A stretch of DNA of 64,000 nt from Oligoflexia bacterium (GTDB taxonomy: Bacteria; Bdellovibrionota; UBA1018). The stretch is taken from NCBI GenBank assembly GCA_963758495.1, contig CAVWVI010000003.1:896001-960000 (forward strand). The letters run 5' to 3'. A program made the position numbers and the translations under genes. How positions within the stretch are numbered: the stretch's first letter is position 1; the number at the start of each line of letters is the position of its first letter. Under the pieces are notes generated by a model. The model made no database searches, was not told the origin of the DNA, and was given only the letters and a program-made list of their open reading frames with translations. Below, piece after piece: positions 1 to 64,000 of the stretch.

Positions 1-49
1 TTTTTCCTTTTTGCTGCTTACGCCACTTAACTCTTTTGGGTGATAACAT
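1..49 (-). CDS. rplP: 50S ribosomal protein L16 (5' part only, runs off window)
   Basis: Manual translation MLSPKRVKWRKQQKGK; follows rpsC. Confidence 0.9.
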   Translation of the reverse strand, partial: MLSPKRVKWRKQQKGK

Positions 50-58
50 AATTAATCC

Positions 59-732
59 TTACGTCCCTTGCATAGCCTTAGCTTCAAGAGCTGCCTGTTT
101 CTTCAAGGTATGCACCTCGCCGTGGTACACCCATGCTTTAACGCCAATCACTCCATAAGTCGTACGAGCTTCTGCAGTACCGTAATCAATATTCGCTCGC
201 AGAGTATGCAATGGAACACTGTCTTCGCTATACCATTCAGTACGAGCGATTTCAGCGCCTCCAAGACGTCCAGATACTCGAATTTTAATTCCCTTAATGC
301 CTTGCTTAAATGCAGCGGTCATACACTTCTTCATCGCTCGACGAAAAGCAACTCGCTTTTCAAGCTGTGAAGCCACATTTTCAGCAATCAAGGTTGCATT
401 TGATTCTGGCTTTTTCACTTCAATGATATTCAAAAACACTTCATTTTTTGAAAGCTTTTGAACATCACTCTTTAAGGATTCAACGCCAGCACCTTTTTTC
501 CCAATCACGATTCCAGGACGAGCAGTGTGAACATTAATCTTCACTTTATTTGCAGCGCGCTCAATTTCAATCCGAGCAATCCCTGCACCCTGAAGCTTCT
601 CTTTCAGATGTTCACGAAGACTGAATATCTTCATGCAATAAGTCGACTGTAATCGCGTTTTGCGAACCAGCGACTATCCCAAGTTCGGGTAATTCCTAAG
701 CGAAATCCAACTGGATTAACTTTTTGACCCAT
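59..732 (-). CDS. rpsC: 30S ribosomal protein S3 (one frameshift near 640, probable assembly indel)
   Basis: [13 protein letters not shown] start at 732; [12 protein letters not shown] and [13 protein letters not shown] in ORF 59..634. Confidence 0.95.
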
Positions 733-742
733 GTTCTCCTCA

Positions 743-1079
743 TCACCGCTCTGCGAGCGTTACGCTCACGTGGCTAGTTTTCTTATTAATTCGAAATGCA
801 GACCCTTTAGCTCGCGGACGAAAACGCTTCAAGTGTGGTGCCTTGACCTACTAAAATCGTCTTCACAAAAAGAGTGTCCACATCAACTGTTCCCTTTTGG
901 TCCGCATTCGCCGCTGCACTCTTCAACAGTGTGTGCAGCACATGGGCAGTACGCTTTCTCGGAGAGAACTGCAAATAAGTCAACGCCTCGTTGATTCCCT
1001 TGCCTCTAACCTCATCCGCCAGCAAACCCATCTTTCTTGGGGTAATTCGGACAAAACTAACTTTTGCTGTAACTTGCAT
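743..1079 (-). CDS. rplV: 50S ribosomal protein L22 (frameshifted)
   Basis: [28 protein letters not shown]-terminal [11 protein letters not shown] in another frame. Confidence 0.93.
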
Positions 1080-1093
1080 TGCTTACTCCTACT

Positions 1094-1452
1094 TTAAGCT
1101 TTCGACGAAGCGGCTGCACCGCTTCCTCCGGCTTTAGGTGCTCCAGCTCCCGCTGACGGTGCACTGCTGATGCCCCCTCTGCGGCCTTCTTATCCGCTGG
1201 AGTATGTCCATGGAAGGTACGAGTAGTAGAAAACTCACCTAACTTATGACCCACCATGTTTTCAGTTACATAAACAGGAACAAACTTCTTTCCGTTATGA
1301 ACCGCAAAGGTCAAACCTACAAAATCAGGCAATACTGTAGATCGGCGAGACCAAGTTTTGATCACTTTACGATCTTGGGCCTGCCGTGCAGTTTGAACCT
1401 TCTTTACCAGATGTTCATCACAAAAAGGGCCTTTTTTAATTGAACGGGCCAC
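1094..1452 (-). CDS. rpsS: 30S ribosomal protein S19 with probable Ala/Gly-rich C-terminal tail (frameshift in tail, end approximate)
   Basis: [27 protein letters not shown]. Confidence 0.95.
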
Positions 1453-1464
1453 GATTCACTCTCC

Positions 1465-2303
1465 TTACCGACGATGTTTCACGATAAAAGCGTCAGTACG
1501 CTTGTTGTTACGAGTTTTATATCCTTTGGTAGGTACACCCCAAGGTGTACGAGGATGACCACCTCCGGATGACTTTTCCTTCACCACCACCATGCGGGTG
1601 ATCGATAGGATTCATCGAAACACCTCGGTTTGTGGGACGAACTCCCAACCAACGATTACGACCAGCTTTACCAATCGTCATATTCTCATGGTCTGTATTA
1701 GATAACTGACCAATCGATGCACGACAACGAGCATGAAGCAAGCGAATTTCACCACTCGGCATTTTAACCTGGCAGTAGTCGCCTTCTTTTGCCATCAATT
1801 GAGCAAATCCACCAGCTGAACGACCTAGTTTACCACCATGACCTGGCTCGACTTCAATATTATGAATCAGAGTTCCGACAGGAATCGCAGATAACGAAAG
1901 ATTATTTCCTGGCTTAATATCAGCTTGATCACTCGCTAATACTGGATCACCTACATTCAAATTGAGAGGAGCAAGAATATAACGTCTTCTCACCATCCTC
2001 ATAATTTAAAAGAGCAATGTAAGCTGTACGATTTGGATCATACTCTACGAGATGCTACATTTGCTGGAATCTCACGCTTGTCACGAAGAAAATCAATCAC
2101 GCGATACTTGCGCTTATGACCGCCACCGATGTGACGAACAGTCATCTTCCCAAATTGGTTACGTCCACCGGTTTTATTGAAAGCGACTATCAAGCTTTCT
2201 TGGCTTGTGAGGCTGCTTCTTCTGTAGGTGTCAGAACCGAAAAATCTGCAACAGTTTTGTATCGCAGAGACGGTGTAATTGGTTTAAAGGATTTAATCGC
2301 CAT
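1465..2303 (-). CDS. rplB: 50S ribosomal protein L2 (several frameshifts)
   Basis: [14 protein letters not shown] start; [26 protein letters not shown]. Confidence 0.95.
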
Positions 2304-2311
2304 AGATCAAC

Positions 2312-2602
2312 TCACTTTGTTTGGAAGAATTCAATCTTCTGACCTTCAGCCAAAGTGACCAGCGCTTTCTTCCAATTAGGGCGTTTTGTCTCAAAGCGTC
2401 CAACACGCTTTACTTTGCCATGCATGACCATTGTTCGAACATCACGAACCTTAACATTAAATAGGTGTTGAACTGCGTCCCTGATTTCTTGTTTGTTGGC
2501 TTTCAATGCGACTTCAAAAGCATAACGACCTGCCACTTCGGCAAGAGCTGTGCTTTTTTCGCTGATAATGGGCCTACGAATAACTTCATAAAGTGTACGC
2601 AT
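2312..2602 (-). CDS. rplW: 50S ribosomal protein L23
   Basis: [15 protein letters not shown]. Confidence 0.96.
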
Positions 2603-2615
2603 TCGTCACCTCACC

Positions 2616-3248
2616 TTAACTCGTCGGTGCTAGACGAGTTTCAATCGCTTGCACTGCTCGTTTCGTAAATACAACCCATTCATTTCGAACCACATCATAG
2701 ACATTTAACCCTTCAGTCCGAAGAACTTTCACTCGTGGCAATATTACGCCCAGAAAGCTCTAAATTCGGATTCGCATCATCTACGATCAGAACTTGATCT
2801 AGTTGAAGTTTACTCTTAAGAATTGCATCTAATACTTTGGTCTTTGCTCGCTTCAAGAGTTGAACTCATCCACTACAAGAAGACGATTCGCCTTTACACG
2901 ATCAGAAAGAGCTGACCGCAAAGCTCCACGAACCATTTCCTTAGGTGTAGCTTGCTCGTAAGATCTAGGTTGAGGACCGAAGTTTTGACCACCACCTGGC
3001 TGCAACGGAGAACGGATAGAACCTTGTCGTGCGTTACCTGTTCCTTTTTGACGGAATGGCTTACGACCACCCCCTCGAACTTCTGACTTTGTCTTGGTCT
3101 TAGCGGTTCCTTGACGACGACCTGCAAGCTGAGCCTTAAGTACTTGATGCACTAAAGGTACATTTACAGCTACAGCAAACACATCATCACGAAGCTCGAT
3201 AGTTCCGACTTTTTCCTTTTCTTGATTAATTAATTCTAAAGTTGGCAT
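2616..3248 (-). CDS. rplD: 50S ribosomal protein L4 (frameshifted in 3' third)
   Basis: [34 protein letters not shown]-terminus LNVYDVVR...TRLAPTS* in another frame. Confidence 0.95.
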
Positions 3249-3251
3249 ATC

Positions 3252-4001
3252 TTACCCTGCGTTCTTCACAGTTCGGCGAATGGTCACGATCCCACTCCGA
3301 GGTCCTGGAACACTCCCGTGAACCAAAAGAAGCTGGTTTTCGAGATCGACTCGAACAACTCGAACATTTTCAACGGTTACTCGCTCGTTGCCCATTTGAC
3401 CGGCCATTTTTTTGTTTTTGAAACACTTTCCAGGATCAGCACGATTACCGATAGAACCCAACGAACGGTGAGAAAGGGACGCGCCGTGGGTTTTGTAACC
3501 ACCGGCCATGTGGAAACGCTTCATTCCACCTTGAAATCCTTTACCTTTACTGACTGCAGTCAAATCGACTAAGTCGCCTGGCTTTAACAAATTCAGGAGA
3601 AAGCGCTTTTCCGACAGTTAAGCCATCTAAGCTTGCCATCAGCAGGAAGACGAAATTCTTGATAATGATAAAAACCTGTAGCACCAGCTGGCTTAACATG
3701 ACCTTGTTCAGACTTAGTTGCTGCTTTAGCTTTCTTTTCCAGAAAACCGACTTGAACAGCTTGATATCCATTTGTCTTCTGTGTTTTAACTTGTGTAATC
3801 ACAGTTGGTTTCAGATCAATGACTGTTACAGCAATCGAATCGCCATTTTCGTTATAGACTTGAGTCATGCCTGCTTTAACGCCCAAAATGCCGCCTCGGC
3901 CTTGAGCTAAAGCTACACGTTCACGCGACAGCTAAATCTTTATGTGCACTTTGCGCAGTGGAATCACCGCTACTAGCCTGTGCATCCGGCTTTTGTTCCA
4001 T
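3252..4001 (-). CDS. rplC: 50S ribosomal protein L3 (frameshifted; probable N-terminal extension from ATG 4001)
   Basis: GVKAGMTQ, GYQAVQVG, SKGKGFQG, KKMAGQMG; GGAGAG RBS before ATG at 4001. Confidence 0.93.
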
Positions 4002-4267
4002 AATGCTCTCCAAGACGAATTATTCGTCCTTTTCAATCTTTCTTACGAACCTACCGTCACAGCATCACCGGGAAGCCGCCTTGTTTTTATTTTAGGCCGC
4101 CGGATGCTTTCATGCGATAATCGTTGAGTTTGTCGACTTTCCCTTTGGGAATACCTTTTACGGTAATGCAAAGAGGAGTTTCGATCTTACTCCATTTGTG
4201 CTCTGCGCCTAATGCGCAAATTTAAACACACAAGAACCATCTTAAATTTTGATCTTACAATCAAAAC

Positions 4268-4579
4268 TTAAGACTTAATCTCAACATCAACTCCTGCTGA
4301 CAAATCGAGCTTCATCAACGAGTCAACCGTCTGCTGTGTCGGCTCAAGGATATCCAAAAGCCGCTTATGAGTTCGAACTTCGAACTGTTCACGGGACTTT
4401 TTATCTACATGAGGCGAACGCAAAACGCAATACTTATTAATCACAGTTGGAAGCGGAATTGGGCCACGGACTGTGGCACCTGTTCGCTTTGCTGTATTCA
4501 CGATTTCCCAGACGGACTGATCGAGAACACGATGATCAAAAGCTTTTAATTTAATTCTAATTTTATGTTCCATTGCCAT
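4268..4579 (-). CDS. rpsJ: 30S ribosomal protein S10
   Basis: [24 protein letters not shown]. Confidence 0.98.
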
Positions 4580-4718
4580 AATTCACATCTCCATAATTAA
4601 TATACAAAGGGTAGTTACCTTGGCACCGATGTGATACCGAACCAAGCAATCTATCCCTAAACGTCAGAAGAAGCGTTTTATACAAGGTTTAAAAATCAAA
4701 AACAACTGAAAAAAGAGC

Positions 4719-6813
4719 TCATCTTATAATTATGCCAGATTTAATTTTGATCTCTTCAGCAATCTGGGGAGGAACGGGCTCATAATGAGCAAATTCCATA
4801 GTATACGTTGCGCGGCCTTGAGAAGAAGACCTGAGAGCAGTGGAGTATCCAAACATAGTCGCTAGAGGCACTTCAGCCTTAATCACTTGAAGCCCATGTC
4901 TTGATGACATATTAATAATTTTTCCACGACGACTATTTAAATCCCCAATAACTCCGCCCATGTAATCATCGGGACACACAATCTCACACGACATCATGGG
5001 CTCCAAAATAAGTGGAGTTGCTTTCAGAGCAGCCTCTCTAAATGCCATAGATGCTGCAATTTTATAAGCTATTTCAGTTGAGTCCACATCATGAAAGGAC
5101 CCATCCAGTAGGGTCGCCTTAATATCCACCACTGGATATCCCGCAACAATCCCCCCAAGCATAGATTCGCTGAATCCCTTTATCTACTGCCGGAATAAAT
5201 TCCTTTGGAATCGCTCCCTCTCGAATCGAATTTACAAATTGATATCCGAGACCTTTACTTAAAGGTTCAAACTTCAGTACGCAATGACCGTATTGACCTT
5301 TGCCACCGGACTGCCGAATAAACTTACCTTCGCCTTGAGCAGTCTGAGAAATAGTTTCTTTATAAGAAACTTGCGGCTGACCTACATTTCCTTCAATTTT
5401 GAACTCGCGGCGCATTCGATCAACGATAATCTCTAAATGAAGCTCACCCATACCACTAATGAGCGTCTGCCCAGTATCTTCATTAGAGTGAACACGAAAA
5501 GAGGGATCTTCCATGGCAAGCCGCTGTAACGAAGTCGCCAATTTTTCTTGATCAGCCTTCGTTTTTGGTTCAATCGCAATAGAAATCACAGGCTCAGGAA
5601 ACTCAATTTTTTCGAGTAGAATAGGATGAGCTTCATTACATAAAGTATCACCTGTAAAAGTAAAACGAAGGCCGACGGCCGCTGCTATATCACCTGCTTC
5701 AACTTTCGAAATATCTTCACGTTTATTTGCGTGCATCTGGAGCAATCTTCCTAATCGCTCACGTTTGCCTTTAGCGGCGTTATAAACCATTACTCCTGAT
5801 TCAATACTTCCTGAATAAACACGAAAATAAGTCAGCTGACCTACATAAGGATCATTCATGATTTTGAAAGCAAGAGCCGCAAAAGGCTCATCTGCACTCG
5901 CTTTTCTAGTAAGAATTTTTTCTTCGTTGTGGAGATCTTTGCCTTCAATAGGAGGCTTATCTAAAGGTGATGGCAGATAATCCACAATTGCATCTAGCAA
6001 GGGCTGGACACCTTTATTTTTAAAACTAGCCCCGCAAATCACGGGAACCAACTTCATCGCTAAACAGCCTTTTCGAATGGCTCCACGAATCTCGTCTGAA
6101 GTTAACGTTTGACCATTTAAATACTTATCGGTGATCTCATCATCACAGTCTGCGGCTGCCTCTAAGAGCTTCTCTCTGTACTCTTGAGCTTCAGCACGCA
6201 ATTCCTCTGGAATCTCATGTTTTTCAAAAGTTGCTCCGAGATCTTCCGATTGCCAAACAACAGCATTCATTTCAATGAGATCAATAATTCCCTGAAATGA
6301 CGTCTTCCTTACCCCAAGGAAGCTGAAGAAGCAACAGGACGGGCATTTAAACGCTCTTGAATTTGCGTAACAACATCAAAAAAATCCGCTCCCACACGAT
6401 CCATTTTATTGATGAAAGCAATTCGAGGAACATGGTATTTATTTGCTTGTCGCCAAACTGTTTCGGATTGAGGCTCAACTCCTCCCACAGCACAAAAAAC
6501 TGCGACTGCACCATCGAGAACACGCAGATGAACGTTCAACTTCAATCGTGAAATCAACGTGTCCAGGAGTATCAATGATATTGATTCGATGATTACGCCA
6601 AAAACAGGTGGTTGCCGCAGATGTAATCGTAATCCCACGCTCTTGCTCTTGCGGCATCCAATCCATGACGGTCGTGCCTTCATGCACTTCACCTAATTTA
6701 TGCGTCTTACCGGTATAATAAAGAATTCGTTCAGTTGTCGTCGTCTTACCGGCATCAATATGGGCCATGATGCCGATATTACGAGTCTTTGTACTCTGAA
6801 GTTGGCTCACCAT
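4719..6813 (-). CDS. fusA: Elongation factor G (split into four ORFs by frameshifts)
   Basis: [58 protein letters not shown]. Confidence 0.96.
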
Positions 6814-7277
6814 CGATAGTGTGCAAAAGCTTTATTAGCTTCAGCCATTTTATGAACGTCTTCACGCTTTTTCATTGCGCCACCACGACCATTGGAAGCT
6901 TCAATCATCTCTGCAGCTAGACGTTCGGCCATAGAATGCTCAGGACGAGTACGTGCTGATTCGATCAACCAGCGAGATGCCAGAGATTGGCGACGAGCAG
7001 GCTTCACTTCTACAGGAACCTGATAGGTAGCACCACCGACTCGGCGGGACTTGACTTCGAGAAGAGGCTTTACGTTTTCAAGAGCTTTCTTGAAAAGCTT
7101 AAGACCATCTTCACCCGTGCGAGTTTGCATTACATCTACACAGCCATAGAAAATGCTCTCAGCTGTTGATTTCTTACCTTCTTTGAGGAGGCTGCTAATA
7201 AATTTAGCAACAACTACATCATTGAATTTCGGATCAGGTAGAATTTCACGTTTACGAATATAATTTTTACGGCCCAT
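6807..7277 (-). CDS. rpsG: 30S ribosomal protein S7
   Basis: [25 protein letters not shown]. Confidence 0.98.
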
Positions 7278-7305
7278 TTCAATCGTTCCTTAAATTGAAT
7301 TAAAT

Positions 7306-7705
7306 TTACTTCGCTGCGGGTGCTGCAGCTCCTGAAGCTACGCGTTTTGCACCATACTTCGAGCGACTTTGCTTTCGATTTGCCACACCCTGTGCATCGA
7401 GAGTACCTCGCACAGTATGGTAACGAACACCTGGAAGGTCTTTTACTCGGCCTCCGCGAATTAAGAACAATAGAGTGTTCTTGGAGGTTATGACCAATAC
7501 CTGGAATGTAAGAAGTAACTTCATACCCGTTTGTCAGTCGAACACGGCAAACCTTACGAAGTGCCGAATTAGGCTTCTTCGGAGTGGTTGTATAAACACG
7601 CGTACAAACGCCGCGGCGTTGTGGGCAACTTTGAAGAGCTGGAGACTTGGTCTTCCATGGCTTATTTGTGCGGCCCTTTCGAATGAGCTGATTGATCGTG
7701 GGCAT
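7306..7705 (-). CDS. rpsL: 30S ribosomal protein S12 (one frameshift near 7465)
   Basis: [32 protein letters not shown] in second frame. Confidence 0.97.
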
Positions 7706-8016
7706 GAACTACGTTTCCTTTCCTATCCATTTCTTTACTAAAATCTAGATTTTTAGCTAAAACTATTTCTCGCCAGGTGTGAGACTAGCTCACAGTTTAA
7801 ATAATACTCCTGGGCGCGAAGGCCCAGAAAATAGACGAGTAAGAAGATATGGTCAAGAGGAATCTCTTGTTTGTTAGCTTTCCACCCGCAGTTTATAGAT
7901 TAATTTCTAGGTATTTTGAATTCCAAAGCCAAAAACCCATTGAAAATTCAATTTATATCAACTTACGACTCAATTACTTGACATAAATACTTTTATAAAT
8001 TCAATCCATAAAGCAG

Positions 8017-8032
8017 TGGCCCTTCGATTGCA
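8017..8032 (+). promoter_or_regulatory. Putative sigma54 (-24/-12) promoter TGGCCC-N5-TTGCA
   Basis: Near-consensus GG-N10-GC 30 nt upstream of ATG 8062, AT-rich upstream DNA. Confidence 0.6.
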
Positions 8033-8061
8033 TCTTCTTCGTCAACAAAAGGACGATACAA

Positions 8062-8595
8062 ATGAAATCTACCCTATCATCCCTCTCGATTAGCTCTCTC
8101 AGCTTGATTACACTCACTTTTTTTGCACTGAGTTTACGCTGCCAAGCTGAAACTTCTCCTTACTCCGTTGGAGGATTGGCAGGTGTTACTATTGGAAATA
8201 GCACCACGCAATTTACCTTTGGTGCAGAAGGGCAATATCAAATTACCCCCCCCTGGAGCATAGGAGCAGAGATTACTTATTATAATGCTGGATCAGGCAT
8301 CCCTGGAGTTTCTTATAGCAGCAGTTTTACGACTCTCACTGCACAGGGGCTCTATGATTTTAAAGACGTCCTCGAAGGTCTTCATGCAGGAGCTCAATTA
8401 GGTTTGGGGTTTACCTCCACTAATATTCCAGGAGTCTCTGGATCCACCAACTTTATTATCGGTCCGACTGCTGAGTATAACTACATGATGGGGAATCAAA
8501 TTTCGGTGGGCGGTGAAACGACTTTATACTTCAACACACTCAGTGGGAGTTCCCCCATTTTACAAATCTTGGCGGCTGTTAAATACTGGTTTTGA
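8062..8595 (+). CDS. Small outer-membrane beta-barrel protein (OmpA/OmpW-like 8-strand type)
   Basis: Signal peptide, alternating amphipathic strands, C-terminal KYWF. Confidence 0.75.
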   Translation: MKSTLSSLSISSLSLITLTFFALSLRCQAETSPYSVGGLAGVTIGNSTTQFTFGAEGQYQITPPWSIGAEITYYNAGSGIPGVSYSSSFTTLTAQGLYDFKDVLEGLHAGAQLGLGFTSTNIPGVSGSTNFIIGPTAEYNYMMGNQISVGGETTLYFNTLSGSSPILQILAAVKYWF

Positions 8596-8618
8596 TATTT
8601 AATAAAGGATGAGCACCT

Positions 8619-9296
8619 TTATAACATCAATGGAAGACTGACAGAAAATAGAAAATTTGAATGAGTGATGCTATCTCCTGAAGCGAAGTTTGTGACTGTG
8701 CCTCCAGAAGTAATCGAGTTATAAGTCGAATAAATGTATTCCACATTAATGCTCACCAAAGGAATGAGCTTAAACCCTATGCCGCCTTTGATGGAGGAAC
8801 CACCCAGAGTGGATTGAGAATTCGCCGCATTAGATATACCACCCGTGATATCCGTTGCATTGAGTTTATCTAAAAAATTAAAACCACCCCAGACTCGAAG
8901 TGGAAACATAGGCACGTCAACTCCTGCCACAACTCCTAATTTCGTTTTGGAGATACTAGAAAACTCTGAAGTCGTTCCTGAAGGTGGGCTAATGCTCAGG
9001 CTCGGATCATAACTAAAATCTGCCCCCACAAAAAACATTTCGGCAAAACCTATTGAAGCTCGCCCTCCCACACTCACGCCACTCATAGTTCCAAGACTTG
9101 TAGAAGTGCCTGAGAAAGTCTGATTGGTACTTCCCAATCCTTCATAACCTACGTAGGGTTCTACCATAAAAGAAGTGCCGGCCTCTGCATAAGCGCCACT
9201 CATGAAAAACAATCCAGACATAACTATCACCACATTGATTGGATTTTTGAAACGCACGCGGCCTCCTTTTTTATAATAAAACCTAGAATGAATCAC
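8619..9296 (-). CDS. Outer-membrane beta-barrel protein (true start probably downstream of 9296)
   Basis: Signal peptide ending AYA, VEPYVGYE, Gly-rich beta strands, terminal strand FLFSVSLPLML. Confidence 0.7.
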   Translation of the reverse strand: MIHSRFYYKKGGRVRFKNPINVVIVMSGLFFMSGAYAEAGTSFMVEPYVGYEGLGSTNQTFSGTSTSLGTMSGVSVGGRASIGFAEMFFVGADFSYDPSLSISPPSGTTSEFSSISKTKLGVVAGVDVPMFPLRVWGGFNFLDKLNATDITGGISNAANSQSTLGGSSIKGGIGFKLIPLVSINVEYIYSTYNSITSGGTVTNFASGDSITHSNFLFSVSLPLML

Positions 9297-9576
9297 CCAA
9301 ACTCATAGATGATCATAACTAGATCTAGTGATGATTTCACCTTCTTATTTCTTATAATTTAATTTTCTTTTAGAATTCGTTGAATCGACAAATTATTGTC
9401 GTTTAATCTATTGAAAAACCGACCTCGGAATTAACACCCCGAGCTAATTTCTCTACTGCGGTTGGTATTTTTTCCTCATTGTCTAAATCTAAAACTCCTT
9501 TTAAACTTGTCTAAAGACCAAACAGTCTTATGATGACGGAAAAGCATTACAACAAAAATAAGGGAGATCTTTTCAA

Positions 9577-10188
9577 ATGAAAAAGACACTAATAACCAGT
9601 GTGATTTTAGCATCAGCAACGATTTTCAGTAGCGTAGCATTTGCAGCCGATAGCCAATGGGAAATTTGGTCTGGCTCACTTGCAAATGTTGTTTTCAATG
9701 GATCGGGTGCTACTGCTACAACAACGACTAATAGCTCAACAACCAATATTAATCTTTTTACTCCATACCAAGGTGGTGTAGGCTTCGGACCTGCTCTCGG
9801 TTATATCCTGGGCAGTAATATCGAAATCAAAGTCACTCCCGGATATTATAGTACAGGAAACACCGCAGTAGGTGGAAGCGCACAAACCGGATATCAATTT
9901 CTGGCCGGCGTAAACTACAGCTTCATGAGCAACATGGAAGATTCCGTTTGGGCGGAAGTACAAGCAGGCGTAGTGAGCATGACCCCTGCTGCTGCCTCCG
10001 GAGTTACCGCTACCAGCAACTCCAATTTTACATGGATGGTTGCAGCAGGTAAGAGATTTTCTATCATGTCTCATGTCACCTGGAATCCTGAAATTAGCTA
10101 TAGCAGCATGTCTCAAGCTGCCACTGTGGCACCTGGAGCAGCAACTCAGCTTACGATTACCCCAGCTCAGTTCACTCTATTTCTTTAA
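9577..10188 (+). CDS. Outer-membrane beta-barrel-like secreted protein
   Basis: Signal peptide MKK...AFA, GGGAG RBS, amphipathic strands ending QFTLFL. Confidence 0.7.
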   Translation: MKKTLITSVILASATIFSSVAFAADSQWEIWSGSLANVVFNGSGATATTTTNSSTTNINLFTPYQGGVGFGPALGYILGSNIEIKVTPGYYSTGNTAVGGSAQTGYQFLAGVNYSFMSNMEDSVWAEVQAGVVSMTPAAASGVTATSNSNFTWMVAAGKRFSIMSHVTWNPEISYSSMSQAATVAPGAATQLTITPAQFTLFL

Positions 10189-10199
10189 GAATGCATTAC

Positions 10200-10232
10200 A
10201 AGCCCAGGGCTCTCTGCTCTGGGCTTCTTTTT
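10200..10232 (+). terminator. Rho-independent terminator
   Basis: AGCCCAGGGC-TCTCT-GCTCTGGGCT followed by T run, just after stop 10188. Confidence 0.85.
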
Positions 10233-10311
10233 AAAATCTACTAAATCAATCTTTTGAAAATTCTCAGCTATTTCTCAAATAAATCATTCGCTTAAAAAAT
10301 CACCTCAACAG

Positions 10312-10821
10312 CTAACTCCCTTTCAATGAGCGCTGATCGGTAAATAGATCAGGAAATTCTAAGTTCTCATTTCTAGCCAAGGCCTTTGCCAACCGAATCA
10401 AATCTGATTTATCTTCAAAAAAGTTTTCCCAAAATATATGGGTTTTCTTCCCATACTTTATCCCAATTCCACTTCGACCATATAGTTTCACTGAAAATAC
10501 GGAAGAAATTTGATCCAATTCAATGTAACGCTTAAAAGACACAGGTAATTTAGGAAAGTATACCTTCTCGTCGTCGACACAAATAAATGCCTTTCCTCGT
10601 CGTATCACTAAAATATTCAAATACATGGAGATGCTTAAAATTAAAGCACTCGTTCCAAACAAAAAAAATGCAACCCTGCCACATGTACAAAATAATCCTC
10701 CAACTTCTGGAGAACAGGATAGTGAATAAAGCGGAAAATATATAATTATTGCGCAAAAAAATAAGAACCCTATCGCAGGCAAACCATTACGCCATTTTAC
10801 TGCCATCTTAAAACATTGCAT
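10312..10821 (-). CDS. Hypothetical membrane protein, candidate immunity protein
   Basis: Two hydrophobic segments then a soluble domain; AT-rich; directly downstream of Gly-rich toxin-like tip. Confidence 0.5.
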   Translation of the reverse strand: MQCFKMAVKWRNGLPAIGFLFFCAIIIYFPLYSLSCSPEVGGLFCTCGRVAFFLFGTSALILSISMYLNILVIRRGKAFICVDDEKVYFPKLPVSFKRYIELDQISSVFSVKLYGRSGIGIKYGKKTHIFWENFFEDKSDLIRLAKALARNENLEFPDLFTDQRSLKGS

Positions 10822-10868
10822 CTAATCTCCAAATCAAATATTGATTTTAAATTATGTCTGAATATTAC

Positions 10869-11477
10869 TCATAGCTGCCAAGGTTTATATTGTCGCGGAT
10901 AGGGGCATGATTTTGGATGCGCAGGATGTGCCACAGGATTTCTGGAGACAGGCACAGTTGGCTTATAAACAGGAATATGAGGTGTAGATGGCGTATTAAT
11001 CACCTGGTCGACAGCAGTCCCAAAAATACTCTTATTTGTTGAATTGACCGTATCAGCAAATTCCGCTCCACGTATGCCGTTATACCCACTAAGTAGGCCG
11101 CTCATTCCTCCAGATATAGCACCTAATCCACCCCATAGCGCATAACTAAACAGAGAAGGAGCACTAGCGTCAGGAAGCAGTGAAGAAAGATAGGTTCCTC
11201 CTACCCCTCCAGCAAACCCTCCGATTGATCCTCCTACAGCTAATCCTCCAGTAGTTCCTAAACTAAAACCATTTGAAATAGCAGGTGCGAAATACATCCC
11301 CGCCGCTACCCCTACACCCCCTGTAAATCCTGTAATTGCCCCACTAGCGGCACCCATTCCTGCACCAGCCCAAAAGCTGCCGCCACCTACGGTGGTCACT
11401 GCTCCACCTATCAACGCGCCTGACGCAGCCCCAATCACTGCACCTTCGACCGCTGCTCCAACGACAGCGCCTATTGA
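10869..11477 (-). pseudogene. 5'-truncated Gly/Ala-rich (glycine zipper) C-terminal fragment resembling an RHS/polymorphic toxin tip
   Basis: Frame opens after a stop with SIGAVVGAAVEGAVIGAASGALIGG; repeated GxxxG; no RBS. Confidence 0.5.
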
Positions 11478-11751
11478 CTACATAAATTATATTTATGTAA
11501 AGTATTTATTTTAAATATACAAATAACACCGAATCGGTTTTGAAAAAGACGAAATACAGAATGCGCACCGCAGCTCATCTATAAAGCAATGACTCAAAAT
11601 CTAATTGAGCTTTTTCTTAAGCATTTGACTTGCTTGATTCATTTTACAGCTAACAGCCCTTTACTATCATGTACTTATAACTACTCATAAAGTTTATGTG
11701 GATATTTTCCGTACACAATGATATCTTTTAATTAAAGGATGAATAAAAACT

Positions 11752-12039
11752 ATGGCCCGCCCTGCAGCATCAAAACAAAGAATGGATCGAATTGATATTC
11801 GCACTGAAGCGGAGACCAAACGCACTCTTCAACGTGCAGCTGACTTAAAGGGAACTGATTTGTCGAAGTTCATGATTTCACTGGCTTTTACTCACGCAAA
11901 ACAGATCCTCGATGAACACGAAAAAACAACCCTAACTGATCTAGATCGTAAATTGTTCTTTGCAGCCTTAGAAAATCCAAAGGGTCCAAATGAGGCATTA
12001 AAAAAAGCCGCGACTCGTTACAAACAACTTTTCAAATAG
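11752..12039 (+). CDS. DUF1778 (TacA/AtaR-type RHH) antitoxin
   Basis: RIDIR...LQRAADLKG.DLSKFM...L...DR..FF.ALENP.GPNEALKKA. Confidence 0.9.
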   Translation: MARPAASKQRMDRIDIRTEAETKRTLQRAADLKGTDLSKFMISLAFTHAKQILDEHEKTTLTDLDRKLFFAALENPKGPNEALKKAATRYKQLFK

Positions 12040-12042
12040 ACC

Positions 12043-12633
12043 ATGCCTCACGCAAAACAAATTGATGGTCGTGTCCGCAGAGAATTTGTCCCATTATCTA
12101 AGAAATTTGATCATGATTCATTTGACTGCGGTGTTCCTGAACTGAACGATTTTTTAAAAACAAAGGCAACTCAGTACGCAAAAAGAAAGATCGCACAAAC
12201 ATTTGTAGCTTACCCAATCGATGAACCAAAACAAATTGATGGATATTTTTCGATCAGTATGAACACCATTGATTGTGGTGAGCTACCAAAAAATTTAAAA
12301 ATAAAATACCCAAGACATCCTCTCCCTGCAGCTCTTATTGGCCGATTAGCTGTATCAATTCGGTGCCAAAAACAGGGACTAGGAGAACTTTTATTGCTCT
12401 ATGCACTCGATCGCATTGTCCAATTATCCGAGCAAGTAGGATGCGCAGCAATCCTAGTTGATGCAAAGAACGAATCTGCAATTACATTCTATCGAAAGTA
12501 TGGATTTTTTCAGCTGGTGAGTAATTCAAATAAATTATTTCTACCAATCAATGATGCCCAGGAACTTTTCGAATCTTTCGATTTTCCAGACGTGGAAGAT
12601 TTACCCCTACAAATACGTGACTCATTTGATTGA
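12043..12633 (+). CDS. GNAT acetyltransferase toxin (TacT/AtaT type)
   Basis: FDCGVPELNDFL, PAALIGRLAV, QKQGLGE, VDAKNESAITFYRKYGF; 3 nt after antitoxin. Confidence 0.9.
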   Translation: MPHAKQIDGRVRREFVPLSKKFDHDSFDCGVPELNDFLKTKATQYAKRKIAQTFVAYPIDEPKQIDGYFSISMNTIDCGELPKNLKIKYPRHPLPAALIGRLAVSIRCQKQGLGELLLLYALDRIVQLSEQVGCAAILVDAKNESAITFYRKYGFFQLVSNSNKLFLPINDAQELFESFDFPDVEDLPLQIRDSFD

Positions 12634-12754
12634 CAAGAGGTCTCAACTTACGAGAATTACTCTCAACCATCGAACAAAAGCAAATCACCTCAATCACGAA
12701 TTTCTTGAAATTAAGAATTATTCTTGCTACTTCCCCAGCCTGGGGGTCGAATTT

Positions 12755-13447
12755 ATGCAAAATATCACCAAAAAGTGCACCTTCCTTTTAACCTTACTCT
12801 CTTGCTGTTGTCCTTCTTGGATTTATGCTTCCATCTCCACCTGGGAAAAAACTGGACAACAAGACGGGGTCACGACCTACCGTCAAGAAATACTAGGAAG
12901 CCCTGTGGTGGCATTTCGAGGCGAAGGAATTATTTCTGCACCTATTGAAAAAGTAGCGAGTGTATTACTTGATACACCGAGAGCTACAGAATGGGTAAGC
13001 GATCTAGCAGAAGCAAAGGTTATTGCATGGAAGTCCAAGGATTCTTTTATTGAATATGACCATCTGAAAACACCTCCTCTCATCATGAAAGACCGAGAGT
13101 TTGTTTCTCTTGTAAAGATGGAGATCAATCAAAAGGAAAAACAAATCATTTTCCGATACAAATCTCTTCAAGACTCCTCTGTTGTGCCTGAAACAAGCAA
13201 TATTCGAGGAGAATTATTAAATTCGACATTTACTTTAACTTCCTTAAAAAATGGCACCCAGACCAAGGTAGCAGGCGAAATTCATTGCGACCCTAAAGGC
13301 TCTGTCCCAAAATGGCTCGTGAACTGGTTCCAAGAACAATGGCCAGTAAACACTCTCAAAAACCTTCGCAAGCAAGTTTCAAAAGCTGACATCAAAGCAA
13401 ATCCAATGATCACTGCTCTTTTGACCGAAAAAAAAGATAAACGGTGA
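12755..13447 (+). CDS. Secreted START-domain lipid-binding protein
   Basis: Signal-like N-terminus from ATG 12755; DREFV, DPKGSVPKWLVN motif. Confidence 0.85.
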   Translation: MQNITKKCTFLLTLLSCCCPSWIYASISTWEKTGQQDGVTTYRQEILGSPVVAFRGEGIISAPIEKVASVLLDTPRATEWVSDLAEAKVIAWKSKDSFIEYDHLKTPPLIMKDREFVSLVKMEINQKEKQIIFRYKSLQDSSVVPETSNIRGELLNSTFTLTSLKNGTQTKVAGEIHCDPKGSVPKWLVNWFQEQWPVNTLKNLRKQVSKADIKANPMITALLTEKKDKR

Positions 13448-13476
13448 GCGTTATTAAGTAGATTGCAAAAAATTCT

Positions 13477-13866
13477 TTGAAAAGTGGATGGAATATTCTT
13501 TTTTTGGGGAAACAAATGATTAGATCTGATTTCAAAACTAATCTTACCTACTTTGTTATAGGTGCCATGCTTTTGACTCCAGTAGCTTGGGCCGATAAAA
13601 ACCTAATCTTGAATGAGGTTTCTATCACCTTTAGGAAAAATAAATATGGTGACACCTATGTCACCTTCCCATTTAAGGTCAGCCGCGACAACTCGGTACC
13701 ATTTCTCCCAGGAGTTGTACCAAGGTATGAGACAAAACCGAAGGTTCGTTTCAACTGTGGAGAAAATTTTGAATTTTTCATTAGAAACAAAAGTCTTCCT
13801 TTTTTTCGAAGTCCTTCAAAAAAGGGCCTGATTATCGCAAGAGGCACAGATCTAGATCGTTCTTAG
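13477..13866 (+). CDS. Hypothetical secreted protein, possibly a fragment (start may be the internal Met)
   Basis: Hydrophobic stretch ending AWA. Confidence 0.4.
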   Translation: MKSGWNILFLGKQMIRSDFKTNLTYFVIGAMLLTPVAWADKNLILNEVSITFRKNKYGDTYVTFPFKVSRDNSVPFLPGVVPRYETKPKVRFNCGENFEFFIRNKSLPFFRSPSKKGLIIARGTDLDRS

Positions 13867-14031
13867 CGAGAATTAATGGAATTTCAATTTTCCAATCTTT
13901 TCATCTGCTAAAAGTGCTACAAGTTGCTCAATGGGCACAAATTTATTATCGGCGACAATGTTGATTTAATCAACACAGTAAAATATGAATATTTTTAATA
14001 AGTTATATTATTATATATCTCTGATGGTCAT

Positions 14032-14081
14032 ATATATGTCGATTTATTGCATTGACACTGCAATAAATCGACATATATCCT
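14032..14081 (+). promoter_or_regulatory. Perfect 20-bp inverted repeat enclosing a TTGACA -35 box, with TATCCT -10 box
   Basis: ATATATGTCGATTTATTGCA-ttgacac-TGCAATAAATCGACATATAT; -10 ends 7 nt before ATG 14088. Confidence 0.8.
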
Positions 14082-14087
14082 TAACTA

Positions 14088-15212
14088 ATGCCACATATCA
14101 GACACCGCCTGATCGAACCGTTGCTCCTTAAAAAAATTAAACTTTGGCCCGTTGTCTCCGTACTAGGTCCACGTCAATGCGGAAAAACCACTCTCCTGAA
14201 TTCTCTTCTGTTTCAGCCTAATCAATTTTCTTTTCTCAGTTTTGATAAAGCCGCAAATCGGACAGAAGCTCAGCGATCTCCTGAGCTTTTTTTAAAACAG
14301 TTTGAGAAGTTCCCCGTGGTTCTCGATGAAGCTGCTAAAGTTCCTGCATTATTTGATGAGATTAAAGCCATAATTGATAGCAAGCGCATACCAGGAAGAT
14401 TCATCTTAACGGGCAGTGTGAATTTTTCAAAAAAAATCGGTATTCGAGAATCTCTCACAGGGCGAACTTCCATCGTCCGAATGGGACCTTTATTGCTTCA
14501 GGAAACGCTCCAGCCGAACGAGACGATTCAACTTTCTGAAATCCAAAGATACCTGGAGAAAGGCGGTATGCCTGGTGTCTGTTTTCTTCGAGATCCATCC
14601 GAACGACAGGACTATTGGGAAAGCTGGCTAGATACCACTTGTGAGCGGGATATTAAGGTTTTTTCGAAAGGAAGATTAAGTGGAGATCTCGCTCGACAGA
14701 TCGTGCAGCTGACTGCCGAATTAGAGTTCCCCAATGTGAGTGAGATTGCTCGGACCTTGAATCAGGATTCTAGACGAATCAATACTCACCTAGAAGCGCT
14801 CGAAGAGCTTTTTGTGATTAGGAAACTAAATCCCCATCCCTCTGGCGTTGGAAAAACTCTTTATTTTCCATTTGACTGTGGCCTGGCTTCCTATCTTCAA
14901 GCATCAATGAGACGTCGTTGGCAAATTTGGTGGCTTATTCAAAACATCAATCAAGCTCTTTTTTCTGGAATCAGGATGGAGCCACCTACCTATTATTTAA
15001 CCAGTCGGGGGTCTTTGATTGATTTTATATCAAATAAACAGGGTTTTCTATTTACGGATCTCCCTTCGGCAGGACGAAGGGAAACTATGACTTTAAGGGC
15101 AGCTAAAAAAGCCTTGCCAAATCACAAGCTACTCCTAATGGTAGCTACAGACTCGGAAGGCTTTCAAAACCCTGACTACAACAGCACTCCTTGGCGATCG
15201 GTTGTTAGCTAA
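14088..15212 (+). CDS. AAA+ ATPase of the AAA_14/DUF4143 family
   Basis: GPRQCGKTT, VVLDEA, FILTGS, ESLTGR, GGMP, YFPFDCGL. Confidence 0.85.
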   Translation: MPHIRHRLIEPLLLKKIKLWPVVSVLGPRQCGKTTLLNSLLFQPNQFSFLSFDKAANRTEAQRSPELFLKQFEKFPVVLDEAAKVPALFDEIKAIIDSKRIPGRFILTGSVNFSKKIGIRESLTGRTSIVRMGPLLLQETLQPNETIQLSEIQRYLEKGGMPGVCFLRDPSERQDYWESWLDTTCERDIKVFSKGRLSGDLARQIVQLTAELEFPNVSEIARTLNQDSRRINTHLEALEELFVIRKLNPHPSGVGKTLYFPFDCGLASYLQASMRRRWQIWWLIQNINQALFSGIRMEPPTYYLTSRGSLIDFISNKQGFLFTDLPSAGRRETMTLRAAKKALPNHKLLLMVATDSEGFQNPDYNSTPWRSVVS

Positions 15213-15251
15213 ATTTTCAAATGAATCCTACGATTGACAAGTATTACAGAG

Positions 15252-15434
15252 TTACCCTCCTGCCTTACCAATAGCTCCATTTCTTTTACTCACATCGCCT
15301 GGGACCAAGTTACCTGGATTATTATTTCGCCAAGCACGGTCCCCCTTTAAAAAATAAACAGTTCTCCCATCTTCAGCTTCATAAATGACTGAATTATTTG
15401 AACCAGGAGTCGCTTTGATAAATTTATTATTCAT
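15252..15434 (-). pseudogene. Truncated lysozyme-like/peptidoglycan hydrolase fragment
   Basis: AWRNNNPGNL motif typical of phage virion-associated and effector muramidases; ORF ends at 60 aa. Confidence 0.5.
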
Positions 15435-15634
15435 TTTATAATTTCTTTAAGTTAATCAACCCAAATCAAGACCCTTGAGTGGTGATGCCCTGTCCAACGA
15501 TGAAAAAGATGTCCTTTCAATTGTACTTTCTTTTTTCCATTCGTAGCGCTCCTAATTACCGAAACGGCAACTGGAACCGAAACTATCCCTTAACTCGAAC
15601 TTAGGTTAATATATTCTATTTAAATAAATGCAAA

Positions 15635-18256
15635 TCAGTGCTTAATCGCCACGCCCGTGGTCTCTTGAGCAGGCTCTTCGCGAACCAATTCTACAGGCGG
15701 ACTTAGCGGTGAAATCGCTAGATCTCCCACACCCTTGCGCATTAAAAACTCTTCAGGATGTTCAAGCTCCAAAGCGAGTCTAAGAACCTGGTCGGCATGT
15801 TCTACTGGAACGATTTGCATGCCTTTTGTAATTTCCTTAGGAATTTTCTTAATATCAGGAATATTTCCTTTTGGAATCAGAACTGTTTTAATGTTCCCAA
15901 TTTTTGCAGCCAGCAACTTTTCCTTCAATCCACCAATGGGAAGAACCCGGCCACGCAAGGTAATTTCTCCAGTCATTGCGACGTCCCGCTTCACTGGAAC
16001 TCTAATCAGTGCACTCGTAATCGCTGTAGCCATAGTAATTCCAGCTGACGGACCATCCTTAGGAACTGCACCTTCTGGCACATGGAGGTGAATATCAATA
16101 CTTTGATAGAAGTCTTTATCTAAGTTTAAAAGAGACGCACGTGAACGTACGTAGCTCATGGCTGTTGCAGCAGACTCTTGCATCACCTCACCGAGTTTGC
16201 CAGTAATCTTCACCTGACCTTTACCCGGTACGACACTCACTTCTATTTGAAGGAGATCACCACCCGCCTCTGTATAAGCGAGTCCGTTTGTAAGGCCAAT
16301 TTCATTGTGTTCTTCAGCCATATTCACGGTGTATTTTGGAGGCCCAAGCATCTCCTCAAGATCTTTTTCCGAAATAGTCAGTGCGGCCTGAGTCGGCTCC
16401 TCTTTCGGTGGAGAAATCGTCAAAGTACCTGTTGTAGCTGTTTTTGCTAATGCGTTTTTTGTTTTAGACTTCAATACCGGCGCAACATCTGAAGCAAGGG
16501 TGGCCGCCCCTTCAAGTCCTTGCTGATGTCCACTTCTCTTTTCCACGATCTTCTTCGCAGTTTTACGACAAACCGTAGCCACTAATCTCTCTAAGCTTCT
16601 TACCCCTGCTTCTCGGGTGTAATTCCGAATCATCGAATAGACGGCCTCATCGGTAATTTGCACATCTCCTGAGAATAAACCATGAGCTTCCATCTGCTTA
16701 CTGATTAAATATTTGCGTACAATATTGAATTTTTCGATCTCAGTATAGCCGGAAATCGTAATCACTTCCATTCGATCCAACAGCGGCTTCGGGATCGTAT
16801 AAAGCGAATTTGCAGTCAGGATAAACATCACTTTAGAAAGATCGTAGTCGACCTCTAAATAATGATCACCAAAAGCGACATTTTGCTCGGGGTCGAGTAC
16901 TTCCAACAAAGCTGAAGAGGGATCTCCTCTAAAGTCCATGCTCATTTTATCGACTTCATCCAATAGAAAGACAGGATTGGATGTCCCAGCCTTTTTTAAA
17001 GATTGAACAATCTTGCCCGGCAATGCGCCGACATAGGTCCTTCGATGCCCTCGGATTTCCGCTTCGTCTCGAACACCACCGAGAGAACATCGCACGAACT
17101 TCTTATTGAGAGACTTGGCAATTGATTTAGCAAGAGAGGTCTTACCTACCCCTGGAGGTCCTGCAAAACAGAGAATCTGACCTTTGGAATTATTGGTCAG
17201 AACCCGAACTGCCAAATACTCTAAAATTCTCTCTTTTACTTCTTCTAATCCGTAATGATCTTCTTCCAGGACTTCTTCGGCAGCCTTCACATCATTTCTG
17301 TCCTGACTATACTCCGCCCACGGCAAGCACATCAACCAATCGATATAGTTTCGCACTACGGTTGCCTCTGCTGACATGGGTGACATCATCTTCAGCTTTT
17401 TTAGCTCGCGAGTGCACTTTTCTTTAGCCTCTTTGCTCATCGGCTTAGAGCGAATTTGCTTTTCAATGGCTTGAAGTTCAGCTTTAAATTCGTCTTTCTC
17501 GCCCAATTCCTTTTGGATGGCTTGCATCTGTTCGTTTAAATAGTACTCTTTTTGAGAGCGTTCCATCTGCTTCTTCACACGAGAACGGATACGACGCTCC
17601 ACTTGAAGGATTTCAATCTCACCCTGCATCAGCTGAAGCAATTTTTCTAACCGCTTGGAGGGATCTTGGACTTCTAAAATTTCTTGTTTATCTTCTAATT
17701 TCAAATTCAAATGAGCCACAATCAAATCAGCCAATCGCGAAGGATCTTCGATTGTATTCACACTCATCAACATTTCAGGGGGAATACGCTTGTTCAGCTT
17801 GACGTAGTTTTCAAAGGTGGATTTAAGTGAGCGCACTAATGCTTCGAGCTCTACAGTACTTTCAATCACATCGGCTAATTCTTCAACCTCGGCCTCAATC
17901 ATTCGATCAGTTTCATAATACCCTGTGATGCGAGCGCGCTTTTTTCCTTCGATTAAAACTTTAACGGTATTGTCTGGTAAGCGAAGAATTTGTAAAATGG
18001 TACCGAGTGTTCCTACTGAGAAAATATCACTCTCTCCTGGACTCACAGTAGTCGCTTGGCGTTGGGCTACTAAAAACAAATCCAGCTTTTTATTAACACA
18101 CTCCTCTAATGCGTTAATTGACTTCTCTCTTCCTACGAACAGGGGCACGACCATATGAGGGAAAATAATGACATCCCTGAGTGGCAACAACGGAACCTTC
18201 ACTTTAATCGACTTCTTGTCTCTTTCATTTTTTGATTCGCTTTTTGAGTTGCTCAT
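15635..18256 (-). CDS. lon: ATP-dependent protease Lon
   Basis: LPLRD N-domain, [23 protein letters not shown]. Confidence 0.98.
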
Positions 18257-18505
18257 TGATTTTCCTCTCCTTGTTTAACTACAGCACATACGGACAGAGG
18301 TTGCAAACTTCAGGTATTTTTTGCCGCGAGAAATTTCACATATTTTTCAATACTTAGCGTATTTATAAAAACTTTATGAACTGGAATTTTGCAATCCTCA
18401 TTAACGCATAGAGATGTAGCTGACTCAAAGAGTCTGCCATATGCCCACAAGGCTCTCTATCTTTACCCTGATCTTCAAAATAGGGGCCGCAAACTCACTT
18501 ATAAA

Positions 18506-19819
18506 TCAAGCACTCTCAGCTTTTGTCGAAGGTGTCGCAGGAGTATTTGCGGCTTCTGTTCCATCCTCTAGCATCATCAACGGACGTTCACCCTTTAATA
18601 CTACGCTCTTCGTCACGATACACTTCTTGATATGAGCTTTAGCTGGGAGATCATACATAACTTCTAACATGGATTGCTCAAGAATAGCTCGAAGTCCCCG
18701 TGCGCCGGTGTTTCTCTTGATCGCTTCTTTTGCTACTGCCTCGAGTGCATCTTCTTCAAACTCCAAAGCAACGTCATCATACTCAAACAATTTAGCATAC
18801 TGTTTGGTCAATGCATTTTTAGGTTGAGTGAGAATCTCGATCAATGCCTTTTCATCCAACTCTTCGAGAGTGGCGATTACTGGCAAACGACCTATGAATT
18901 CGGGAATCAATCCAAATTTAATCAGGTCTTCTGGCTCTACCTGTGACAAAAGCTTGGAAACATTCTCATCCTTCTTGGATGTGATATTTGCTTGGAGACC
19001 TAGACTTCTTTTGCCCTTACGCATCCCCACAATTTTATCGACTCCAACAAATGCCCCGCCGCAAATGAAGAGAATATTAGACGTATCCACCTGTACAAAT
19101 TCCTGTTGAGGATGTTTTCGTCCACCTTTAGGCGGTACGTTTGCAATAGTGCCTTCAATGATTTTTAGGAGCGCTTGCTGTACACCCTCACCACTCACAT
19201 CTCGAGTGATGGAAGGATTTTCACTTTTACGCGAAATCTTATCAACTTCATCAATATAGACGATCCCTTTTTGCGCACGTTCCACGTTGTTGTCACAATT
19301 TTGAAGAAGGTTCAAAATGATATTTTCAACATCTTCACCTACGTAACCGGCCTCAGTTAAAGTAGTTGCATCTGCCATGGCAAAAGGGACATTCAATAAT
19401 TTAGCAAGTGTCTGGGCCAATAACGTCTTTCCAGATCCTGTCGGACCAATCAGTAAGATATTGCTCTTTTGAAGCTCAATTCCATCTTTACCGTCCTTGC
19501 CCTTCTTTTCCCCTTGATGCTGGATTCTCTTATAATGATTATAAACTGCAACGGAAAGTACTCGTTTTGCACGCTCCTGTCCGATCACGTATTGATCTAA
19601 AATGTTCTTAATTTCAGAGGGTTTGGGTATAGTCTGCGAAGATCGAGAAGGCGATTCTTTCTGACCTTCCTCTGCAATGATATCATTACATAGCTCAATA
19701 CATTCGTCACAAATATAAACCGTGGGCCCTGCGATCAGTTTTTTTACTTCTCTCTGGTTTTTGCCACAAAATGAACAACACAGATTTCCGAAACCGTCGC
19801 CGTATTTTTTTCCGTCCAT
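18506..19819 (-). CDS. clpX: ATP-dependent Clp protease ATP-binding subunit ClpX
   Basis: CSFCGK...ICDEC zinc finger, [20 protein letters not shown]. Confidence 0.98.
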
Positions 19820-19842
19820 AGTCTTTCCTTAGAAATATTGGG

Positions 19843-20523
19843 TTAAATGATTCCCCGTTTTTCAACTACTTTATCAATCAGACCGTATTCTACGGCCTCT
19901 TTACCAGATAAATAATTATCACGATCCGTATCTTTTTTGACCTGCTCGACTGTCCTACCTGCATGGAGGGCTATAATAGCGTTGAGTCGATCCTTCAAAA
20001 ATAAAATCTCTCTTGCTTGAATTTCTATATCAGAAGCTTGGCCCTTTGCGCCACCTAAAGGCTGGTGAATCATAATGCGACTATGAGGTAAACTAAACCG
20101 TTTGCCCGCCGCTCCTGCTGTTAAAAGTAATGCGCCCATACTTGCGGCCATACCAATACAATAGGTGCAGACATCAGACTTAATGAATTGCATCACATCA
20201 TAAATTCCTAATCCTGCGTAGACTGATCCTCCAGGCGAATTAATATAAAGGTGAATATCTTTATCGGGATCAGACGACTCCAAAAAAAACATCTGCGCTA
20301 CTAATAAATTCGTAACAGTGTCATTCACTTCGGTTCCAAGAAAAATGATTCGATCGAGCAAAAGGCGTGAATAGATATCATATTGTCTTTCTCCTCGAGG
20401 AGTCTGCTCAATCACTATCGGATTAGGGATATAGTTGGATTGAGGACCGTCCAAATCAAACCCTACTAAATCTGGGCGAATTAAACTTGAAGGCACTGTT
20501 CTTTGGGCAGATCGTATTAACAT
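19843..20523 (-). CDS. clpP: Clp protease proteolytic subunit
   Basis: DIYSRLL, INSPGG, AASMG, MIHQP, DRD. Confidence 0.97.
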
Positions 20524-20544
20524 ATGATGAACCTCCCGATTCGA

Positions 20545-20560
20545 TGCTTACCTATTGCCA
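20545..20560 (-). promoter_or_regulatory. Possible sigma54 promoter of clpP-clpX (TGGCAA-N5-AAGCA)
   Basis: GG-N10-GC spacing upstream of GGAGG RBS; imperfect -12. Confidence 0.35.
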
Positions 20561-20684
20561 GTATACATACATGAAACAAATGTTGCTCTGAGCCAATCAA
20601 AAATTTTTTGCAATTTAACATAGAAGATGATTTCAAAAGGAAATAAAGATGCGAAGCGGCTCAATTAAATAGGATTTTTAGCTT

Positions 20685-20933
20685 TTACTCAAAATCTTCA
20701 CTCTTCTCAGCCACTAAATCAGCTTGGATCGATTCTAAATAGGTAAGCATTGCCGCTCTCAACTGATCTAGTGTTACATCCTTTTGCGAATCTTGGCCAG
20801 ACTGCTCTAGAATTTGATCTAATTCGGGGCGAATCCATCCCTCCGGTAATCCGGTAAGCGAGACGAGCTGTTGAATTAACCCTTGATCATCCGGTTCCAC
20901 CTCTGTATCGGAGACTTCCATTTCTCCCTCCAA
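20685..20933 (-). CDS. Small acidic hypothetical protein
   Basis: TGLPEGWI...TLDQLRAAMLTYL helical ORF, co-oriented with neighbours. Confidence 0.65.
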   Translation of the reverse strand: MEGEMEVSDTEVEPDDQGLIQQLVSLTGLPEGWIRPELDQILEQSGQDSQKDVTLDQLRAAMLTYLESIQADLVAEKSEDFE

Positions 20934-20977
20934 GGGTCAAGTATAGAAAGGTCTAATTCTTAACAGCAAGCTTATTT

Positions 20978-21946
20978 TCAAGCGATCGACCGTTTTTTAA
21001 GCTGCACTGAATTAGGAATGATCACTGCTAGAAAAATTAAACAACCCCCAAAATTTTGCCAAGAGGTCAATCTGTCACCTAAAAATAAATACCCCCCTAT
21101 AGCCCCCATTAATGGCTGCAAAAAAAGTAATAACGCCATACTCATCACAGGCAATTCTTTAAGTGCATGTAACCAATAAATATAACAGCCCGTGGTACCT
21201 ACGGGACCCAGCCAAAAAACAGCTACGAGTGCCTTCCAAGAAATTCGATGGAAATCCCTAAAATCAACTAAATTCACGGCTGTCGAAGGGACTAAGGTCA
21301 GGACTAAAGCAAAGCATAAAGTAAGAAAGACGAATCCAGTAGTCAATACGGTTCCAAAAATGGCTAAAGGGGAATATTTCGAAGAAATCTTTTTACCTAC
21401 AATGGAAAAAACTGACTCACCCACTAAAGACAAAAGGATAAGGAGATTTCCCATTAAGTGATATTGAGGATCTCGCACTAAATGATTCGGGCCTAACCCT
21501 GCAAGACATGCAAAACCCATGAGAGCGAATAAGAATCCTAAAAGCTGAAGAGAACTCACCTTCTCACGGAGAACCAACCACGCTAAAAAGGCTGTCATCA
21601 GAGGTTCAATTGCTATAATGATCGCATTTTCGCTTGCAAGGGATCCCGATAGCCCAACCATTTGAAATAAAGGAGAGAAACAAAAGGCCATGAAGCCCAT
21701 AAGAAAAATCAAGAATTTGTCTTGATTCGATTTCGGAATCAGAAAAAAGGACGACCACTTCGTTTGGAATCCTCGCCGTATACACATCACACCCGCAAAG
21801 ATGAAATAGGCACACACGGCACTTGCATACCGAATCCACGCTGACTGCACTGAATTCAAGTCAACAAGAAGCCATTTCCCCATAACGGGGTGTACTGACC
21901 AAATCAGGTTACACAAAATGAGGCCCATGAGTCTATTCATCTGCAC
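20978..21946 (-). CDS. DMT/EamA family transporter
   Basis: About 10 TM helices in two repeats, LAWLVLREK and LFLGDRL motifs. Confidence 0.9.
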   Translation of the reverse strand: MQMNRLMGLILCNLIWSVHPVMGKWLLVDLNSVQSAWIRYASAVCAYFIFAGVMCIRRGFQTKWSSFFLIPKSNQDKFLIFLMGFMAFCFSPLFQMVGLSGSLASENAIIIAIEPLMTAFLAWLVLREKVSSLQLLGFLFALMGFACLAGLGPNHLVRDPQYHLMGNLLILLSLVGESVFSIVGKKISSKYSPLAIFGTVLTTGFVFLTLCFALVLTLVPSTAVNLVDFRDFHRISWKALVAVFWLGPVGTTGCYIYWLHALKELPVMSMALLLFLQPLMGAIGGYLFLGDRLTSWQNFGGCLIFLAVIIPNSVQLKKRSIA

Positions 21947-22017
21947 TATTGATCCACCTTCTTGCCACCTTCTTGAACGACCCTAGTCATTTGGTTAGGA
22001 TTCATTTATAATTAAGT

Positions 22018-22542
22018 ATGCCATCATCATCAATTCAATCTTCAATTCAATCTTCTCTTCCAGGAAAATCGCCTAGTGAATCCACTGTCACTATGACTGA
22101 ACTCGTGCTCCCGACTGATACCAATGCACTTGGAACCATCTTCGGTGGTAAAGTGATGAGTTGGATTGACATTGCAGGTGCAATTGCAGCAGGCAGACAC
22201 GCGAGAAAAGTCGTAGTCACCGCTTCTATTGACGCCCTCAATTTCGTCGCGCCGGTAAAAGTAGGATATGTAGTTCAGATCAAAGCGATTGTTAACTTTG
22301 CCTCTCGCACCTCCATGGAGGTTGGAGTTCGCGTTGAGGCTGAAAACCCCCTTACTGGAGAAATAACTCATACTGCAACTGCCTATACTACTTTTGTGGC
22401 CTTAGACCAAAATGGACGACCCACTCCAATTCCGTCTATTATCCCTCAGTCACCCGATGAAAAAAGACGCTTTGAAGAAGCGAAAAAGAGACGCGAATCA
22501 AGAATCGCTCTTGCCAAGAATCTGAAGTCTTCATCATCATGA
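22018..22542 (+). CDS. Acyl-CoA thioesterase (hotdog, YciA-like)
   Basis: DTNALGTIFGGKVMSWID, RTSMEVGV, TFVALD. Confidence 0.93.
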   Translation: MPSSSIQSSIQSSLPGKSPSESTVTMTELVLPTDTNALGTIFGGKVMSWIDIAGAIAAGRHARKVVVTASIDALNFVAPVKVGYVVQIKAIVNFASRTSMEVGVRVEAENPLTGEITHTATAYTTFVALDQNGRPTPIPSIIPQSPDEKRRFEEAKKRRESRIALAKNLKSSSS

Positions 22543-22587
22543 TAGGAAGAGACGGATTTGGGAAACTGATAAGTCTACCCACCTCCA

Positions 22588-23394
22588 TCAATCACCTCTC
22601 ATTAACCGTTTCGCAAATTCTGGAACAGCTTCAGGATCTGTAAATATCCACTCAGTTTTACCTGAGATCTTTTGAGTGGACACTTTATTCTGCGCTAAAA
22701 GCTGACTCTTCTCCAAAGACTGTACAATAGAATAAGATGAATTCACAACTTTCCAACCTGGCAATGCCTTTTCAAATGCGTCGTGAATCCATGGATAATG
22801 AGTGCATCCCAAAAGAGCTACCCCAGTGGGATAGTTGCTTAGATGTGGCTGCACGTACTCAGCAATAGTTTGAAGAAGAATCGGATGATCAATCCACCCT
22901 TCTTCAATCATTGGAACTAAAAGCGGACAGGCCTGCTCTAAGACAGGGCAGACAACTGAATGCGCTAAAGCATTTTTATAGGCATGACTCTGCACTGTCG
23001 CCCGAGTAGCAAGAACAAGAATTGGACTTAAAATTTTTTCTGACGGTTTTTCTGAGGATATTTTTTCATGTGCAGCGATCGCTGCATCGACACCAGGCAT
23101 TACTACGCCAAAGACAGGAAGAGGAGCCATGACAGTCTTGATTGCTTCTAAAGCTAAACTCGATGCTGTATTACATGCAACTACCAATGCATCTATATTT
23201 TTTTTTCTTAAAATAAGTGCACATTCCATTGATAACTTCTCAATTTGTGCAGGACTTTTGGTTCCGTACGGAACATGTGCGGTATCACCCAAGTAAACAT
23301 AATCTACTGGACCCAGTCTTTGCTGCAGTTCCGTAAGCACTGTGATCCCACCAATCCCCGAGTCAAAAACCCCAATCTTAATCACTTTAGACAT
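22588..23394 (-). CDS. murI: Glutamate racemase
   Basis: FDSGIGG, PYGTKS, VACNTAS, LGCTHYP. Confidence 0.97.
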   Translation of the reverse strand: MSKVIKIGVFDSGIGGITVLTELQQRLGPVDYVYLGDTAHVPYGTKSPAQIEKLSMECALILRKKNIDALVVACNTASSLALEAIKTVMAPLPVFGVVMPGVDAAIAAHEKISSEKPSEKILSPILVLATRATVQSHAYKNALAHSVVCPVLEQACPLLVPMIEEGWIDHPILLQTIAEYVQPHLSNYPTGVALLGCTHYPWIHDAFEKALPGWKVVNSSYSIVQSLEKSQLLAQNKVSTQKISGKTEWIFTDPEAVPEFAKRLMRGD

Positions 23395-23519
23395 AGATAG
23401 ACTATTCTAACGCGGTACGCTTGACGGAAGCAAGACTTCCCTATGTACATAAGTAGTTCCCTATGTACTTGTACATATGAATTTCTCGGTATAGTTGTTG
23501 CGTAAACCTTACAAGGAGA

Positions 23520-23990
23520 ATGCACGTGTCTACAAATGCACCTTTTTTTGTCGATAATGAAGTGATTATCCTATCCCAAAATGGAACCTGGTTAGCTGAT
23601 GGTACCGAAATTACTCATGAACCTACGCGACGCCTCTTTGCTCGAAGCTTAAAAAAGGATGAAAAGGGCTACTTTTTAGCAATAGGTCACGAGACAAAAC
23701 ACATTCATGTCGAAGATACTGCCTACTTTGTACAGAGAATTGAGGGAAATCAAGAAGAGGGTTATGAGCTTTTAATCAATGATGAGACTCGGGAAAAACT
23801 GCATCCCCATACCTTAAAATACCGCCCCGGAAGGCTTATTTGCCGGATTAAGTCAAATCAAGAGGAAGCTAGATTTTTACATGCGGCTTACTTTGATCTC
23901 TTAAAGTCCCTTCAAGAAGATCCATCCAGTTATTACTTGGAGTTTGGACTCTCGCAGCAGAAGCTCCGTGTTCAACTCGCATCTAAGTAG
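23520..23990 (+). CDS. Hypothetical protein, DUF1285-like
   Basis: GTWLADGTEITH, IHVEDTAYFV; AGGAG RBS. Confidence 0.6.
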   Translation: MHVSTNAPFFVDNEVIILSQNGTWLADGTEITHEPTRRLFARSLKKDEKGYFLAIGHETKHIHVEDTAYFVQRIEGNQEEGYELLINDETREKLHPHTLKYRPGRLICRIKSNQEEARFLHAAYFDLLKSLQEDPSSYYLEFGLSQQKLRVQLASK

Positions 23991-24022
23991 TTCCTTTAGG
24001 GCTGTTGATAAGGACTGCAAGG
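23986..24022 (+). repeat. Dispersed repeat copy 1 (partial)
   Basis: AGTAGTTCCTTTAGGGCTGTTGATAAGGACTGCAAGG; overlaps stop codon, between convergent genes. Confidence 0.8.
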
Positions 24023-24038
24023 CGTCCTTACCAAGCAT

Positions 24039-24503
24039 CTAAACCTTAAATTTCATGAACATTTTTTTTTGATTTCTAACAATCGCTTCACTCACTTTTG
24101 TGAAAAGTTCCGCTCTTTTTAAAGGCTTATAAAGGACTCCATCTACTCCTAATTGGATGAGCTGATTGAGACTTTTCTGATCCAAACCTCCAGACAAAAT
24201 TACAAAAGGGATATTTGCATAAGGACCATTGCGAATGTTTTCCAATAACTCAAATCCGTTCATTTGAGGCATAATCAAATCGCTGACGATCACTTCTAAT
24301 TGTAGAATATCTGATGTTTTTGCACATTCACTCAATACTTGAAGGGCTTCAACCCCATTGCCAGCACGCAGTACATGATATCCATCAGTTTCAAGAGCAC
24401 TTGCAAGGACTGTTTGAAATTCAAGGTCATCATCGACCACCAAAGCAATCGATTTAACCATCATTGACGATAAATCTGAGTCTTGTTTACTATCCGATGA
24501 CAT
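24039..24503 (-). CDS. Single-domain response regulator (receiver)
   Basis: LVVDDD, SDLIMPQMNG, LYKP. Confidence 0.92.
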   Translation of the reverse strand: MSSDSKQDSDLSSMMVKSIALVVDDDLEFQTVLASALETDGYHVLRAGNGVEALQVLSECAKTSDILQLEVIVSDLIMPQMNGFELLENIRNGPYANIPFVILSGGLDQKSLNQLIQLGVDGVLYKPLKRAELFTKVSEAIVRNQKKMFMKFKV

Positions 24504-24573
24504 CTAAGTTTATTGTAATGCTTTTCTTGAAACTTTAAATACTAATCTTTAAACTGGTAAGCGCTTCAAAGAA

Positions 24574-25611
24574 TTACCCATGTCCCCCCATAAGAAAGGG
24601 CTGAGACATGAATTTTAGATCTCTGGCGTGAGTGCTCTTTTCGAAAAAAAGACGCGCTTCCTCCCAAAGCTTTTCTGGTTCCGGGATTGAAAAAACCTTA
24701 CTCCTGAACTCATGACATCCAGGAAAGCCTGCAGAATACCAGGCAAGGAATTTTCGAGCGTGAATCATCACCATTCTCGGATTATAAATTTCATTCAACA
24801 TCGCTTGCTGATCGTTCATCAATCGGATATAGCGCTCAGCTTGTGGCAATTCATAAGAGCGCCCATTCCAAACGGCAACTGCTTGTTCAAAAATAAATGG
24901 ATTTCTCAAGGCTCCTCGGCCTATTAAAATCGCATCCACTCCATAAGTTTTCATTCGATCAACCGCGATTTCCGCCGTCGAAATGTCTCCATTACCGATA
25001 ATAGGAATAGGACTCTTTGCTTTCACATCTCCAATAAAATCCCAATCCGCTTCTCCACTATAGCCCTGCGCCCGAGTTCTTCCATGGATAGCAACCCAAC
25101 GAACTCCTACATCAGCGGCTGCTCGTACAACCTCTAAAGCATTTCGTGAAGTCGCATCCCATCCCGTTCGAATTTTGATGGTAACTGGAATTTTTACTGC
25201 CTTCACCATCGCTTCTAACGTCTTAGCAAGTGAAATGGGATCTCGACACATTGCAGAACCAGCACCTTTTTTCACAACCTTCGGCACGGGACAGCCTAAA
25301 TTTAAATCTACAAAGTCCGCCCCATGTTTCTCAACGTGCTGGGCAGCTTTACAAAGAAGTTCCGTGTCTTCACCGAAAATCTGAAGTCCTACAATTCTCT
25401 CTTCTTCATGATATCGGAGTAGATCCAAAGTTCGTGCACCTGCGTATTCAATCCCATTTGCTGAGACCAGTTCTGAAATCACCATGGAACTTTTTAAGCG
25501 ACGCATGAGTCGTCTAAATGGAGAATTCGTAATTCCAGCCATAGGAGCAAGAACAAAGGGATGTTCTAACTGAAATGGCCCTAGCTGAATGGGTAAAGCA
25601 GTTTTATTCAT
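24574..25611 (-). CDS. dusB: tRNA-dihydrouridine synthase B
   Basis: LAPMAG, DLNLGCP, HGRT, GNGDI, GRGAL.NP. Confidence 0.92.
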   Translation of the reverse strand: MNKTALPIQLGPFQLEHPFVLAPMAGITNSPFRRLMRRLKSSMVISELVSANGIEYAGARTLDLLRYHEEERIVGLQIFGEDTELLCKAAQHVEKHGADFVDLNLGCPVPKVVKKGAGSAMCRDPISLAKTLEAMVKAVKIPVTIKIRTGWDATSRNALEVVRAAADVGVRWVAIHGRTRAQGYSGEADWDFIGDVKAKSPIPIIGNGDISTAEIAVDRMKTYGVDAILIGRGALRNPFIFEQAVAVWNGRSYELPQAERYIRLMNDQQAMLNEIYNPRMVMIHARKFLAWYSAGFPGCHEFRSKVFSIPEPEKLWEEARLFFEKSTHARDLKFMSQPFLMGGHG

Positions 25612-25639
25612 AATTTTAATACTGATTCAATAACAAGAC

Positions 25640-26962
25640 TTACCCTTTTAGAGCCTCCAAGTCACTCCGCTCTTTAGGGGCATCCCGAGTCAAGACTTCA
25701 CAACCTTGCGCGGTCACTAAAATATCATCTTCGATTCGTATCCCAATATTATGGTACTCCACTGGAGTCAGATGATCAGTAGGTTGCACGTAAAATCCGG
25801 GCTCAATGGTAAAAACAATACCAGACTCAAGCGCGCGCGGTTCTCCATTTCGCATGTAAAGCCCCGCATCATGAACATCCATCCCTAACCAATGACTTGT
25901 ATTATGAGGATAAAATCGACGATATTCTCCACTCTTTAAAATATCATCGGGTTTACCCTTCAATAACTCTAACGACAACAGACCCTCAATCATGACCTGG
26001 CAAACATGCTTATGAATATCAGGAAGCTTGGCTCCTGGCCGAGTCATTGCTATGGCCTCTTTTTGAGCACGAAGCACTAAATCATATACCTGAGCTTGAT
26101 GCGAATTGAACTTTCGTCCAACTGGAAAAGTTCGCGTAATATCTGCTGAATAATAACCATATTCTCCTCCAGCATCCATCAAGAGAAGATCTCCATCTTT
26201 CATAACATCGTTATTAGAACGATAATGGAGACATGCCGCATTTTTTCCTGCGGCAACAATACTTCCGTAACCTACTCTTGAGCACCCTTCTTTTCGAAAG
26301 ATGTAATCAACCAGCGCTTCAATCTCTCTTTCATTCATTCCAGGACGGACTTCCTTCATCACAGCGCAATGAGCAAGTGCTGTCAGTCGGCAAGCCTTAC
26401 GCATCAGTTCAATTTCATCAGCACTTTTATACAATCTCATCTCGCCCAGAGGGCCAGAGGAATCTTCGACGGGAAGCAAGGCTCTGCCACTTCGACCTTG
26501 ATTTCTGCGATGAGTTTCAAGAGCCGCCATCACGTGTGAGTCTGCCCGGAGGTGTTGCCCCATTCGATAAAAAACTCGATCAGCGGCGTTAAGAAGTTCT
26601 GGCAATTTTTTATCCAGTTCATGGATAGAGTAAGCTTCATCAGCACCAAAGATTTTTTGGGCACCCTCTATTCCATAACGCTCCCCTTCCCACATTTCTT
26701 TTTCAGAGTCGCGAGGTGACACAAAGAGGATCGTTCGATAGTCACTCCATCCTAATTTTTTAGGAGCAAGGATTAAAAATGACTCAGCCTCCTCAAATCC
26801 CGTTAAATAGAAAAAATTACTATCTTGTCGAAACGGATAATGGACGTCAGAGTTCCTGATGTAATCCGGATTAGATGGAAACAGGAACACTGCCCCCGGA
26901 TAGGATTGCATTAAACTATCGCGTCGCATCTTATAATAGGAAGGTATATGTGTAAGCAACAT
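25640..26962 (-). CDS. pepP: Xaa-Pro aminopeptidase
   Basis: FRQDSNFFYLTG, DITRT, HWLGMDVHD, TIEPG, RIEDD. Confidence 0.95.
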   Translation of the reverse strand: MLLTHIPSYYKMRRDSLMQSYPGAVFLFPSNPDYIRNSDVHYPFRQDSNFFYLTGFEEAESFLILAPKKLGWSDYRTILFVSPRDSEKEMWEGERYGIEGAQKIFGADEAYSIHELDKKLPELLNAADRVFYRMGQHLRADSHVMAALETHRRNQGRSGRALLPVEDSSGPLGEMRLYKSADEIELMRKACRLTALAHCAVMKEVRPGMNEREIEALVDYIFRKEGCSRVGYGSIVAAGKNAACLHYRSNNDVMKDGDLLLMDAGGEYGYYSADITRTFPVGRKFNSHQAQVYDLVLRAQKEAIAMTRPGAKLPDIHKHVCQVMIEGLLSLELLKGKPDDILKSGEYRRFYPHNTSHWLGMDVHDAGLYMRNGEPRALESGIVFTIEPGFYVQPTDHLTPVEYHNIGIRIEDDILVTAQGCEVLTRDAPKERSDLEALKG

Positions 26963-27068
26963 GGAATTCTATAATATGACTAAATTTGGCTTCTGTCTAG
27001 GACCGTGCAGACTCACTTCTTCAATAGGTTTAACTCCATTGCACATTCAGCTTACTTAAGCCATAATC

Positions 27069-27725
27069 ATGACCTTAATGACAAAAGGTATCATATTTGA
27101 CTTAGATGGCACTCTCGTGAATTCATTAACGACGACTTTTGACGCATTTAATCATGGAATCACTCTCTTAGGCGGCCGAACCCACACTCCTCAAGAAATT
27201 ATGGATTATTTTGGGACCGGCGAAAATCAAATTTTTGCGCAAATCCTAGGCCCCGATAAAGCTGATGCCGCCTATGCTGCATGTTTTGATTATTTTAATG
27301 ATCATTTAGGCAAGATGCCTTTACATGAAGGAATACCCGAACTCCTCAACCATACCTTGACAGCAAATATTCCCATTTCAATTGTTACAGGACGCAGCTG
27401 GGACACGACCGAAATCATTCTAAAACATCACGGCCTCATCAATCGTTTCGTCACCATTGTCGCCAATGATCACGTCAGTCTACCTAAACCTGCACCCGAA
27501 GGCACCCACTTAGCCCTCTCACGAATGGGGCTTCATCCTCAAGAAGTCCTGTTTGTAGGCGACTCTCCAGCAGATATGATAGCAAGTCGCTCAGCAGGTA
27601 GCAGGGGTGTTGCTGCACTTTGGGACCTTACCGTAAAACGAGAACTACTAGAACCTCATACCCCTCACCATTGGGCTCACTGCCCTTCTGAAGTTTGGGA
27701 GTATTGGCAGAAATTGACTCAATAG
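27069..27725 (+). CDS. HAD-superfamily phosphatase (Gph/PpaX-like)
   Basis: FDLDGTL, KPAP, VGDSPAD. Confidence 0.9.
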   Translation: MTLMTKGIIFDLDGTLVNSLTTTFDAFNHGITLLGGRTHTPQEIMDYFGTGENQIFAQILGPDKADAAYAACFDYFNDHLGKMPLHEGIPELLNHTLTANIPISIVTGRSWDTTEIILKHHGLINRFVTIVANDHVSLPKPAPEGTHLALSRMGLHPQEVLFVGDSPADMIASRSAGSRGVAALWDLTVKRELLEPHTPHHWAHCPSEVWEYWQKLTQ

Positions 27726-27734
27726 TGCCTTTAT

Positions 27735-28862
27735 TTAAGCCTTGAGTACTCCACGACGTATCTGATCTCGCTCAATTGCTTCAAACAAGGCTCGAAAGTT
27801 GCCTTCTCCGAAACCTTGATTTCCTTTTCTTTGAATATATTCAAAAAAGAAAGGTCCAAGAATCTCTTCCGAGAAGATTTGAAGCAAGTAACCTTTGTCA
27901 TCTCCATCTAAAAGAATCCCTAAATCCTCCAGGTCCTTCAGATTCTCGGTCACACCAGGAACACGAGTGGGAACCTCTTCATAATAGGTATGAGGAACAG
28001 ATAAAAATTTGAAATTCTGTGCTCTTAACGAATGCAAAGTCTTTTGTAAATCTACAGTGAGAAATGCCAAATGCTGAACCCCAGATCCCTTCATCCGATT
28101 CACGAATTCTTGAACCTGACTTTGTGGATCTGTCGCTTCATTAATAGGCACTTTAATCTTGCGATCTCGAGACTCCACCACATCAGAAATAAGTCCCGTT
28201 CGATCAGTCCGGATATCAAAATGACGGGTGACTATAAATCCGAAAACTTCTTTATAATACTCAACCCATTCCTTCATTTGACCCATTCCCACATTATTCG
28301 TTAAATGGTCAATGACTCGAATCCCCAGAGGAGACGGACTGTGGAGTCTAGAAACAGAGAGTTCCTCGTCAAATAGAATTGGACTTGAAGGATTCTTAGG
28401 CAAAGAACGCTCAATAAAGGCATACCTGACATCACCCGGAGTCCAAATTTCTGAACGAACGACAGAACCCCCATCGTCACTTCGAAAAATCTGAGGTTCA
28501 CGAGCAGGGCGAGCCCCTCGCTTTACAGTTTCCTCAAAAGCCTGAGTAGCATCCTTCACTTCGATGGCTAAAACACAAATTCCTTCGGCGTGTTTGCGTA
28601 AAAATTTGATTGATTCTGAATCAGCCCCTACCGAAAGATTGGAAGGGTCTAGGGATTGCGTCAAAAGAACTCTTACAAAACCCTGAGCATAAACCTCACT
28701 TTTCGTGCCCTTGCTCGAGAGTGTTCTTTCGCCTATTTTTTCAAAACCAAGCCGTTCAAATACTGCCCGCATAGGTCGAATATCGTTCACTGCATATTCG
28801 ACATGATCGAAACCTTGATTCAAAATTTCCATAAAATATCCTTTTTGATTGAGGCTGCTCAA
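27735..28862 (-). CDS. hppD: 4-hydroxyphenylpyruvate dioxygenase
   Basis: IDHLTNNV, GVQHLAF, FFEYIQRKGNQGFGEGNFRALFEAIE. Confidence 0.95.
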   Translation of the reverse strand: MSSLNQKGYFMEILNQGFDHVEYAVNDIRPMRAVFERLGFEKIGERTLSSKGTKSEVYAQGFVRVLLTQSLDPSNLSVGADSESIKFLRKHAEGICVLAIEVKDATQAFEETVKRGARPAREPQIFRSDDGGSVVRSEIWTPGDVRYAFIERSLPKNPSSPILFDEELSVSRLHSPSPLGIRVIDHLTNNVGMGQMKEWVEYYKEVFGFIVTRHFDIRTDRTGLISDVVESRDRKIKVPINEATDPQSQVQEFVNRMKGSGVQHLAFLTVDLQKTLHSLRAQNFKFLSVPHTYYEEVPTRVPGVTENLKDLEDLGILLDGDDKGYLLQIFSEEILGPFFFEYIQRKGNQGFGEGNFRALFEAIERDQIRRGVLKA

Positions 28863-30883
28863 GTCATGAATGGAGTACTATTTGTACTTCCAGAATTAGA
28901 TTGGCCTGCAGGTCCATTTTCTCCTGCTCGGCTTATAGGATCTCCCATTGGACTTAAGAACCGAGATTGTTTTTCATAGTCTACATAGGTATAGCCATGA
29001 AGAACTTCCTCATAGAAATTTTGCAGCTCCACGCCTTCTCGAGGCTTGATTTGTCCTTCACGCACTTTTGCGTCTATTTGTGATTTAACTTTCTTTTCCA
29101 AATCCGTAGCACTGTATTGAATCCAAGAAAGAACACCGGCAATATTATTACCTTTGATCACTTCTTCAATATAATAGCCACCTGCCTCTGTTTCATCCAA
29201 GAAAACATGGACTTCATTAACTCTGCCAAAGAGATTATGCAAATCACCCATAATATCCTGATAAGCTCCCATCAGGAAAAAACCCAGATAGTACGGTTCA
29301 GTCGACCTCAGGGGATGAAGCGGTAACGTATCCTTTATATCTCTAAGATCGATAAATTTAGAAACCTTCCCATCCGAGTCGCAAGTAATATCCACTAAAG
29401 TAGCACTATGAGACGGCTCTTCATCATGACGATGAATGGGAACAATTGGGAACAAGTGCTGAATCGCCCAATGATCCGGCATAGACTGAAATAAAGAAAA
29501 ATTGCAAAGATATTGGTCTGCTAAATGTTTATTGAGCGCTTCAACGTCGTCTGGCACGTATTTCAAGCCTGCCGCATTTTTATGAATCACCTTACAAATT
29601 TGCCAAAAGAGATACTCAACCTTGGCCTTGTCTTCGAGCGATAAGAACCCCAACTTAAACATACTGAGGGCTTCTTCTTTTCTCTGAAGAGCATCATGAA
29701 AGTGCTCTAGAAGATTCTTCAAAGAAAGTTGATTTGAAAGGTAGCGCATTTCCTTCACAACATCATTTTCATCAGGAGTCTCTTCCATTTCAATAGGAGT
29801 TGCGCCTACTTCTATGCTTCCAAACACGTTCACGATAAGAACAGAATGGTGAGCCACAAGAGCCCGGCCGCTCTCAGAGACAATATTAGGCTCAGGGACT
29901 TCTTCAGCCTGACAAACTTCCTGAATAGAGTACACTACGTCACTCACATATTCAGCCAGAGAATAATTAATGGAACTCTCAAAGCTAGTTCGAGATCCAT
30001 CATAATCTACGCCCAAACCTCCGCCAACATCAAGAAACTCAAGATTGAGCCCCATTTGTCGAAGTTTTGCGTAAATACGCGTCCCTTCTTTCACTGCGTC
30101 CTTGATCGTTTTAATATTGGTAATTTGCGAACCAATATGAAAATGGAGGAGCTTAAAACTATCTTGTAGTCCTTCTTTTCTAAGTACATTAACAGCATGT
30201 AATAGCTCTGGGGTGGTCAACCCGAATTTGGCAAATTCGCCGCCACTGGACTCCCATTTTCCGCTTCCTTTGGAATACAACTTGGAGCGAATTCCAATCA
30301 GCGGTATCACTCCTAGCTCTTTCGCAACGGTGATAATTTGATAAAGCTCAGTCAGCTTTTCAACCACGATAATCACACGCTTGCCGAGCTTAATGCCCAT
30401 GAGGGCTGTTTTAATAAAAGCATAGTCTTTATAACCATTGCAAATAATCAAAGAATTCGGGGTTGTATTCATAGCCATCACAGCTACGAGCTCTCCCTTA
30501 GAGCCAGCCTCAAGACCAAAATCATACGGCCGCCCTGCATCAATGATCTCTTCTACAACCTCTCGCATCTGATTGACTTTAATCGGATAAACGCCCTGAT
30601 ATTGTCCCTTGTATCCAAATTCAGCAATGACCTTGCGAAACGCCTCATTCAAAGCAACAACACGATGACGAATGATATCTTGGAAGCGGATCAAAACAGG
30701 CATTTCAACACCTGCAGATCGGATCTCATCTACGACACTTTTTAAATCTACACCCGTCCCTTCGCCTCTTCTGGGATGGACAGTTAAATTCCCCGAAGGA
30801 TTAATACTAAAGTACTGGTCACCCCAGTTTTCCATACTATATAATTTTAAAGAATCGGAAACGCTCCAAGTTTTCATGATCAA
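28859..30883 (-). CDS. speA: Biosynthetic arginine decarboxylase
   Basis: YPIKVNQ, HFHIGSQ, DVGGGLGVDYDGS, DITCDSDG, GAYQD. Confidence 0.97.
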   Translation of the reverse strand: MIMKTWSVSDSLKLYSMENWGDQYFSINPSGNLTVHPRRGEGTGVDLKSVVDEIRSAGVEMPVLIRFQDIIRHRVVALNEAFRKVIAEFGYKGQYQGVYPIKVNQMREVVEEIIDAGRPYDFGLEAGSKGELVAVMAMNTTPNSLIICNGYKDYAFIKTALMGIKLGKRVIIVVEKLTELYQIITVAKELGVIPLIGIRSKLYSKGSGKWESSGGEFAKFGLTTPELLHAVNVLRKEGLQDSFKLLHFHIGSQITNIKTIKDAVKEGTRIYAKLRQMGLNLEFLDVGGGLGVDYDGSRTSFESSINYSLAEYVSDVVYSIQEVCQAEEVPEPNIVSESGRALVAHHSVLIVNVFGSIEVGATPIEMEETPDENDVVKEMRYLSNQLSLKNLLEHFHDALQRKEEALSMFKLGFLSLEDKAKVEYLFWQICKVIHKNAAGLKYVPDDVEALNKHLADQYLCNFSLFQSMPDHWAIQHLFPIVPIHRHDEEPSHSATLVDITCDSDGKVSKFIDLRDIKDTLPLHPLRSTEPYYLGFFLMGAYQDIMGDLHNLFGRVNEVHVFLDETEAGGYYIEEVIKGNNIAGVLSWIQYSATDLEKKVKSQIDAKVREGQIKPREGVELQNFYEEVLHGYTYVDYEKQSRFLSPMGDPISRAGENGPAGQSNSGSTNSTPFMT

Positions 30884-31058
30884 TGATTTATCATCTCATG
30901 AGCTATGTCGCAAAGCTTAACGTAATATCATAAGCAATAAAATTGCATTTTATCTAGCCCGTGAACAGATGTTTTAAACGATCTCAGTAGTAAAATCTTC
31001 AGCTGTTCCATAAACGTTCAAGTAAGAAGTCTATGGGTGAGAAAAATTTAAAAAAATA

Positions 31059-31521
31059 CGCAGGACTGTAAGCCGGGTTCTGTCTTCGCCACTCAATTGT
31101 AACGGAGGCGATCATTCCTCTGGGACGCATGTTACCATACGCCTCAAGCGGCCTTACCCGGAGGTAATGAGTCGAGCAGACTCATAACCTCCCTATTTGG
31201 CCTTGCTCCAGGTAGGGTTTGCCATGCCGTTTTCGTCACCGAAAACGCGGTGGGCTCTTACCCCACCGTTTCGCCCTTACCGATCATCCGAAAGCAACCG
31301 GCGGTTTATTTTCTGTTGCACTTTCCGTCACTCCCTTTAGTTAAAAAGAAGTGCCTGGCCGTTAGCCAGTACCTTGCTTTATGGAGCCCGGACTTTCCTC
31401 CCGCAAGTCTTGTAGTGAAAATGAAAAACCAAGTAAAACCTAGAAATTTCATTCATCTGCTTCTTATTCAAAAGCACGATGAGATCATAAAAAAGACTTG
31501 CCAGCGATCGCCCGTCCTGCG
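31059..31521 (-). ncRNA. rnpB: RNase P RNA (bacterial type A) with extended P3
   Basis: GAGGAAAGTCCGGGCTCC and ACAGAACCCGGCTTA conserved boxes; P1 CGCAGGAC/GTCCTGCG. Confidence 0.97.
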
Positions 31522-31652
31522 CGAAAAGGACGTTACCACACTTAAAAGTTGACAGCAATAAGACTACAGAAGACAAGCAAAATGTATTTAGCTAAACTAT
31601 ATTTATAGCAAAATCCATCTTAACTGAACCCTGCGCCCTAGAACTCTATGGA

Positions 31653-32411
31653 TTACTTCGACTGATTTGTCTCTGTATTTTCTATCCCAGCAGAGGGAAT
31701 ATAAAGAAGACGATGACAGCATGGACAAGAGTGCAAAGTAGTTCCACGATGGATCTCATTATAAAGCTGAGGTGGCACCATCATATTACATCCTTTACAA
31801 CGACCTCCAACCGCAGGAACAATTCCCAAGCCAGCTCGAGCGGGTCGGATTCGATTGTATTGTGCTAATATCTTTACTTCTATTTTAGATAAATACTGAT
31901 CACGTTCTGATGTTAAAGCCATAATATCAGATTTAAACTGATTTTCTTGACTCAGAAGCAGAGCGGCCTGAACTTGCCGATCTCCTTGTAATTGAGTAAG
32001 CTGTTCAGTCAAAAGACTCAGTTCTTTTTGAATTTTTTCAGCTTCCAGATTCGACTTGACTGCTTGTTCTTCGAGTGAAGCATTCAGTTTCTTTAGCTGT
32101 TCAATTTCTTTGTTAGCAGCCTGAAATTCTTGAGAATTATGAACTCCATCTAGCTTATCGTTTGATCTTCCTAAACGATCTTTATTCAAATCTAAAGCTG
32201 CTTGAGTCTGGCGATTCACTTTTTCAATTTCGGCTAGAAGACCCTTTTTTACCTCAAGGGTGGCCTGTAGCTTGGTAATTGAATCATCCAAAGACTTAAG
32301 GTTAGCTGGAAGAGAATTTTGATTCTTTTTTAAAGAATCAATTTTTAAATCCAATTCTTGTAATAGTTCTAAATTTTTAAGCTGTTCGGATAACGGGAGC
32401 GGCTGGGTCAC
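31653..32411 (-). CDS. Coiled-coil protein with C-terminal C4 zinc ribbon (CT398/DUF164-like)
   Basis: LQELD start motif, long heptads, CKGCNM...CPCCHRLLY; probable GTG start after GGAGG. Confidence 0.9.
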   Translation of the reverse strand: MTQPLPLSEQLKNLELLQELDLKIDSLKKNQNSLPANLKSLDDSITKLQATLEVKKGLLAEIEKVNRQTQAALDLNKDRLGRSNDKLDGVHNSQEFQAANKEIEQLKKLNASLEEQAVKSNLEAEKIQKELSLLTEQLTQLQGDRQVQAALLLSQENQFKSDIMALTSERDQYLSKIEVKILAQYNRIRPARAGLGIVPAVGGRCKGCNMMVPPQLYNEIHRGTTLHSCPCCHRLLYIPSAGIENTETNQSK

Positions 32412-33568
32412 TTGATACCTCCTGACCAAATCTTCTGTGTCGGTGTCTGAGTTTCGATAAACCCTAAGCCTAGGCAAGAAAGCCAGTTTTTTATAGTCTC
32501 TACAAAAAACTTTTCACTTTCACGATGCCCAAGCTCCATCACTGTCATTCCTCGGCGTAATCCACCGAGAGCTGCATGGTAACCTACTTCACCTGTAATA
32601 AACAGGTCGCATTTCTTGGCAACAGCAGCTTCAACAAACGATGCCCCCTTCCCAGCTACAAAGCCGACTCTTGATACATGAGAAGGAGTGGGGTTTGTTA
32701 TCCAAAACCCGTGTATATTGAAAAGACTTTTAACATCTTTAACGACATCTGAAAAGGCCCTCGGAGAAGGAAATTCACCCCAAAATCCATACCCTAACCC
32801 ACGAATTAAACCTTCACCCGCCGGGGATTGCTCTAAAGGGTAGAAATCGTAGGCAACTTCCTCATAAGGGTGCGCTGCAAGCAGAGCATTCAAAACCACT
32901 TCCCGCATTCCTCGTGGTAAAATCGTCTCTAGCCGCAGTTCTTGAACTTTCTCTAATTGACCTGGGCTTCCAATAAAGGGATTTGAGTTGACCCCTCCCC
33001 GAAAGGTACCTTCACCTTGAAGACCATACGTGCAAGAATCATATTTTCCAATAAAGCCTGCTCCTGCTTCACAGAGCGCATTCCTCACTTTTTCTACATG
33101 TTCTAACGGCACAAAAGTAACAAGTTTAAGTAAGGAGCCAAAAGACTTTTCCAGAAATCTTCCTTTGGGTTGAATCTGCAATCCCTGGGTGATCGTCTCA
33201 ACAACCTCCAAAGAACATTGATCAAAATTAGTATGGTAAGCCGCTACCGCAATTCCCTTTTGAATCGCCTCAAAAACTGGGGAACCGGAAACAATACGCG
33301 ATAACCCTCGATTCTTTGGAAAAATACAAGGGTGATGAATAATAATAAGACGATAACCTTTTTGAACTGCTAACTCAATTGCTTCGAAAGTTAAGTCTAT
33401 TGAAAGAACCGCGCCCGGAGTTTCAACCGATGAATCTCCGACAAGAAGTCCAACATTATCCCATTCCTCAGCAGCTCCTAAGGGGGCACGCTCATTCAGC
33501 GCACGGAGAACTTCTGCAATCGGCTTACATTTTTTAGAAGTCATTTCACTCGTGGTTAGTGATCCCAT
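32408..33568 (-). CDS. Nif3-like dinuclear metal protein (YqfO type)
   Basis: WDNVGLLVG, HHP, HTNFD, HPYEEVAYD, GH.ESE. Confidence 0.93.
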   Translation of the reverse strand: MGSLTTSEMTSKKCKPIAEVLRALNERAPLGAAEEWDNVGLLVGDSSVETPGAVLSIDLTFEAIELAVQKGYRLIIIHHPCIFPKNRGLSRIVSGSPVFEAIQKGIAVAAYHTNFDQCSLEVVETITQGLQIQPKGRFLEKSFGSLLKLVTFVPLEHVEKVRNALCEAGAGFIGKYDSCTYGLQGEGTFRGGVNSNPFIGSPGQLEKVQELRLETILPRGMREVVLNALLAAHPYEEVAYDFYPLEQSPAGEGLIRGLGYGFWGEFPSPRAFSDVVKDVKSLFNIHGFWITNPTPSHVSRVGFVAGKGASFVEAAVAKKCDLFITGEVGYHAALGGLRRGMTVMELGHRESEKFFVETIKNWLSCLGLGFIETQTPTQKIWSGGIK

Positions 33569-33642
33569 GAATTTAAGTCAAGCATTTTCTCAGATGGACA
33601 CCCAATTCAGAATTGCATGAAATAGGATTTGTGTTGAAATAA

Positions 33643-34572
33643 GTGAATACTATGCAACTCTCTTCTATTCTGCAGTCTTTCATCATCCTCTGTCTTTTTA
33701 CTTTCAATTTTTCCTCCTGTGGATCTCCTTCAAAATCCCCAACTGACTCCCTAGAGCCTGAATGGATTCACCATACTGCGAGATCCGTCGACGGAGGCTA
33801 TATTGTTTATATCGGCATTGGAGAAGACCGAACCGTTGAGCGAGCTCTTTTTAAAGCTGAGTCTGCGGCAATTCAAGATATTGCCAATGAATGTTCCTTC
33901 GTACCCAAAGGAACTCGCATTGAAGATCGCTTTGACACTACAAGAGGGGTTCTTCATCGTTTTTTCGTAAAAATAGGTCTTAATTTTGATGATTGTGAAG
34001 CTGCAAAAGCGGCAGTCAATCCAGATGAAATTCGAAAACTGGCAAACATTCAGTTTTCAGAACAGCTCAAGCGATATCAAGATCTGATTGATAATGAATC
34101 CGGAGAAGAGCTCGCTCAAAATAAAGATGGAGGTGATCAAAATGGCACACCCTATATCCAACCCATCTATTCAGCTAATAATTCAGCTATTTATACTCCA
34201 ACCGAGCTTTTCGTAGCCCGACAACAAGTCGTCTATACAAAGGAAGTCGTCATTCTTTCTCCCCCAAATGCCTTTCCGCCCCACTCACCTCAAACTGCCC
34301 AGTTTGTAGCCTCCTTAAGTCCTAACGTTCAATCTCTTCGTAATTACGAACATCAGAATCCACAAATCAGGAATTGGACGACAACGTGGTCGACTCTTAA
34401 AAATCGACCCTATGTCCCACGCCCTCAATCCCTGAGATCCTCGCCTTCTATGAGGTTCCAACAACACGGCTCATCACCCAATTCAATGCGGAATCAATCA
34501 AGACTTCAAAATAATAGAGGCAATCCCGAAAGGAGGCCTCGCAAAGGGAGAGGAAGACGATTTAGGGATTAA
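33643..34572 (+). CDS. Hypothetical lipoprotein with disordered Arg-rich C-terminus
   Basis: Lipobox-like FSSC, PEWI motif resembling LPP20-type lipoproteins. Confidence 0.6.
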   Translation: MNTMQLSSILQSFIILCLFTFNFSSCGSPSKSPTDSLEPEWIHHTARSVDGGYIVYIGIGEDRTVERALFKAESAAIQDIANECSFVPKGTRIEDRFDTTRGVLHRFFVKIGLNFDDCEAAKAAVNPDEIRKLANIQFSEQLKRYQDLIDNESGEELAQNKDGGDQNGTPYIQPIYSANNSAIYTPTELFVARQQVVYTKEVVILSPPNAFPPHSPQTAQFVASLSPNVQSLRNYEHQNPQIRNWTTTWSTLKNRPYVPRPQSLRSSPSMRFQQHGSSPNSMRNQSRLQNNRGNPERRPRKGRGRRFRD

Positions 34573-34579
34573 TCATGAA

Positions 34580-34656
34580 TGGTAGGCCCAGAGGGACTTG
34601 AACCCCCGACCAATCCGTTATGAGCGGACTGCTCTAACCAGCTGAGCTATGGGCCT
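34580..34656 (-). tRNA. tRNA with CAT anticodon, most likely tRNA-Ile2 (lysidine)
   Basis: AGGCCCATAGCTCAG...CTCATAA...GGTTCAAGTCC...TGGGCCTACCA cloverleaf, 77 nt, downstream of rpoD. Confidence 0.93.
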
Positions 34657-34762
34657 CCAAAGCTAGATGTGGGTTACCGTAACATGACAAAGGCCAGAGC
34701 TGAAGATCGATTTAAGGAATGACCCAAAATTTTTTGCAGCTCGTGTGATTCTACGTAAGCGC

Positions 34763-34785
34763 TTCCTTTAGGGCTGTTGACAAGC
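34763..34785 (+). repeat. Dispersed repeat copy 2 (core only)
   Basis: TTCCTTTAGGGCTGTTGACAAGC, 2 nt beyond rpoD stop. Confidence 0.75.
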
Positions 34786-34787
34786 GA

Positions 34788-36629
34788 TTAAGAATCAATA
34801 AACGCCTTCAAAAGCTTCGCCCTCGAAGGATGCCTCAGCTTTCGGAGCGCCTTAGCTTCAATCTGACGAATACGTTCACGAGTCACAAAAAAGTCTTGTC
34901 CAACTTCTTCGAGCGTATGGTCTGACTTCTCACCAATCCCAAAACGCATTCGAAGTACTTTTTCTTCTCGGGGAGTGAGAGTAGCCAAAACTTTTCGAGT
35001 CTGCTCAGATAAATTGATATTCATCACCGCATCGGCAGGATTAATAATCTTCTTATCTTCAATGAAGTCACCTAAATAAGAATCCTCTTCTTCTCCAATA
35101 GGAGTTTCTAAAGAGATTGGTTCTTTTGCAATTTTAAGGACTTTACGAACTTTATCTACAGGAAGTTCCATTTTAACTGCAACTTCTTCTGGAGTAGGCT
35201 CCCTGCCTAATTGCTGAACTAATAGCCGAGAGGTCCGAATCAGCTTATTGATTGTTTCAATCATATGCACTGGAATTCGGATTGTTCTAGCCTGGTCTGC
35301 AATCGCGCGAGTAATTGCCTGACGAATCCACCAAGTCGCGTAAGTCGAAAACTTATAGCCACGGCGATATTCAAACTTATCAACCGCCTTCATTAAGCCA
35401 ATATTTCCTTCTTGGATTAAGTCTAAAAATTGAAGTCCACGATTTGTATATTTTTTTGCAATTGAAACTACCAAACGAAGATTAGCCTCTACAAGTTCAC
35501 TCTTCGCTTGATCGGCCTTTCGCTCACCAATCGTTAAAGTATCATGAATTCTATGAAGTTCATCAACCGCTATTCCGGCTTCTTCTTCGAGTTTACAGAT
35601 CCTTTTTTCCAGATCCTCTTCGGTCTGAATGAGCTGAGCAAGCTTAGGCTCACTTACATCGAACTCTTTACATAAAGCTGTGTGAACATCTGACTTCTTA
35701 TATTCACGACTGATTTCCTTCATCTGCTTGGTATCTTTAATGCCCAAGAAGTCGAAGACTTTCTTCCGGTCGTCTAGCATTTCTTTGCCACGACCCCAAT
35801 AGCCCTTAATTTTTCCAGAGAGCTGATTAATCGTTTTTCGATTAAATGCAATATCATGAAAAGCAGCTTCAACTAAACGTTCACGTTTTTTAATTTCCTG
35901 TTGGATTTGCTCTTTAGATTTAGCGCTCACCTTTTTTGCATCAGGTCCTTGAGGTGGCTTTTCGTCCATTTTTTCCTGATAAGTCACTAAAGCTTTAACC
36001 TTAGCAATCGCACCCAGAACTTTATCTAAATATTTCTTTTCATCATCAGGTGAGACCTCTTCATCCACACCCCGAATGACATCCTTTACTTTGGTGCGAG
36101 CCAATTCAAGACGCTCTCCTAAATCAACAATGGCGAGTGTCCCTAATTTGGAAGCTAAAAGTGCACGAAGTATTTCAACTTCACCTTCTTCGATTCGTTT
36201 AGCAATTTCAACTTCGCCTTCTCGCGTAAGCAAGGAAACGCTACCCATCTTTTTTAGGTAGAGCTTAACTGGATCAGCGCCCCGAGCGATATCTGCCGCT
36301 ACAGGAGCTTCTTCGCCGCCCTCTTCGCTTGTCGGCACAGGCCCTGCACCTAGAGCAGCCTCTTCACTCTCTTCCTCGTCATCCGAGTCCTTAGGCCGCT
36401 TTGTGGAATCATAAACTTCAATTTCATTCTCAGAGAGAAGATTCATGATCTCATCAATGGCTTCCGGAGTGATAATTTCCGGAGGCATGAGCTCATTCAC
36501 TTCTTCATATGTGAGGTAGCCACGCTGGACCCCCATATCAAGAAGTTTTTTGATATCTTTATTTTTAGTTAAAGTATTTACACTCTCAGATTTATGAGAG
36601 GACAAAGTAGCGTCCTTATTCTTCGTCAT
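34788..36629 (-). CDS. rpoD: RNA polymerase primary sigma factor
   Basis: [44 protein letters not shown]. Confidence 0.98.
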
Positions 36630-38529
36630 AGAAGTTGCTAAATTCCTTCATTTTGCGCTGAACGTCAAGATATTCTTTCATTAATTGAGCTTGTAATGCT
36701 GTATCTTGCTTGACTTCTGCTTGGGTTATTGCTTTTTTGATCTGCTGCGAAAATCGTGCCCACTTCTTGGATGCACTCCTAGAGAGGGCCCTTTTAAAAT
36801 CCTCTTCCTTCACTGGGGGATCTGATGACAAAAGCGCCCCCGTAATCACTGAACGAACCTGTATGTCCAAATCTCCGTTTAAAACGGACTCTGGAATAGA
36901 CCTGAACTGCTCTAATAAACCGGACTGAGTAAAAAGAGACAACATGAATTCTCGACCAGGAGGATATTCAATTAAGTCACAGAGTGTCAATCCTGGAGGT
37001 AAATTTCTTTTAACTTCTGTAAAAAGCTGTGAAAACTCCCCTCCTAAAGCAAGCCCTGTGAGCAAAATCCAATCTCCTCGGGACATCTTTGCTTGAGACT
37101 GAGGTACCATTTCAGGGGTCTGAGAATGAACTGTCCCTGATGTAGGTTTTCCCTTTAAAGAACTTACCCCCTCTCGGCCCATTGCCTGAAAAATGAGTTG
37201 CCGTGTTATTCCCAGTTGCTTTTGGACAAGCTCTAATCTTACTTCAAAACCCACAGGATCTGTAAAACGCGCTAACCATCCCCCCATTTTCTTGAGAGCT
37301 TGAGTGCGATCTTCTGGGCTCTGACGAGCTAAGGCAATCATTTCATTCATTTTTTTATCTAAAATGGGCTTAGACTCACTCAAAATCCGCGTTAGGCGCT
37401 CTTTTCCATCAAGACTCACTCCTCCCGTCTCAGGGTCTATGACCATCTCATCTGGATCTAAACCCTCTGGCATCGTGGCTCCATACAGAACTAAACCTCG
37501 CTCTAAACCCATTTCCATAGCGCGCTCAGTAGCCAATATACCAGCCTGATCGCCATCAAATAAGACCGTTACCCGATTCGCAAACCGTTTAAAAAGAGTC
37601 AAATGATCTGAAGTCAAGGAGGTCCCGCAAGTTGCTACAACATTCTGAAAACCTGCCGCATGCATTGCTAAGACATCAAAATAACCTTCCACTAAAATGA
37701 CCTCATCCTGCTCTCGAATATACCTTTGTGCCTGATATAAACCAAAAGCAAGCTTACCCTTTTGAAAAATTAAGGATTCAGTAGAGTTGAGATATTTTGG
37801 GCTTTCATCTCCCAACGCGCGACCTCCAAAACCGGCCACTTTTCCACGCATATTCAATATGGGAAACAAAATCCTGTTCCTAAAAAGATCAAAATGACCT
37901 CCCCCTCCCTGAACCATCCCACTCTTGGTTGAAACTCGGATTAATCCTAACTCTACAGCAAGATCTAACGGAGCCTTTTTTGCAACCAAATGTGTAGACA
38001 GAGAATCCCATGAATCTAAGACAGCGCCTAGATAAAAATTCTTTGCAATATCTTCATTTACACCACGTGCAAGGCAATATTCTATCCCTCGACTATATCC
38101 TCCGAGAGTTTGATGAAAAAATGAAGCTGCAAAACGATTTAACTTAAATGCAAGAGCTAGTTTATCGCGTTGAGCTGAGCGCTTTTCATCTTGTTCTGGA
38201 CCGTCAGAAGGGGTCCAATCCTTAGGAAGCTGAACTCTTGCGCGTTCAGATAATTCTTCGATAGCTTCTGGAAAGCTGATGCCCAGAATTTCCATAACGA
38301 AGGTAACAAGATCGCCGCCTTTTTTGCAGCCATAACAATGAAAAAGCTGTTTTACCTCACTTACACTAAAAGAAGGGGTCCGCTCTGAGTGAAAAGGGCA
38401 GAGACCACTGTAGTTCGCGCCGGATTTGCGAAGAACGACGTGCTCTCCCACTACCTCGATCATATTCACTGAGTCTTTAATTTTTTGTAAAAGCTCAGGT
38501 GAAATTTTTCCTTTTCTCATATTGCTCAT
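36616..38529 (-). CDS. dnaG: DNA primase
   Basis: [38 protein letters not shown]. Confidence 0.98.
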
Positions 38530-38537
38530 TTAAAGTT

Positions 38538-39218
38538 TCACCGATTTTCCTGACGCACACGACTTACAAATAAATTACCGTTTAAGAAAAACCTCCACTG
38601 CTTTTCGATACCTACCCGAATCCCGATTCTGGATGATTGCGAAATCAAACCTACTTTAAACCCATCATCACAAATATATATCAAGGGACCTTGCAGGCCA
38701 GTACCATTATAGGACATTTTAATTCCCATTGCTTGACACAGGCGACCCGGACCACTCGCAAGTTCTTTCTGAGATGAGCGCTTTCTTCGAGCTACCATCA
38801 AAGCCTCACCCCCCAAAGGTTCAACCGCACGAATCAATACAGCCCCTGGGTAACCATTCGGTTCTGTTACACAATTTAGCATCTCATACATTCCATAAAT
38901 AAAGTAAACATAGGCCACACCTGGGCTACCAAACATAATGGAAGATCGAGGCGTTTCCCCTCGACATGAATGAGAAGCAGGATCATCTCCCCGATAAGCT
39001 TCTGTTTCGACGATTCTCCCCAAAGTTAAACCCGCCTGTGGATGCTCCAAGGGGTAACCCGAATCACTCTTTACAATTAAAATTTTACCTAAAAGGTCTT
39101 GAGCAACTTGAACCGTATTTTGATTATAAAAATCAATAGGTAATGGGTTTGAAGCAAGTACTTTAACCGCTTCCAACTCTTTCCCGCACAAGTTGATTAA
39201 CCCACTTGCCATCCGCAC
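38538..39218 (-). CDS. mpg: 3-methyladenine DNA glycosylase (AAG/MPG family; start probably near 39177)
   Basis: IVETEAY, YVYFIYGM, AVLIRAVEP, GPGRLC, RIGI. Confidence 0.92.
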   Translation of the reverse strand: MRMASGLINLCGKELEAVKVLASNPLPIDFYNQNTVQVAQDLLGKILIVKSDSGYPLEHPQAGLTLGRIVETEAYRGDDPASHSCRGETPRSSIMFGSPGVAYVYFIYGMYEMLNCVTEPNGYPGAVLIRAVEPLGGEALMVARRKRSSQKELASGPGRLCQAMGIKMSYNGTGLQGPLIYICDDGFKVGLISQSSRIGIRVGIEKQWRFFLNGNLFVSRVRQENR

Positions 39219-39615
39219 GTCCTTGAATCTTTGGAACCAATAATTTCATCACCTGACCGATATCTTTTGGCCCAGCTGCTTTTGATTCGGCGATAGCCCA
39301 ATCCACTAAACGTCGGACCTCAGCTTCATCCATTTGAGCTGGCATAAAACTTTGCAAAAACTTGAGCTCTAATTGCTCTTTAGCGACTAAGTCTTCTCTT
39401 TTGCCGGCTTTAAATTGCTCAATAGAATCCTGACGTTGCTTGATTAACGAAGAAATAATTTTAATGACATCATCATCATTCAGATCAATACGATCATCAA
39501 TTTCTTTTTTTCGAATTGCTGCATGAAGATTACGGGCAAAAGAAAGCGTCTCTTTATCGCCGGACTTCATCGCATTTTTAATTTGTTCAGAAAGGCTCTG
39601 TTTAATTGTGGTCAT
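39163..39615 (-). CDS. yqeY: GatB/YqeY domain protein
   Basis: AMKSGDK, KQRQDSIEQF, GRADGK. Confidence 0.92.
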   Translation of the reverse strand: MTTIKQSLSEQIKNAMKSGDKETLSFARNLHAAIRKKEIDDRIDLNDDDVIKIISSLIKQRQDSIEQFKAGKREDLVAKEQLELKFLQSFMPAQMDEAEVRRLVDWAIAESKAAGPKDIGQVMKLLVPKIQGRADGKWVNQLVRERVGSG

Positions 39616-39765
39616 GAAAGAAATCCTTCTGGGCTTTTGCAACGGAAGCTTTGCGAAATCCGCCCTCTTTGAATAGGAGGTTGAGCAAACTTATTAAAAT
39701 ATCTTCTTCCTTACCGACTCAGAATCTCCACGTTTACGTGGGAATTGATTCATCTAAATAAAAGG

Positions 39766-39831
39766 ACTCGGCAATCAGCTAACAATTTGAAATTTAAAGC
39801 TTAAACTTCCATTTTTCAACGATTACCGAGT
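39766..39831 (-). terminator. Long hairpin after rpsU followed by U-rich run (attenuator/terminator)
   Basis: ACTCGGTAATC...GATTGCCGAGT with inner stems; non-WC pairs are G-U on the mRNA strand; followed by CCTTTTATTT. Confidence 0.6.
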
Positions 39832-39851
39832 ACTAAAATACATCTAACGCT

Positions 39852-40058
39852 TTATCGCTCGGTAGGCTTCATAGGTCGGCCTTTTTTCACCAAACGCTTT
39901 CGCGCTGCTGCAGCCTTCTTTTTACGTTTTACTGAAGGCTTTTCATAAGCTTCACGTTTCCGTACTTCCGAAAGGATGCCAGCTTTTTCGCATTGCTTCT
40001 TAAATTTCTTAAGGGCGGCCTCAAAAGAGTCGCCATCACGAATTACTATACCAGGCAT
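39852..40058 (-). CDS. rpsU: 30S ribosomal protein S21
   Basis: [20 protein letters not shown]. Confidence 0.97.
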
Positions 40059-40097
40059 AAAATTTCACCTCCTCTCGAATGTAGTCTCGATATAAAC

Positions 40098-40202
40098 AGT
40101 TCCTTTAGCGCTATTGATAAGCACTGTAAGGAGTGTCCTGTGTGCTGCGCCGTAAAGATTTGGATCCCCGGCGCAACAGGGCATTCCTTACAGTGCTTAT
40201 CA
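40098..40202 (+). repeat. Dispersed repeat copy 3 (long, with hairpin)
   Basis: AGTTCCTTTAGCGCTATTGATAAGCACTGTAAGG...GCGCCGTAAAGATTTGGATCCCCGGCGCAACAGG...CCTTACAGTGCTTATCA. Confidence 0.85.
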
Positions 40203-40263
40203 CTCGACAAACCCTTATAAGGGGTCGCCTCAGAAAAAGCTAGCCTTTAGCACGCACGGGCTT

Positions 40264-41142
40264 TTAACACCGCCGTTTAGCTTCTCCCCATAACGCAACC
40301 ACCATCCCCCCCCCTCCTGCACCTGTCATTTTCACGGCTAAAGCACCTTGAGCTAATAATTGTTCTTCTAATGCTTTTGCCTCTTCGGGGACCAGGCGCC
40401 AAGCATAAAAGCATTCACGAGCTAACAACATCCCTTTTTGAATCAACTCAAGGCCTTTTCCAATCTCTCCTAAATGATAGCTCATCAACCCTTCTATCGC
40501 TGTTCGCGAAGCTGCGTTCATGACCTCGTCCACTTGAAGAGCCCTTTCAGGCATTTCATTCCGAAAATTTTCCACATTCAATACGCACTCATGGGTCCGT
40601 GATCTTAAACCGGTATCATGAAAAGTAAACTTGGGGAGCTTCTTCGCACCCATCAAACAAACTTCCTTGCCCATCCTGAATGAAATCGGCTCGTTTGCAG
40701 CAATTACTGCGACGTCCATTCCACTACTTCTTCCATGAAACCGATGCTCCAACTGAGTCGCAAACTCAGTGCATTGATTTTCAGCAATGACCAGCGAACC
40801 TGCCAACCACCGAGCCAACGCGACACAAAGTGCAGCAGAAGACCCTAAACCAGCACCAATCGGAATCGTGCTATCAATCACAAGCTTTCCATGGGGCAAC
40901 TGAAAAGGGCTCTTAATTGAAGTCCATAATTCAATAGCAGAAATCAGCAATTCTTGAATCAAGGGTTCTGCAGACGAAGGCTCCACCTTTAAACTTCCAT
41001 ATTCAGAGTTCGGCTCAAACGTAAGAGTCAAACTCACATCTGTATAAGGAAGTGCAATAGCAGTCACCCCCTTGAGTACCGAATGCTCCCCCGTTAATAC
41101 CCATTTTCCCGGCACCTGAATTTTAAAGTTTGACCAGAGCAT
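40264..41142 (-). CDS. mvk: Mevalonate kinase (GHMP)
   Basis: PGKWVLTGEHSV, PIGAGLGSSAA, HGRSSGMD, KMTGAGGGG. Confidence 0.85.
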   Translation of the reverse strand: MLWSNFKIQVPGKWVLTGEHSVLKGVTAIALPYTDVSLTLTFEPNSEYGSLKVEPSSAEPLIQELLISAIELWTSIKSPFQLPHGKLVIDSTIPIGAGLGSSAALCVALARWLAGSLVIAENQCTEFATQLEHRFHGRSSGMDVAVIAANEPISFRMGKEVCLMGAKKLPKFTFHDTGLRSRTHECVLNVENFRNEMPERALQVDEVMNAASRTAIEGLMSYHLGEIGKGLELIQKGMLLARECFYAWRLVPEEAKALEEQLLAQGALAVKMTGAGGGGMVVALWGEAKRRC

Positions 41143-42268
41143 CTACTCCCCCCGAAATCCCAAACAAAATACTGGCTCCTTCTCCCTCCTCATCCTCTAG
41201 AATCACAGTATCCAGAAAATGCTCTCGGAGACGATTGCGCCAGAATTCTCGTGCAGATTTTTCAACAATGATATGGATATTAGGGCCCGCATCGAGGGTC
41301 ACAATAGGAGGAGAATGCTCATAAATCATGGGGGCAAGCCACTTAAGTCCCTCTAGAGTCCCAGGTTCCCAATAAGTAAAAGGTTCAGTGCAGGTATGAA
41401 AAAGGCTGTGCATTTCCCAAGCTTCAGCCCACGCGATTCTTGCTACGGACTGAAGCTGAACGCTCCCTAAAGCTGACATCATCATTCGAATTCTACTTTC
41501 CACGCGCTCAACTCGATTTTCCCATAGGGGTGAAGCGCGTACCAAAGTGTGGGCATCAGAAGATGAAACTTTTTTTGGATCTGTTTGAATCAAAACCACA
41601 AAATGAGCCATTTTAGGAATAGGGCCTACCTTCATAACCGTAGCATCCTCATTTTCCCAATGAACCCAAGGACCTTCAAATGAACGACATGAACTACCCG
41701 AACCTTGTCGAGAAATCCGAGCAAAGGCTCGGCGAAGCACCAAGTCATTCACCCAAGCCTTTTCAAAAGCAACAAGATCACTTGCAAAAGCGGCGGCGGT
41801 TACCAATGTCATTGCTGCAAAACTTGAAGCACTCGATGCAATCCCCGACGCAGCTGGAAATGTGTTTGCGGTTCTCAACGTAAATTCTGCCCCCTGAAAT
41901 AAATCTTGGAGCACACCCAATCCAAAATGTGGAAAAATTTCAAGAACAGCCCGCTGAACCTGCTCAAAGTGTTGCACTGCACGTTGCACTCCCCGATCAT
42001 TTAAAGTGGGTACTAGAATCGGGTATTGAGAAGATAATTCTGAAGGAACGTGACGAGGGGGTTCAGGAATCCAAACCAAGGAACTCTTTCCGGCTTTTGA
42101 GGCAGCAACAGATCTTGAAACTGTCATTTCAGCTAGAGTACAAAGAGAACTCAGAGTCATCGAGATACTCGAATTCTCTGGGATATTAGAAGAGGAGTCC
42201 TTCTTCCCCATGTATTTAATTAAAGCAATATTAGAAGGTGCTCGAGCACCGATCATGAATTGTGACAC
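41123..42268 (-). CDS. mvaD: Diphosphomevalonate decarboxylase
   Basis: SNIALIKYMGK, GIASSAS, GSGSSCRS, TLDAGPNIH. Confidence 0.93.
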   Translation of the reverse strand: MSQFMIGARAPSNIALIKYMGKKDSSSNIPENSSISMTLSSLCTLAEMTVSRSVAASKAGKSSLVWIPEPPRHVPSELSSQYPILVPTLNDRGVQRAVQHFEQVQRAVLEIFPHFGLGVLQDLFQGAEFTLRTANTFPAASGIASSASSFAAMTLVTAAAFASDLVAFEKAWVNDLVLRRAFARISRQGSGSSCRSFEGPWVHWENEDATVMKVGPIPKMAHFVVLIQTDPKKVSSSDAHTLVRASPLWENRVERVESRIRMMMSALGSVQLQSVARIAWAEAWEMHSLFHTCTEPFTYWEPGTLEGLKWLAPMIYEHSPPIVTLDAGPNIHIIVEKSAREFWRNRLREHFLDTVILEDEEGEGASILFGISGGVDALVKL

Positions 42269-43209
42269 TGGATACCTACTTGATTCACTAAGCCATCACT
42301 TACCAAAACAAGTCTACGGCTCTTTGCAGTTTCAATGAGTTGATTTCGATGAGGGCTATTGGGTTTCATCAAAACCAAGATAGCATCGGATTGAAGAGCT
42401 CCGGCACCCTTCACCCCTAAAACATCGGGCAATTTTCTCAGTGCCTGACGATCCTCAGAAGTAGCCTTCACCTCTAAACCAAACTGAGAAAGAATATCAG
42501 CATATTGATCCATGACTTCTCCAAAGCCTCTCAAATCATGGGAGCGAATGGCCGACATCCCCGTCAATAAGGATTGTTTTAACATAGAAAAAGTTTCTCC
42601 AGAATTGTCGAGAAACCCTTGATCTGACAAAATCTTAAGATGTTCATGAGTCGGTACTTTTCGTCCTGCTTGAGAAGTTGTCGAAAATACCAGCAAACTT
42701 GACCAATCAAATTCAGACCCAAAATTTTTGTAATGCCTTTCAGAGGGATCAAAGAAGCTCACACCCCCTTGCCATTGCGCTACTAAATCAGCCCCACTGG
42801 GAAGCAAAGGCTCATCGCAAGAAAGTTCACGATAAAGATTCCAAGCCTGATTCCAACTGACGTGGTCCTCACCTGCATTCAGACTATGCGCCAAATAAGC
42901 CATGGCAAATTGTGCGGTTGAAGCGCCAAACCCCCCCTCACCGTGAAAAGGATCTTCAAATTGAAAAGGTAAATCTCCTAAATTCATCTTTTTTGCCCAA
43001 ATTTTTAATTTAGAAACAGGAGATTGTGGGTGTATGTGAGTAGTTCCTTTAGGGCTGTTGACAAGCACTGTGAGTTTGAAGCGATCAGGCACCGTGGAGA
43101 CTAGAGCGGGCAATCCCACAAGCACAGCATATTCTCCAAGTAAAAATACTTTACCCGCAATACTGAACTTTTTATATTTACTGGAAGGATGAACTCTGTG
43201 CTGTAACAC
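42253..43209 (-). CDS. GHMP kinase, probable phosphomevalonate kinase
   Basis: GKVFLLGEYAVL, GFGASTA, SGAD, KGAGALQSD; position in mevalonate cluster. Confidence 0.75.
   Translation of the reverse strand: MLQHRVHPSSKYKKFSIAGKVFLLGEYAVLVGLPALVSTVPDRFKLTVLVNSPKGTTHIHPQSPVSKLKIWAKKMNLGDLPFQFEDPFHGEGGFGASTAQFAMAYLAHSLNAGEDHVSWNQAWNLYRELSCDEPLLPSGADLVAQWQGGVSFFDPSERHYKNFGSEFDWSSLLVFSTTSQAGRKVPTHEHLKILSDQGFLDNSGETFSMLKQSLLTGMSAIRSHDLRGFGEVMDQYADILSQFGLEVKATSEDRQALRKLPDVLGVKGAGALQSDAILVLMKPNSPHRNQLIETAKSRRLVLVSDGLVNQVGIQCHNS
43039..43074 (+). repeat. Dispersed repeat copy 4, inside the GHMP kinase CDS
   Basis: AGTAGTTCCTTTAGGGCTGTTGACAAGCACTGTGAG; first 23 nt identical to copy 1. Confidence 0.8.
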
Positions 43210-44476
43210 GCAATGCCCCTAAAATTTCTTTTGCATGACTTAAATTAATTGTTTTCTCAACAAGCAACACTTGAGCGAGTTTATCTCGAACTTGGGCTAC
43301 TTCGTGAATTTCTGCTCCCGCCGCGATGGCGAGATTGGCCGCATGAAGTTGCATATGCCCCTTCACAATACCCACTGTCGCCAGAGCCTTTAAAGCTCCC
43401 AAGTTTTGGACAAGTCCAGCAGCTGCACAAATTCGAGCTAATTCTTCAGCTTTTGTGATTTGAAGAATCTTTAACGCCACCCGTGCTGTGGGATGGATTC
43501 GGGTCACTCCGCCCACGGTGCCCACTGCCAAAGGTATTTCAATTCGTCCTAATAAATCAGAGCCTTCCATATACCAAGTCGTGACTGGCTCGTATTTTCC
43601 ACTTCTCGCCGCATAAGCATGAATACCAGCTTCTACAGCACGCCAATCATTGCCCGTCGCAATCAGAATAGGATCAATTCCATTTAACACACCTTTATTA
43701 TGTGTTGCTGCACGATAGGAGTCTGCTTTAGCAAAAAGAGTAGCTTCTTGAATTCCCTTGCCCACTTTCTCGTCTATATTTCGAATAATGACTTCCGCCA
43801 CAACCAATTTAGTGTCGACTAAATTGGAAAGAATACAAAGTCCTACACGTTCTCCCGTAAGTTCTTCCATTCGAGGCTTCAGGGCTTCGCAAATCTGATT
43901 AATTAAATTCGCTCCCATCGCATCGCACGGGTCGCAGAGAACATGAATGACTAACATGGTCCCGTCTCCGGTTGGACGCTCTATTTCTCTCACCGCAAGA
44001 TCCCGAACCCCCCCCCCTCGGTTGACAAGTCCAGGAATACAAGCATTAGCCAATCCGAGTAATAATGAGCGATTATCATGGAGGACTTGGCGAGCGCTTT
44101 TAACATTTTTAACACTCGGAAACTGAACCTGCCCGATGATTAAATTCCCCTTTGAATAAGTCCGAATACTCCCTTCTCTACGAATCCATTTAGCAGTCGC
44201 ACTCGCCGCCGCAATAATAGAAGTCTCTTCGACGGCCATCGGAATCAATACATCCCTTCCATCAATCGTGAAATTAGTCGCCACCCCCAATGGAATAGGA
44301 AAATAACCGAGAACATTTTCAATCAGATGCTCCGCAACTTCAGTGGAAGGAGGGGTCTTACCCGAAAGAATATTCAGATCATCTTCTGAAAGATTGCAAA
44401 GCTGTTGGACTCGCTCCAATCGCTCTAGGCGAGAAAGACGGTGAAATCTCTCAGTTAAATATCGCTTCGTTTCCAT
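43178..44476 (-). CDS. mvaA: HMG-CoA reductase, class II
   Basis: IENVLG, PMAVEETS, DAMGAN, THNKG, GTVGG, GHMQLH. Confidence 0.95.
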   Translation of the reverse strand: METKRYLTERFHRLSRLERLERVQQLCNLSEDDLNILSGKTPPSTEVAEHLIENVLGYFPIPLGVATNFTIDGRDVLIPMAVEETSIIAAASATAKWIRREGSIRTYSKGNLIIGQVQFPSVKNVKSARQVLHDNRSLLLGLANACIPGLVNRGGGVRDLAVREIERPTGDGTMLVIHVLCDPCDAMGANLINQICEALKPRMEELTGERVGLCILSNLVDTKLVVAEVIIRNIDEKVGKGIQEATLFAKADSYRAATHNKGVLNGIDPILIATGNDWRAVEAGIHAYAARSGKYEPVTTWYMEGSDLLGRIEIPLAVGTVGGVTRIHPTARVALKILQITKAEELARICAAAGLVQNLGALKALATVGIVKGHMQLHAANLAIAAGAEIHEVAQVRDKLAQVLLVEKTINLSHAKEILGALRVTAQSSSFQ

Positions 44477-45510
44477 ACATTTTCCTTCCCACGCAAAACG
44501 CTGCAATCCGCTGAACCTGTGCAAAATAGCGCCACTTTCAATTCAAACTCTTGGGTTTGCATCCAAAACCTTAACTTCTCCGGCCCCGCTAAGGCCATCT
44601 CTAAAGCGGGCTTTGCATATCCTACGCGTTGTGCTCCTATAGCAATCAACTTGGCCGCATCCAGACCTGTCCTCACCCCTCCGGATGCCCAAAGTTCTGT
44701 TCCTGACATCACCGCTGCAGCCGAAATCACGGACTGAACCGTAGACTCTCCCCAATTTGCAAAAGTATGAGATGCAAGCCTTTGTAGAGACACAGAATCA
44801 GCACGTGCCCCTTCAATTCTCCCCCAATGAGTGCCTCCCAAACCACTGACATCAATAGCAGCTAAACCCACTCCAGCAAGACGCTCCAAAGTTGAACGAG
44901 AAAATCCACATCCTGTCTCCTTGAGCACCACAGGATATTCAAATTCCGCACAATATCTACGCAATGCATCTAATCCTCCTCGGAATTGGGGGGTTCCCTC
45001 GGGCTGCATGGCTTCTTGTAATGCGTTTGTGTGAACCACTAGAGCTTGCGCTCCCAAATCCTTAACTAATTTCCGGACTCTAGACATATCTGCGCTAATT
45101 AACTGGCTGATCCCCAGATTGGCAAAAAGCGTCAAATCAGGAACTTCATCCCGTAGATCTCTCCAATGATCGAGGGTCTCTCCATCTTGAGTCTCCAAAT
45201 CACGTCGTTGGGATCCAACCCCCATAGCCCATCCACGCTCCTGACAAGCGTGCGCCAAGATACGATTAATATGAGGTGCATTTTCATGACCAGCGGTCAT
45301 GCCCGCGACATAAAAGGGTGTTTGTAAAGACTTTCCCAAGCAAAGAGCATCGAGTTGAATTTCTTGAAAATCAAGTTCTGGAAGCGCCTCATGAATCAAA
45401 TGAAACTTTTCCAGTCCACTTAACCCCTGAGCTTGGTGATCCAAGCTCAACGAGTATTGGATATGCTCTCGTTTACGAGACTCAAACTGGTTGGTGTTCA
45501 TAAGCGGCAC
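44455..45510 (-). CDS. fni: Type 2 isopentenyl-diphosphate isomerase
   Basis: RKREHI, GMTAG, VGSQR, KETGCG, GGTHW, ASGGVRTG. Confidence 0.95.
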   Translation of the reverse strand: MPLMNTNQFESRKREHIQYSLSLDHQAQGLSGLEKFHLIHEALPELDFQEIQLDALCLGKSLQTPFYVAGMTAGHENAPHINRILAHACQERGWAMGVGSQRRDLETQDGETLDHWRDLRDEVPDLTLFANLGISQLISADMSRVRKLVKDLGAQALVVHTNALQEAMQPEGTPQFRGGLDALRRYCAEFEYPVVLKETGCGFSRSTLERLAGVGLAAIDVSGLGGTHWGRIEGARADSVSLQRLASHTFANWGESTVQSVISAAAVMSGTELWASGGVRTGLDAAKLIAIGAQRVGYAKPALEMALAGPEKLRFWMQTQEFELKVALFCTGSADCSVLRGKENVWKRSDI

Positions 45511-45650
45511 ACTCTACCTTATTTTTCGCTTGGATGCGACGGCATTTCTACCTAAGCGAGGGGGCGACAACCATGAAATAGGACCCTATTCAACGCTTTA
45601 CTTTGATAATCACTTTGTCAGAGGCTCCTCATAACTGCTAGATTGACAGA

Positions 45651-46763
45651 ATGCGGGTTCGGAAAAGGCAGCTTAGGCCTCTTTTGCTTATTATTACGGG
45701 GGTCATTATTGTAACAAAAGTCGTAGCATTATCCCCTTCCACGCTCGAAGAAAGCAAGTCGGCAGCCTCTCCTATAGATCCTGAGACACTCGTCCTCGAT
45801 CATGAGCCTACTCTGATTCCTGGATTGCCGCAAAATAGAATTGCAGAGTACAGTATTCAGAAGTTCACTTATGTCTCTGTTCAAAATGGAGAAAAACAAT
45901 GGAGAATTGAAGCTGCAAGTGCCTTTCTCTATAATCCTGAACGATTGGTTCATGCTCGAGGGGTAAAAGCTTATCTCTATGATCCTGAAGGCAAGATCAC
46001 CGTGGTTACAGGTCTTGAAGCCAAGTATTTTTTAAATCAAAAAGACTTAGAAGTTTTCGGTAATGTGAAAACGGTATTTCCGGATGGTTTTGAGCTTTAT
46101 AGTGAATACCTTCAATACAAGCCTAAAGAGAGCCGTATCTTTATTCCCAAACAATATTTAGCACATGGAGTGGGCCAAGAAAACATAGGTCAAAGCTTTC
46201 AATTTAATAGTCATGGCTTGGATTATTATATGGGCCAATCTCAAATCACACTCCAAGAAGACGTCACTGTTAAATTAGCCCGTAATTCGCCTCAGACTCC
46301 TGAGTCGACTGAGACCCCTAAAAATGAAAAAGCACCCGGGGTTCCTGATGTAACCACCATTGAATCCGACCACTGTCTGATCAACCGCAAAAATAATTTA
46401 GCAAAGTTCACAATGAATCCAAACCGCCCTCTAAAAACACGCTTTGTCCACATTACCCAACCCTCTCTTTTCGTAAAGGCACGGCGCGCTGATTTGAATT
46501 ATGGAAACTTTAGTCAGGTGCTTCAGTATCTCACTGCCTATGATGATGTCTTAGTCAAAGAGAAAGGATCCGAAACATCTCTCCGCTATGCTACTGGAGG
46601 AAGAGCAGATTTCGATACTCATAGGGACGTCATTGTCATTAGTCAATTTCCTCAGGTTTACCAAGGCGAAGACACGGTCACTGGAGACCTTATTTTAATG
46701 CATAGAGATACAGATGTAATTGAAATTGAACATAGCAATGCATTTAGTGAAGGAAGCGAATAA
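45651..46763 (+). CDS. lptC: Long LptC-family LPS export protein, apparently with a C-terminal LptA-like jellyroll
   Basis: N-terminal TM, KQWRIEA, LEVFGNV, C-terminal PQVYQGEDTVTGDLI; immediately before lptB. Confidence 0.75.
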   Translation: MRVRKRQLRPLLLIITGVIIVTKVVALSPSTLEESKSAASPIDPETLVLDHEPTLIPGLPQNRIAEYSIQKFTYVSVQNGEKQWRIEAASAFLYNPERLVHARGVKAYLYDPEGKITVVTGLEAKYFLNQKDLEVFGNVKTVFPDGFELYSEYLQYKPKESRIFIPKQYLAHGVGQENIGQSFQFNSHGLDYYMGQSQITLQEDVTVKLARNSPQTPESTETPKNEKAPGVPDVTTIESDHCLINRKNNLAKFTMNPNRPLKTRFVHITQPSLFVKARRADLNYGNFSQVLQYLTAYDDVLVKEKGSETSLRYATGGRADFDTHRDVIVISQFPQVYQGEDTVTGDLILMHRDTDVIEIEHSNAFSEGSE

Positions 46764-47497
46764 TGGAAAGATCAATTCATACTCTCCAGGCAGTTAATAT
46801 AGCGAAAAGCTACAAAGGAAGGCGAGTAGTCAAAGAGGTTACTTTTGAAGTGGAAGCTGGACAAATCGTCGGACTCTTAGGCCCCAATGGAGCGGGCAAG
46901 ACGACATCATTTTACATGGTTGTTGGCTTAGTGCGTCCAGAAGCGGGGAAAATTCTCTTTAATAATTCAGAAATCACGAACTGGCCAATGCACAGACGAG
47001 CACAAAAAGGCATTGCTTATCTTCCTCAAGAAGCATCCGTTTTTCGACGAATGACAGTCGAGGACAATATTTTGAGTGTCTTAGAAATGCTGCCACTATC
47101 CCATATTGAGCGACGAGAGCGGCTTCAACTCCTTTTAGATGAATTTAATATTAACTCAATCGCAAGGCAAAAAGCATACACCCTTTCTGGAGGGGAGCGT
47201 CGAAGAGTTGAAGTAGCTCGTGCATTAGCAATTAATCCGGTATTCCTTTTGCTAGATGAGCCGTTTGCAGGTATTGATCCTATTGCCGTAGCGGACATAC
47301 AAAAAATGATTCAAGTTTTAAAAAAGCGAGGTATAGGCATTTTAATTACAGATCATAACGTCCGAGAAACATTAGAAATTTGTGATTTGGGTTATTTGTT
47401 AAGTGATGGTAAAATAGTAGAGAAGGGAACTCCTCAAGAGATTACCCAAAGTCGCACTGCACGGGAAATCTATTTAGGAGAAAATTTCCAATTTTGA
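46763..47497 (+). CDS. lptB: LPS export ABC ATPase
   Basis: GPNGAGKTT, YLPQEASVF, LSGGERRR, DEPFAG, ITDHNVRE. Confidence 0.97.
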   Translation: MERSIHTLQAVNIAKSYKGRRVVKEVTFEVEAGQIVGLLGPNGAGKTTSFYMVVGLVRPEAGKILFNNSEITNWPMHRRAQKGIAYLPQEASVFRRMTVEDNILSVLEMLPLSHIERRERLQLLLDEFNINSIARQKAYTLSGGERRRVEVARALAINPVFLLLDEPFAGIDPIAVADIQKMIQVLKKRGIGILITDHNVRETLEICDLGYLLSDGKIVEKGTPQEITQSRTAREIYLGENFQF

Positions 47498-47537
47498 CCC
47501 TAACTTGGCAGAAGGTAAAAAGGTAAAAGATCACATC

Positions 47538-49025
47538 ATGGCATTAGAGATTAAACAAAGCCTGAAACTGAGCCAACAACTCGTAATGACTCCACAGCTT
47601 CAACAAGCAATCAAATTGCTGCAGCTGAATCGAATGGAGCTTCAAGAAGTAGTGACTCAAGAAATGATGGAAAATCCGATTCTGGAGGAGTTAGCAGAAA
47701 CTCCAGAAGGTGAACAAGCTTCACTTGCGGCATCTTCCGAAACACAACAAGATCCAGAAGCAGAACAACTTCGAGACGAAGAGTCGTTTATCAAAGCCAA
47801 ACCCCAAGAAGAGCAGCTCGTAGCTGGCAAAGATGATTTTAATTGGGAATCCTACGTAGAAGAATTTAATTCCTCTTCAAGCTCCACCCCTTCGATGCGT
47901 GAGATTAATGAAGAACTCCCCAGCTTTGAAAATGTCCTCACTAAAACGACTTCATTAGAAGACCATCTTGCCTGGCAGCTTTCAATGATTTCCATCACCC
48001 AAGAAGAGAAAAAACTGGGTGAACTCATCATTGGAAACTTATCCGATGATGGTTATCTCAATGCAAATTTAGAAGAGCTTTCCAAAGAAGCCGGTCTTGA
48101 ACTTGAAGATGCTGAAGAAGTCTTAAAAATCGTGCAGAATTTTGACCCCCTTGGGGTAGGATCCCGCAATTTGCAAGAGTGTCTCTCCATTCAAGCTCGA
48201 TTCATGGTCCCTAGACATCCTCTTGTCGAAACCATTATCGAACATCACTTAGGTGATTTAGAACGAAAAAACTATGGAGCCATCGCCAAGGCTCTCATGA
48301 TTACTCTCGATAAGGTCATTGAAGCAACTAAGCTTATTTTGGAGTTTGAACCTAAACCCGGAAGATCGTTTCACAGCAGTGATACTCAGTATATTACACC
48401 GGATATTTATGTTTACAAAGTGGCTGACGAATTCATGATTGTTCTCAACGAGGACGGCATGCCCAAGCTTCGAATTTCGCCTTATTATAAAAATATATTA
48501 GCTTCAGCCCAAAGAGATCAAAATAAAGTAACGAAAGAATACGTTCAAGATAAACTCAGATCTGCAGTCTGGCTGATCCGCTCGATCCACAATCGACAGA
48601 AGACCATTTACAAAGTAACTGAAGCCATTGTGAGACGTCAGCGAGAATTTTTTGAAAAGGGCGTCCAGCAACTCAAGCCCATGATTCTCAAAGATGTCGC
48701 AAACGATATCGGTATGCATGAATCCACGATTTCACGCGTAACCACGAATAAATTCGTACACACTCCCGTAGGAATCTTTGAGTTGAAGTACTTTTTCAAT
48801 TCGAGCATCAGCGCTGCAGACGGAAGTGATTCTCTGGCAAGTGAAGCAGTGAAGGAAAAGATTCGACAGATGATTCAACGAGAAGATCAAAAAAATCCTC
48901 TTTCGGATCAAAAAATTGTCGAACTTTTGAGAATTGAAAATATTGAGATTGCTCGCCGCACCGTTGCAAAATATCGAGATATGCTTGGAATCTTATCATC
49001 AGGGAAGCGAAAGAAGATTATTTAA
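47538..49025 (+). CDS. rpoN: RNA polymerase sigma-54 factor
   Basis: MTPQLQQAIKLLQL, HESTISR, RpoN box ARRTVAKYR. Confidence 0.98.
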   Translation: MALEIKQSLKLSQQLVMTPQLQQAIKLLQLNRMELQEVVTQEMMENPILEELAETPEGEQASLAASSETQQDPEAEQLRDEESFIKAKPQEEQLVAGKDDFNWESYVEEFNSSSSSTPSMREINEELPSFENVLTKTTSLEDHLAWQLSMISITQEEKKLGELIIGNLSDDGYLNANLEELSKEAGLELEDAEEVLKIVQNFDPLGVGSRNLQECLSIQARFMVPRHPLVETIIEHHLGDLERKNYGAIAKALMITLDKVIEATKLILEFEPKPGRSFHSSDTQYITPDIYVYKVADEFMIVLNEDGMPKLRISPYYKNILASAQRDQNKVTKEYVQDKLRSAVWLIRSIHNRQKTIYKVTEAIVRRQREFFEKGVQQLKPMILKDVANDIGMHESTISRVTTNKFVHTPVGIFELKYFFNSSISAADGSDSLASEAVKEKIRQMIQREDQKNPLSDQKIVELLRIENIEIARRTVAKYRDMLGILSSGKRKKII

Positions 49026-49102
49026 AAGAGTTAACAGGGGTAAACAATGAGCAAGTGCAGTGCGACTTACTGGACTTGCTCCTACTAGAGGGGGAGAGCC
49101 GT

Positions 49103-49429
49103 ATGAATCTTAACATCAGCTTTAAACATATGGAAACCAGTGAGAACTTAAAAGAGTTTATTGAAGAAAAATCCACTACTCTCCAAAAGTATTTCGACGG
49201 CAAGATCTCCGTCACCTGGAACCTTTCCGCTGAAAAGCTATCCCGCATTGCTCACTGCCATCTTCTTGGCAACAATATGAACTACTTCGGCGAAGCTAGC
49301 ACTGAAGATTTCAAAGCTTCGATTGATTTAGCGCTCGAAAAAATCGAAAAACAGGTCCGTAAACATAAAGAAATTCTAAAAGATCATCATAAATCCGCAC
49401 ACCGGATTAATGGGGCCGTAGAAGAGTAG
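49103..49429 (+). CDS. hpf: Ribosome hibernation promoting factor (HPF/RaiA)
   Basis: MNLNISFKHME, ASIDLALEKIEKQVRKHKE; follows rpoN. Confidence 0.9.
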   Translation: MNLNISFKHMETSENLKEFIEEKSTTLQKYFDGKISVTWNLSAEKLSRIAHCHLLGNNMNYFGEASTEDFKASIDLALEKIEKQVRKHKEILKDHHKSAHRINGAVEE

Positions 49430-49519
49430 AACTGTAAGGGGTCCTGTTGCGCCGGGAATCCAAATCTTTACGGCGCAATAAGACCCCTTGCAGTTCTTGT
49501 CCACCACCCTAAAGGAACT
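49428..49519 (-). repeat. Dispersed repeat copy 5 (long, with hairpin)
   Basis: Minus strand AGTTCCTTTAGGGTGGTGGACAAGAACTGCAAGGGGTC...GCGCCGTAAAGATTTGGATTCCCGGCGCAACAGG...CCTTACAGTTCT. Confidence 0.85.
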
Positions 49520-49612
49520 GAAAATCGATAGAACATTTTTACAAATTAATGCCAACCCAAATGGCACCTTCTAAGCTTTGCAAAACGATGGGATGAAGCC
49601 TTTCACTTGATC

Positions 49613-50440
49613 TCAAGCTGCCAAGAACTTCCCATTTCGAATTTCCTCGAAAAACTGTGGGTCATCCTCTTCCTGGCGCTTGGAAAGCAGTTCTTGCGCG
49701 TCCTTACCAGCGACGTATCGCAACTGATCAGTCCCATCGGTCGCGGCTTGATAGATCACTTGAGCGACATCCATCGGATCGGAGCCATGAGCACCCAGAA
49801 AAGGGGAGTTATAAAACCCGGCCATTTTCTGATACAGATTCTGGTATTCGACAATGTTCTTGTCATTTATCCAAACAAACTTGAAATCAGTCTTGATAAC
49901 TCCAGGTTCGACAAGCTTAACTTTGACGCCAAATGGCGCCACCTCGTAACTCAAAGCTTCGGAGAGCCCTTCTACCGCGAACTTGCTGCCATGATAGGGT
50001 GCCCCCATTGGAAAGCAGACCCTCCCCGCGACAGAGGAAATATTAATAATGATTCCGTCACGATTTGCACGAAAGATGGGTAAAAAAGCTTTTATGGTCG
50101 CTAACAGGCCAAAAACATTCGTATCGAACTGTTCTTTAATTTTTTCAAGCGGTGTCGCCTCGATTGGGCCGAAAACTCCGAACCCGGCATTATTCAAAAG
50201 TACGTCAACTTTTCCAAAGCGATCGTTTGCTTCTTTTACGGCTGCCTGGATCGATTCCGGGTCGGTGACGTCAAGTCGTGTAACCAGCACACGATCGAGA
50301 TTATTGAGATTGTTGAGTTCAGTCTCCTTTTCCGGACGGCGCATGGTCGCTACGACGTTCCACCCTTTTTCGTGAAACAATTTGGCTGTCGCTTTTCCAA
50401 TGCCACTCGATGAACCTGTTATGAAAATAGTTTTACTCAT
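49613..50440 (-). CDS. Short-chain dehydrogenase/reductase
   Basis: TGSSSGIG, NNAG, YHGSK. Confidence 0.95.
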   Translation of the reverse strand: MSKTIFITGSSSGIGKATAKLFHEKGWNVVATMRRPEKETELNNLNNLDRVLVTRLDVTDPESIQAAVKEANDRFGKVDVLLNNAGFGVFGPIEATPLEKIKEQFDTNVFGLLATIKAFLPIFRANRDGIIINISSVAGRVCFPMGAPYHGSKFAVEGLSEALSYEVAPFGVKVKLVEPGVIKTDFKFVWINDKNIVEYQNLYQKMAGFYNSPFLGAHGSDPMDVAQVIYQAATDGTDQLRYVAGKDAQELLSKRQEEDDPQFFEEIRNGKFLAA

Positions 50441-50578
50441 GCCACAAAATAATTGCAGGATTCACTCCAAATTTATTGCCAATTTGGGGTCTGGCGCCTT
50501 CTTTCGCCAGGCGCTCGCCGAACTCGCACATGGCGGGACGATAGGCGAAGGTAGGATAATCAATAAAATACTCTATCT

Positions 50579-50839
50579 CTATCTCTCTCTCAGAAAATAC
50601 TTTGCAATGAGCTGAGCTATTCCTTCAGCGTCTTTAGAAAAACCTTCAAGGGAAATAGAATGAGATCTTCTGGAAAAAGGAAAAATTGAGCATCGCCACA
50701 AATTTGGCTTAGGATCTTTGAAGGTCAAGACCAAAACAAGTTTCGATTTATGGTTATTTATTCTCATATTTTTGACGGTTGAGAAAAAAATTGGATAGTT
50801 CCAACCTGTGTGAGTAAGACCTCCCACAGTCAAATCCAT
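50579..50839 (-). CDS. Hypothetical protein or detached tail of the upstream peptidase remnant
   Basis: ORF abuts the upstream stop (TAATG overlap). Confidence 0.35.
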   Translation of the reverse strand: MDLTVGGLTHTGWNYPIFFSTVKNMRINNHKSKLVLVLTFKDPKPNLWRCSIFPFSRRSHSISLEGFSKDAEGIAQLIAKYFLRER

Positions 50840-51390
50840 TACACATTTAAAGTGACGTATGCTTCTTGTAATTCAGCATCGCTTTCTTGGGCGATTTCGG
50901 AGAAGAGCGCACCTTGTTTGGATAGCCAGCTTTGAAAAGCGGTAGAAGTATGTTCGCAGTCGATCATTTTTTTAGCGTCATCTGCAGTGATGTTCTCACA
51001 CAAGTTCTGAAGTCTAACGGTTAACGGAGGATGGGAATCCAATGGGTGACTGGTGCTAGTTTCAAAAATGCTTTCGCGAACTTTATCATCAGAAAGAAGA
51101 CTCTTGCCTACAACATCAAGAGATTCTAACCTTTCTTCTGAATTCATTTGAGCATACTGAGAAATGGAATGCTGATATGCCATGCTTAAAATATGTGTTT
51201 TAACAAGAGCGCGAGCCGCAACACGACTTGATACTAGCTGAGCTCCCTTTTTATCGGCAAGAAGCTCACGGTCACGACTAGCGAGCATTTCAGTTTCAAC
51301 AAAGCTTAATATGAAAAATTGCAGAAAGTGTAAACCAGATCTAGCAGCAAAACCAGAATGACTAAGAACAGAGATTATATCAATAGTCCT
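50839..51390 (-). pseudogene. C-terminal remnant of an M48 (HtpX-like) metallopeptidase
   Basis: SRDRELLAD and SHPPLTVRL motifs present; frame closed upstream near 51390 so HExxH is missing. Confidence 0.7.
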
Positions 51391-51594
51391 GACTCAGAAG
51401 GAGGGGCAGGATCGGGGGTTTTATAACTCACTGCAATAACGGCATAAATAAATAATAACAAATGGTTAGACGACCAGTGAGCGATACAGAGCGACACTGA
51501 AAGATACCCTTGTATCCTCCGACGTCCCGAAAACATCCCCCATTTAACAATTCAGTGGATGACTGATACAGGACCTAACTATATTGCCTAAAAG

Positions 51595-51629
51595 ATACCT
51601 AGACAGGGTATACCTCTATAAGGTATAAA
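51595..51629 (+). promoter_or_regulatory. higBA promoter with two tandem palindromic operators
   Basis: ATACC-N7-GGTAT at 51595-51611 and 51610-51626 overlapping TAGACA / TATAAA. Confidence 0.75.
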
Positions 51630-51634
51630 GAGTT

Positions 51635-51925
51635 ATGGCCATTCAGTCCTTTTCCAACTCTGACACTCAGACGTTTTTCGAAACCGATAAGGTCACTAAG
51701 AAAGCAGGTTGGCAGGGCATTGCTAAAGTAGCTAAGAGAAAACTAGATATGGTCCACTATGCGGGCTGCCTGGAGGACTTAAAATCTCCACCTGGAAACC
51801 GACTAGAAGCCTTATCTGGAAACTATGCTAGCTACCATAGCATTCGGATCAATGACCAGTGGCGGATTGTATTTCGATGGACAATGTCAGGCCCAACAGA
51901 GGTTGAGATCACTGACTACCATTGA
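51635..51925 (+). CDS. higB: HigB-type (RelE/ParE family) toxin
   Basis: [31 protein letters not shown]. Confidence 0.95.
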
Positions 51926-51937
51926 GGGAGGATTATT

Positions 51938-52237
51938 ATGATGATTGAAATGAAGAGAAAACCCACCAGCCCCGGAGAGATTCTTTCTGAAGAATTTTTA
52001 AAGCCCATGGGACTAACTCAAAAGCAGTTTGCCGACCACCTCGGCTGCGATGTCAAAGTCATTAACCGCATCGTTAATGAAAAGACCTCCGTTACTGCAG
52101 AGATGGCGATTAAAATCGGTGCCGCTCTAAATACCTCTCCTGACTTTTGGATCAATGCGCAGAGGGCAATCGATCTGTTTGATGCCAGCAAGAAGGTAAA
52201 GAAGCTCCCTAAATCGCTCTTTAAAAAGGCGAGCTAA
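51938..52237 (+). CDS. higA: HigA antitoxin (HTH)
   Basis: PGEILSEEFLKP, TAEMAIK, FWINAQ. Confidence 0.95.
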   Translation: MMIEMKRKPTSPGEILSEEFLKPMGLTQKQFADHLGCDVKVINRIVNEKTSVTAEMAIKIGAALNTSPDFWINAQRAIDLFDASKKVKKLPKSLFKKAS

Positions 52238-52349
52238 GTGTCCACGATCAACCTTATTTCCATGCGAGCCGTGAAGGCTCAAAACCGCTTTCGAACACTA
52301 ACCAACGGGATCAACCGCCAAGGTTATTTCTGTTGCTCAATTTCAGTAC

Positions 52350-52772
52350 TTAGGCCGTCTTCTTGAGCGCTTCCTTCGTCTCACCGACTTCAATGAGATA
52401 CCCATCCGGGTCCTTCATATAGCAGCGGTATTCAAATTCGTGACTCTTGGGTTCTGTAAGGAACTCAGCGCCCTTGCTTTTCCACTCTTGGTAGTAATGC
52501 TGAATGTTTGAAACGCGAAGATTCAAAAAGCTACTGACCTCGCGAGTGCCTGAGGGTGGATGTAGAATGGTGTTCGGCTTATCGTCGGTCGGTCCCCCAC
52601 CCACGTTTAGGACGATGTAAGTATTAGCAAGACGAACGTAGGTCGGTTCCCCTTCGAGCACGACTTCTCCGCCCAAGATATCCCGATAGAATTGGGTGGA
52701 TCGGTTGATGTCGGAGACGGTTATGAAATGAGTAGCGATAAATCCAGTTTTAGGAGCAGGTAGATCAGCCAT
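52350..52772 (-). CDS. VOC/glyoxalase family protein
   Basis: VSDINRSTQFY, DPDGYLIE. Confidence 0.9.
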   Translation of the reverse strand: MADLPAPKTGFIATHFITVSDINRSTQFYRDILGGEVVLEGEPTYVRLANTYIVLNVGGGPTDDKPNTILHPPSGTREVSSFLNLRVSNIQHYYQEWKSKGAEFLTEPKSHEFEYRCYMKDPDGYLIEVGETKEALKKTA

Positions 52773-52846
52773 GTTGATTTTGATCTGCAAGGTTCAATCC
52801 CAATTCTAAATAGGCCGTTACAAATCTATCAAGCCGCGGGGTTTCT

Positions 52847-55339
52847 TCATTTAGGCAATTTCTTATTCAACTCAGCTAGTAAGCGATTCAAATAATCTGA
52901 AACTTCTAGAAAATGTCTTTTAGTATTAGAATTATACAGCATATAATTCTTATTTATATTTTCCAGGTTCCTTTTATATGCCCTCAGCTGCCAATCTATT
53001 TTTTTTAAATTTGAGATACTTAATTCATCCTGATTTTTTTTCATGAATTCGTCGTACTTATGTAAAACCGAATCGAGGGCCGATAAATTTGCATTAGTTT
53101 TACTTCTATTTAACTTTGAAAACTGTTTAATAGATCTGGCCGCCAAATTCTTCAATTCAGCCGCGAGCTGATTCTCCTTCTCCCGTTGTCTCTTCTTCTG
53201 AAGAAGATCATCAGGACTTGCCTTTTCATCATTTACCTGTTCCAGATCTTTCTTCTTCTTGTTCAGTACTTTAATTTTCTCTGCCATTTCTGAAATTAAT
53301 TTTCCATTCTTATCAGAATAAGAATTTTGATTCTGTTGATCACCTGAAATTAATTGAGAAGAATGAATTGAAACAGGTGAGGCGAGGGGAAAATTTGGAC
53401 CTCCATGTTTAAAGTAAGGGCTCAAATAATAATGAGAATCTGCTTCTTTGGCTAAATGGTCAGCCACCTCTGCATCAGACTTATTTTTCGTGCCCATATT
53501 TATTTCATTATGGATTTTTGCAGCCTCAAGGTAACTTTCTGCGGCTTGAACTCCTAACTTCATGATCTGTATCGCCTTATTTACCTTTTCACTTGCAGCA
53601 TTTTTAGCTTCCTGTGTTGCGGCAGGATCAGCTTTGATACGCTCCAACTCATCAATTGCGTGTATCGCTGCCAAAGCATCTATCCGTGCAGAATTCAAGC
53701 GAGACAACGCTATTAACCCTTGGGCTTTGCCTTCAGGGGATACAGAAGGAACTGATAATTCACTATCAATTCCGATGCTCAACTGACTGCCTCCCTTCAG
53801 CTTGTCTAGTATTTCATTCATCCTTGGATCGAGACTAAGAGGTGGCTTTTTTATAAGTGAATTAAATCTTTCTCCCTCACGGTTATTTTTCTCACGCATG
53901 GCCTTAAGCTCATCACCCTTAATTTGTTTATTCTTGTCAATAGACTCATACAACTCTTTAAAATCCCGAGCAGCCTCAAGAACTGTTGAGTCATTACTAA
54001 GTCGATCCTTAGGTTCCACTGAATCAGGAAGGACGTCGAACTTATGATCTTGGCGATTTTTAAGCTCCTGTATTACCGCACCTGAAGGGGTGCTTGCAGT
54101 TGCCGAATTTCCTTCCTCGACTTTCTCCACTTTTGAAGCTTCGGCATGAGGAGAGCGCGGATTGGGTTGCATAGGGGGTGGCATTGGGATAGCCAATGCA
54201 CCCAAAGCTGCAATCGGTGCATTCAAGCGGTTTCGGTATGCAATCATATTCTTTTTTAAATCATTGATATCATACTTAATATAATGAGCTAACTTCTGAT
54301 TATCTAGTCGAGACAAGTTTTTGCCTGATTGAACTAAATTTTTCTCGATTTTACTTAAACCTGCCGCGATGGAACTCAAGTGATTGTTATTAAGGGGTCC
54401 ATCAATATCAAATAAATACCTTCCATACTCTTTTAAAATGTCATGCGCTCCTTCTAGCTCCATTCTTGTTTTATCTTGATTTGAATTTTTAAAAGAAAGT
54501 TCGTCAGCAATTACTCCATAATGATTAAGAGTCATCGTTTTTTCAGCTGAACTCAGATTTACTTGAGGGCGTTCTTCTTCCTGAGTATCGTCTTTATCGA
54601 CATCACTCTCTTCATCATATCGATTATCAACTCCATGCCTACTATCGGAAGCTTGAATCCTACTATCTGCGTACTTCATCATTCTTGCAATTTCTTGGAT
54701 CTTATTGATCTCTTCTTCAGTGGCACTCTTTTGTGTACAGGAAATACAAATAGGCCCTTCGAATTGCTGACCCGTCTTTCTTTTTTTTTCAAAAGACTTA
54801 ATCAGACTCATGTAACCTTGAGCAGACATATTCTTTAACTTAGGCTTGAGTTCAGTATCGAGATCTCTTAACTTTCCAATTACAGCAGGAATCTGCTCAT
54901 TCACCGCCCGCAGCTTTCTTTTACTCTCGTCTAATAGTCTTGCTAAATCTCTCACATCAGATCTGGTCTTTTCGTATGTATCCCTTGTTATTTCATTTGA
55001 ACTTTTAGATGAAAAAAGTTGCTCCACTGTGTTTTTATGAAGACTCTTTTGAGTTCGGATCGTCTTTTCATATTCCTGAGTTAGTTCTGGAATCAGGTTT
55101 TCTAATCGATCTCTCTTTTTCTTTATCAACTCCAGCTCATCCTCATAGGCCATCAGATCTTCTAGCTTTATCAATTCCAATGAATCTAAATAGATTCCCT
55201 CACTATTCAATTGCCACCGAAGCACCGAAGTATCTAGTGGATCTTCACGCTCTAGGAGAACCCTTGCCTCGCCACGATACGGGGCAAGCGTTGCTAATAC
55301 CCAAATCCAAAGGAAGCTATGAATTACAACTTTCTTCAT
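52847..55339 (-). CDS. Large secreted coiled-coil hypothetical protein
   Basis: Signal peptide MKKVV...GEA from ATG 55339; heptad regions, CxxC, Pro-rich linker. Confidence 0.75.
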   Translation of the reverse strand: MKKVVIHSFLWIWVLATLAPYRGEARVLLEREDPLDTSVLRWQLNSEGIYLDSLELIKLEDLMAYEDELELIKKKRDRLENLIPELTQEYEKTIRTQKSLHKNTVEQLFSSKSSNEITRDTYEKTRSDVRDLARLLDESKRKLRAVNEQIPAVIGKLRDLDTELKPKLKNMSAQGYMSLIKSFEKKRKTGQQFEGPICISCTQKSATEEEINKIQEIARMMKYADSRIQASDSRHGVDNRYDEESDVDKDDTQEEERPQVNLSSAEKTMTLNHYGVIADELSFKNSNQDKTRMELEGAHDILKEYGRYLFDIDGPLNNNHLSSIAAGLSKIEKNLVQSGKNLSRLDNQKLAHYIKYDINDLKKNMIAYRNRLNAPIAALGALAIPMPPPMQPNPRSPHAEASKVEKVEEGNSATASTPSGAVIQELKNRQDHKFDVLPDSVEPKDRLSNDSTVLEAARDFKELYESIDKNKQIKGDELKAMREKNNREGERFNSLIKKPPLSLDPRMNEILDKLKGGSQLSIGIDSELSVPSVSPEGKAQGLIALSRLNSARIDALAAIHAIDELERIKADPAATQEAKNAASEKVNKAIQIMKLGVQAAESYLEAAKIHNEINMGTKNKSDAEVADHLAKEADSHYYLSPYFKHGGPNFPLASPVSIHSSQLISGDQQNQNSYSDKNGKLISEMAEKIKVLNKKKKDLEQVNDEKASPDDLLQKKRQREKENQLAAELKNLAARSIKQFSKLNRSKTNANLSALDSVLHKYDEFMKKNQDELSISNLKKIDWQLRAYKRNLENINKNYMLYNSNTKRHFLEVSDYLNRLLAELNKKLPK

Positions 55340-55634
55340 AGTTGAATTTTTTCGATCGAATTTCGGATTAAGCATATGACATCCCCGAATCATTTTATTC
55401 GACTTCACTACAACCACCCTTTAGAGGATACTTTTGTAAAACCAATTTAAAGTGACCTGTTGTTATTTATTATATTATAAATTGATAATTTTATTAACTA
55501 TTTTAGCACACAGAAAACCATTTACTGCAAGTATCTGATTTTAAACAATATATATACCAGAAGTATAAAATATAAATATATATTATTTAATAATAACAAT
55601 GATAAAATAAAAACTAGACAAGGGAACGATCATC

Positions 55635-57698
55635 ATGAAAATAAACAAACGTAAATTAGTCATCCAATCAATTACAATCCTATTATTAAGCATACTAGAA
55701 ATAAACTCCGCATGGAGTATACCTAACGATGACATAATGACTGATCTACTTTACAATGCCATATTAAAAAATAACATCATAATGGTAAAAACAGAGATTA
55801 AACTAGGTGCCGATGTAAACAAAGTTGATATGGTAGGATGGACACCTCTTACTTTTGCTGCATCCGAAGGTAATTTAGGCATAGTAAAAGTCTTAGTTGA
55901 AAGTGGCTCAATAATAAATCCAAGCCCGGGTAACTGGACTCATACACCACTTTATTCAGCTGTTCTTTCTGGTAAAATAGAAGTTGTTAAGTTTTTGCTT
56001 AATAACAATGCCAGCATAAATCAGAAAAACTTTATGGGTGAGACTGCACTCTATGCAGCCGTGGAAAATGAAAACAAAGAGATCATTAAACTACTTATTC
56101 ATTATGGGGCTGATATAAATATTCAAAATTATGATAAAAAAACATCTTTTGACGAAGCAAAAAAAAGGAACTTGGACCAATTTATAAAAAATTTATTGGC
56201 CGAACGCGATCAAGTCAATCATGTTCAAAATAAAAATAGAGTCATGCCAGAATCAAATTACAAAAGAGGAAGCGATCTCCCTCAAATAAAGGAGGTTCAA
56301 CCTGCTCTAGAGACACTTAAAAAAGCTGCGAGCTTAGGGAACCTAAAAGCACAATCTAAACTATTAGAAATGTATTTAAACGATACCAAAGTTGATCGCA
56401 ATTTATTCACACAAAAGGTTCTTCATTGGTACAAAAAGGCGGCTCTTCTCGGAGATGCAAAGGCACAATTTAACCTTGCAGAGCTTTATAATAATGGCAT
56501 CGGGGTTGAGAAGAATCAAAGTACAGCACTCATGTGGTACAAAAAGGCTGCGCAACAGGGTGATGAAGCAGCAAAAGCGCATCTTAATTTGCTTGGCACT
56601 CAACCTAAAAGTGAAACCGCCTCTATTGTAAAAATACCTGAAGGAAAAGAGACGAATTATCAAAAAGGAATTGATTTTCTGAAAAATAAAGACCTTGAAG
56701 GGGCGCGAGAGGCTTTTAAAAAAGCTGCCGATGGGGGTGATGCAAAGGCACAATCCCATCTTGGTTCTATCTATCTTGATGAACATAACTACCGAACAGC
56801 AGCCTCATGGTTTGAAAAAGCTGCCATTCAGGGCGATGTAAAGGCACAATTTAATCTTGGACTACTCTATGCACAGGGCCTTGGAGTTAAAGCAGACGAG
56901 AATAAAGCACTTGTTTGGTTTAAAAAGTCGGCTCTTCATGAAGATGGAGATAGTGAAATGCAAAATGATTTAGGAGAGATGTATGCCAATGGAGAATCTG
57001 TAAAAAGAAGCCTTTCAGAAGCAGTTAAATTATTTCAAATGGCTGCTAAACAAGGAAATCAATCCGCAATGGACGCGCTCGATAATTTTAGTATTCGACG
57101 TGAAAATGGGATCGAGCTAATTACAAAAGCGGATGATATGCCATTTTCTAAGCTAAAAAAGATGACAAATGATTGTTTTGATGCTGCATTAGCAAAAAAG
57201 GCATTACTTCAAGAAAGAAAGATAAAGACACAGCAACTCAATAAACTGAAAGAATCAGCTCAAAAAAATTCACATTCTACTGAGGGAATTACGGTTAAAA
57301 ATCAAATTAAAGCATTAGAAAAGGAAATCAATACGATATCCAGTGACAATCAATGTAGCATTTGCTTTGATTGTTATTTAGATAAAGGATCGATTGTTAC
57401 CCCTCAGTGTCAGAAATTAAGAAAAGATGATTTCAAGGAAGATAAAGCTCATCATTTTTTCTGTACGGACTGCTTTTATGAACTTCTGGCCTCATCATCA
57501 GCGCAAGAATGCCCGATCTGTAAATATGGAGAATGTGACCAATTTCTTACTGAAATTAACTTTGACCCAACAAGTGAAGAACAACAAAAACTAGAGCACA
57601 AAAAATTAATTTCAGATAAAAGCAAAAAAGAACTTTCTAATGAAGAAAATCCAAAGCCTGTCCAAGGAGCTTCTTCTTCGTCCACTCAAGCTCGATAG
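55635..57698 (+). CDS. Secreted ankyrin-repeat + Sel1-like repeat + RING-finger protein
   Basis: Signal peptide; GWTPL/HTPLY/GETALY ankyrins; AQFNLA/WYKKAA Sel1 repeats; CSIC...C...HFFCTDC...CPIC. Confidence 0.88.
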   Translation: MKINKRKLVIQSITILLLSILEINSAWSIPNDDIMTDLLYNAILKNNIIMVKTEIKLGADVNKVDMVGWTPLTFAASEGNLGIVKVLVESGSIINPSPGNWTHTPLYSAVLSGKIEVVKFLLNNNASINQKNFMGETALYAAVENENKEIIKLLIHYGADINIQNYDKKTSFDEAKKRNLDQFIKNLLAERDQVNHVQNKNRVMPESNYKRGSDLPQIKEVQPALETLKKAASLGNLKAQSKLLEMYLNDTKVDRNLFTQKVLHWYKKAALLGDAKAQFNLAELYNNGIGVEKNQSTALMWYKKAAQQGDEAAKAHLNLLGTQPKSETASIVKIPEGKETNYQKGIDFLKNKDLEGAREAFKKAADGGDAKAQSHLGSIYLDEHNYRTAASWFEKAAIQGDVKAQFNLGLLYAQGLGVKADENKALVWFKKSALHEDGDSEMQNDLGEMYANGESVKRSLSEAVKLFQMAAKQGNQSAMDALDNFSIRRENGIELITKADDMPFSKLKKMTNDCFDAALAKKALLQERKIKTQQLNKLKESAQKNSHSTEGITVKNQIKALEKEINTISSDNQCSICFDCYLDKGSIVTPQCQKLRKDDFKEDKAHHFFCTDCFYELLASSSAQECPICKYGECDQFLTEINFDPTSEEQQKLEHKKLISDKSKKELSNEENPKPVQGASSSSTQAR

Positions 57699-57703
57699 GA
57701 CAC

Positions 57704-58222
57704 CTACAGCGAAGCCGGGACAATTCGTTCAATTTCAATTTTAGAAAGTCTATTAAATTCAATTTTGCAGATGGTCCTACTTTTATCAACTCCTATACAC
57801 AGTTGTCCTACCTGATATATCGAATGCGCCTCAACTATCGGAGCCAACAAAAATGAAACGAAGTCCATTCCAATTACTGTTTTAAAATCAAATAATTCAT
57901 CTCTAAATCTATTGGAAAAATTATCGTCAGTAACCCAGTCCTTGACGTTACAAATCGGTATACCTTCAATTAGATTTTTTGTACCAGGCTCCCATTGTAC
58001 TTCGCTTTTTTGAGCATTTTCAATACCAGGAATTTTAATACAGCAAATGGCCCCCGTATCAGGGTTCATCCCCACCTCTATAAGTGATTTTTTAAAATTA
58101 CCTGTTCGCCAGTAAATCGGCATAGAAGAGTGCGTATCTCTGCACTTGAAAACAATGGTTGCATAATCATCAATTTCTAATGAGCAGGTTTTTGGAAGTA
58201 ACGAATCTATAATCTGTAACAT
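57704..58222 (-). CDS. Probable immunity protein of the upstream polymorphic toxin
   Basis: Small ORF starting 8 nt after the toxin stop, co-oriented; YWRTG...LIEVG. Confidence 0.7.
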   Translation of the reverse strand: MLQIIDSLLPKTCSLEIDDYATIVFKCRDTHSSMPIYWRTGNFKKSLIEVGMNPDTGAICCIKIPGIENAQKSEVQWEPGTKNLIEGIPICNVKDWVTDDNFSNRFRDELFDFKTVIGMDFVSFLLAPIVEAHSIYQVGQLCIGVDKSRTICKIEFNRLSKIEIERIVPASL

Positions 58223-58230
58223 TTATCATC

Positions 58231-60699
58231 CTATCTATATAAAGCATGAATTAGAGCAGGAAGTTGACCTACTTGACGCGGAACTCCAAACTTCAATTCC
58301 CATCCTCCCACCTGTATTATTTCTCCAAATCTTACTCCCTGACGTGTAGCAGCTTCTACAGCAGCTTTCAAACTTCCCAATTGCACTTGGCTTGCCAAGC
58401 GCACAGCTTCAGGAGCCCCATTTACAGCCCGGCCTACTGCATACTCAGCAATATGCTCAGTAGCATTTCCATTTACCCAAAACTTTCCCGTACTTGCGCT
58501 TAACTCAAAAGACTTTGGAATGACCGATCCCTTATATACAGGTTGAGTAGCTTTAATCGAATCCCAAACAGTCCCTGTAGAATCCACAACCCTGGACTCA
58601 ACACTTCTCGCTGCACTACTCGCACCACTATCTACAGCAGCACCTACCTCAGCTCGTAATACTTTATTAGCCGCAGCTCCAGCTGCCACTTTAGCACCTT
58701 CATTACAATTGTGAACTAAAACATCAGCTGCATAATAATTATGATTCCCTTGAACATCTAAATTATAAACATCAAACTGGCCATACTCTTCACTGATATC
58801 CTCTAAAAGAACAATCTCTCCTGAGATGTTCTGGAGTTGATCCCCGATTCGAAGATCTCGAGCTTCAACCCAATCCTTTTTATTTACAACATAGAATGGG
58901 TGTTCATCAGTGGTTTTTAATATTTTTCCATCGAAAAAAAGCTGAATCAAGTGGTCGGTAGTATTTTTAAATACCTGTTGCACTTGACGGCATTCACAAC
59001 CCTCTTCACCTAATTCTAGATTACAGCTTGCAACAGCGTCACCCACTTGTATCGATGCAATCGGTTCCGAATGGTAACCCATCGCGCTATCATCTTTTAC
59101 ACAAATCGGGGTTTCACCAGGAAAGCAAAATACTTTGCCTGCACCATAAACTGCTGCTTGAGCTACACCTTTTAAAGCCATTTTCCCTACAGCACTTGCA
59201 AGTAATAAGGTATCTTCGGGGTTGGGAATAAGCGGCTTATCTTCAGCTTCAAGTTTTTGTCGGTACTGAGCTTCGATGGCTTCCACCTCTGCCCTAATGT
59301 GCGCAGTTTCAATCGCTTCTACCTCAGCCTTGATCCGTTGCTCCTCAGCTTCGGCCTTTTGTTTCTGCTGGGCTTCGTAAGCTTCCACCTCTCTTCGAAG
59401 TTCAGCTTCAACGTCCCTTACTTCTTTTCCATAATTCTTAGATTCATACTCCTCTACCTCTCTTCGGAGTGCAGCTTCAGCATCATCCTCGTCATTTTGC
59501 TGATGTCGATTACTATCGTTCTGATGGGTCGTAGCTTTCCGCCGTTGCTCAGCCTCCATCATTCGATTCACTTCAGCTTCATACGCTTCTGCTTTATTTC
59601 GATTTTTCTTGGCCTCAACTAACTTTCTCTCTGCCTCAGCTCTTTGTTGTTCCTGAAGTTTAAGCAGTTGTGCCTCTGCTCGGATCCTTCGAAAGTTTTC
59701 AGCTGCAATCCATTGTTGTTTCTCTTCGAGCTTATCTTGGTTCTCTTTTTTCTTTGCGAACTCTTCCTCTTGTTTTTTCTGCCTCTCCGCTTCAATTCTT
59801 CGCTTTTCTTCAAGCTTTTGCTCTTTCTCATCAGCCTGTCGTTGTTGCTCAGCTCTAAATCGTTCAGCCTGAGCTGCAAGCCTTTTCTTCTCCTCATCAA
59901 TTCGTTGTTGGCGCAAAGCTTCAAGTCGTTGTTGTTCAGCCTCGATCTCTTGTTGCCTCTTAAAGTCACGTTGCCGCTTTTCCTCAGCTTCACGTTTCTT
60001 TCGTGCTTCATGTTCAAGCTTTTGCCTCTCTGCGACTTCACGCCTTTGTTGTTCTTCAGCTTCACGTCGTCGTTGCTGTTCTCCTTCAATTCGTCGTTGA
60101 GGATTATAAAAATTTTCCAGAACTTGTGCCAACTCTGCAACATCAGATGCAGTCTGACTCCTATGTCGATGTTGTTTCACAAAATCTCTAAAATTTTCCA
60201 TCGCCCATGTTAACACCTCGATCTGATCCTTAAGTCCTCCTAGTTGCCTTGCGAGTGTAAGCAACTTTTGATACTCATTTTCCCGATGCTGAAGCATCAC
60301 ATCAAATTGTTGCTGTTGGAGCTGGTAATTAAATCGTTGCTGTTGAAGTTGGGCATTAAACATTTGAGCTTGTTGCATCCCCATAACTCCATACATGTTC
60401 GAAGACTGCTGTGGCCCAGGGACATTAAATTGAGGGCGAACTCGAAGATTATTTAATGGTCCAGGTTGATTATAAACCGGACGAGGTGCCGATCTCTGCT
60501 GTAAGGGTTGTGAAGGTGCTGACCGAAAATTTCTAGATGAGCCGGGATCATTTGCCGAATTTGATATTGCTTGAACCTGAGGTACAGAGACTAGAGCAAA
60601 CGATGTGCACAAGATCCCTACTTTTATCGTATCTAAAGAGAGAGTTAAGTGCTTAATCAACTTCATAAACATAATTTTTCCGATCCTAATATTAAACAA
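58231..60699 (-). CDS. Polymorphic toxin: signal peptide, Gln-rich region, charged helical stalk, Hint domain, C-terminal toxin-like domain (start possibly ATG 60672)
   Basis: CFPGETP...TTDEHPFY...VYNLDVQGNHNYY...LVHN/C Hint motifs; ~158-aa tip. Confidence 0.85.
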   Translation of the reverse strand: MFNIRIGKIMFMKLIKHLTLSLDTIKVGILCTSFALVSVPQVQAISNSANDPGSSRNFRSAPSQPLQQRSAPRPVYNQPGPLNNLRVRPQFNVPGPQQSSNMYGVMGMQQAQMFNAQLQQQRFNYQLQQQQFDVMLQHRENEYQKLLTLARQLGGLKDQIEVLTWAMENFRDFVKQHRHRSQTASDVAELAQVLENFYNPQRRIEGEQQRRREAEEQQRREVAERQKLEHEARKKREAEEKRQRDFKRQQEIEAEQQRLEALRQQRIDEEKKRLAAQAERFRAEQQRQADEKEQKLEEKRRIEAERQKKQEEEFAKKKENQDKLEEKQQWIAAENFRRIRAEAQLLKLQEQQRAEAERKLVEAKKNRNKAEAYEAEVNRMMEAEQRRKATTHQNDSNRHQQNDEDDAEAALRREVEEYESKNYGKEVRDVEAELRREVEAYEAQQKQKAEAEEQRIKAEVEAIETAHIRAEVEAIEAQYRQKLEAEDKPLIPNPEDTLLLASAVGKMALKGVAQAAVYGAGKVFCFPGETPICVKDDSAMGYHSEPIASIQVGDAVASCNLELGEEGCECRQVQQVFKNTTDHLIQLFFDGKILKTTDEHPFYVVNKKDWVEARDLRIGDQLQNISGEIVLLEDISEEYGQFDVYNLDVQGNHNYYAADVLVHNCNEGAKVAAGAAANKVLRAEVGAAVDSGASSAARSVESRVVDSTGTVWDSIKATQPVYKGSVIPKSFELSASTGKFWVNGNATEHIAEYAVGRAVNGAPEAVRLASQVQLGSLKAAVEAATRQGVRFGEIIQVGGWELKFGVPRQVGQLPALIHALYR

Positions 60700-60724
60700 T
60701 TATAAATATTATTTATTTAATATA

Positions 60725-60740
60725 AGCAACGGACGTGCCA
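60725..60740 (-). promoter_or_regulatory. Sigma54 promoter TGGCACGTCCGTTGCT
   Basis: Perfect TGGCAC-N5-TTGC upstream of toxin gene; IHF-like ATTCAAGGGTTTA at 60756-60768. Confidence 0.8.
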
Positions 60741-61108
60741 TTTTTTATCCTTTAAATTCAAGGGTTTAAAATTTACACAAAATTACTTTTTATAGTTTGA
60801 TTAACAATTCACTAATACTTGTACACTCTCGAGGGTCTCCATCAAAAAAGTGTAATGTGCGAAAAATGACACGAAAAAATACCGATCGTGCTCATGGATC
60901 ATTCATTATTTATAGATACTTAACTATAGATACTGACCAATGATTTATTCGGCATTTGCAGGCACAACACTGTGTACGGCATTTCTGGTGCTGAGCAGCC
61001 CATCCTCCTTGCTCCCTTTAAACATGGCCCCAACGGACTATAACAACAGATTAAATTATTGATTTTTCAGCTCCCAAAGATGCTATAGAAGACTTCTAGG
61101 AAATTTTA

Positions 61109-61963
61109 ATGCTTAATTCTCCATCTTTTTTCACACTCAGTTTGGCACGAAGGTCTATGGTTCTGTTGCTTTTGGGCTCTTTGTTACCCACCTGGTCCAG
61201 CGCAAACACTCCACCAGACGAGCTTAAAAAGGTAGGAATTACAGAACATTTAGGTGACTCTCTCAAGATAAAAGAGCTTTCGTTTCGAGACGAACAAGGA
61301 AAATCGGTAATTCTTGCAAATTACTTTAATCAGAATCGGCCGGTCATTTTAGCTCTCGTTTATTACAAATGTCCAAACCTCTGTAACTTACTTCTCAACG
61401 GTCTGCTCGACTCCCTGAAGAAAATAGAATGGACAACCGGAAACCAGTTTGAATTAGTGGCAATTAGTATTAATCCGAACGAAACACCTCAATTAGCCTC
61501 CGAGAAGAAAGCAAACTACCTTCAATCTTATAAACGACCCGATGCGGCTAAAGGCTGGCACTTTCTCACTGGAGAAGAAAGCCAGATTCAATCTGTCGCA
61601 TCTCAAGTAGGATTTCATTACAGGTACGATGAAACTGAAAAACAGTATGCGCACACCGCTGCTCTATTTGTCCTCACTCCCCAGGGACAACTCTCACGTT
61701 ACCTCTACGGGATTTCATTTCTGCCTAAGAACATTAAGTTTGCACTGATCGACGCATCCAACGGAAAAATCGGAACCGTCATGGAACGCGTGTTGTTGTA
61801 TTGCTTCCACTTTGATCCCTCTAAAAATAGCTATACATTTCGGATGTGGAGAGTTGTTCAAATCATTGTCGTCATTCAAGTGCTCGTACTGGGCGCACTT
61901 CTTTATACTCTTTGGAGAAAAGAAAAGCCAGGAAAGCATCGTTCACTCTATCCTCCAGTTTAG
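61109..61963 (+). CDS. SCO1/SenC family protein
   Basis: YYKCPNLC, WHFLTG, YAH, TPQGQLSRYLYG, C-terminal TM. Confidence 0.9.
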   Translation: MLNSPSFFTLSLARRSMVLLLLGSLLPTWSSANTPPDELKKVGITEHLGDSLKIKELSFRDEQGKSVILANYFNQNRPVILALVYYKCPNLCNLLLNGLLDSLKKIEWTTGNQFELVAISINPNETPQLASEKKANYLQSYKRPDAAKGWHFLTGEESQIQSVASQVGFHYRYDETEKQYAHTAALFVLTPQGQLSRYLYGISFLPKNIKFALIDASNGKIGTVMERVLLYCFHFDPSKNSYTFRMWRVVQIIVVIQVLVLGALLYTLWRKEKPGKHRSLYPPV

Positions 61964-62095
61964 CTACCGATTATATGAACCACGCAGACTACCTGATCAG
62001 TAGGTCGCTTCTTTATTTCAGGCTTTAGGTAGGCTGAGACTCTTGATTCCAGAATTAAAACATCCCTCATCACGAAATCAATTTAATGAACACCC

Positions 62096-63376
62096 CTACT
62101 TCACCCGATAGGCGCTCACTGTCGCATCATCCATCCCCACTACCAGCAGACCTGTCCCCGAAGCAATTTGGTGAGTATAAATATAGGCTCCCGCATCTGA
62201 TACTGCTGGAATCACATCCCACTTCAGCTCACCTTTAAAATTATAGCTCAAGATATGACCTTCCATGCCATAGGGAGTGGCCTTCTCCAATCCCATGATC
62301 ACTTGATCATTCACAACATGAATAGAAGAAGAGAAGTCAGAGAATAAGGGATCTCCTCGTTTCCACACTTCCCGCAACGATGATGATGATATTGGAGATA
62401 AAGATAAACTTGCAACAAACTGCCCCGAGGGACTATTTCCATAATAAAAGAGCGCATCTCCATTGGGACTGACTTCAATTTGACTAGGTCGAAAACTAGG
62501 CGAGGCAGATCCCACTCGCGCGCCAGCATGATCAAAAACTACTATTTCAGCATCTTTTTTGCGATTTTTATACAAAACCGCTACTTTTAAGTTTTCTTTA
62601 GACGAAAGGCTCACATCAATGACTTCTCCATCCACTTTTCTGTGCCAGACCGGTTGAAAGTCTGAATTAAAAAGGACGACCTTTCCCTTCGATAGCCCTA
62701 TCGCTAGACTCTTCTGATCGCGAGCAACCTTGAGTGCCAAAATATCTTGAGTAATAGTGTGTGAAAAAAGTCTTTTCCCGCTCCAATCTAGAACATCAAA
62801 TCCAATCCTAGGTTCCGCATCATCGTCATAGTAACAAAGTATTTTCTTTGCCTCACTCAGGACTTGCGGCCTGCATGCACCTTCTGACGTCCATAGAGTT
62901 TTCCCTTTTGCATCAATGCCCTGAAGCTGACTTTCGTAATTCGAAATGACTACAAAAGATCCATCCTTAGAAATATCTTGATCTCGGGTGGGTGATTTCA
63001 CGGGGAACTTCCAAACGACCTCACCCTCTGAATTCAACTTTAAAAGGAAGTGCTGATTCGTGCTTCCTTCAATATCAGGATCCGGTGCGGCCGCTATCAG
63101 AATAGCTTGACCATTTTTAGAAATACTTAAACCCGTAATGGCCCCCTTCATTTTTTTGAACCACAGAGAAGGAGTAGAATGGATACCATTTAATGCGCTG
63201 CGCTCTATTTGAGATTTAGACCGTGACTCAGAGAGTGACTCGGATAGTAATGGGGACGACGCATTCGGCTTTATATGTGCACATCCTAAAAACATACATA
63301 AAACCAAGACCATGGAACCTAAGCAACTCTCTCTAAGTAGAATCATTTCTTTCCCGTAGCCCATCGAGCTATGCAA
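62096..63376 (-). CDS. Beta-propeller (PQQ/WD40-like) lipoprotein
   Basis: Lipobox LGC; repeated G..lW blades. Confidence 0.7.
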   Translation of the reverse strand: MHSSMGYGKEMILLRESCLGSMVLVLCMFLGCAHIKPNASSPLLSESLSESRSKSQIERSALNGIHSTPSLWFKKMKGAITGLSISKNGQAILIAAAPDPDIEGSTNQHFLLKLNSEGEVVWKFPVKSPTRDQDISKDGSFVVISNYESQLQGIDAKGKTLWTSEGACRPQVLSEAKKILCYYDDDAEPRIGFDVLDWSGKRLFSHTITQDILALKVARDQKSLAIGLSKGKVVLFNSDFQPVWHRKVDGEVIDVSLSSKENLKVAVLYKNRKKDAEIVVFDHAGARVGSASPSFRPSQIEVSPNGDALFYYGNSPSGQFVASLSLSPISSSSLREVWKRGDPLFSDFSSSIHVVNDQVIMGLEKATPYGMEGHILSYNFKGELKWDVIPAVSDAGAYIYTHQIASGTGLLVVGMDDATVSAYRVK

Positions 63377-63416
63377 TGCTACTGTAATGAAAGAAACCCC
63401 ATAAAAGCTAAAAACT

Positions 63417-64000
63417 ATGCGTATTGCGATCCTCTCCAGAAATAAAAACCTTTACAGTATACGGCGCTTACGTCAGGAAGCCCGTAAAACGAAGATGCGA
63501 TGTGACATCATTAACCCCCTGGACTGCCAACTCGTCATAGATGGAAAACGAAGTCGAATCGTAGTCGCCACTAGCCCCCTACCTCACTACGATGCCATCT
63601 TACCTCGTATTGGGGCCTCGATTACCGAATACGGCCTTTCCGTGGTGAAACACTTTGAAATGCAAGGCATGCTCGCCATTAATGGCTCCCAAGCTATCGC
63701 AGAATCCCGCAATAAAATGAGAAGTCTTCAAGTGCTCACGCAAGCTGGCCTTTTAGTACCAGCAACCGTCCTTACCCGTAGCACCCGAGGGCTTCGAGGA
63801 GCCGTTGAAGCCGTAAAAGGATTACCCGTCGTATTAAAAATTTTACAAGGCACTCAAGGAGTCGGTGTCATGCTCGTTCATACTCCCATTTCATTGGGCT
63901 CTGTGCTGGATACCTTACGCACATTAGATCAGGACGTGATTATGCAACAATTTATTGTAGAAGGAGCTGGCAGCGATTTCCGGGCATTTGTAGTCGGAGA
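63417..64000 (+). CDS. rimK: RimK-family ATP-grasp alpha-L-glutamate ligase (partial, runs off window)
   Basis: Manual translation MRIAILSRNKNLYSIRRL, PRIGASIT, SRNKMRSLQ, GTQGVGV, DFRAFVVG. Confidence 0.92.
   Translation, partial: MRIAILSRNKNLYSIRRLRQEARKTKMRCDIINPLDCQLVIDGKRSRIVVATSPLPHYDAILPRIGASITEYGLSVVKHFEMQGMLAINGSQAIAESRNKMRSLQVLTQAGLLVPATVLTRSTRGLRGAVEAVKGLPVVLKILQGTQGVGVMLVHTPISLGSVLDTLRTLDQDVIMQQFIVEGAGSDFRAFVVG

Follow-up and report, generated by a model that had tools for sequence, protein, structure and literature searches.

We found that the 64,000-nucleotide stretch of Oligoflexia bacterium DNA analysed here (the window) encodes a toxin that we assign, from sequence comparison, to the Sec/T2SS class of Hint polymorphic toxins as a variant whose nearest relatives appear to be class 1 MafB and UmbC. 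Together with the small gene behind it, it probably forms a polymorphic toxin-immunity pair: the toxin would be exported, its Hint domain is predicted to cleave itself, the tRNA-cutting tip would act on rival bacteria, and the small protein would protect the producer and its kin. The toxin and immunity protein are in themselves ordinary. What looks undescribed is a family-restricted clade of Hint domains with an extra cysteine pair, carried by proteins that vary at both ends.

Table 1. Features of the toxin locus in window coordinates; residues are counted from the TTG codon
Feature	Position	Strand	Details
Immunity gene, CdiI EC869 homologue	57704..58222	-	172 aa; 8-nt gap after toxin gene
Polymorphic toxin gene	58231..60699	-	822 aa from TTG; likely start Met10 (60672) or Met12
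Tip	58234..58707	-	Cys665 to Arg822, 158 aa; Ala/Gly linker, then CdiA-CT EC869-like BECR tRNase
BECR tRNase part of tip	about 58234-58578	-	His749, Tyr753, Gln771, Arg808, His818, Tyr821
PT-HINT / A-type BIL	58708..59127	-	Cys525 to Asn664; extra pair Cys559 + Cys568
Gly/Ala-rich apolar pre-Hint segment	59128..59241	-	Residues 487-524; 74% identical in paralogue
Charged helical stalk, single-alpha-helix-like	59242..60099	-	Residues 201-486, 286 aa
Short true heptad segment	60166..60306	-	Residues about 132-178; a/d apolar fraction up to 0.88
Gln/Pro/Asn-rich region	60295..60567	-	Residues 45-135
Sec signal peptide, predicted	60568..60672	-	Basic start, apolar core, VQA cleavage site
Sigma54-type -24/-12 motif TGGCAC-N5-TTGC	60726..60740	-	Putative function

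Architecture of the toxin

The first-pass annotation had described a signal peptide, a Gln/Pro-rich stretch, an intact Hint domain (Cys1, TxxH, terminal His-Asn and a +1 Cys), a tip of about 158 residues and a small ORF 8 nt downstream, and each of these was located (Table 1). The database gene call for the toxin gene (P0003, 813 aa) begins at Met10, and a paralogue elsewhere in the genome lacks the TTG start codon. The signal peptide was called by eye and by hydropathy, which is 2.34 over 11 residues. Its sequence contains no twin Arg, and the toxin N-terminus lacks the lipobox that a SitA lipoprotein toxin would have. The region that follows is rich in Gln (21%), Asn (11%) and Pro (11%), with disorder predicted over its first 56 residues.

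An AlphaFold2 model of residues 45-260, built on a 2-row alignment, has disorder followed by three helices (mean pLDDT 77, pTM 0.52), and a Foldseek search of the PDB with this model gave a best E of 1.3. The ESM Atlas held no usable match to residues 30-515; for P0010 it returned generic PT-HINT clusters only (0.79-0.82). Homologues of the N-terminal region are limited to two genes of one genome, this genome's own, among proteins of 452-1439 aa. None was found among proteins of 30-451 aa or in 115 other genomes of the order.

A coiled-coil stalk of about 280 residues rich in Glu, Arg, Lys and Gln had also been claimed. The charged helix is present, but coiled coil is confined to the short heptad segment, which falls inside the part 84% identical to the paralogue. 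The stalk is 23% Glu, 14% Arg, 14% Ala, 13% Gln and 10% Lys; 51% of its residues are charged and 15% apolar, Pro is absent, opposite charges are paired at i+3/i+4 (z 6.0), and heptads are weak in its long charged part. Over most of its length the stalk resembles a single charged helix rather than a coiled coil. The equivalent helix of the paralogue is about 100 aa long versus 286 aa here, and charge patterning was found in all seven clade stalks tested.

The PT-HINT profile matches the toxin with an E of 2.5e-15, above cut-off, and the landmarks are Cys525 at 59127, T597-D-E-H600, His663-Asn664 ending at 58708, and the +1 residue Cys665. The clade to which this Hint belongs occurs in one family only, and 46 of its 54 domains have the extra Cys pair. 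On a quick tree, 51 clade rows separate from 20 other Hints (SH-aLRT 91). Further Hints in relatives (G001, G029, G042, G044, G030, G022, G004) belong to other architectures and were not considered further. Among solved structures the clade profile best matches the A-type bacterial intein-like domain 2LWY (E 6e-21), and it also matches the Hint of UmbC in 8W20 (E 4.4e-15). The clade Hint and 2LWY both end in His-Asn, whereas the clade adds two conserved cysteines and a near-invariant +1 Cys. The tips that follow include Ntox33, Ntox8, LHH, WHH, colicin-E3-type and Ntox24, and the downstream genes, among those scanned, include Imm8, Imm40, Imm45, DUF4279 and DUF2750.

The tip and its immunity gene

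The tip matches CdiA-CT EC869 in 7VMC_B (E 3.5e-27) and the small gene product matches the EC869 immunity protein in 7VMC_C (E 3.6e-13), so that the proposed toxin and immunity protein correspond to both partners of one solved complex, 7VMC. CdiA-CT of E. coli EC869 is an EF-Tu-dependent tRNase that cuts the tRNA acceptor stem (PMC9071432), and by sequence the tip is a homologue of it. Tip residues His749, Arg808 and His818 align with identical residues His216, Arg271 and His281 of EC869, residues whose mutation lowered toxicity (PMC9071432). The Tu contacts Y220, Q235 and Y284 also align with identical tip residues; Met237, Leu221 and Arg263 are changed, the first two being among the EF-Tu contact residues. 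A search of this genome with a short motif as query did not find EF-Tu.

Does the small gene co-vary with the tip, as a toxin-immunity pair would suggest? Among the 27 other loci with this tip, 14 have a homologue directly downstream (E<1e-3 within the small set) and 4 more have one by profile. Seven carry a different downstream gene of 131-133 aa and two have none, so the pairing is common but not strict.

A search for the same N-terminus on other tips, suggested by the annotation, found the paralogue (G000:C4:301785), whose N-terminus is 84% and Hint 94% identical and whose tip is different. Its immunity neighbour is Imm8 (E 5.9e-11), and beyond this comes an orphan Hint-tip cassette accompanied by a small ORF of its own. 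Judged by eye only, the paralogue's tip agrees with the Ntox7 motif and Imm8 combination of Zhang 2012; neither this tip nor that of the orphan cassette has a PDB match. The polymorphism is plain, and we infer that tips and immunity genes were swapped by recombination at the Hint. By sequence, the toxin thus has the marks of a polymorphic toxin system: a C-terminal toxin domain, an adjacent gene that by homology and co-occurrence is its cognate immunity gene, and an N-terminus that recurs with another tip at the paralogue locus, where an orphan cassette lies as well.

Is there a new carrier class?

The first-pass annotation saw no known carrier motif and suggested an undescribed carrier class. 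The first part stands. Pfam searches of residues 1-524 at E<=10 found no known carrier, with no TPS domain, haemagglutinin repeats or ALF repeats and a weak match to DUF4763 only (E 0.13, residues 1-200), and NCBIfam found no known carrier on the toxin. RHS/YD repeats and core are absent from the toxin, as are DUF1020 of MafB after the signal peptide and a WXG100/LXG/LDxD leader, in place of which there is a signal-peptide-like start; no receptor-binding domain was found. The genome's two RHS cores are situated elsewhere. No mafA lipoprotein gene lies upstream, where the next gene is a divergent SCO1/SenC gene. The second part holds only partly, because no new conserved carrier domain exists from which to define a class (41 N-terminal regions sorted into 30 clusters) and the Sec/T2SS class is already described.

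Zhang et al. 2012 (PMC3482391 Table 1) place the combination of signal peptide, HINT and toxin in their default class, Sec/T2SS. The window toxin has a signal peptide (by hydropathy only), a HINT and no other export signature, and it shares with that class the HINT before the toxin, the adjacent immunity gene and restriction to one lineage. However, the published examples (MAFB-N, Microscilla-N, APD1/2; PMC3482391) each have one conserved N-terminal domain, whereas in the clade the N-terminus is as variable as the tip and the Hint alone is held in common. Class 1 MafB of Neisseria likewise has a signal peptide, an A-type BIL, a variable tip and an immunity gene, and there, as at the paralogue locus, downstream cassettes begin a few residues inside the BIL (PMC4287609). 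Unlike MafB, the window toxin lacks DUF1020 and an adjoining mafA and adds a long charged helix and the Hint Cys pair. The plan of Streptomyces UmbC, a long helical stalk ending in HINT and toxin (PMC11062931; 8W20), is also found here, but without the TAT signal, the ALF repeats or, as far as seen, umbA/umbB-like neighbours; the UmbC stalk is a folded-back coiled coil, whereas ours looks single-helical. Compared with CdiA EC869, the window toxin lacks haemagglutinin repeats, DUF637 and VENN, and has a Hint ahead of its tip.

Expression and export

The sigma54 promoter in the first-pass annotation corresponds to an exact copy of TGGCAC-N5-TTGC, the -24/-12 consensus. The window has no second exact copy; 0.11 would be expected by chance and 11 of 100 shuffled sequences contained one, so the match carries little weight by itself. 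Across the whole genome, ORFs are preceded by the motif more often than in shuffled sequence, with 6 exact matches versus 0.12 and 38 versus 0-8 at 9 or more of 10 positions. Three of the six exact copies precede gspC and the two toxin genes; the first lies 33 nt upstream of a type II secretion operon in which gspCDEFG were confirmed. The two toxin promoters are not independent because they are one duplicated sequence, and no match at 9 or more of 10 was found near 12 other clade-related gene starts checked.

Which route could the toxin take out of the cell? In this genome (92% complete), we did not find TssB of type VI secretion, VirB4 or the eCIS tube, with positive controls for each, and TpsB/ShlB, the CdiB partner, had 0 matches versus 7 in a control genome. 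The single FHIPEP gene sits in a flagellar cluster. ATP/ADP translocase had no match in the genome, and none in the controls either. With these systems eliminated and a promoter motif in common with gspC, T2SS is the likeliest exit on present sequence evidence.

It is unlikely, but worth weighing, that the same toxin leaves after Sec export by a Tad/Kil-like or type IV pilus at contact sites, in vesicles or by lysis. Clusters resembling pilMNOPQ and Tad are present in the genome, the Tad-like ones beside genes that look FHA-like by eye, and a 9/10 sigma54 motif precedes a Tad-type secretin. In Myxococcus, contact-dependent killing of prey by the Kil apparatus involves as yet unknown effectors (PMC10433427), and MafB secretion did not require the secretin PilQ (PMC4287609). 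Against this, the exact motif is common to toxin and gspC, and the toxin loci are not linked by position to pilus genes.

Proposed mechanism

For a toxin exported by T2SS, we envisage the following course. The gene would be transcribed jointly with the type II secretion operon, likely by sigma54, and the product would pass through Sec and fold in the periplasm, where a Cys559-Cys568 disulfide in the Hint is likely; a DsbA-like protein and VKOR are present in the genome. After exit, the charged helix may serve as a variable-length spacer, up to about 40 nm if unbroken, that keeps the Hint and the tip at a distance from the N-terminus. Cyclisation of Asn664, as established for A-type BILs, would release Cys665-Arg822, and a Cys525-Cys665 disulfide could conceivably tether the cut tip until it reaches a reducing cytoplasm. 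Entry is the weakest step. The proteins that a T2SS exports are normally compact and folded and, to our knowledge, T2SS does not inject into cells, which counts against the model at this point; relatives differ at both ends and no delivery domain is recognisable. The apolar Gly/Ala segments beside the Hint might aid membrane passage. Inside, the tip would cut the tRNA acceptor stem on EF-Tu, by analogy with EC869, while the producer and its kin would probably be protected through inhibition of the tip by the small protein.

Might the Hint splice rather than only cut? Splicing appears chemically possible, as Cys1, TxxH, His-Asn and the +1 Cys are all present. It would act in cis or between molecules and join tips to other N-terminal parts, including those of neighbouring tip-less heads, a reading that we consider distinctly improbable. 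The +1 Cys occurs in 53 of 54 clade domains but is rarer in two sets of other Hints (22 of 268; 10 of 50). Most Hints in these sets do not come from toxins, however, both toxin-like ones have the residue too, and a disulfide tether would account for it equally well. Some genes encode an RCC1, ricin-lectin or Cys-rich head with a tail of 10-27 aa and no tip; of the four such loci whose context was seen, three have the tip-less gene directly upstream of a toxin-type gene. One protein carries two Hints. Yet the quick tree does not group the short-tailed members (7 changes, 7 rows), as expected from repeated tip loss, two of the three tandem loci have a broken downstream gene, and ligation by A-type BILs is disputed between two reviews.

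A target inside a eukaryotic host, either organelle translation or other bacteria in the same host, seems equally doubtful. This genome has 85 Ank_2 matches spread over about 32 ORFs, 27 of which have an apolar segment at the N-terminus, the highest total among 116 genomes of the order; an ankyrin-Sel1-RING gene adjoins the locus, and four other clade-bearing genomes are ankyrin-rich (G107, G028, G086, G085). However, G020 and G023 have the clade and almost no ankyrins, G108 shows the reverse, and kin genomes are not independent. Both the cognate immunity gene and the orphan cassettes argue for inter-bacterial conflict, and killing of co-resident bacteria fits the exported toxin-immunity pair as well. 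We give very little credence to a selfish or decaying module that acts by addiction, its tip being released within the producing cell and never delivered: several loci of the clade (L029, L159, L161) are split or truncated, but signal-peptide-like starts are intact in 34 of 54 members, the Cys pair is conserved, all seven stalks tested are charge-patterned, and the same tips occur on CDI and RHS toxins.

Implications

The window toxin is a stripped-down polymorphic toxin, with known warheads and no conserved delivery domain. If such toxins reach the bacterial cytoplasm after T2SS export, an undescribed entry route exists. It is also conceivable, though quite unlikely, that the clade forms a family-specific kit in which the disulfide-fitted Hint is a covalent connector: heads and tips would be shuffled as genes, and tips also joined after translation to the heads of tip-less neighbours, for export by T2SS. 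The heads would be lectin, RCC1 propeller, Cys-rich or low-complexity parts on charged helical stalks, and the joining would occur by splicing between molecules or through a redox-released Cys1-Cys+1 tether. Were this so, toxins would be aimed by a natural form of combinatorial protein splicing. Because its +1 Cys is almost invariant and a single cell has 94%-identical Hints in two different protein contexts, the clade offers a clean test of whether pre-toxin Hints only cut or also splice in nature.

Results

The Hint landmarks of the toxin stand where the first-pass annotation had placed them (Cys525, T597-D-E-H600, His663-Asn664 and Cys665), and PT-HINT is the sole Pfam match on the protein (E 2.5e-15). 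Judged from hydropathy alone, its N-terminus reads as a predicted Sec signal with basic residues, an apolar core and a VQA site. When searched separately, as had been proposed, the tip matches the tRNA nuclease CdiA (7VMC_B, E 3.5e-27) and the small protein behind it matches CdiI (7VMC_C, E 3.6e-13). PMC9071432 describes the 7VMC toxin, from E. coli EC869, as a BECR-fold enzyme that cleaves tRNA acceptor ends on EF-Tu/Ts. With an offset of 21 residues between EC869 and chain numbering, derived from the alignment, H216, Y220, Q235, R271, H281 and Y284 are identical in the window tip, and L221, M237 and R263 are changed.

A homologue of the small protein lies downstream in 14 of the 27 other loci with this tip and in 4 more by profile (E-values computed for this small set); a different gene of 131-133 aa follows in 7 of the 27, and none in 2. 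Because it occurs on haemagglutinin/DUF637 (4 of 12 long tip-bearing ORFs scanned), RHS (5) and TPR (2) carriers, with 1 lacking assignment, the EC869-type tip is a mobile, ordinary warhead. A second downstream protein of 131-144 aa, likely an alternative immunity family, accompanies such tips in several genomes (loci L001, L002, L003, L005, L006, L013, L017 and L165).

The annotation had seen none of the usual carrier motifs (RHS, haemagglutinin, MafB, WXG/LXG), and residues 1-524 indeed match no family in Pfam or NCBIfam. The first 215-260 residues match nothing beyond the window's own genome, G000, in protein and genome searches, the Atlas or a fold search. AlphaFold2 gives disorder up to residue 100 and helices after it. 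The proposed coiled-coil stalk holds only for residues about 132-178, to which good heptads are confined. Residues 201-486 appear to fit a stable single helix better, because they are 51% charged and 15% apolar, pair opposite charges at i+3/i+4 far more often than shuffles (z 6.0) and have an a/d apolar fraction mostly at or below 0.5. Salt bridges at i+3/i+4 occur in coiled coils too. The stalks of six relatives carry the same charge bias (z 2.4-4.2).

Features of the toxin locus, of G000 (contigs C1-C5) and of loci seen in context (L numbers)
Feature	Position	Strand	Remarks
Toxin ORF	window 58231-60699	-	822 aa from TTG; database gene call begins at Met10
Small (immunity) ORF	window 57704-58222	-	172 aa; 8-nt gap after toxin ORF
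Sigma54-type motif	window 60726-60740		single exact match in window
687-aa protein	window 55635-57698	+	signal-peptide-like start, ankyrin and Sel1 repeats, weak C-terminal RING finger; converges on immunity gene, 5-nt gap
856-aa protein	window 52847-55417	-	signal-peptide-like segment, long charged helices, no family match
HigB/HigA-like toxin-antitoxin pair	window 51635-52237	+	by eye
rpoN-like gene	window 47505-49025		
EF-G-like gene	window 4719-6692	-	three ORFs
Paralogous toxin	C4:301785-303755		upstream DNA in common with window toxin
Paralogue and cassette	C4:301785-305216 (L028 7786-11217)		
Third G000 locus	C4:710702 (L029 8703-11506)		tip-less gene: repeated Cys-rich head, Hint ending His-Asp-Cys
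Similar Cys-rich head	L065 5464-5895		
RHS-core proteins	C4:780389-785671, C4:587679-590144		one with signal-peptide-like start
Ankyrin ORFs (examples)	C5:154058-156496, C2:78015-80531, C3:745315-747771, C1:117049-118632		
Sigma54-like regulon	C4:358362 and 37 other sites		many signal-peptide proteins
Tad-type secretin	C3:446717		in sigma54-like regulon
recA-like gene	C4:908858-910066		in sigma54-like regulon
Clade Hint on CdiA-like carrier	L163 5149-7614		haemagglutinin/DUF637-like; genome G086
Different secreted Hint type	L055 5299-6204, L056 2105-3226, L057 5541-6836, L045		no terminal His-Asn

Homologues sharing the N-terminus and differing in tip and immunity gene had been suggested as a check, and G000 holds one. 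This paralogue is 84% identical to the window toxin over residues 1-200, 74% over the pre-Hint segment and 94% over the Hint, with a stalk of ~100 aa, a different tip that by eye looks Ntox7-like, and Imm8 as immunity partner. An orphan cassette follows, starting inside a Hint and with a small ORF downstream, the same build as the class 1 mafB cassettes of Neisseria, which also start inside the Hint (PMC4287609). At the third G000 locus the gene after the tip-less one is of toxin type but split; a 66-aa ORF and a transposase-like ORF come next.

A Hint query returned 16 proteins and a 15-row profile 166 representatives at E<=1e-30, the best 150 of which were used; the clade comprises domains scoring 130 bits or more with both searches pooled. 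Among the matches listed these number 54, and both extra cysteines occur in 46 of them vs 2 of 249 lower-scoring Hints; the cysteine columns lie within the scoring profile itself, and the score gap is nonetheless wide. Of the 54 listed members, 4 come from G000, and some are near-duplicates or fragments. Within this listed set, an apolar N-terminal segment is present in 34 of the 54; 23 of the 34 also have a 40+ aa charged stretch, and 18 of the 23 carry a tip of 100+ aa. Clustering sorts 41 N-terminal regions into 30 groups and 41 tips into 29, and an apolar 15-mer adjoins the Hint in 40 of 54. Some members combine RCC1 or ricin-lectin heads with a tail of only 10-27 aa, one protein has two Hints, and clade Hints also ride on CdiA-like carriers (database protein P0094, haemagglutinin repeat; locus L060, weak DUF637). 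ShlB was not found in G086, the relative's genome with the CdiA-like carrier at L163.

Among 74 other genomes of the taxonomic family the clade profile matches 8, of which 6 reach 130+ bits and two, G004 and G103, score below 90; it matches 0 of 41 genomes from other families of the order. In a phylum sample, 6 of 57 genomes within the family have a match and none of the 343 from outside it does. Genes of the different secreted Hint type, which occur in relatives, adjoin, by eye, MACPF-like and subtilase-like genes; we take this type to resemble that of Bdellovibrio BILs.

Exact sigma54-type motifs, scored against what we take to be the consensus, number 11 in G000 vs 4.5 expected by composition. 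A sigma54 regulon is likely in G000, because its 1587 upstream regions hold 6 exact motifs vs 0.12 in shuffles, and 38 at 9+/10 vs 0-8. An exact motif lies 33 nt upstream of gspC. The toxin and paralogue motifs are one duplicated sequence and count once, and 12 other clade-related gene starts examined lack the motif, which limits the weight of its sharing between gspC and the toxins. Besides gspC, the regulon includes many small secreted proteins.

G000 has a gspC-G operon with a delta-type GspC, later gsp genes recognized by eye, type IV and Tad-like pili, a flagellum, a DsbA-like protein and VKOR; TssB, TpsB, VirB4 and an eCIS tube were not found in this 92% complete genome. The delta-type GspC and the Tad-like pili agree with a lineage in Bdellovibrionota, its probable placement. 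According to Zhang et al. (PMC3482391), HINT accompanies T2SS, T5SS, T7SS and TcdB/TcaC, not T6SS or PVC. The ankyrin count of G000 is the highest among 116 genomes in the order. Its ~32 ankyrin ORFs, 27 of them with apolar N-termini, point to encounters with a eukaryote and to much Sec-dependent export. Several of these ORFs end in Cys/His clusters that by eye resemble IBR domains of RBR ligases. The 687-aa neighbor looks like a eukaryote-directed ubiquitin-ligase effector, and a protist-associated lifestyle with Sec/T2SS effectors is possible. Several ribosomal-protein genes look shortened; these and the split EF-G gene possibly reflect assembly indel errors, which may also explain some split genes elsewhere.

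Discussion

Alongside the observed anatomy, homologies, polymorphism and gene content, we infer how the toxin would act. It would most likely leave by Sec and then T2SS, with the stalk as a helical spacer; the Hint would cleave at Asn664, the freed tip would enter the target and cut tRNA assisted by EF-Tu, and the CdiI homologue would protect the producer side.

Could the Hint instead join tips to other heads after translation? The +1 Cys, which would allow either splicing or a Cys1-Cys+1 disulfide, is nearly invariant in the clade (53 of 54 domains among the matches listed, vs 22 of 268 other Hints in one control set and 10 of 50 in a second). Of the 4 loci with tip-less genes seen in context, 3 (L048, L161 and L029, not L158) have such a gene ahead of a toxin-type gene. 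However, those controls are mostly non-toxin Hints and both toxin-like ones carry the Cys, the toxin-type gene is broken in 2 of the 3 loci, and the tip-less members take scattered positions in the Hint tree. We consider such joining improbable. A Cys1-Cys+1 disulfide is reported for an archaeal intein in a review (PMC5874633).

In its mode of action the window toxin would resemble MafB class 1 and the Streptomyces umbrella toxin UmbC, but it lacks the features that define them. The suggestion of an undescribed carrier class holds only in part: the N-terminus is unmatched beyond G000, but the protein can be placed in the default Sec/T2SS class described by Zhang et al. 2012 (PMC3482391), who expect further lineage-specific N-termini (section 37). 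Unlike the window toxin, the examples given there have a common conserved domain. In the open-access listings and passages searched, no account appeared of the Cys-pair Hint clade, nor of toxins in which both ends vary around such a Hint. The toxin locus is real and belongs with the Sec/T2SS-type polymorphic toxins, as a variant built on a Cys-pair Hint clade that is, within that literature, apparently new.
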